NCBI GenBank assembly: GCA_964016885.1
Contig: OZ024756.1
Location: 19,716,001-19,780,000, forward strand
Source of the DNA: Eledone cirrhosa
Taxonomy: Eukaryota
Reading direction: 5' to 3'
Length of the DNA: 64,000 nucleotides
Both the position numbers and the translations under genes were made by a program. Below the pieces are notes generated by a model. That model was not told where the DNA came from. It was given only the letters and a program-made list of their open reading frames with translations, and did not search any database. Positions 1 through 64,000 of this stretch are shown here, one piece after another (within the stretch, counting starts at the first letter, position 1; each line of letters begins with the position of its first letter).

Positions 1-531
1 AGCAAGATGGTTGGATAACATCCATGAGCTTTACAAAAATCTCTCTAGTGTTGGTGATAGGAAGGGCATCCATCCATAGAAAGCCCAGCAAACAAAGGGT
101 TGTGTCAAGGACATGACAGCCTCCCTAGGGTTGGTAATCTACACAATAAAAGTATCCAGTAAAAAACCGTAAATATTGGATGTGGTTCATAAAAATGCCT
201 ATAACCGTCAAATCATAATGTAAAATATAGGCTGGCAAATACGGTATATTGTTATTAATAATTTAGCATTAAAAAGAGTGAAAAAATATATATTGCCATG
301 AAAAACGCCATTAAAATATCGCAGAAGATATTTTAACGAATATGTGGTGGTTTTCACGAACAATTATTAGTTAGGTTCTAAGGAAAATTCCGTGAATAAC
401 CGGGACTGCGAATATGTTGGGGTATACTCTATATGGTAAATGACACTTGCTTAAGATGCCATACAGTGATATCAAACCCAGGCCCTAATTTCTAAACCAT
501 TTTAGCCCTGCTGACATATCAGTAAACTTAC

Positions 532-624
532 CTTGCTGTGTTTGAGATTGTTCTGTTACATTTTGAGATTCTAATAAAGATTGAACTGCTAGAGCTGTTT
601 GATTCTCCGCAGCACTGGGGCCAC
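532..624 (-). CDS. ZNF341: ZNF341-like coding exon 2 (GGPSAAENQTALAVQSLLESQNVTEQSQTQQ); gene continues left of the window
   Basis: tttacag| acceptor, |gtaagt donor, 93 nt, phase 1 to 1, open frame, NQTxLAVQSLL motif. Confidence 0.85.
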
Positions 625-671
625 CTGTAAATAAATATACATTAAAATATGGTCAGGGTGAGGATATATAC

Positions 672-1449
672 CAGAGGTTCTCAAAGTGGGCGCTACCACC
701 CCCTGGAGGAGGGGGGGGGCGTTGAGAAGATCCAGGGGGCGCTAGGGCCTTAGGGGGTGGTAGAGACGATAAAATAGTATATTAATTATCAAATGATACA
801 TACTATATATAAATAAAGCGGTGGATTGTCAGTATCAGTTAAGGGTTGGACACCATGCTTTGTAGCATAAAGTTATGGCTCTTTGCAGTTTAAGTTCAAA
901 TCCTGCTGAGGTTAACTTTGCATTTCATCCTTAAAATAAAGTACCAGTAATGCACTGTGGCAATTGCTGGCCTTGCGCCCCAAAAAGAAACAATTATATA
1001 TAAATATAGTAAAAAAAAAAATATATATAATATTTATTTAGACACAGTTTATATTATATTGGCGTCCGACCCTTTACCGATACTGCCAATCCACCGCCCC
1101 TAAATTTATATATAATAAATAATTGTTTTTACTTTAGGCACAAGGCCAGCAATTAACCAGTGCATTACTGGTACTTTATTTTATTGACCCCGTAAGGATG
1201 AGAGGTTGACTTTGCCTTTCATCCTTACGGGGTCGATAAAATAAAGTGCCAGTAATGTACTGGGTAATTGCTGGCCTTGTGCCAATAGTAGAAACAATTA
1301 TTTATTATATATAAATTAATGATTTTATTTATTATATATTATTTACAATTTGCGTGTAGGCAGGTCTCTTTGGAAATAGGGGTGGGGACGCTGAGGGTAT
1401 TACGTGGGTGTGAGGTGGGGCAGTGGCCCCAAAAGTTTGAGAACCTCTG
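672..1449. mobile_element. Non-autonomous hAT transposon with nested SINEs
   Basis: 14-bp TIR CAGAGGTTCTCAAA/TTTGAGAACCTCTG and a perfect 8-bp TSD ATATATAC. Confidence 0.9.
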
Positions 1450-4400
1450 ATATATACGAAGGTTGGCTGAGAAGTACATAGGCTGACCAAGATACTCTCA
1501 TGGAATGACCAAATGAAGTTTATTTTTCAAAATAGTCGTTGGTAAGAAACAATGCAGTTATTAATAAGAAAAGTTGAAATTAATGCATGCAAAATTTCAC
1601 AGCTCTAGCATCAGTCCTTCATAGGCTGACCAAGATACTCATGGAATGACCAAATAGAGTTTATTTTTCAACATAGTCCTTGGAAAGAAACAAGGCAGTT
1701 ATTAATAAGAAAAGTTTTAATTAATGCATGCAAGATTTCACAGCTCTAGCATCACTCCTTCATAGCCAGCCAACTCTTATAATCTACATATGATGGATTC
1801 TCCATTAGTTTCAATCACCAACATTCTGTTGTTTAATCCTATGACCCTCCTATTCTTAGCCATATGGCCTAATGGTTAGGATGCTTGACGTATGATCATA
1901 ATATTATCGGTTCAATTCCTTTTATTTCACATTGCTCCAGTAAACTCAGCTGAAAGTGAGTACCAGCAGTAGCCAGGGAGTTAATCCTGCGATTGATCGT
2001 CATCCTATCCTGGAAGTACTCTGAGCCGCTTAATGCCACCACCACCACCACTCGTCGACTACTGTCGAGATGATGGATCTCACTCTCATGCCCCAGAATC
2101 CCCTGTCCCCCATCGCTGCCCCCAGGTCCTGTCTGCTGATTCCCGTATCCCTAGAGATAACGTCAGGGAATGACAGCTTCCTACTCCTAGTCAGGCTGGA
2201 GTCAGGGTTCCAGAGCAAGAGAGCGGATATGATTTTATTGCTGGCACGGTGACAGTGGCCAGCAAATTGAGCTCTCCGGGATTTTAGAAGGGCAGAGGCT
2301 CGAGGGAGTTTGCCATAGATTTTAGACAAGGAACCGGAGTTAAGCATTGGCCTGATAAGCTTTCAGCTTAGAACAGAATTTAACCCTTTTGTGACCATAT
2401 TTTTAATGAAATATACGCAATTATAGGATTTACTAAAATTTACTAAATGTATCAGGTTTAGAATAGGTACACTGTATCCTTGTGTGTCATAAGAATTAAT
2501 TAATAGGGTTGGTGTCAGGAATATTATCTGGCCGTAAAATATTGCTGCTAAAGGTCCCGTCCAACCCATGTCAACACAGAAAGGTTGATGTAAAAATGAT
2601 GATGATGATAGTATCAACCTTCAGCACGCTCTAGACGCATTATGTTGCCAATAGAGTAATCTCCCCTTAATACATAATACAGTGTCAAGGGAATCAATTC
2701 ATAAACATTTCTAGCATGCTAAAGGTTAATACACTGTATCCCTGAGTGTCATAAGAATTAATTGAAAGGGTTGGTGTCAGGAATGACATCCGGCTGTAAA
2801 AACATTGCCTCATAAAGTCCTGTCCAACCCATGCCAGCATGGAAAAGTTGACGTAAAAATGATGATGATGATGATTTTATTACTAAGATAGTAACTTAAC
2901 ACATGACTTTTATATAAAAATTATGTTGGAAGGTTTTAATATAAATTGTATGTTTGGTCCCATAACTCCTGATAGAGTCGTAGGAGCATCATATTGACAT
3001 ACAGCATTTCTTGGGCATTTTTAAGCCTGGTGGAGCCCATCCATCTTCAAGCCTGAGTACAGAAGATTTCTTCCAGAAAAAGATAGAAAGTGAGAGAGGA
3101 ATTGAGAAAGAGATATAGAGGAAGAATTGACCCCAGTATTAGACTGCTACTTTCTTATTGACCTCGAAAAGATGAACGGCAAAATTGACTTCGGTGGGAT
3201 TTGCACTGAGCGAGTAGCGAGCTGGAACGAATACCATAAAGCATTATATCAGACGTTCTAACAACTCTGCTAATTTGCCTTAATATAAATTAGGAATCTT
3301 TTAAAATGGATGACTTTCGTTTTCTAAAACCAGAGTCAGTTTTGGGTGGGTTGATATCAAAAGGATTAAATTAATGTATGATTAGCTGAGTATTCGTCAC
3401 ATACAAGTATCATTAACTCTTTATGTCCTGTACCACATGAAACCACATTAGCAAGACATTGTTGAAAAATACAAAACAGCACTATGACTACATTGCATTA
3501 ACCCTTTAGCATTTAAACCGATTGTATCCAGTCAGAATTCTCTCACCTCTTTCTGTTCAAACCGGCCGTAATCAGCCATTCATACTGATATTAAGGTATT
3601 GTTTTCAAAATAAATAATATCAAAATCTTATAGATTCGATATTATGTGAGATAATTATGTAAGATAAAGCCCTTACTACAAAAATACAATAGTATATTTA
3701 GAGTAATGTAAATGCTAAAGAGTTAACAGTTAAAGTTTCTACTCTAATACTACAAAATTTCACAATGATCTGCTCATTAACAAAGACACTACTATAAACA
3801 TCTGAAGTAATAAAGCTGTTTTTAGATATTTTCTGCTGTTAAGACCTAATATAATTCTAAGACAAAATCAAGAATCATTGTCATAAATATGTGACAAGAC
3901 TGGACCTTTGGATTACATCCAATGCGTTCCATTTACAAAATTCTCTCTAGTGTTGGTGATAGGAAGGGCATCCAGTCATAGAAAGCCCATCAAACAAAGG
4001 GTTGGGACGACCCTTTAGTTGTGTCAAGGACATGACAGCCTCCCTAGGGCTGGTAATCTACACAATAAAAGTACCCAGGACACACTGTAAAGTGGTTGGG
4101 GTAAGGCAGGGCATCCAGCCATAGAAAGCTTGCCAAACAAGGGGTTAGGAAGACCCTTTAGTTGTGTCAAGGACATGACAGCCTCCCTAGGGCTGGTAAT
4201 CTACACAACAAAAGTACCCAGTACATGCTGTAAAGTAGTTGGGGTTAGGAAGGGCATCCAGCCATAGAAAGCTTGCCAAACAAGGGGTTAGGAGAGCCCT
4301 TCAGTTTGTGTCAAAAGACATAACAACTTCTCCTCTGCACTTGATATGTCTATATGTAAGCAGGATACAGACCCCTCAGCCTGTCTGGGAGGTCAGTAGG

Positions 4401-6775
4401 CCTGCTTCAGTACTAACTTGATGTATGATGATGATGATGATTGCGACAAATACGTGACAAGACTGGACATTTGGATTACATCCAATGGTTTCCATCTACA
4501 CATTTTCAATCAGTCTATGGCAAAAGACACTTGCCTAAGATGTCCTTCCTATTACCAACCCCTTTAAAGAGTGTACTGGGTGTGTTTATCATGTCACCTA
4601 CACTAGAGAGCTCAAGGGGGCTCTACAGTTAAGTAAATGACTGACAACCTCCTCATGTTGGTGCCATGAAAAATGCTACCAGTACACCCTGTAAGGTGGT
4701 TGGTGATAGGAAGGGCATCTAGCTGTGGAAAAAAAACATGCCAAACAGTGTCAAGAAGTCTCTTCAGTTACACGAAGGGCATGACAACCTCCCTTAGTGT
4801 TGGTGACATGAGGAGGATGAGGATAATGATGATGATGATAAGCAGTGAATCAGTAGAGTCGTTAGAGCATCAGATAGAATGCTTTGTGGTATTTGTTCCA
4901 CCTCTCTACACTCTGAGTTCAAAACCAGCTGAGGTTAAACTTTGCATTTTTGCCTTTAGAGGTTGATGAAAAAAGTACCATTCTAGTCTGGGGTCGATTC
5001 TTCCTGTATATTTCCTTCTCATGTCCTCTGTATCACGCTCTCCTTCTCTGTAATAAATCAGCTATGCCCATACCCGGAGAGGAAATGGTCTCTGCCAGAT
5101 TTAAAATGCTCAAGACATGCTGTATATCTCACTATAGCGACCCTAGGACTTCGTCAGATGTTATATGTCCATACATAAATGTATTCTTATATGTGATTTG
5201 TGTGCTGAGGCAGAAAGAGTTATACGTGTGTCCAAAATCTCGCTCAGATTGGAACATTGCCGTGCACAAACTTAGCAGTGTATATATAAAAATAGTTCTA
5301 ATGTTTCTGAAATGACAGGCAATAGTTGTGTATGTATATGTATGTTGGTGGTAGACGACAGTGAGTGTATACCCATGTATAATTGTGTATGTGTGTGTGT
5401 GTGTATGCGGATGGGATGGGTTGGTAGGGGGAAGTAAATAGTAGGGAAGGTAATTGGCTGTAGTTACATGAATTCCAATGAATGAATATTATGATTCAAT
5501 GGCCTACACATTCTTCAGTCACGAAGTTAATGTTATGAATTGAAATATTTGCTAATAACAACTCTTGAAGAAAAACAACAAACCAAAACCCCGCAAAAAG
5601 CGCTATAACGAATCAACTCTAAACGGGGTACCTCTAAACGGACTATCTCTGTATTTAGATTTTACACAGAAATATACAGATTTTTTCGTTGAATTAAAGA
5701 GAATAAGCAATATAGGGCTAAAAAGTGCCAAGTGGTAAATTAATTAGCGAAAAATTCCATTTTCTTCTTTCAATATATAAACTGAAATATATGTCTGAAG
5801 AAAAATATCTTATAATTGAAAATTCACTTGAAAGTGAAATTAAATAGCGAAACTAGATGTCTGTACCAAAATAAAGCTTTGTAAAATATAATGTGCGTAT
5901 GGACAAGCCCGTTGCCATTGACATATCAATATAGCAGTCTCAAATCTTCCAAAACATTATTGTTGTTTTTGCTTTAAAGAAATTATAAGAACCACTCTAT
6001 TTAATATTTTAATAACAATAGTTATGTCGATTCTGCTAGTGTATATTGGAATCGGGGTGCGATCGTAGCTTCCAAGAATTGATATTTCCAGTAGAACTTA
6101 AAATATATTTATATACAAGTGTCCGGTGTTTAGAAATGTACACATTGTTAATAACATCGATCAGATTCCAATGCAAATATATTATATAAAATTAAGCGTT
6201 AATAATGTCTAGATATTTATATATATGGAAATTTCACAGACAGTTTATTATTATGCTGATTTTCTTAGTCGGAATATATAAAGGAAATCGGAGGTAAAAT
6301 ATAGAATGCCGTCTAAAAATAAGAAAGGCAGGAGAAATAGCGAAGTGTAATGTATGTATTGAAAACACTTTAATGTAGCCGCCCTTGCTTGCATCCTACT
6401 ACTTTGTTTTGTGCCGTTCCAACAGCCATGATGACGCCCAGATATACCACACATCAATTAACAAAAATCAATGCTTAATGCACGATCGGAGTGGAATAAT
6501 TTCGAAAAAAATAATTTAGCAAAAGATTTAAGTTGGCTGTATTAAAATAAATTTAGCTTGTACGGCTGTTTAAAGCCATCAAAATATTAGTAAAATAGTC
6601 GGTGTGGAACGGATAGAAAATTCAACATGGCGACACCCTCCTACGTGAAGAGGGTAATAAAAAACAAATTTGTCGGTAATAATTGCAGTTAAAACAAATT
6701 AAAGAGAGCGGAAATCTTAAATAAAATTCCTAACACAATTCTCTGAGATAGTAAATACGATTTTGAAGGAGTTAC

Positions 6776-6806
6776 CTGAAAGTGCTTCAAACAAAGCCTG
6801 CGCCAT
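6776..6806 (-). CDS. ZNF341: ZNF341-like zinc finger protein, coding exon 1 (MAQALFEALS|G)
   Basis: Minus-strand ATG GCG CAG GCT TTG TTT GAA GCA CTT TCA G|gtaac. It splices in phase 1 to the exon at 532-624. The joined peptide MAQALFEALSGGPSAAENQTALAVQSLLESQ matches the recalled vertebrate ZNF341 N-terminus [27 protein letters not shown]. Confidence 0.85.
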
Positions 6807-7799
6807 TACCGAGGTGGTGGTGGCTGTTCGCAATAATGTATGGTGGTAGATACTTTTTCTAAATGTGGGTCAAACGGAAGACAACTCGTTCATCACAAAC
6901 TTCATATATTTAACAGTAATAAAAATATATTGAACAGATTTCATAAAAAGTAAATTTAATTTAACGTATAAAAAAAAAAATCTTTATGGTATATTAAAGC
7001 AGCTTTATTCATCCAACATAATTAAACAATGAACTGGTTAGGAACATACCTTAATTATTCTTAGTTTAATGGAAAAATAATTTCTCTCCTTGATAAATTA
7101 AGCTCTTTCATAAGATATTTTCTTAATTTAGAAATGATTGCACATACATTGAAACAAAATTTATAGAAATAAAAGAAAAGAATGTTTAATCTAAAAGTAC
7201 ATTCTATTCCACATTCCTTTATGTAGTTATGGAGAAATAACTATTAATTGATAAAGCCATCAGTTCTCCTGGGTAGTCTGGGGATTTGTCAATAGCAATT
7301 TAAATAGTTGTATAAAATATTAACTTAGGGTTGTTTCAGAATATTTTTCAACAAGATTTAAAAAAATATATATTTTGGCTAATCAATAACTAACTGTCTT
7401 TATCCAATTTTGCACATTATTAATTAGCAAATCCAGGAAAGAAAAAAAGTGCCCAGTCCACACTGTAAATTGGTTATGTAGGTATCATGACAAAAAGCTC
7501 CCAGTCTAACCTGTAAAGTGGTTGTGTAGATGTTATGACAAAAAGCGCCCAGTCCACCCTGTAAAGTGGTCATGAAGGTCTCATGACTAAAAACACCTTG
7601 TAAAGTGGTTGTGTAGATGTCATGACAAAAAGCGCCCAGTACACACTGTAAATGTGGTTGGTGTTAGGAAGGGCATCCAGCAATAGAAACAAAGCCAAAA
7701 TCACTTCTGTATGACATGACACGGTCATCTAATCTGGCTTGTCTCACAGCAGGACAACACGTCTAACCCATGCTGACATGGAAAAATGGATGTTAAAGA

Positions 7800-9430
7800 G
7801 TGATGATGATGATATCATCAACATTTTACATCCAATTTTTTCCATGGGTTAGATGGGTCTTCTCCAACACAGCCTGCTCCCACATATTCCATTGACATCT
7901 CTTCTGTGATGTTCAGTATTTTGAGATGAGCTCTCACCACTTCTGCTCAGGTCTTCCCCCACTTCCACTGGAATCTCATGGTATTTCTTTACCCATCGAT
8001 CATCATCCATATGTATCATAGGTTCATACCAGTGCAGACTTCTATCTTGCTCACTTATCTGATCCCTCTTATATCTAGTTTTTCTCTCAACTCACCCATG
8101 CTTCATTATACATACATATTAACACTGTAGTGTGTGGGAGAGAAGACTGCACTGGTATGGACATGTGATGTGATGGAAGATGACCACTGGGTAAAGAAGT
8201 GCCAAGAAATCCCAGTGGAAGGAAGACGCAGTAGAGGAAGGTCATGAAAATCATGGGCGGAGGTGGTGAGAGCTGACCTCAGATATCTGAAGCTCACAGA
8301 GGAGATGACAAAGGACCGTGACGAATGGAGAGATGCTGTGCTGAAAAGGACCTGTCCCACCCTTGCAAGCAGGGAAAAGTGGACGTAAAATGATGATGAT
8401 GATCCATCAGAGCATGCTTGGTTCATTTCTCTCCAGTCTTTGCATATCCTTTGCAATCACTGCCGATGTCTCACTACCATACAACATTGCCATTTGTAAT
8501 CAGGCCTCATACAATCTACTATTTGTTTAAAGTGAGGTGGTTACCCCTAAACTTTTTCCATCCTGTTCTTATTCCAGCTATTGTGCTTTCAAACAACCTC
8601 CTTCACTGTTAATTAGGTCACCCAGGTAACAGAAGCTATTAGTCACTTCTATGGATGCCCTCCCACATCCTAGCAAACTATGTGCAACTGGATGCTTGCT
8701 TTCTTATTTTTCTCTTGTCATTACCTCACCAACTGGGCTAATGACACAAGGCATGTCCAATTGGCATAATGAAGTAGCATCGCTGACATGTTAAAACACA
8801 CCCAGTCCACTCTGTAAGGCGGTAGTGCTGGTGTCATGAAAAATGCACCCAGTCCACACTGTAAGGTGGTTGTACTCGTAAAAAGTTTATTTCACTGATT
8901 CTCTTACTACCAATTATCCCTATGTCACCTGTCACATAATGTAGTCAATCTTTTCTGTTAATCTACCTGAGATCCCACCAGACCTCTTACATATCTATAT
9001 GCATTGAGTACCATCTAGAATTCCTATCTAATCCTTTTCTATATATCGATCATGGTCATTTTCCATTTGGTAACTAGGAAGGTCTAACCTTCTTTTCTGA
9101 GCTCTTTAAGTTCTAGGTTCTGTTTCCATAATTGGAATTTCTTCTCTAGATCTTCCATAGATTTGGGTATAAGGACCAGGTCACCAGCATACAGAAGTTC
9201 CCATGGTCAGCCAGTCATAAATTCCTCTATTGTAGGTTGGTGAGCTATAACAACAGGGATAGGTTGAGGACAGAGCCTTGATGAGCACTTACCAGCACAT
9301 TGAATTCTTCCCTATACTCATTACCTCCATTCACCTTGCTCACAGTTCCTCTGTACATGGCTTGCACTGCTCCCACAAGCCACTCATCTACACCTAATTT
9401 TTTTTTAAGGACCACTATAGGACCACTCTG
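7800..9430. mobile_element. Cluster of RTE-clade LINE fragments in both orientations
   Basis: Plus-strand 3' end at 8130-8403. Minus-strand RT pieces (HQGSVLN, ELLYAGDL) at about 9000-9430. Confidence 0.7.
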
Positions 9431-11989
9431 TAAAAGGTATTTTCTGAATCTATGAAAGCTGAGTATATGGATTTTTTTAAAGGCGCGTGGCTTAGTGGTT
9501 AGAGAGTTGGATTCACAATTGTGAGGTTGTGAGTTCAATTCTTGGAACAGGTGATGTGTTGTGTCCTTGAGCAAGACACTTTATTTCACATTGCCCCTTC
9601 TACCAAGAGTTGTGACTGGTACATAGAATTAGCAATAGAAAGATTGTTTCTTTGGTCTGATTTGATGCAGTCCACCCCACTCAGAAAGCAAATGAGGTCT
9701 GGGATCTTGTCAATCGAAGCAAGTGATATGGATTTACATTTAGCTAGCAACTTCTCTTGTTGTTATCTCAGCAACTATCCAGCAGTTTTCCAGCAACTAT
9801 CCAGCAGTTTTTTTTACCTCTTTTTATATCCTATATTCCTGATGTCTTCTTCAACCAATAATGAGGAAAGCAAGGGTTTAGGCAGAATTTATAACATTTT
9901 AATTAGTCTTACACACGTTTCTACAAATGAAATATAGATAAAGATAGGTGTAGTTAAATATTCACATTTAAGTAAGATTCCAGTACATAGAAGTAATCTC
10001 ATATACTAATTAAAACAAAAGAAAATTTTTCTTACACTTATTAATTTTTCAAACCTGGCAGAGCTCAACCCTATTCAGATCTGAACATAGCCGATTTCTT
10101 CCAGAGAAGGAAAGTAATAGTGAAGAAGTGAGAAAGAGAGGAAGAATCGATCCGAGTACTAGACTCATACTTTTTTTTTATCGACCTCAAAAGGCTGAGA
10201 AGCAAAGTAAACCTTGGCAGGATTCTATCCGATGTTCTAACGACTCTGCCAATTCGCCACTTGTCTTACAGAATGGTATGATATGGTCCCATACCTCCTG
10301 ATGGAGTTGTAGTGGTGCCATATTGGCATACGGTGTTTCTTGGGCATTTTAAGCCTGGCGGAGCTCAACCCACTCCAAGTCCGAATACAGCAAATTTCTT
10401 CCAGAGAAGGATAGAAAGTGGGAGTAAATGAGAAAGAGATATAGTGAAAGCATCGACCCAGTACTAGACTGGTACTTTTTTATTGACCCCGAAAAGACTA
10501 AAGGCAAAGATGACCTCGAAGGGGTTTCAACTCAGAGAGCAGAGAGCCGGATCAAATGCCACAAAGCATTCTATTCAACGTTTTAACGTCTCTACTAATT
10601 CACCACTTGTCTTAGTAAATACTGGTGTAAAAATCAGTGACGGTGTCTCCTGCAAGGGAGATAACTCAGGGTAAATGCGGCCATTCGCTAAAATGGGTAC
10701 CAGATTAAAACCGAGTTGATACTTTAACACAAAATAAAAATGCGTTTCTTAATCTGAATCCAACGTAAACATTACCGGGATGTCGAAACGTGTGTTTGAA
10801 GATATTAGAAGAAAAAATTAACAACAATATAGAATACGTGACCATAACTATATTTGAACCTTCACCTGTCACCTGTCAGCGGTGGTAAAATTACAGCTCA
10901 CAAACCACATATAGGTCTCAAAGCTACTGTGTGTGGCCCCAGATATAAATATTGATTTCAAATTCAGGCACAAGGCCAGCAATTTTGGAGGGAAAGGAAA
11001 ATCAATTAAATCGTCTCCAGCATTTTATTCTAGAGATGTAGGGGCAACAACTCAGAAAACAACAGTGTGAATTAACGATTAATCTTCTATTTTGTGTGAA
11101 AACGTGTGGCTTAATGGTTAGAATTACTCTTAATTACACACAGTGAGATCAAGCCTGGGACTTAATGACTGCAAAGTGATTTTCTTAACGATCAAATAAA
11201 GTACCAATAAAGTGCTGGGGGTTGATTTCCCTTCCCTTCAAATTGGAAGCTTTGTACCCAAGACAGCAGTGTAGAATCAGCCACTCCGCTTCTTACCGAG
11301 TTAAGACAATTTGAAATCTTTTCCATCATCAATTGTTAAAAAAACAAAACAAGTCAAAATCATTTAGTCGTCCATTCGTAACGTACGTTACAATTTAGTT
11401 ACATCTACACGTAAATACATAATCAGATACAGACAACAGAAAGAAGGGGCTGGTGAAACGCTATAGCGGTGTGTGTTGCGTTCCTCTAGGGTTCACCGGC
11501 TACATAGCCTATTCGTAATAATTGTTTCTACTTTAGGCACAAGGCCAGCAATTACTCAGTGCATTACTGCTACTTTATTTTATCGACCCCATAAGGATGA
11601 AAAGCAAAGTCAACCTCGGCGGGATTTGAACTCAGACCGTAAAGGGACGTAACTATGCTGGAAAGCATGGCATCCGACCCTCTACCGATACTGCCAAATC
11701 CACATTCGTAATAATTGTTTCTACTTTTGGCACAAGGCCAGCAATTATCCCAGTGCATTACTGGTACTTTATTTTATCGACCCCGTAAGGATGAAAGGCA
11801 AAGTTAACCTCGGCGGGATTTGAACTCAGATTATAAAGGGCCGTAACTCTATGCTGCAAAGCATGGCGTCCGACCCTCTACCGATTCTGCCAATCTACCG
11901 CCCTTAGCCTATTCGTAATAATAATAAACGTCGGTCCAAATTTGCCCATTCTCCTCCACCCTTCCACGTTGTTCCTCTCTGTAGTCTAT

Positions 11990-12115
11990 AAGCCGGTTAC
12001 GGTCACTTCCTGTTGTCACCACTTCCGGTTACAACCTATGTTTGTTAGAAGCCGTCTTTCTCCACTAGAAGCGTCTTCAATGATTCGCTGGAGGCGGCGA
12101 CACACACTAAATAAG
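11990..12115. promoter_or_regulatory. Candidate housekeeping promoter/enhancer (tandem ETS-type sites)
   Basis: CACTTCCTG and CACTTCCGG 16 nt apart, in a locally CpG-richer non-repeat patch between the divergent ZNF341 and CLPTM1L genes. Confidence 0.35.
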
Positions 12116-15100
12116 AGCAGTAAAAACAACACTCGATTATTATATATTCCACCGGGAATATATAATAATAATTTTAATTTAAAATCAATTTATTTTCATT
12201 TCTAAAGACAAAAGAAACGACAAAAAAAAAAACTTAACATTCTTCTGCAAGAAATATTTCTTTACCTGATTTGGATATAAAAGTTGACAGGATATTTTTG
12301 GAGGTGTGTATGTCTCTACTTTCATTTATAAATCAGCCTCACCCTTTTATTTTATGTTGTTGTTTAACCACAGCTTAGCCCTGTAACCCTCCAAAATAGT
12401 TCTTTCTAGGCGTGACCATCCAGTCTTTCTATATTTTTATATACTACATTACATTGTCCATTAAGCTTTTTTCTTATTAATTAATTAATTAATTAATTAA
12501 TTGATTAATTAAAATAAACAGAAAAGGTAAAGTAAGAAAATACTGCAGTGTTATTTGAGGGAGTTGTTCCTAGTTGAATAAGTACATAGATGTTCCTCTA
12601 TCGTCTCGTGTCTATTTTACAACAATTGTTGTCTAAAACCATTACAGAGGTGGTTTGGTAGAATCGATAGAGCATCGGATAAATCACAATTGCGCTAGTT
12701 GTTTTGGTTCTTTTCATTCCATGTTCAAATCCTGCGATCGGAAACGATTAATGTCTAGTTTGAAGATTTTATTTACAATTGTATAAATAACATTACAAAT
12801 TGTTTATAATTCTTACAGAATGAAAATATAAACCCAAATAATATATATACAATTAATTATTGCTAGGAACCTTATAAATATAATAGTTTCTGATTTAGAC
12901 ACAAGACCAGCAATTTTGGGGGAGGAGAAAGTCGATTAAATCAATCCCAGTGCGTGATTGATAAATATAATACACAGGTAATATATATATACATGGTGGC
13001 CGCCAACTCGTTTTCGAGTGCGGCCACTACTTTATATCCATGTAGGAGAACCCCTACCGATGCGCTGAACGAGTGTGACTTTTTAGTCCAGTCAGCGACT
13101 TGAAAACTCTGGTACAAACACTACACTTGTGAAAATTATTGACACTTAATGCTGGGCCCATGGTACCATGTGACGACAAGTGCAGAGAGATCTCTAGATA
13201 TAAAGCAATGCCTGTGCCGTGAAGTTTTTATAGTGAGCAAAGGCACTGCACAAAGCCAGTCCCACTCTCTTAACCAAGATGATATTTACCAAAAAGAAGA
13301 ACAAGTCAACATCATTGGATACCATCAGGGTTGCAGGTGTCATATCAGAGTTTTCCTTCTCCTAGAATTCTGCCTTGACAAAGGCTAAAGGGTCATCTCT
13401 CCCGGTGATTTTGGATGGCCATTGACTCTTGAGGTTTTGTTTTTAGTCCAAAGTCATCCTCCTCACCAAGAAACCTTGGTAGGGTTGCCAGTTTAGTCGC
13501 CAACGACTCGACCATGGGACAGGTTGTACTGGGATACATGTTACCAGTAGCACCAACTGGTGACCTGACATATATATATATATATATACACACACAATTA
13601 GTTATTGCTAGGAACCTTATAAATATAATACACAGGCAATATATATACAATTAATTATGGCTAGGGACCTTAAAGATATAAAACAATATATATACAATTA
13701 ATTATTGCTAGGAACCTTATAAATAATAATTGTTTCTACTTTTGGCACAAGGCCAGCAATTACCCAGTGTATTACTAGTACTTTATTTTATCGACCACAC
13801 AATATATTTATAATTAATTGTTGCTAGGAACTTTATAAATATAATACACAATATATATATAAGAAGACTTTATTTATCAACATAACCGTCATCATAATAT
13901 TACAATTAAAAAGAGAAAAAAGAAACAAAGGGAAAGGAAAAACACACATCTAGGACCACATAGGACAATAGGCAGGCGAAAGGGGTGGACAAACGAACCG
14001 CTGCCAGAATATATAATCAAAGCAAGAGAAAACTAAGAATTAACGTATTGATCAGTTGGCGTGTATAATATTGGCATGTAGCATCGGGTATCATCGATGT
14101 TATTGGTGTTTCTGTTTAGTCCCATCCTCCGGACCAACCCTGATCGAGCAGGACCTTATGATTAAAGGCGTTCCTACCATGGCCATCCGTTCTTTCAGTA
14201 GAGATATCTAAGTCTACATTGTTCAATGTGTTTTCGTTTTTGACAGAATTTGGCTGCTATTTCCTGTAGTATAAGCAACCACTTAGACACACTCCTTCAC
14301 TGGACTCCTGTGTGAACAGTCGAAGTTTCACAAGGCGCCTTCTGCTTTTTGTGTAGTATTTATTTTGCTTGCTCCCACTCCAGATCAAATGAATTTCACT
14401 CTAGCCATACGTGTACATGCCACATTGCAAACATACACTCGGTGAGCACTCTGAGACACGTTTTGTTCCTTAAAAGTTCATTCCATACTTCATTGAGTGA
14501 GTAGTGTATGCAAACTAGATTATAGTTGATACTATAACCTCAACACACACACACACAGTAGGTAAGTGTGAGTTTATTAGTGTGTAACTAAGTTACTATT
14601 GGTTCACCAGTTTGAGCACTCGATGCTTAAGTGAGTCTGGTTGACGATGTGGTATTGCACATTTGGTGTTACACTGTAGTCAGTATCCTTAATAAGCAGA
14701 GTGTTAAAAATAATGACGAGTAGCAACAAGGAACACGGTATTAGAATAGCATCGTTATATTTACGTGTGACGCGCGTTTCGCGATCGATCTACTCAAGGA
14801 ACATTCACTATCGATCGTGCCTGACTTTGAAATCTATTACTCATCTTATTATAAAATAAAAAAAATAAAAAAATAATGTTTTGTTGTGGTGTTTACTAAT
14901 AACTTAAAAACAAACTAAAAAAACCCAAACCCTTCTAACGTTTTTATAGCAATCATGGGCAAACTGAATGATACTCCTAACGAAAAAGTACCTTGAATTT
15001 TTTTAGAAGTAATGTGACCTGTCTTACGATGAACCATATCACATTGGCCCACTGCTCGAAAAAGGTTGTTGGTCCATACATGTTTTAAAGCCTTTTCATG

Positions 15101-15731
15101 TTCTTAGAATAGTGTACTAACATTTAAGTCCTTTCGTCATTTTAAATACGTCTATCATGTCATGCATGTTACCCCTTAGCCTGCTTCTCTTCTCTAAAGT
15201 TTTAATTTCTAGGGTTCTATTTTTTTTTATTCATAAGACAGAATTCTGGTGCTATCTGTGTTTTTTTTTTCGAAGTGCGTGTGTGTATATATATATATAT
15301 AAATGTAATCTGAGTTTTTCGAATATTAATAATAACATTCGATTCGTTTGCAATTATGCAAACAAGCCTCATTTTTGAAGCAATGTCAGTAGAATGAACC
15401 CTTCATTCTTGCTCTTGTGTTGGCATGTAAACAGAACTGTCAGCCAGATTTGCATATCAGCAGACTGGCCAGTCAGTTTCCTGTATACGAACGATAAATG
15501 ACTGGCTTTGCCATTATTTTTTATTTTTTTAAATTTATTATATATATGTATATGTATATATATTTGGAAGAAACAGGGAGCTGTGTGGTTTCTTGATAAA
15601 GTGTATTTAAAAATAAAATGAAAGCACAAGCGGGGGACAATCTCTTCTCCAGTTGTCTGCTGAAATGTCCGTGATCTCCAGCAGACAACAGAAGTGATTG
15701 TCCCCTGCTTGTGCTTTCCTTTTATTTTTAA

Positions 15732-15762
<31 letters not shown>

Positions 15763-16689
15763 GTAAGACTAGTTTTTAAAATGGAAGTATTTTTACATAT
15801 ATATGATCGATTGAACTTTTGACCGGAAACCTTGATATTTGTATAAGAAATGAAAGTACATAATGAAACTTATATGTACAGTGCTCAGGTGCACTACAAC
15901 AGTAAAACAATACAATAAAATAAACTTGCTTGTACAGGTTTCTAGTTTATATATACAAGGACGGAGGAAGCATTTCTGAAGAGGGTGGGAGGGGCAAATT
16001 TAGTTAATTTACAGTCTGTGACAGCATCGAGGGTACTAATGAAACTTGTTAAGAATATTTAACACAGCCTCTGATGTTGCATGATACAACTAAAACTGAA
16101 GGCAATAAAGTAGTCAGAATATGAACTTCGAGGTGAGCTCCATCGATTTCCATGGTATTTAGGGTCTGGGGAATTATTGGTCAGCGGGAAAAATTCAAAA
16201 GTACCCTCGAAGCAATCGTGGACTGTAAGTTATAACGATTAGTTTAGCTGTTATTATCAAATATCATTCGGGAATTACGGGTCCATAGATACACACATCA
16301 TCTCTCAGTATGTCTGTCTGCTCCTCTCAGTATGTTTGTCTGCTTCTCTCTCTCTCTCTGTATATGGATGTCTGTCTGCACACATACATAGTGTAAGTGA
16401 CAAAAAGAACATTGTATAAGCACAACTAAACAGACACGTGTTTGATTTAAGAACGACTACTGACCCAAATATAGGAATGCTAGGCCACTTTCAGACTGCC
16501 TAGTAGTGGGAAAAAGTAAACAGCTTAACCTTTAAATTCAAGTGAAATGCAGGTCCAAAACACATTGCAACATTTGCAAAAGATGTAGTATATACCATTT
16601 AATAAGCGGGTTCACATTCCACTAAACAGATGACTAACCAAAAGTAGAGTTCATTATAGCTAGGACACAATTCCGACAGATTCTAGAAC

Positions 16690-17080
16690 AATACACTAGG
16701 AGACAGAATCGGACGGAGGCACAACAACTCGGTAATAAATCTGTAGAGGGCCTACATAAACTCCTACAACTCGCAAGGAATGGAGAGATCGTGTGTTTTC
16801 CCCAATAAGTCTGGCAGAATGTCAATAGACAACAGCCTACCGAACTATATCCAGGCAATGCAACTCCATATCACCAACGTGAGAGAAACAACACCGCAAG
16901 CACGAGGAGAGAGAGAAAAAATCCTCAACGCTCATATGATGATGTGGTGTGGCATCCTAGGACCAAGGAAACGCACGGCCACCAACAATTTCCAAAGCTC
17001 AAATAATGACATCCCAGCACTGTATAGACTCCGCAAGGATCATAAAATAACCACCGATCCTGTGGCAGGACCACCGTTCA
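16690..17080 (+). mobile_element. Penelope-like RT N-terminal fragment (decayed)
   Basis: FPNKSGRMSID and IPALYRLRKDHK...GPP resemble the PLE DKG/DKS and PxLYxLPKxHK..PxRPI motifs. Confidence 0.65.
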
Positions 17081-17319
17081 TTGACATTGCACATCTATCG
17101 GGGCATGCTTGCTTCATTTCTCTCCAGCTGTCGCATATCCTTCACAGTTGCTGCTCATGTCTCACTGATGATGATGATAAATAATAGGGGTAGGGGCAGC
17201 AGATATTCAGGGACCCATACTTGTTTCTCTGGGGGCCCCTGGGTTAAAGTGCTTGATGAATCCCCAGCCCGAAAGTATTTGGAACCTGTAAATAAGGACT
17301 GGTATTTTGTGATAGCATG

Positions 17320-17481
17320 CAGTGCTGGATTTAGGACAAATGGGGTCCTGTGCTATTTAAGTTATGATGGCCCTGAATGAGGTAAAAAAAATTTTTGCAG
17401 GAAGACGCCCCCACCCCCTCCTGGCCAATGGAGCCCCTGTGCTTAAGCACACCTCTAAGCACAATGGTAAATTCAGCACTG
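17320..17481. mobile_element. hAT MITE
   Basis: TIR CAGTGCTGGATTTA/TAAATTCAGCACTG and a perfect 8-bp TSD ATAGCATG. Confidence 0.88.
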
Positions 17482-17875
17482 ATAGCATGAGATAAAAATA
17501 CTGAACAATGTGAGAAATTGTTACCTTTGTTGTAACTTCAAAAAGGTAGGTAACCAGAAAGGTAGGTTTTGTCTAGTAGCTGACAGTGATTAAACATATG
17601 GTGGGGTTAGCAGAGAAGACTATATAGCTCTAATATTACAGTTACACACTACTCTCAGATTTCGTTTTTACTTACTATGGAAGTTGTACAATATGAGGAG
17701 AACTTGTTACTTTCTTGTACTCTTGAAGTGTCAGAAAGGTAGCTTTTGTTTAGTAGCAGACAGCAATTAACAGTGATTAACAGTACAGTAATTAACTCTT
17801 TTGATAGTAAATCTCCTGAAACTGTCCCACTTTCTAGAATACAAAACTGTATCAGATATTGTGTGTGTGTATGTA

Positions 17876-17928
<53 letters not shown>

Positions 17929-18071
17929 ATGGATGCAGTTTTTACTGTTAGATCATTATTCACCAGAGTACTCAATACTTGGGGTAGTAGAGTGTGTTAA
18001 TATGAAAGAGTTGGAACTAGCTGTTGAAATGGCAGGAGCTCAGCCGTCGGTGTCCCAACTCCTTCATACAC

Positions 18072-18148
<77 letters not shown>

Positions 18149-18154
<6 letters not shown>

Positions 18155-18339
18155 TAACAGATTAAAGTTTAAGCAAAGAATCGCCATGAACCAAAGTATC
18201 ATCTTCCTGTCTTCCTCCGGTTGCAACGTTTTTTGAAATATTCACTTCTGCATTCACAGATTGACTTTGTTAGTTTCAGAAGATCCCGTTAAGGGTGAAA
18301 GCAGCGATTCTTTGCTTAAACTTTAATCTGTTATTTTAA
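18149..18339. repeat. Perfect 36-bp inverted repeat with about 119-nt spacer
   Basis: ttaaaataacagattaaagtttaagcaaagaatcgc / gcgattctttgcttaaactttaatctgttattttaa. Confidence 0.9.
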
Positions 18340-18741
18340 TAAATCTGTTATTTTAATAAATATTTGCTCTACGGTTCTTATATATTTGATATATATTTAT
18401 CCTTATCGAGCCCTCTTTGGATTTTAGTCTTCAAATTTATTATTATTACTATATATATATATATATATCATCATCATCATCACCGTTTTATGTCGGTTCT
18501 TCCACGCTAGCACGGATTAGACAGGTTGTCCCGTTGTGGGCAATGTCTTGCTCATACGGGAACTGATTCTGACGTGCTGGCTGAATCCCCAGTCCCCAAA
18601 TATTTAATGGACTGGTATTATATGATACCATGATGATGGTGGGCAGCAGATATATATATTCCTATCCAGGAAGCTCCAACCGTTAAGGTTGTCTTTTTTC
18701 AGGGTATCTCAATATTTATTTATAAAACTAATTCTGTATTG

Positions 18742-18807
18742 TATTTTATCTGATGAAAGCGCACCATAATTTGCCTCGGTGGTCCTTGAAATATGTATAA
18801 TAAAATA
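18742..18807 (+). ncRNA. Type-I hammerhead ribozyme motif
   Basis: TATTTTAT-CTGATGA-[aag..cacc/ggtg..ctt stem II]-GAAA-t atgt a-TA-ATAAAATA. Stem I is 8 bp and the core is intact. Confidence 0.8.
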
Positions 18808-18959
18808 AATATGGTTTTATAAATATAGTTTCCATTTGTTAATATATTGTATATTTACTCCACTCTACTGTTGAGTGCTTTATATCAGTTATAAAAAAAA
18901 AATTTTAAGCTTGTTGAATCCCAACAAATTAAATATAACCTCTGCACACACACACACAC

Positions 18960-19003
<44 letters not shown>

Positions 19004-19025
19004 ATCAAGGCTAAATAGTAAGAGT

Positions 19026-19087
19026 TGTTATGTTGTTACTCCGGAGTTTCACCTGCTTATCACAGGGTCATCAGACAAGAAATAACA
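19026..19087 (-). ncRNA. Type-I hammerhead ribozyme motif
   Basis: Minus strand: tgttat..TTGT-CTGATGA-c cctg/cagg t-GAAA-CTCCGGAG (palindromic stem III)-TA-ACAA..ataaca. C.U mismatch at the base of stem II. Confidence 0.78.
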
Positions 19088-19308
19088 TTTCAATAGCAGA
19101 CACAATATAAAGGAAGCCTTGAGGTGGGGGAGTTTAAATGAGGAGGTGTAATTAAGATAGGTTAGACAGGGTGGTAGTGGCAGTGGGGGAGGATAGGATT
19201 GTGTGGTAATGGGTGATAATGGATATAGCCTTAGAACTGGTTAGGGGGTGGGGTGGGGTGGCAGGTGATGAATGTGAACGTGGGTGTTATATATATATAT
19301 ATATATAT

Positions 19309-19424
19309 GAAAAAGTATGACCCCGACGGCAGAGCTCAAGCCGTTTCGACGGCTATTTCTGGATTAGTCCAGAAATGGCCGTTGAAACAGCTTGAGCTCT
19401 GCCGTCAGGGGGTCATACTTTTTC
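19309..19424. repeat. Near-perfect fold-back (about 55-bp arms, 4-nt loop) of the Penelope-like element 3' end
   Basis: The right arm matches 55740-55799. Confidence 0.88.
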
Positions 19425-19503
19425 CTATTACTCTCTCTACTACCCTAAGTATTGAGTACTCTGGTGTGTTATGGTCCATCTGGTTCCTTAACACAACTCC
19501 TTC

Positions 19504-19537
<34 letters not shown>

Positions 19538-19538
<1 letters not shown>

Positions 19539-19659
19539 TATACTTTGGGAGGGTCATGCTACCAATAAAAACACACGCACCTGTTGGTTTTCACTTCAGT
19601 TTATTAAAACCAACAGGTGTGTGTGTTTCTATAGGCAACATGACCCTCCCAAAGTATAA
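19538..19659. repeat. Fold-back hairpin (about 54-bp imperfect arms, 14-nt loop)
   Basis: ttatactttgggagggtcatg...cacctgttggtttt / aaaaccaacaggtg...catgaccctcccaaagtataa. Confidence 0.88.
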
Positions 19660-21055
19660 CAAAATCTGTTTCAACACACGTTTTCAGATAAGAAATTTTG
19701 CAAAACCAATTAAAAAACATATATATATATATATACATATATATAGACTCGACCCCTCCCCTCCCACAGGAACAAGCCGAAGCTGAAAACATATAGATAA
19801 TATGCCTCCCACACCCTCCCACTGCAGAGTGGTCGTGGAGGTGCCACGGCAAAAAAGCACCCAGCCCGCACTGTAAAGGGGATGTGTAGGCGCCACGATA
19901 ATAAAAAGCACCCAGCACTCACTGTAAATGAGGTTGGTGTTTGGAAGGGCATCCAGCTGTAGAAATCAAGCCAGAATCAGTTCCTGTATGAGCAAGACAA
20001 GGTCAGCCGACTGGACACTGCCCACACCAGGACAACCCGTCTAACCCATGCTAGCGTGGAAGACAGACGTTAAACGACGATGATGATGATGATATGATGT
20101 TGTTTTATTGCATCAACATGCTTTTGGTCGCCTTATTCTTGGTGTCACACTTCATTAACTTTTTGTGTTTACTCTGGATGAAAATGTATTAATTTCTCAC
20201 ATCACTGAGTGCTTCATAACTGCCTCTTATAATACGATGAGCATCTGCTATAGTGCAGGTGCAGCTTCGGTTATACTCATTATTATTATATATACAGTAG
20301 GCACCTCTTAACCAATATACACCACACTCCACTACCCCTACTCCATCCTCCCACTGCCACCCACACTGTCCTTTCTCTGTAAAGTTATGTTGGTACCATC
20401 CTGTCTACACTGAAGTGGTCGTGTAGTGACACAACAAAAAGCACCCAGTCCACACTGTAAAGTGGTCATGTAGGTGTCATGACAAAAAGCACCCTGTCCA
20501 CACTGTAAAGTGGTCGTGTAGGTGTCATGACAAAAAGCACCCTGTCCACGCTGTAAAGTGGTTGTGTAGGTGTCATGACAAAAAGCACCCGGTCCACGCG
20601 GTAAAAAGGCTCCCAGTCCACATTGTAAATGTGGTTGGTGCTAGGAAGGGTATCCAGCTGTAGAAAACCTGCCAGTTACAGTTCTATATGAGCGAGACAC
20701 GGTCACTCGACCAATCTTTCCTCAAGTGGGACAATCCCATTTAACCCATGCTAGCGTGGAAGATGGACATTAAATGATGATGAAGATGAGGATGGTACAG
20801 ATACTACCACTTTTTAACACTAGGTGGCTTGTTGTCTCCCTTGAGCAGTGATGGGAGTAGGGAAAGGATGAGAGCAGAGGTGGGGGTGTAAGCTACCTGT
20901 TGTTTGTCAAGGGAGGGGTTAAGAAAATGAGGTACATTTTACCATGGCACCAGCACTAGGGAGGTTGTTGTTAATGGGAGCTGATAATATATCTTTGACT
21001 GTTTAGTTTTAATGTGATGTTTTGTTGTTTCAGCATTCACTCATCCAGCATCCTG

Positions 21056-21214
21056 ATGACTTCCTTTACTTTCATAATCACCGCTGTGTTCGTTTCCTAC
21101 TTTGCTTATTCATTATGGGTGATGGTTGACATATTTTACCCCAAGCCATGTGAAGGGCCACCTAATTCCTGCCTCCCCTCCTACTTGGTTGTCAGACCAA
21201 AACCTACATTTGGG
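21056..21214 (+). CDS. CLPTM1L: CLPTM1L coding exon 1 ([53 protein letters not shown])
   Basis: Acceptor tttcag| at 21033, ATG at 21056, donor |gtaagt. TM segment plus C..C motif like the CLPTM1L N-terminus. Confidence 0.88.
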
Positions 21215-24200
21215 GTAAGTATAGCAACTGACTTCTCATTTCCATCATAGTCTTTCTGAGTCCAATGAAATAATTGTTTCTACATTAGGCACAAGGCCAG
21301 CAATTATCCCAATGTTAATATAGTGAGAGGAATGTCTCCTGGTAAAACACTCACATGATATTGATATACAGTGAAATTCTGTTATAACGAAATTCATGGG
21401 GTATAAAACAAAATTCGTTGTAATGAAAAATTCTTTATAATGAGATCGACTGGAATAAATCAAGCGTTTGTTTATTAACTCGAGGATTGAAAAAAATTTT
21501 GTTATGCTGAAAAATTCGTTAATTTTACCTGTAGTGGGGAGGCACTCCAAAGCACATAACGACTTTTCTGAAGTGGATGCAGATGGTGAGAATCAACTTC
21601 TGGAACTTGTGGATCAGTTCAATGATATGTAATGTGAAGATCTCCTCACTTCATGATCTTCCACTCTTCAATCTTCCCTGCTTCTCCCGTGAGAATATTA
21701 TAGCTACCCTCCTTATAACTTTGAGCAATTGCTAATGACAGAAGATCCTTTGGGTCACTTTCAAATATGTGTTTCTACTGGGATAGGGGTTATACAGCTA
21801 CCCTCCCAATAACTTTGAGCAATTGCTAATGAAAGATGATCCTTTGGGTCACCTTCAAATATGTGTTTCTACTGGGATAGGGGTTATACAGCTACCCTCC
21901 CAATAACTTTGAGCAATTGCTAATGAAAGAAAGCTCTTTGGGTCACCTTCAAATATGTGTTTCTACGGGAATAGGGGTTATACAGCTACCCTCCCAATAA
22001 CTTGGAGCAATTGTTAATGAAAGATGATCCTTTGGGTCACCTTCAAATATGTGTTTCTACTGGAATAGGGGTTATACAGCTACCCTCCCAATAACTTGGA
22101 GCAATTGTTAATGAAAGATGATCCTTTGGGTCACTTTCAAATATGAGTTTCTATTGATATTTCTGTTATCATTATTTTGAATTCTGTAAACTTCAATTTC
22201 TTCTGCTCTTTCAGCTCAGACTTTACACATCAACAAAGTACCAAGCTCCCAGTGAACATGACTTAACATTGATCTGGGACTATCACAATTTTTCATTAAC
22301 AGAATCTATCGATGAGTAAGTATCGCTAGAATTTCAGCAACAATTATCAATTTAAGTCTTAGGGTGTTCACCCAAATGAAAACTTGAATCTGATTTAAAG
22401 TTTTTTTTTTCTTTTAAATGTTTAGAAAACTCTGTCTTTGTTAATATAAATAGCCCTCTATTAACATATTTTGTTTTTACACTATACACCATATTTAGAG
22501 AGTTACAGTAATACAAACAGTCCTCTATCAAAATTCACAGTTTTGTACACTTTACAGCAGACATGTCAAACATGCAGCCCTTTACAAGTGCAACTGTGAC
22601 CCGCACAAAGGTTTTTACAGCGCGAGCATGTTTTATCTTCATAATATAAAATTAAAAAAATTAGTTGTAATGTGCGCAATTAGTTGTCATGTGTGGCCCT
22701 CAGACAACACATGTGACCCATGTGGCCCTCAGACAACACATATGTGACCCATGTGGCCCTCAGACAACACATATGTGACCCATGTGGCCCTCAGACAACA
22801 CATATGTGACCCATGTGGCCCTCAGACAACACATATGTGACCCATGTGGCCCTCAGACAACACATATGTGACCCATGTGGCCCTCAGACAACACATATGT
22901 GACTCATGTGGCCCTCAGACAACACATATGTGACCCATGTGGCCCTCAGACAACACATATGTGACCCATGTGGCCCTCAGACAACACATATGTGACCCAT
23001 GTGGCCCTCAGACAACACATATGTGACTCATGTGGCCCTCGAGGGACCCTCAGTTTGACATGCCTGCTTTACAGAATATATAAAAGGCTACAATTATACA
23101 AATAGCAGTAGAATAATGGTAAATAATCATCATCGTCATTGACATCTACATCATGCTCATCATCTACATCAGGGGTCGGCAACTTCTTTGCCTCCATGGG
23201 CTGGATCGAGTATTAATGATGGATAGCGGGCCGGACGAAGGCTATAAAAGAATAATTATGGAAAATTACACAAGCTAAAATTTAATCATGAGTGTTGACT
23301 ATACTTAAAAGTAATTTGTATTAACCACAGATGAATGTAGTAATGTGACAAATTTTTAATTGTGTTATTGCTGTCAAAGCGTTCACATCTGGTTGGTGGT
23401 GGACATTATGTAGAGTGAATCAGAAGATTTGTGGAAGAATGTAACAGCAGGCCTTTTATTGTATTCGAAAGTCTCATCTCTCATCATCATCATTTTACGT
23501 CCACTTTTCCCTGCTTGCAAGGGTGGGACGGGAACTGATTCTAGCTTGATTTCTACAGCTGGATGCCCTTCCTAACACCAACCTCATTTACAGTGAGTGC
23601 CGGGTGTTTTTATGCTGTGGCACCTCCACGACCACTTTGCAGTGGAGTGATATGGACCCCAGTCCCTATCATCTCATTTCTACAGCTGAGTAAACTGGAG
23701 CAATGTGAAATAAAGTGTCTTGCTCAAGGAAACAACACATCACCGGGTCTGAGAATTGAGCTCACAACCTTTTGATTGCAAGGCCAATGCTCTAACCACT
23801 AAGCCATGTGCCTCTCATATTACAATAAATTTGAATTTTAAATAAACAACTCATTGGGCATCAGTTCTCGCGGGCCGGATTCAGCCCGCGGGCCATAGGT
23901 TGCCGACCTCTGATCTACGTCATGATGATGATGATGATCATCATCATCATCACTATCCTCTACATCATCACCATCACCATCTACATCATCATCTGCTTCA
24001 TCTAAATCATCATCATCTATATCATCATGATATTCATCATCATTATCAACATCTTCATATATATCATCACCGCCATCACCATCATGATATTCATCATCAT
24101 CTACATAACCATCATCATCATCATCTACATCAAACCTTGTAAGTGGGATTGGGTAGATGGAAACTGTCATATTAATATTTATATTTTTAATTAAAAATAT

Positions 24201-48204: not shown

Positions 48205-49402
48205 TTGACACAGTGTATCTTAGACTACATTATCCAATGTGCTCTTCCTTATTGAATTCTCAAATTTTCTGATCTCCATTTCTTTCTTTGCAGGCCTTCA
48301 ACACTTTCATAGATGATGTGTTTGCCTTTATCATTACAATGCCAACAGCTCATAGACTTGCATGTTTCAGAGATGATCTTGTATTTTTGATTTATTTATA
48401 CCAAAGATGGTGAGTTCTCCTCTACATCTTATTTTTCAATGTTTGCTAATATCTCTTTATGCACATTTCCTCTGTTGATGCACTCAATATGTATGGCAGA
48501 AGTGTATATATTGTTATATAACATAATTAGGAAATTCCAGATTTGATTCCACAAATCCTGTTACCATGACAAAAGCACTAAGTCCATTCAGTATGCTGAT
48601 TTAAAGTCAAAATAAAATACCTGTATGGTTGTCATAATGGTGACACGAGAAAAAGCGCCCAGTCCACCCTGTAAAGTGATTGTACTGGTGACACGAGAAA
48701 AAGCACCCAGTCCACCCTGTAAAGTGATTGTACTGGTGACACGAGAAAAAGCACCCAGTCCACCCTGTAAAGTGGTTATTTTGGTGCCAAGATAAAAAGC
48801 ACCTAGTCCACACTCTAATGTGGTTGGCATTAGGAAGGGCATCCAGCTCTAGAAACCAAGCCAAAATACAGATCCATATGAACAAGATATGGTCACCTGA
48901 CCTGAATTGTCTCATAATGTGACAACCTGTCTAACAGATGCAAGCATGGAAAATAGACGTTAAACGATGATGATGATGATGACGATGATCCACCTCTCAC
49001 TTTTGGTCCACTGTGCTTATTCTCCATGATGTAATACTCCTTTTGAGTCCTTGAGTTTGAAACCCTGGCCCAAAGTGACATTATTGTTGTGACTGACAAA
49101 TTTGTATTAGAAATCATAGATCTTAAATGGGATACAGAAATACGCCATAGTTTATTCTTTTACCTGTTTCAGCCATCTGGCTGAGGCCATGCTGGGGTAC
49201 CACCCTTGGCAGTTATATATGACAACAACATTTACCAAAACATGATTTTACTACAATGATTTTATTTTGCAGGTTATACCCTGTTGATAAGACGAGGGTC
49301 AATGAATACGGCATGTCTTATGAAGAAGACAGTACCAAGACTAATTCAAAGAAGAAAGTGGAAAACAGTACCAAGACTAATTCAAAGAAGAAAGAGGAAT
49401 AA
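21056..49402 (+). CDS. CLPTM1L: CLPTM1-like protein (ER lipid scramblase CLPTM1L), complete spliced CDS, 17 coding exons, 542 aa
   Basis: join(21056-21214,22215-22315,24225-24408,26508-26635,28215-28287,28823-28940,29956-30050,32078-32162,33021-33124,33898-33963,35440-35490,38100-38182,41463-41497,44695-44750,46150-46194,48294-48409,49273-49402) = 1629 nt. All introns are GT-AG with consistent phases. Family motifs: [95 protein letters not shown]. Confidence 0.96.
21699..22155. repeat. 94-bp tandem repeat, about 5 copies
   Basis: tacagctaccctcccaataac... recurs at 21699, 21793, 21887, 21981 and 22075. Confidence 0.92.
22215..22315 (+). CDS. CLPTM1L: CLPTM1L coding exon 2
   Basis: tttcag|[33 protein letters not shown]|gtaag, phase 0 to 2. 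Confidence 0.88.
22558..23066. mobile_element. hAT MITE carrying an internal 31-bp minisatellite (about 11 copies)
   Basis: TIR CAGACATGTCAAAC/GTTTGACATGCCTG, perfect TSD CTTTACAG, unit atgtggccctcagacaacacatatgtgaccc. Confidence 0.88.
23170..23912. mobile_element. hAT MITE with nested CORE-type SINE
   Basis: TIR CAGGGGTCGGCAAC/GTTGCCGACCTCTG, TSD ATCTACAT/ATCTACGT. SINE at about 23483-23815 (-). Confidence 0.85.
24225..24408 (+). CDS. CLPTM1L: CLPTM1L coding exon 3
   Basis: [23 protein letters not shown]...VNLLTDKTP|gtaagt. Confidence 0.93.
24765..24980 (+). mobile_element. RTE-like LINE 3' end (copies also at about 34495-34710 and 1-30)
   Basis: Shared sequence caagcaagatggttggataacatc...ggatccagctggatca...ctcaggaataagtgg with a GAA-rich tail. 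Confidence 0.6.
25384..26397 (-). mobile_element. Non-autonomous Helitron-like element
   Basis: Minus strand starts atctctatatatataaaa followed by (CTGT)n and ends with the hairpin cccaggcaatgccagg + CTAGT. Confidence 0.65.
26508..26635 (+). CDS. CLPTM1L: CLPTM1L coding exon 4
   Basis: [42 protein letters not shown]|gtaag. Confidence 0.92.
28215..28287 (+). CDS. CLPTM1L: CLPTM1L coding exon 5
   Basis: [24 protein letters not shown]|gtgag. Confidence 0.92.
28823..28940 (+). CDS. CLPTM1L: CLPTM1L coding exon 6
   Basis: [39 protein letters not shown]|gtaaa. Confidence 0.93.
29165..29580. mobile_element. Tc1/mariner remnant
   Basis: Terminus tacttttcaaatagatctcgta (TACGAG-type TIR) with a decayed interior. 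Related mariner-like ends at about 1455-1780 and 45189-45250. Confidence 0.5.
29681..29716 (+). ncRNA. Minimal type-I hammerhead ribozyme motif (CLPTM1L intron 6, sense)
   Basis: TCTT-CTGATGA-a AGAC tagt GTCT-GAAA-CG-TT-AAGA. The ACGT palindrome replaces stem III, as in dimerising minimal hammerheads. Confidence 0.72.
29956..30050 (+). CDS. CLPTM1L: CLPTM1L coding exon 7
   Basis: [32 protein letters not shown]|gtaag. Confidence 0.95.
30478..31041 (+). mobile_element. CR1-clade LINE 3' fragment with (ATT)n tail
   Basis: [57 protein letters not shown], then a 3'UTR and ATT repeats. Confidence 0.88.
31594..31662 (-). ncRNA. Type-I hammerhead ribozyme motif, partly decayed (CLPTM1L intron 7, antisense)
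   Basis: Minus strand: gcaatAAACAc-CTGATGA-[gtcag-gatt/aatc-tgac]-GAAA-t gtat a-TA-aTGTTTgc. Confidence 0.65.
32078..32162 (+). CDS. CLPTM1L: CLPTM1L coding exon 8
   Basis: [28 protein letters not shown]|gtgag. Confidence 0.95.
32445..32970. repeat. About 60-bp tandem repeat (about 8 copies) derived from the SINE central domain
   Basis: ccatgctctcagtacactatgtgaagtggttggtgttaggaaggacatccagctgtagaaa. Confidence 0.9.
33021..33124 (+). CDS. CLPTM1L: CLPTM1L coding exon 9
   Basis: [34 protein letters not shown]|gtaag. Confidence 0.95.
33898..33963 (+). CDS. CLPTM1L: CLPTM1L coding exon 10
   Basis: [22 protein letters not shown]|gtaag. Confidence 0.95.
34005..34230. repeat. Diverged 54-bp tandem repeat, about 4 copies
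   Basis: ggtgtgtattggtctgtaaagattatgcagtgaagtttgtcttggcaaataaat. Confidence 0.75.
35440..35490 (+). CDS. CLPTM1L: CLPTM1L coding exon 11
   Basis: [17 protein letters not shown]|gtgag. Confidence 0.93.
35793..36024. mobile_element. piggyBac-like MITE (about 230 bp; copies at 3498-3726, 33241-33452, 46319-46546, 58835-59035)
   Basis: TTAA-CCCTTTAGCATTTA ... TAAATGCTAAAGGG-TTAA termini with a conserved interior. Confidence 0.75.
36295..36606. repeat. 90-bp tandem repeat (about 3.5 copies) inside a CORE-type SINE
   Basis: Perfect copies of gtgacatcactggtgccaagctgtattggccattgcctttcccttggacatcatatatagtgtg... Confidence 0.92.
37291..38026. repeat. 22-bp minisatellite, about 33 copies
   Basis: ttatttattaaatcagaaac(c/a)a. 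Confidence 0.95.
38100..38182 (+). CDS. CLPTM1L: CLPTM1L coding exon 12
   Basis: [27 protein letters not shown]|gtgag. Confidence 0.95.
38210..38600. repeat. CAT/CGC-derived cryptic trinucleotide repeat
   Basis: (catcattgtcgccgt)-type units. Confidence 0.9.
38751..41006. repeat. 2.25-kb compound (CA)n/(GA) microsatellite with higher-order units
   Basis: Almost exclusively A/C/G, with units such as acacacagag. Confidence 0.97.
41463..41497 (+). CDS. CLPTM1L: CLPTM1L coding exon 13 (35 nt)
   Basis: [12 protein letters not shown]|gtaag, phase 2 to 1. Confidence 0.93.
41608..42088 (+). mobile_element. RTE-clade LINE 3' fragment with (GAT)n tail
   Basis: [22 protein letters not shown]-like C-terminus. 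Homologous copy at 8130-8403. Confidence 0.8.
43220..43855. repeat. (CAT)n then (GGT/GAT)n low-complexity tracts
   Basis: Direct reading. Confidence 0.9.
44119..44312 (+). mobile_element. tRNA-derived Meta-domain-type SINE (representative copy)
   Basis: A/B-box head (TGGCAGTATCGGTAG...GTTCAAATCC) plus GCCTTTCATCCTTACGGGGTCGATAAAATAAAGTACCAG. Other copies (approximate): 817-996+, 11515-11903- (tandem pair), 28359-28545+, 31042-31230+, 36960-37300+ (x2), 41147-41335-, 42883-43072-, 43866-44075+, 45555-45935+ (x2), 58120-58333-, 63914-64000+. Confidence 0.85.
44325..44673 (+). mobile_element. tRNA-derived CORE-type SINE with RTE-derived (GAT)n tail (representative copy)
   Basis: TGGCTTAGTGGTTAG..GTTCAATTC head, TTGAGCAAGACACTTT core, AGGAAGGGCATCCAGCTGTAGAAA domain, RTE 3' tail. 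Near-identical copies at 23483-23815-, 27650-27987-, 56336-56675+, 63200-63543-. Confidence 0.88.
44695..44750 (+). CDS. CLPTM1L: CLPTM1L coding exon 14
   Basis: [19 protein letters not shown]|gtaga. Confidence 0.95.
46150..46194 (+). CDS. CLPTM1L: CLPTM1L coding exon 15
   Basis: [15 protein letters not shown]|gtaag. Confidence 0.95.
46788..47946. repeat. 36-bp minisatellite, about 32 copies with interleaved variants
   Basis: tctatgatcaaag(g/a)tattcca(gaca/gctt/tctt)tgacca(g/a)caaa. Confidence 0.96.
48018..48109 (+). ncRNA. Type-I hammerhead ribozyme motif with long, decayed stem II (CLPTM1L intron 15, sense)
   Basis: GCATAT-CTGAGGA-(61 nt stem II region)-GAAA-CATATG (palindrome)-TA-ATATGT. 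Confidence 0.68.
48294..48409 (+). CDS. CLPTM1L: CLPTM1L coding exon 16
   Basis: [38 protein letters not shown]|gtgag. Confidence 0.96.
49273..49402 (+). CDS. CLPTM1L: CLPTM1L coding exon 17 (terminal)
   Basis: ttgcag|(W)[45 protein letters not shown], ending in a KKxx ER-retrieval-type motif. Confidence 0.95.
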
Positions 49403-52400
49403 TGGATATTTAGATGACTATAAGACTATTGTTGTTTGATTCTGTCATTCAAAAAAAATTTTCAAAAGTGATGTAAAAGAAAAACAAAAGCCCGTATAAG
49501 GAACTCTTCTTCTCTGATTTGTGTGTTGACTTAGGTGTTTGTCTGAAGTCTTTCAATGTCCTTATCTCTTTTACTGATGTGTTTGTTTCAAGTCTGTCAA
49601 TGTCTTCACCTCTCATCTCTTTTACTGATGTGTTTGTCTCAATCTTTCCACCCCTCCATCTCTCATCTCTTTTACTGATTATGTTTGTCATTCTTTCCAC
49701 CCCTCCATCTCTTTTACTGATTATGTTTGTCAGTCTTTCCACCTCTCCATCTCCTTTACTGATGTTTGCCTCAAGTCTTTTGTAATTGTCTTTCTTTCAA
49801 ATTCTCTTTCCACTTCTTCATCTCTCATTATCACTTTTAATTAAGTGTTTGTCTTAGTCTTTTATAATTGTCTCTCTTTTTTAATTCTCTTTTTACTTCT
49901 CCATCTCTTTTACTCCCTCTCAAAATTATTATATTTGTTGACCTTTTGAATCCATGTGTATGATCCCCAACCCTGGATGTCTGCAGAAATATCACTTAAA
50001 AAAACCGTTAACTAAAGTTAACTAAACCGAAACAAAAAAACAAACAAACAATTGGGTAAAAAAAAACTACAAATTTGACCAAAATCCAGAGAATGCCTTC
50101 TGGAAAGAACTCAGGCTAAACAATGATGTTTTGTGTAGAAAAAAGTGTAGTAAACAGAATTAAACAGATGTCGGCTGCAGAACAGAATATTGGGCTGGTG
50201 AATATAGTAAAACATTGATCAGGTCTGGAATACCAGGCTGGCAAGGTCACTGTTAAATCTTTTGATACCAAACTACCTGAAACTGTCCCTAGTTCCTTCC
50301 ATTGTAATTTTATGTAAGTAACTTTCTTAAATTTAATTCAAACCATCAGCTTAATAATGAGAAATCCCTTTAAGTTCTGGATTATTTTCAAAATTATTTA
50401 AAAACCATAGACAGTATGTTTCATTAGAAATATGGTAATGAAAGTTAGTTATATTTTTAAATCTCTGTCTGGTCTTGGTTATTTTCAAGATTTGAAAACC
50501 ATAGGCAGTGTATTTCATTAGAAATATAGTAATGAAAAGTTTGATAAGCTGCACTCGATTAAGTACAGTGTAGCTCTGCTGCTTACAGAGAAAAACAAGG
50601 TAGAGGAGCTGGTGGGGACGAGTCATTCTTGCTATGAACATCTTTTCTTTCATGCCTCCGACTTCTCCTTCCTCTTTAAGTGGCCATTTTGGATGTGAAT
50701 GGTGTGGGTCTTCTATATTATTTATTTCTATTTATTTTATTTTTGTATGTGTCTTGCTCTGTTTTTTTTTGTGAGTCATTCTAATACATGTTATTGTTTT
50801 TTAGCCCCAGGTCAGACCTGTTTGAACCCACCTTTGATTAAAGGTTGCTGATTCCAGCAAGTCAACCAACCATATAAAGGCTCCCTTGTTGTCTAACACA
50901 GTGTCCCCTTCTCCCAACCCTCCAAAATTAACAAAAACCACCCACCATCTCCTTTAAATATTAGCAGAATTTGTTTCTGTCCCCACACCCCTTATTTTAT
51001 TGATGATTTTTTTTAAATTTAGACACAAAACCTGCAGATTTCGGGGAAGGGCAAAATTGAGTAAATTAACCCCAATACTTGACTGGTATTTTATTCTATT
51101 GACCCATGAAAGAATGAAATACAAAGTTGACATTGGCAGAATTTGGAATCAGAATCATCATCATTGTTTAACGTCTATCTTCCATGCTAGCATGGGTTAG
51201 ACAGGAATTGTCCCACTTGAGGCAACATTGATCGGGTGACCGTGTCTCGCTCGTATAGGACTATCTGGCAGGTTTTCTACGGTTGGATGCCCTTCCTAAC
51301 ACAAACCACATTTACAGTGTGGACTGGGAGCCTTTTTACCATGTCTCCTACACGACCACTTTACAGCGTGGACTGGGTGTTTTTTGTTGTGACACCTACA
51401 CGACCACTTTACAGTGTGGACTGGGTGTTCTATGGTACCAACATAACTTTACAGAGAAAGGGTGGTGTAGATGGGAGGATGGAGTAGTGGTAGTGGGTTG
51501 GGGTGTATATTTGATTAAGAGGTTTAACTTTGTACGTAAGGGAAGGCGGGTCTTCTGTATTACTGCTTAGCGCCAAAGATCTTGATCCAGTGACATTGTC
51601 TTAGAGATGTGCAAGGTCAGATTTTATCATGTCGTCCCAGGTTTTTCTGGGTCTACCTAATCCATAACTTTCAGTATGTAAAGAACAAATTAAATATTGG
51701 TTTCTGATTTTAACCCATTAATAATATTGGTTTGTCTGACACTTTAATGATTCTGCCAACTCACTGCCCCTCCCTTGATTATTAATGTGGAGACAAAATA
51801 GAGTTATATAATATGATATTGAATTATTAATATATGAAGGTGTGTGGTTTAGTGGTAAGAGAATTGGATTCAAAATCGTTAGATTGCAAATTCAATTTGC
51901 AGACTGGCCGATGTGTTATGTCCTTGAGCAAGACACTTTATTTTATGTTGCTCTTTCTGCCAGGAGTTGCCACTAGTAGATGATATCAGCAATTGGAAAG
52001 ACCAATGGAAGCAGTGTTTTCTTTGGTCCGATTTGATGAGTTCCACTCCACTGGGTAAGAAAGTGCGGTTGGATAGTGTCAATTGTTTCTACTTTTGACA
52101 CAAGGCCAGCACTTTGAAAGGTGGGAGGGGGAGTCGATGAAAACTGCCCCAATGCATTACTGGTATTTATTTTATCAATCCTGTGAAGATGAAAGGTAAA
52201 GCTAAGCTTAGTGGGATTTGAGTTGAAGTTATTATATTGTAATAGTTTCTGACTTAGGTACAAGCCCAACAATTTGGGGGGAGGAAAAATATTGATTAAA
52301 ATCAACCCCAATGCATTACTGGTACTTTGTTTTATCAATTTAGGATGAAAGGCAAAGCTAACCTTGGTGGGATTCAAACTCAAATTAATATAATAGAATT

Positions 52401-53584
52401 ATATTGTAACAGAATTATGACTATTGAAAACAAAATTGTTAATTTCATTAAACATGACTTTTGTCCACCTCCTTTTGCCATCATTACTACCCCCTGACTA
52501 ACACGGGTCTAGCGCAATGTTGTAAACCTTTGTAGAACTTTCTCTGGTTATTCTTGCCTGAAGGAATTGTGGAATCTAAAAGTGGAAAGCCGTGAAGCAA
52601 TCCTATAATTTCTGATGATATATCAATAATGGAGCAGACTTCTTGGTTTAGAAGATCCAAAGACATACAGGTATACCTCGGCTTACATCGTTTCTAGTTT
52701 CGTCATTTTCAAACGTATGACAGTTTTTCTTAATATTATATGACAAATATGAAAAATGAAAAAAATGAAAAATAACCCTCGTATTACTTCGATTGACTCA
52801 ATTGGCGAGGTCAATTTTGCTTTTTATCCTTTCTGGGCTGATAAAATAATATACCAGTCAACTACTGAGGTTGATATAATCGTCTTTCCTCTCTTCAAAA
52901 GTAAAAATTATCATCATTATGATTTTTTTTTTCTTGTTTTCACTTTGTTTCAAATGTTTTAATATTTCCAAACATATTTATGTTATTTTTCACTTAAACA
53001 GAAGAATTCTGTTTCATTGTTTAAAAAAACAAAACAATCAACCAACCACATTCTTTCATTGTTTTTGTTGTTTTTGCTTTTTACACTGATCTTTCCAGGG
53101 TCGTATTTAAAATATTGTTCCATTCACCTTCTGGAAATTTCTTTAAATATTCTCTATTAATAACTTTTTTTTTTAACTCACAAAAAGAAAAAAAATGTTA
53201 TAAAAAAAACATGAAATATTGAAAAGACATTTGTATTTGTTATGTTTTTGATTTATGTCTTGTTTTGTTATATAAAATTTGTTTAAATTTCATTTCACAA
53301 TCATTTGAAGAATTCTTAAAAAAAAAAATAAAAAGTAACAAAAAAAAAAAATTGAAAATCTCAGAAATAGTTAAAAAATTTCAAATAAAGGGATATAGGT
53401 TAAAATATTATTTTGTTAATAAATACATTTTATAAAGTCATTTAATATGTTACATTAATTATTTATTAACAGTGTAATTAGTGTTTGTGTGCATTTTTTC
53501 TATTTAGTGCATCTGCACTGTATATTGAACTGGTGAAATTCCATAAAATTCACTGATATCTCTCTCTTTATATGTATATATATT

Positions 53585-55798
53585 GAGAGCTGGACCAACC
53601 CCAGGATGTTACTGTGTGGTACATATAAATATACCTTACCGCTCCTTACGGCCGCCTTGGACTTTGCTGAAACACTCACACCCATCACTGACCAGGAAAG
53701 AAATATCATCCTCCACGCCAGGAAGACAGTCCTACTTTTCGACAACTCCAAGTAGATAAAGAGAGCTCCTGACTACCCCTTCAACGTCAGTATGGGCACG
53801 ACGGATTCGGCCGAGGTCACAGATCTTATAGGATTATTCCTACTATTTAAACTCACCGAAATGTTTCCTGCATTCGGCGGTGGATTGTACCGGGATGATG
53901 GGCTCCTCACCCTCAAAAAGTACAACCCCAGTAGTACAGACCGAGTCCGTAAACAACTAATCAACTTCTTCCGGGACTGGGGATTTAAAATCACCCTACA
54001 AACGTCCCTAACCCGAGTCAATTTCATGGACGTTACCCTTAACCTCGAAAATGATCTGTACTACCCATACAGAAAACCAAACGACAACCTGCACTACATC
54101 CACCGCTGCTCTAACCATCCTAGAAACATCACCAATAACCTGGTTAAAAACATCTCCCTCCGCATTTCTCGTTTGTTCACTAATGAACAGATATTCGACG
54201 AACACACGCCTCATTACAACCAGGCCCTCAAGTGGAGTGGCTTCCGAGAGGAAATATCCTTTTATCCAGCTTACCTTAGCGGAACCAGCAAACGACAATG
54301 CCGCTCACGCAACGTAACGTGGTTCAATCCTCCTCGTGATGCCAAGGTGGCAACACCTATCGGGAAAATCTTCTTTAGACTCCTCAAAAAAAACTTCCCA
54401 CTACAACACCGCTACCACAACATAATCAATAAAAACACCATCAAACTCTCCTACAGCACCACACCTAACTTCGCACAAAACATCGTCTCCTCAAACAACA
54501 AAAAACTTAAACCCTATGGAAGAAATAACCTAGACATCAGTGGAGAGCCGACCAGGAGGTGTAACTGTCCTGATAGATCTACGTGCCCCCTCAACAACAA
54601 ATGCCGAGAACGTAACATGATCTACAAGTGCAACGTGAGGACGGACACCCCCAACAAAGCTTATATAGGATTAACCGTGTGTGACTTCAAGACCCGGCTC
54701 TACCAACACTGACATACTTTCCGAAATCCGGTCCGGCGACATGCCACTACACTTTTGGGCCACATCTAGGACCTCCAAGATAATAATATAACCTACAATC
54801 TCACTTGGAGCTTACTGTCCAGAGCTAACTCTTACACGGGAGGACGCCGTCCGTGTAACTTATGCTCAGAGGAAACATTACAAATGCTGTTTTCGAAGGA
54901 CCAACTCCTAAACAAGTAAGACGAAGTGGTAACCGTATGCAAACACAGATTGCGTAGGACTTACCTCGCCCTCAAACCATAACAACCCGGGTGGTTAGAC
55001 AAGGGCTGATACCCCCTCCCCCCTCAACTTGCCAAATAAGTTAGGGGAAACCCCAGCCTACATAGGTAGATGTATCTCTTTTCTTTTCCTCAGTCTTCTT
55101 CCCCTTGTCTCATCCTATCACTTCCTTCCACCCCCTATTTTCTTCCTCGTCTGCTTTTCCCCTTTCGCCTACCCCGATGCAGCCCATTGGGCCTCTGTAG
55201 CATTTGTTGCCCCACCCCTGTAATTTTAAGATAGAATTGACCAAATACGTTTTACTAACTACTTATAGCAGACGTGTTAAACCCCTTTTATTTTTGTATC
55301 AGTTTTGGTACTACTTAATTTCTACAAGTTTTTTCTATTCTCAACTTATTAACCTGTAATTGTAAGATGGCATTGTGATTTTTTTTTATTCATTTCTCAC
55401 TATTTAATTTTATCTACTTTTTTATTTCTTTCTAGTATCTTTTATTGTCTCTTACTCTCATTCAATTTACCTATTCTATAACCTCCCTCCTCCACTTCAT
55501 ACACTATCCTTAGAATCTGCTGTATACATATCACTTTCAATGCTTGAAGGCTCCACTCACTCCCCTATTGTTCTACAGGCAAGTTCAGCCACCCCTACCT
55601 CCCACCAAATGCCATGATAGACTTATTTGTGTTTACAACAAATTTTAACCTATCCTCTTGACAACTACAATCTTCCCATATAAGGAAGTATCCCCTTGAA
55701 AAGTTCGGCTACTTATTCACCAGGCTAAAAATTCTAATTTAGTCCAGAAATAGCCATCGAAACGGCTTGAGCTCTGCCGTCGGGGTCATACTTTTTCC

Positions 55799-55800
<2 letters not shown>
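53585..55800 (+). mobile_element. Penelope-like retroelement, 5'-truncated and pseudogenised (RT thumb + Cys linker + C-terminal GIY-YIG endonuclease; Nematis-like by motif recall)
   Basis: ORF 53792-54712: FNVSMG..SAEVTDLIG, GLYRDDGL, VNFMDVTLNL, YIHRCSNHP, WFNPP, CNC..CPL..C, MIY..AYIGLT..FKTRLYQH. In-frame stops at about 53754, 54710 and 54767. Bounded by TA-rich tracts. Confidence 0.92.
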
Positions 55801-55829
<29 letters not shown>

Positions 55830-55876
55830 AATGAATAATAACAGGTAGACATCATAAAAAGGTAATTTATTCCGTG

Positions 55877-55988
55877 TGCTTACAAATGTTTCCACGGTGG
55901 TACTACAGCCTAGTTATGCTATGTGCAAATTTACAAGTATTTGCAGAACTCAAATATCCAATGCTGTGACCACTGTATCCTCAGAGCA
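55877..55988 (-). ncRNA. Type-I hammerhead ribozyme motif with extended stem II
   Basis: Minus strand: TGCT-CTGAGGA-tacagtggt..acagc....gctgt..accaccgtg-GAAA-ca tt tg-TA-AGCA, with an inner tgcaaat/atttgca hairpin. Confidence 0.72.
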
Positions 55989-56052
55989 GAATGGTAAAAT
56001 GTACAATCCAGTGTAGTAATTAACCACTACTACATCTTGGGTAATCCTACAC

Positions 56053-56094
<42 letters not shown>

Positions 56095-56108
56095 AATATA
56101 TATATATA

Positions 56109-56208
56109 GCTATCTGAAGAGCTGAAATAGCTATCTGAAAAGCTGATCTTTCTGTTGGAAATTCTCTGGATTTTCAATGTTTTGTGAAGCGAAACCGTCG
56201 GTAATAGC
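56109..56208 (+). ncRNA. Type-I hammerhead ribozyme motif (rearranged stem II)
   Basis: GCTAT-CTGAAGA-gct...agc-GAAA-cc gtc gg-TA-ATAGC, with a local duplication of tagctatctgaa.agctga. Confidence 0.62.
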
Positions 56209-56749
56209 ATTTTGAACAGGTGAATATTTAAATCGTATTTTAATTTATTTAAAAGATTGTTTAATGTTTGCTTGTTCCGCTCATCTCAATATATATATAT
56301 ATATGTATATATATATACATAAATATATATATACATGGAGGCATATGGCTTAGTGGTTAGAGCATTGGCCTTGCAATCGAAAGGTTGTGAGTTCAATTCT
56401 CGGACCGGGTGATGTGTTGTTTCCTTGAGCAAGAGACTTTATTTCACATTGTTCCAGTTTACTCAGCTGTAGAAATGAGATGAGATAGACTGGGGTCCAT
56501 ATCATTCCACTGCAAAGTGGTCGTGGAGGTGCCACGGCAAAAAAGCACCCAGCACTCACTGTAAATGAGGTTGGTGTTAGGAAGGGCATCCAGCTGTAGA
56601 AATCAAGCCAGAATCAGTTCCCGCCCCACCCTTGCAAGCAGGGAAAAGCGGACGTAAAATGATGATGATGATGATATATATGCTAGCATGGAAACATTGA
56701 CATAAAATGATGATGATGATGGTGATGATGATATGTATGGTCAAGGTGG

Positions 56750-57038
56750 AGTATCAGCAGATTTCTCATTAGTTCAGCATAGATATTCTCCTTTTCGCTA
56801 ATATTTAATATTATATTGGCATCTGCTGGGCAGCTAACTTCCATTACTGTGCATGCCTTCTTCCCTCTCCCATATCATTATATCTGGTCTGTTATGCTTG
56901 CATTTCATTGGAGCTTTGACTGGAACATTCCACCAGTACTCTTTTGTATTATGTATGTGTATGTCTTCCACATTGCTGTAACTTTTAATGTGTTTATTGT
57001 CTGGGATATCTTTTCTATGGATTGCATTGTACAGTGTT
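56750..57038 (-). mobile_element. Second, diverged fragment of the same R4/Dong family (endonuclease region)
   Basis: Nucleotide near-identity to about 60620-60905 (gcatagatattctccttttc...ggattgcattgtacagtgttt). Confidence 0.85.
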
Positions 57039-57274
57039 TATGTATGTATATATATGTGTGTGTGTGTGTGTCATCATCATCATTGTTTAATGTCTATTTT
57101 CCATGCCAAGCAGGGAAAAGCGGACCTAAAATGATGATGATGATGATGATGACGATGATGATGACGACGACGACGACGATGACGATGACGATGACGATGA
57201 TGATGATTGTGTGTGTATATAACATATATATATATATTATATATATTTTTTTTGTATATACATATATATATATA

Positions 57275-57562
57275 CCACACAATACAATACAATGCAATAC
57301 CATACAACACCACACCACACAACAACACCACACCATACATTACAACACAAAACCATATCACACCACCATACAACGCAACGCAACGCAACGCAACGCAACG
57401 CAACGCAACGCAACGCAACGCAACGCAACGCAACGCAACGCCACAACACAATAACACCACGCAACACAACACAATAACACCACACCACACCACACAACAC
57501 AACGCAACACCTCACCACACCACACAACACAACGCAACACCACACCACACCACACCACAACA
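57275..57562. repeat. (CAACG)n/(CACAC)n pentanucleotide tract
   Basis: Direct reading. Confidence 0.9.
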
Positions 57563-57797
57563 CAAAATAAACATTACAATAACTGAAGGCTGTTAAGTTT
57601 TTCATTTTTTTTTCTTATATATTTCTCTAGTTTAAATTTCTTTCTTTTCTTTTTTTTTTTTACAATATCAAAATATATAAAAAAAATTAAAACAATAAAA
57701 ATATAATTACATAAACACATGAATGGAAACACTCTTCATTCAAATCGTTCTCCCCCTGCCTTCTTTAGATGCACACAAGGCTCAGTTCACTCTGATG

Positions 57798-58070
57798 TTA
57801 AACTTTAGTGTTTGTTGTGACATAGTTTGGCAGAGTGGTAACATTCTGATGACCGTCACTCTCAAAAGCCTCATTCTTCACTCCACCTTTTTCATCTTCT
57901 CCCAACTGTTCTCTACTTTTAAATTCATGGATGTTTTCAACAGTTGTCACAAGACTTCCACTGCTTTCGGAGCCTTTGTTGTCATTGGTTTCCTTCCTGT
58001 ATCTGCCAGTGCGGTTCTCTGACTGAGATGGTCCCCAGTTCGGAAGGGGCTTTAAACACTTCACCATAAC
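57798..58070 (-). CDS. SLC6 terminal exon (cytoplasmic C-tail, ends -TKV)
   Basis: ttcag|VMVKCLKPLPNWGPSQSENRTGRY...TTNTKV-stop. P..WGP...RTGRY is typical of the glycine/proline-transporter subgroup of SLC6, and the C-terminal T-x-V fits a class I PDZ ligand. Confidence 0.88.
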   Translation of the reverse strand, partial: VMVKCLKPLPNWGPSQSENRTGRYRKETNDNKGSESSGSLVTTVENIHEFKSREQLGEDEKGGVKNEAFESDGHQNVTTLPNYVTTNTKV

Positions 58071-59486
58071 CTGAACACAAAATAAAAATAGAATTAAATT
58101 ACTAAGTAGCTAACTATAATCGTTTCTATTTTAGGCACAAGGCCGACAATTTGGGGAGGGGAAAATTGATTAAATTGACCTCAGTGCATTACTGGTACTT
58201 TAGTTTATCGACCCTGTAAGGATGAAAGGCAAAGCTAACGTCAGTAGGATTTGAACTAAAAACATAAAAGCTGTAACTATATGCCACTCAGCATGTTGTC
58301 CAAAGCTCTACCAATTCTGCCAATCCACTGCCTCAAGTAGTTAACTATTATAAATTAACTCATCACTAAATGGAAAAAAAAAAAGAAAAACAAACAGCAA
58401 ACTAACAAACTCCCCCAAAAGCCAAATAAATCTAAATTTATTATTAGACTTAATGAGATTCCAGTAATTAAAAAAATATTATTGGAATAAATTTATTGTT
58501 GATATAACTATAAATTGGTCAATCATACAGAAAAATGAAAGCAGTATTGGAAAGAACTATAAATGCCATAAATGAGAGGAAATGGAAGGAAAGAGCAAAG
58601 ACTATTAGGCAACAGAAGAAAGAAAGAAAGGGGTAAGGGGAGGCAGTGACAGATTCTACATCTAAGTCAGTGTGGTGTTTCGGTTGCGCCTTGTGAACAA
58701 AATGACAAAGGTTTTTCTGCAGACAATGGCCAGTGACACCCTCTGCCACAACCACCTCACGGGGCTCCATCTTCAGACAGGCTGCAGTTGTTCCTATTTT
58801 ATTAAGGAGGTCAGTTGTATGGTTGTTTAACTCTAAACCTTTAGTATTTACATTACTCTATATATTCTTTTATATTTTCATGGTAAAGGTTTTACCTCAC
58901 ATAATTATCTCACATAATATTGAATCTATGAGATTTTGATATTGTTTATTTTGAGAACAATACCTTAACATCAGCATGAACGGCTGGCTCAGCTGGTTTG
59001 AACAGAAAGAGATAAGAGAATTCTGGCTGGATATGGATACTTTTCTATAAATTGAACTTGGCTGATGGACAGAACTATGGACAGAAATTCATGGAGAGCA
59101 GCTGTGAGACATTGCGTGGTGTTGCCTACCTCAGAGTCCAAGACAACCGCAGCATCCTAAAGACCAAAACTGGATATGGATATGGCAGGTTTCAATACTA
59201 ATGGGCCAAATCAGCTTCGACCAAGTAAATATGGGATCCCAGACATTCCAACTATGAGCAGGTCTGTGCAAAGCTGATAATATATCTTGGCTATGTGAAA
59301 TGTAATTGCTATTTCTTAACCGTTCATCACGTATTTCAGTAATTATTACTAAGTACATGATTTATGTCAAGGTTACATAAAACGGGAGGAGTATCTCATA
59401 TAAATAGCAAATGTTTTTATAGAACTGATTATTGTAGATCACAAATAATATTCTTGGATTCTTCTGTTTCGAATTCTTTCTCCACT

Positions 59487-59647
<161 letters not shown>

Positions 59648-59952
59648 CTCTATCTATCTATCATCATCATCTCCGTTTAACGTCCATCTTCCACGCTAGC
59701 ATGGGTTTGGACGGGAATTTTCCCACTTGAGGCAAGATTGGTTGTCTTGCTCGTATAGGGCTGTCTGGCAGGTTTTCTACGGCTGGATGCCCTTCCTAAC
59801 ACCATCCACGTTTACAGTATGGACTGGGAGGTTTTTACCTTGTTACCTACACGGCCACATTACAGCGTGGACTGTGTGTTTTTTTGTCGTGACACCTACA
59901 CGACCTCATTTATTTAGGATTGGATGTATATATATATATATATATATATGTG

Positions 59953-60217
59953 CAGAGGCATAACTAGGGAAAATAGTACCTATGGCAAGCAGTGAAATTG
60001 CTCCCCTGCCCAGCACTGTATTTTTACCTATGGGTCTAATAATTTATATAAATGGTTTAATGATCCAGCCACCATAGTGTTCTCACCCATGATAATCAGT
60101 GACAGGTCATACATCTGAAGGAGTTTCTTTTTTCACTCTCCGACAAGGCTTGTGGCACCCCCTTAGTGTGGTACCCATGGCATGTGCCATGCTTGACATG
60201 CCATAGTTATGCCTCTC
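59953..60217. mobile_element. hAT-like MITE (degenerate)
   Basis: CAGAGGCATAACTA / TAGTTATGCCTCT termini, imperfect TSD. Confidence 0.6.
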
Positions 60218-60420
60218 TGTATGTTCTTCTGCTTTTATAATTTACCAATAGAGAGAGAGTTGGTTTCTAACATAAATACAAGACTCTTTCATTGGAATTT
60301 AGACAACATCAACTAGGTAGATATCTATGTATGTGCGTGTGTGTGCTGATATGGATGTTATTGTATGTGTGGATGTGTGTGTATGTGCATATGCTTTGTA
60401 TCTGTAAATGTTACATGCAG

Positions 60421-61792
60421 TTATTACACACAGAATTTTTGAAATGTTTTACGTATTTTTACTGTTCCATTAATGGATTGTACTTGTAATTTCCTAACTA
60501 GTCGTGTTCTTTCTGTGAAGCCCAGCTTCTCAAGATTTGTACTGAGGCAGTTACTAACATATTCCAGTGCCCCAATAATCACAGACATAAATCTGAAGGT
60601 GGAGTCAAGGTGGAGTATCTGCAGATTTCTGATTATTTCTGCATAGATATTCTCCTTTTCACTAATCTTTAATATTATATTGGCATCTGCTGGGCAGCTA
60701 ACCTCCTCTATTGTGCATGCCTTCTTTTCCCTGTCCCATATCATTATATCTGGTCTGTTATGCTTGCATTTTATTGGGGTTTTGACTGGAACATTCCACC
60801 AGTACTCTTTCATATTATGTATGTGTATGTCTTCCACATTGCTGTAACTTTTAATGTGTTTATTGTCTGGGATATCTTTTCTATGGATTGCATTGTACAG
60901 TGTTTTGGCTACTAGATCATGTCTCATAGGTAGATAGTACCGTGATGACATCTTTGGACAGCTGTTTATTATATGGGTGACATCTTCAATGGTAATTCTG
61001 CAGAGTCTGCACTTGTTGTCACATCTAGCTGTTTTGCCTACATTACTATCTCTTTTGTGAATCAGGTTTTTTGTGTTGATTTCCTGTTCTTGGATTGTAA
61101 AAGCATATCCTTCAAAGTGGGAGCCAATATAGTGTTTGTTGGTCCAAGATAGAATACTTTGCTTATCAACATTACTCTTACTCTGGAGCTTCTTGTCAAT
61201 ACATCTATACATGAGTTTTTGCTGATAAGCATGCAGTTTTTCATTCATGGATTCTCTGTGGTATTGCTGGGCAATTTCCTTGAGTGTAAGTTTTTGATTA
61301 TCAAACAGGGTGTATCTTTCAAGGAGTTCCTTTCCAACTTTCATGATCTTATCTGTCTCATGCAGATAGACTTGCTCAATAGATGGGGGCTCCTATGCTT
61401 GGAGGTTTGTGAATGTTGTCGGAGGGATATGATATGACACTCAAATGCTGTCTGGCCTGATGTTAGGCCTCTGCCTCCCTGCTTATGTTTCAAGTAGAGG
61501 CGGTCTATGTCACTGTTGATATGGAAATTCCAGGTGTTGTTTAGGATTTTTTGGGGTTTCAACATCAATTGATCTGATTTTGTCTATCATCCAATTGAGT
61601 ATTCCAATCCTTTGAGAATGTTGTAACCAGGTCAATATTTTTCTTCATCCCATTGATGTTCTTGGTATAGAGTTTCAGGTCATCCATGAAGAAATTATGG
61701 GTTAAGTTAGTATTTCTGTCCTCCTGTGAGCCAATGATGTATCCTTCACATTTCATGAACAGAAAGGACAAGAGGTTTAATGACAAAGCCAT
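60421..61792 (-). mobile_element. R4/Dong-type non-LTR retrotransposon fragment (RT + CCHC knuckle + restriction-like endonuclease), frameshifted, in the last SLC6 intron
   Basis: HNFFMDDLKLY, RLYL..GGRGL, CRLC..EDVTHIINSCP, RHD, NRPDIMIWD..EVSCP, EKENIY. Confidence 0.9.
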
Positions 61793-61799
61793 GTGCTTT

Positions 61800-62200
61800 C
61801 ACTAAAATATGACAACTTACCTGATAACCTCCCCTTTGACAGTGCATCACTATAAAATATGTCAACTCACCTGATAACCTCCTTTTGACAGTGTCACTAT
61901 AAAATATGTCAACTCACCTGATAACTTCCTTTTGACAGTGTGTCACAATAAAATATGTCAACTCACCTGATAACCTCCTTTTGACAGTCTGTGACAATAA
62001 AATGTCAACTCACCTGATAACCTCCTTTTGACAGTGTGTGACAATAAAATGTCAACTCACCTGATAACCTCCTTTTGACAGTGTGTCACTATAAAATATG
62101 TCAACTCACCTGATAACCTCCTTTTGACAGTGTGTCACAATAAAATGTCAACTCAACTCACCTGATAACTTCCGTTTCGACAGAGTTTCACTATAAAGTA
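61800..62200 (-). repeat. 47-52-bp tandem repeat made of the SLC6 exon 3' end plus its 5' splice site (7 extra copies)
   Basis: The unit cacctgataacctccttttgacagtgtgtcactataaaatatgtcaact aligns to the exon end cacctgataacttccgtttcgacagagtttcactataaagta. Confidence 0.9.
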
Positions 62201-62323
62201 GATTGGAATCATCCCTAGAACGACAATCACTATGAGCCATCCAAGAACCAGTGCCCATCGGGGATAGATATAGGAGTGGTAGGTGATTGACTTGTACTGT
62301 ATGGCTTTTGATATGATAACCAC
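62162..62323 (-). CDS. SLC6 (Na+/Cl- neurotransmitter/amino-acid symporter) penultimate exon, TM11-TM12 region
   Basis: cccag|VVIISKAIQYKSITYHSYIYPRWALVLGWLIVIVVLGMIPIYFIVKLCRNGSYQ|gtgagt, 162 nt, phase 0. YxYPxWA..LGW..IP is the SLC6 TM12 signature. Confidence 0.9.
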
Positions 62324-62564
62324 CTGGGAGAAAGAAGGAAAGAAAGTCAATTAAGTCGTTACTGGTACTTTATTTTATTGACACCAAAAAAGGATGAAAG
62401 GCAAAGCTGACCACGGGCGGGGGGATTTGACACTTAGAACATAAAGGGACGTTTCTCTATACCAGAAAGCATGTTGCCCGATGTTCTACCGATTACTGCC
62501 AATCTACCGTCTTTTTCATCTATATATAAATTTGAGCGACTTCCGTCTGTCTGTCCGTCTCACA

Positions 62565-62603
<39 letters not shown>

Positions 62604-62871
62604 TGTAGAAGGAAGGAAGGGGATGGTGAAAAAAACTATAACAAAGCGACCAGCGTTTCATTTGCTACGCTGTGTGTGAGTATATGTGTATGCGTGTGTA
62701 TGTTTGTATTTGTGTGAATGCATGTGTGTTTGTGTGAATGTATGTATACGTGTATGAATGTATGTGTATATGTGTGAATGTATGTCTGTGAGCTGTGTAT
62801 TTTTGTATAGTGTCTGTGTTTGCACGTTTATATTTATACGCTCATACATATAAACGTATGTATGCACACAT

Positions 62872-62908
<37 letters not shown>

Positions 62909-63615
62909 CAGGGGCCTTAAAAATATGAGGGGGACAAACCAACATTTGTTGATTCTTAAAGAAGCATAAATTGCTTATGGTGCCTTTCCCCGACTATCAC
63001 ATAAGTAAAAATTTACGCTACTAAAATTTTATATATTCAAATGAAGTTCAGATATAAAAAGATAAGCTTAAAAAGAATTTATTATACCAAATAAACAAAA
63101 AATAAAATATAGACGTTTGAAAAAGTGGAGGGGCAGGGTACTTGGTACCCCTCTGAAACAAGGCTCTTGTATATACACATATATATATATAAATATATAT
63201 ATCATCATCATCATCACCGTTTTACGTCCATTCTTCCACGCTAGCATGGGTTAGACGGGTTGTTCTGCTCATACGGGAACTGATTCTGGCTTGATTTCTA
63301 CAGCTGGATGCCCTTCCTAACATCAACCTCATTTACAGTGAGTGCTGGGTGCTTTTTTTGCCGTGGCACCTCCACGACCACTTTGTAGTGGAATGATAGG
63401 GACCCCAGTCCCTATCATCTCATTTCTACAGCTGAGAAAACTGGAGCAATGTGAAATAAAGTGTCTTGTTCAAGGAAACAACACATCACCCGGTCCGAGA
63501 ATTGAACTCACAACCTTTCGATTGCAAGCCCAATGTTCTAACCATATATATATATATATAATAATTAATTAATTCAGAATAATAATAAATGAAGACATTC
63601 ACATAATCAAAATAT

Positions 63616-63682
63616 ATGTTTTATTATATATATTTCGAAGGTACTGTGCTGTTTTTTCAGTACGTCCTCGTCAGATAAAATA
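63616..63682 (-). ncRNA. Type-I hammerhead ribozyme motif (left arm; sense with respect to the SLC6 pre-mRNA)
   Basis: Exact reverse complement of 63782-63848. Confidence 0.82.
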
Positions 63683-63781
63683 CATGAATTGATGTATGAC
63701 ATACCTCAACGGTCTTAATGGTTCAATTCCAATACTGTATGATAGTTCAATTCCAGTATTGGCGTCATACATCAATTCATG

Positions 63782-63848
63782 TATTTTATCTGACGAGGAC
63801 GTACTGAAAAAACAGCACAGTACCTTCGAAATATATATAATAAAACAT
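63782..63848 (+). ncRNA. Type-I hammerhead ribozyme motif (right arm of 120-bp inverted repeat)
   Basis: taTTTTAT-CTGACGA-ggacgtactg/cagtaccttc (9 of 10 bp)-GAAA-TATATA-TA-ATAAAA. Confidence 0.82.
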
Positions 63849-64000
63849 ATATTTTGATTATGTGAATGTCTTCATTTATTATTCAGAATAATAATAAATG
63901 AAGACATTCACATCTTTGCCTTTCATCCTTACGGGGCCGATAAAATAAAGTACCAGTAATGCACTGGGGTAATTGGTGGCCTTGTGCCTAAAGTAGAAAC

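Follow-up and report, generated by a model that had tools for sequence, protein, structure and literature searches.

A minisatellite spanning an exon-intron boundary presents eight consensus 5' splice sites in an octopod SLC6 gene

The window analysed here, a stretch of 64,000 nucleotides of octopod DNA, contains on its minus strand the 3' part of a gene for a GlyT-like transporter of the SLC6 family. Two exons of this gene, both with open reading frames, lie in the window, and those further 5' fall beyond base 64000. The penultimate coding exon (62162..62323, minus strand), identified through Pfam, GlyT1 and homologue matches, encodes the end of TM11, TM12 and the juxtamembrane region. Read from 62323 to 62162, it comprises 162 nt and 54 residues, is in phase 0 on both sides and follows an acceptor with 19 pyrimidines in 19 positions. 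Its product matches positions 475-523 of the 524 positions of the Pfam SNF profile (PF00209, E=1.3e-9) with a score of 37.8 bits, above the cut-off of 27, and its best counterpart among the PDB sequences (54 at E<=1) is human GlyT1, residues 533-581 (E=1.4e-7). The last coding exon (57798..58070, minus strand), defined by alignment with two Octopus proteins, opens at the acceptor at 58070 and supplies 90 codons for a C-terminal tail that ends in TKV and holds a P-x-x-x-WGP...ENRTG segment common to scallop.

A scan of a representative protein library produced 135 matches. The top one (P0001), a repetitive protein unrelated to SLC6, was dropped, and the best real ones, at 66-67% identity, were the GlyT1-like proteins of Octopus sinensis (P0002) and O. 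vulgaris (P0003). Together with the O. bimaculoides homologue (P0136), these GlyT1/GlyT2-like proteins have the same exon end and junction position as the window gene, and the C-terminal tails of P0002 and P0003 resemble its tail, including the class-I PDZ-type end. Over both exons, 87 of 144 residues aligned with P0002/P0003 are identical (~60%), and the last exon, aligned from 58070 to 57801, is identical to either protein at 51 of 90 residues. In P0002 and P0003, this exon end is likewise followed by the aligned tail, which confirms the joining of the real donor of the TM12 exon (donor 1) to the acceptor at 58070. Within the TM12 exon, the window gene has 35-36 of 54 residues in common with P0002, P0003 and P0136, which share 47-52 of 54 with one another; this low identity to mutually similar homologues suggests either a diverged paralogue or an origin in a more distant octopod. 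Neither its own protein nor a closer orthologue was among the five matches that a protein homologue search retained from 155 candidates, and a word-indexed homologue search returned none of five candidates for the TM12 exon and none of 33 for the last exon.

The intron between the two exons harbours a broken, 5'-truncated non-LTR retrotransposon (60427..61759, minus strand), which is oriented in sense to the SLC6 gene and starts about 60 nt beyond the most distal donor described below. It is recognisable by a reverse-transcriptase motif, a zinc finger and an endonuclease-like part; its Pfam matches (zf-RVT, E=0.033; RVT_1, E=0.002) both remain under their cut-offs, and a sub-threshold Tox-HDC match on the reverse-transcriptase fragment was taken as chance. 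A second fragment of the same element (302 nt, 94% identical) is located at 56740-57039 on the minus strand, beyond the 3' end of the SLC6 gene. Further away, positions 53756-54709 of the plus strand form an open stretch of 318 codons with a reverse-transcriptase-like YRDD motif that gave no match in a Pfam search and that we take to resemble a Penelope-type element. Tail-to-tail with the SLC6 gene lies a gene of the CLPTM1 family (28215-49400, plus strand), of which 13 exons were mapped, four of them exceeding the cut-off for Pfam PF05602; human CLPTM1L, we presume, likewise adjoins SLC6 genes. In the last coding exon of this gene (49325-49399, plus strand), an in-frame tandem duplication of 36 bp doubles a lysine-rich C-terminal segment of 12 residues.

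The boundary between the TM12 exon and its intron is occupied by a minisatellite (61803..62200, minus strand) with units of 47-52 nt, delimited by TRF and unit alignment; the corresponding TRF entry, one of 116 rows for the window, spans 61803-62197 with a period of 47, 8.1 copies and 90% matches. Its units, within the range of about 10-100 bp expected of donor-spanning minisatellites, are arranged head to tail, and the first straddles the real exon-intron boundary. Eight minus-strand sites of the form TATCAG/GT[G/A]AGT are present at spacings of 47-52 nt, with their last exonic bases at 62162, 62110, 62061, 62014, 61967, 61918, 61871 and 61821. Donor 1 (CAG/GTGAGT, 62156..62164), whose junction is that of the homologues, is the only one from which the last exon is reached in frame and is followed by a local duplication of 5 nt and an in-frame TGA as the third intron codon. 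Units 2-7 (61865..62112) repeat CAG/GTGAGT as pseudo-donors from 62110 to 61871, and unit 8 (61810..61859) carries CAG/GTAAGT at 61821, so that CAG/GTRAGT is intact in all seven intronic units. Every unit also contains a TTGAC motif that is branch-like by the branch-point consensus. Beyond unit 8, a minus-strand match to exon sequence ~36 nt 5' of donor 1 (61795..61811) may represent either a partial ninth unit or the microhomology that seeded the first duplication. The copy number is that of one haplotype, and no further copies of the repeat unit or the SLC6 exon were found elsewhere in the window. Base composition predicts 0.002 nine-mers of the CAG/GTRAGT type in 350 nt, which shows that the donor cluster is real and born of duplication. 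The original prediction of eight minus-strand donors, the most distal one reading GTAAGT, is thus confirmed by the coordinates, TRF and this expectation, and their origin by tandem amplification of the exon end with its donor is supported by the unit structure. Its description of ~38 nt of exon end copied seven more times holds for the number of copies, but the units prove to combine 36-39 nt of exon end with 11-16 nt of intron start, and the copies are inexact.

The divergence of the units gives some indication of how the array was built. Over 45-50 aligned positions, the intronic copies differ from the exon copy at 6-12. Units 2-7 show 0-3 substitutions from each other, 6-10 differences from the exon copy and 4-8 from unit 8, and between the exon copy and unit 8 there are 12 differences in 50 positions, two of them resulting from the duplication of 5 nt behind donor 1. 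All of units 2-7 are also short of the exon by at least one base, with a base missing from the ninth of the 13 duplicated codons, and unit 8 is the only intronic unit with a complete in-frame exon end of 39 nt. The near-identity of units 2-7 points to recent or homogenised copies and would fit recent turnover. For the duplicated codons, unit 8 has YFIVMHCQRGGYQ, the exon YFIVKLCRNGSYQ, and both P0002 and P0136 YFVVKHCQSGGYQ; unit 8 agrees with the latter two at 10 of 13 codons and the real exon at 8, and the respective figures for P0003 are 9 and 7. At three codons, the intronic majority retains the H, Q and G of the homologues, with unit 6 carrying the exon's base at the third, whereas the coding exon has changed. 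These three replacements thus postdate the amplification, making the intronic units a preserved record of the earlier sequence of the exon. Hand parsimony assigns six exonic changes to the coding lineage versus two to unit 8, a difference that is not significant (P=0.29). Units 2-7 and the exon copy share four positions against unit 8, of which the homologues polarise only one. We infer as the simplest history a first duplication that left unit 8 behind and a second that gave rise to the progenitor of the inner units. The read-through in P0136 described below was considered as a sign that unit 8 is the original copy; this was rejected, as an intron start of the unit-2 type fits equally well.

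Reading on past donor 1 gives GTG AGT TGA. Since the third intron codon is a stop, all seven alternative donors lead to the same end, ...SYQVS-stop, with the loss of 90 residues. The reading frame hence bears out the claim that any downstream donor yields a tail-less product, and the homologues lend weight to the view of TKV as a PDZ-type end: the C-termini are S-K-F in two Octopus proteins and T-K-F in scallop, and P0002, P0003 and P0137 carry a class-I PDZ-type end, the motif to which we assign the TKV of the window gene and the ends of its homologues. A stop codon is expected to trigger nonsense-mediated decay (NMD) if it lies more than 50-55 nt 5' of the last junction, a rule that may not hold in molluscs. 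From the SYQVS stop to the next junction, the distance is 43 nt for donor 2 and 92-332 nt for donors 3-8. The donor 2 product would therefore escape junction-dependent NMD, and the idea that downstream donor use creates an NMD target finds no support at the donor that is expected to leak, only donors 3-8 exceeding the limit. According to the accessible part of the study, the serotonin transporter SERT is trapped within the endoplasmic reticulum (ER) and inactive once it lacks at least 17 C-terminal residues (PMC2998113); by analogy, one would sooner expect the protein ending in SYQVS to be waste than to serve as an isoform. The database model of P0136 ends five residues past the same donor and omits the last exon, an ending by intron read-through that may reflect intronic polyadenylation or an artefact of assembly or annotation.

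The donors themselves bear no detectable mark of preservation. Among units 2-8, one of 14 minimal changes falls into the donor nine-mer, and so few would be expected with P=0.25, a test of low power given only 14 changes; the chance that none of them hits the GT is P=0.56, and in ungapped columns the nine-mer takes one of eight substitutions (P=0.50). Donor strength was judged by a U1 duplex model and by the CV scale of PMC1557585, which in its available portion places CAG/gtgagt at CV 100. In the duplex model, donors 1-7 have an energy of -12.2 kcal/mol and donor 8 one of -12.1. With equal energies and a CV of 100, donor 1 is already maximal, and the designation of the distal site as 'perfect' gains no support. 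Strong donors are also the local norm, since 11 of the 13 real donors in the window read GTRAG. The predicted fold of the array RNA is not unusual (z=+1.26 relative to shuffled sequences, 85 of 100 of which fold as well), and the mean unpaired fraction at 37 C is 0.23 for donor 1 and 0.24-0.69 for the others. RNA structure as a mask for donors or a guide for editing was discarded on account of this z value and because the pairing of donor 1 is on a par with that of the other sites.

Tandem amplification is frequent in this part of the genome, as evident from four larger minisatellites (36 bp x 32.7 at 46764-47940, 22 bp x 33.5 at 37290-38027, 31 bp x 11.3 at 22692-23040 and 61 bp x 8.5 at 32460-32971) and an AC-rich tract of 2.2 kb (38751-41007). 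Complex tandem arrays, 14 after merging, make up 7.8% of the window. Downstream copies within 400 nt number at least two for 5.7% and at least seven for 2.3% of the 49,744 complex 20-mers that lie outside the array. Intron-side copies occur at two of the 13 mapped donors (12 of the CLPTM1-family gene and one of the SLC6 gene), compared with 0.74 expected (P=0.17); this census is partial, as CLPTM1-family exons upstream of 28215 were searched for in the window and not found. The second case is an exon end with its donor at 28288 of the CLPTM1-family gene (28270-28365, plus strand), followed by two intronic copies in which the donor has decayed to GTGTGT and GTTGGC. This decayed example, 34 kb away, suggests that donor-spanning repeats are common in this genome.

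Collectively, we consider it probable that the array is a near-neutral, ordinary minisatellite, in which donor 1 wins by virtue of its position and any leak is small, mostly through donor 2, with its products being discarded. Microhomology between exon and intron start may have seeded a single tandem duplication, whose inner unit later expanded by slippage or unequal crossing-over, as other minisatellites in this repeat-rich window would have done. If the human cases are a guide, donor 1 would be selected almost always, through exon definition and 5'-to-3' scanning, and a leak through donor 2 of at most a few percent would produce either a degraded mRNA or a transporter without its tail, probably misfolded and retained in the ER. 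The array would then be tolerated and close to neutral rather than regulatory. The precedent behind this reading is mammalian throughout and is applied to the octopod array by analogy. Further points count against it: all seven pseudo-donors are intact, unlike the copies in the CLPTM1-family gene, and in human genes pseudo-sites are used constitutively, as cited for 6-16 and CBS, or compete once they read CAG/gtgagt, as in F7 against a weak first site. As an ordinary repeat, the array matters little, adding one more donor-spanning minisatellite. Its modest value lies in offering a natural test of the notion that the upstream donor wins, in a mollusc and with all sites consensus-perfect, and in preserving an earlier sequence of the exon. 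For the fields of splicing and of cephalopod neurobiology, it would gain significance only with downstream use that is substantial and dependent on repeat number.

Such use is what the main alternative proposes, namely that the downstream donors capture a substantial share of transcripts and that repeat number, by setting the unproductive or tail-less fraction, determines transporter dose. We regard this as unlikely, and quite unlikely in its stronger form, a selected, length-variable dose control in which eight donors compete across the 4-kb intron and divert mRNA according to repeat number. The idea draws on eight intact and equally strong donors, on a stop that is the same whichever downstream donor is used, and on the P0136 model, which, stopping just past the same donor, predicts a tail-less form in O. 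bimaculoides; this ending, however, arises by read-through, for which an array is not needed, and could be an artefact of annotation or assembly. The competition by CAG/gtgagt sites in F7 minigenes (PMC1557585) and the use of pseudo-sites in 6-16 and CBS (cited therein) are also in its favour, within what the accessible text describes. On the other hand, pseudo-donor use in F7 and ABCA7 was independent of copy number in the available parts of PMC1557585 and PMC5954066. The tuning of isoform ratios that the original prediction envisaged is unsupported: repeat number did not alter donor choice in F7 or single-unit retention in ABCA7, and a test of low power gave no sign of selection on the donors (one of 14 changes, P=0.25). 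Moreover, donor 2 falls within the 50-55-nt rule, and the background rate of duplication accounts for the occurrence of the array. Searches of the open-licence literature found no donor array outside humans, octopus included; taken with the lack of a length effect in the precedents, as far as their available text goes, a dose control of this kind would be the first such rheostat found. In that event, the intronic units would form a fossil record, showing that three juxtamembrane residues changed faster in the coding copy than in its non-coding duplicates.

The remaining explanations fare worse. U1 suppresses premature cleavage and polyadenylation, a process known as telescripting, and the extra donors could in principle bind U1 without being spliced, silencing poly(A) signals in the sense-strand retrotransposon downstream. 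The element begins ~60 nt beyond the array, an ATTAAA lies at 61781, 40 nt past the last donor, and AATAAA occurs within the element at 60970, 60864 and 60775. The 4.09-kb intron holds eight AATAAA signals, though, and this density (1.96/kb) is no higher than that of the minus strand of the window (2.25/kb). With no signal of donor preservation (14 changes, low power) and nothing relevant from a literature search, we judge this role to be very unlikely. We consider it highly improbable that a paralogous SLC6 copy, rather than this exon, gave rise to the intronic units through unequal crossing-over or gene conversion, or that the assembly has joined two paralogues. The closer match of unit 8 to the homologues (10 of 13 codons, 9 for P0003) than of the exon (8, or 7) would agree with it, as would the contrast between the 35-36 of 54 residues that the window gene shares with homologues and the 47-52 that these share mutually. 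Against it, at four positions units 2-7 agree with the exon copy to the exclusion of unit 8, a search of the window for a second SLC6 exon found none, and the six changes in the coding copy do not significantly exceed the two in unit 8 (P=0.29). Nor does the sequence downstream of the array switch to the homologue type, the last exon there being just as diverged (51 of 90 identical). Finally, recursive (ratchet) splicing or intron creation, with the CAG of each unit acting as an acceptor that regenerates a donor, is barely credible and was rejected, since the AG/GT and TTGAC of every unit and a report, in its accessible part, that tandem repeats at exon-intron boundaries can create introns (PMC2812944) are countered by only 7-8 pyrimidines in the 19 positions before each CAG and one or two earlier AGs, as opposed to 15 and 19 of 19 at real acceptors.

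The layout of a minisatellite that spans a donor is already known from human F7, 6-16/IFI6, CBS, LMNB2, PDGF and ABCA7, in which the additional donors are mostly idle, and the available portions of two papers note that repeats at exon boundaries can affect human splicing (PMC2812944, PMC10078293). The closest parallel to the octopod array, in the part of PMC1557585 that is accessible, is the 37-bp VNTR of F7 intron 7, which likewise has a boundary-spanning first unit, a donor reiterated 5-9 times and intact pseudo-sites. There, splicing uses no donor but the most upstream one, pseudo-sites of CV 91 or below do not compete, and the addition or deletion of repeats leaves donor choice unaltered. 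Once converted to CAG/gtgagt (CV 100), the pseudo-sites took 70-90% from the first site (PMC1557585). This competition involved a weak first site, whereas the octopod first site equals its copies; the F7 unit contributes 4 exonic nt and a donor of CV 74, as opposed to 36-39 exonic nt and consensus-perfect donors here. For F7, both polymorphism and splicing have been measured, whereas the octopod array is known from its sequence alone. The repeats in 6-16/IFI6, CBS, LMNB2 and PDGF, as cited in the available text of PMC1557585, share this architecture with 10-25 reiterated donors, of which none or the nearest two are used: two pseudo-sites are used constitutively in 6-16 (IFI6) and in CBS intron 13, and none in LMNB2 and PDGF. 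These are human genes with transcript data, a difference from the octopod case, which was read from genomic DNA only. ABCA7 intron 18 resembles the octopod array in that its 25-bp VNTR starts at the donor and the donor of the next unit leads to a premature stop, but its repeat lacks exon sequence. In the accessible part of PMC5954066, retention of a single unit is minor, apparently about 2%, cycloheximide-sensitive and independent of VNTR size. The length effect described there consists in skipping of the next exon rather than in pseudo-donor use, whereas the next exon of the octopod gene is the terminal one.
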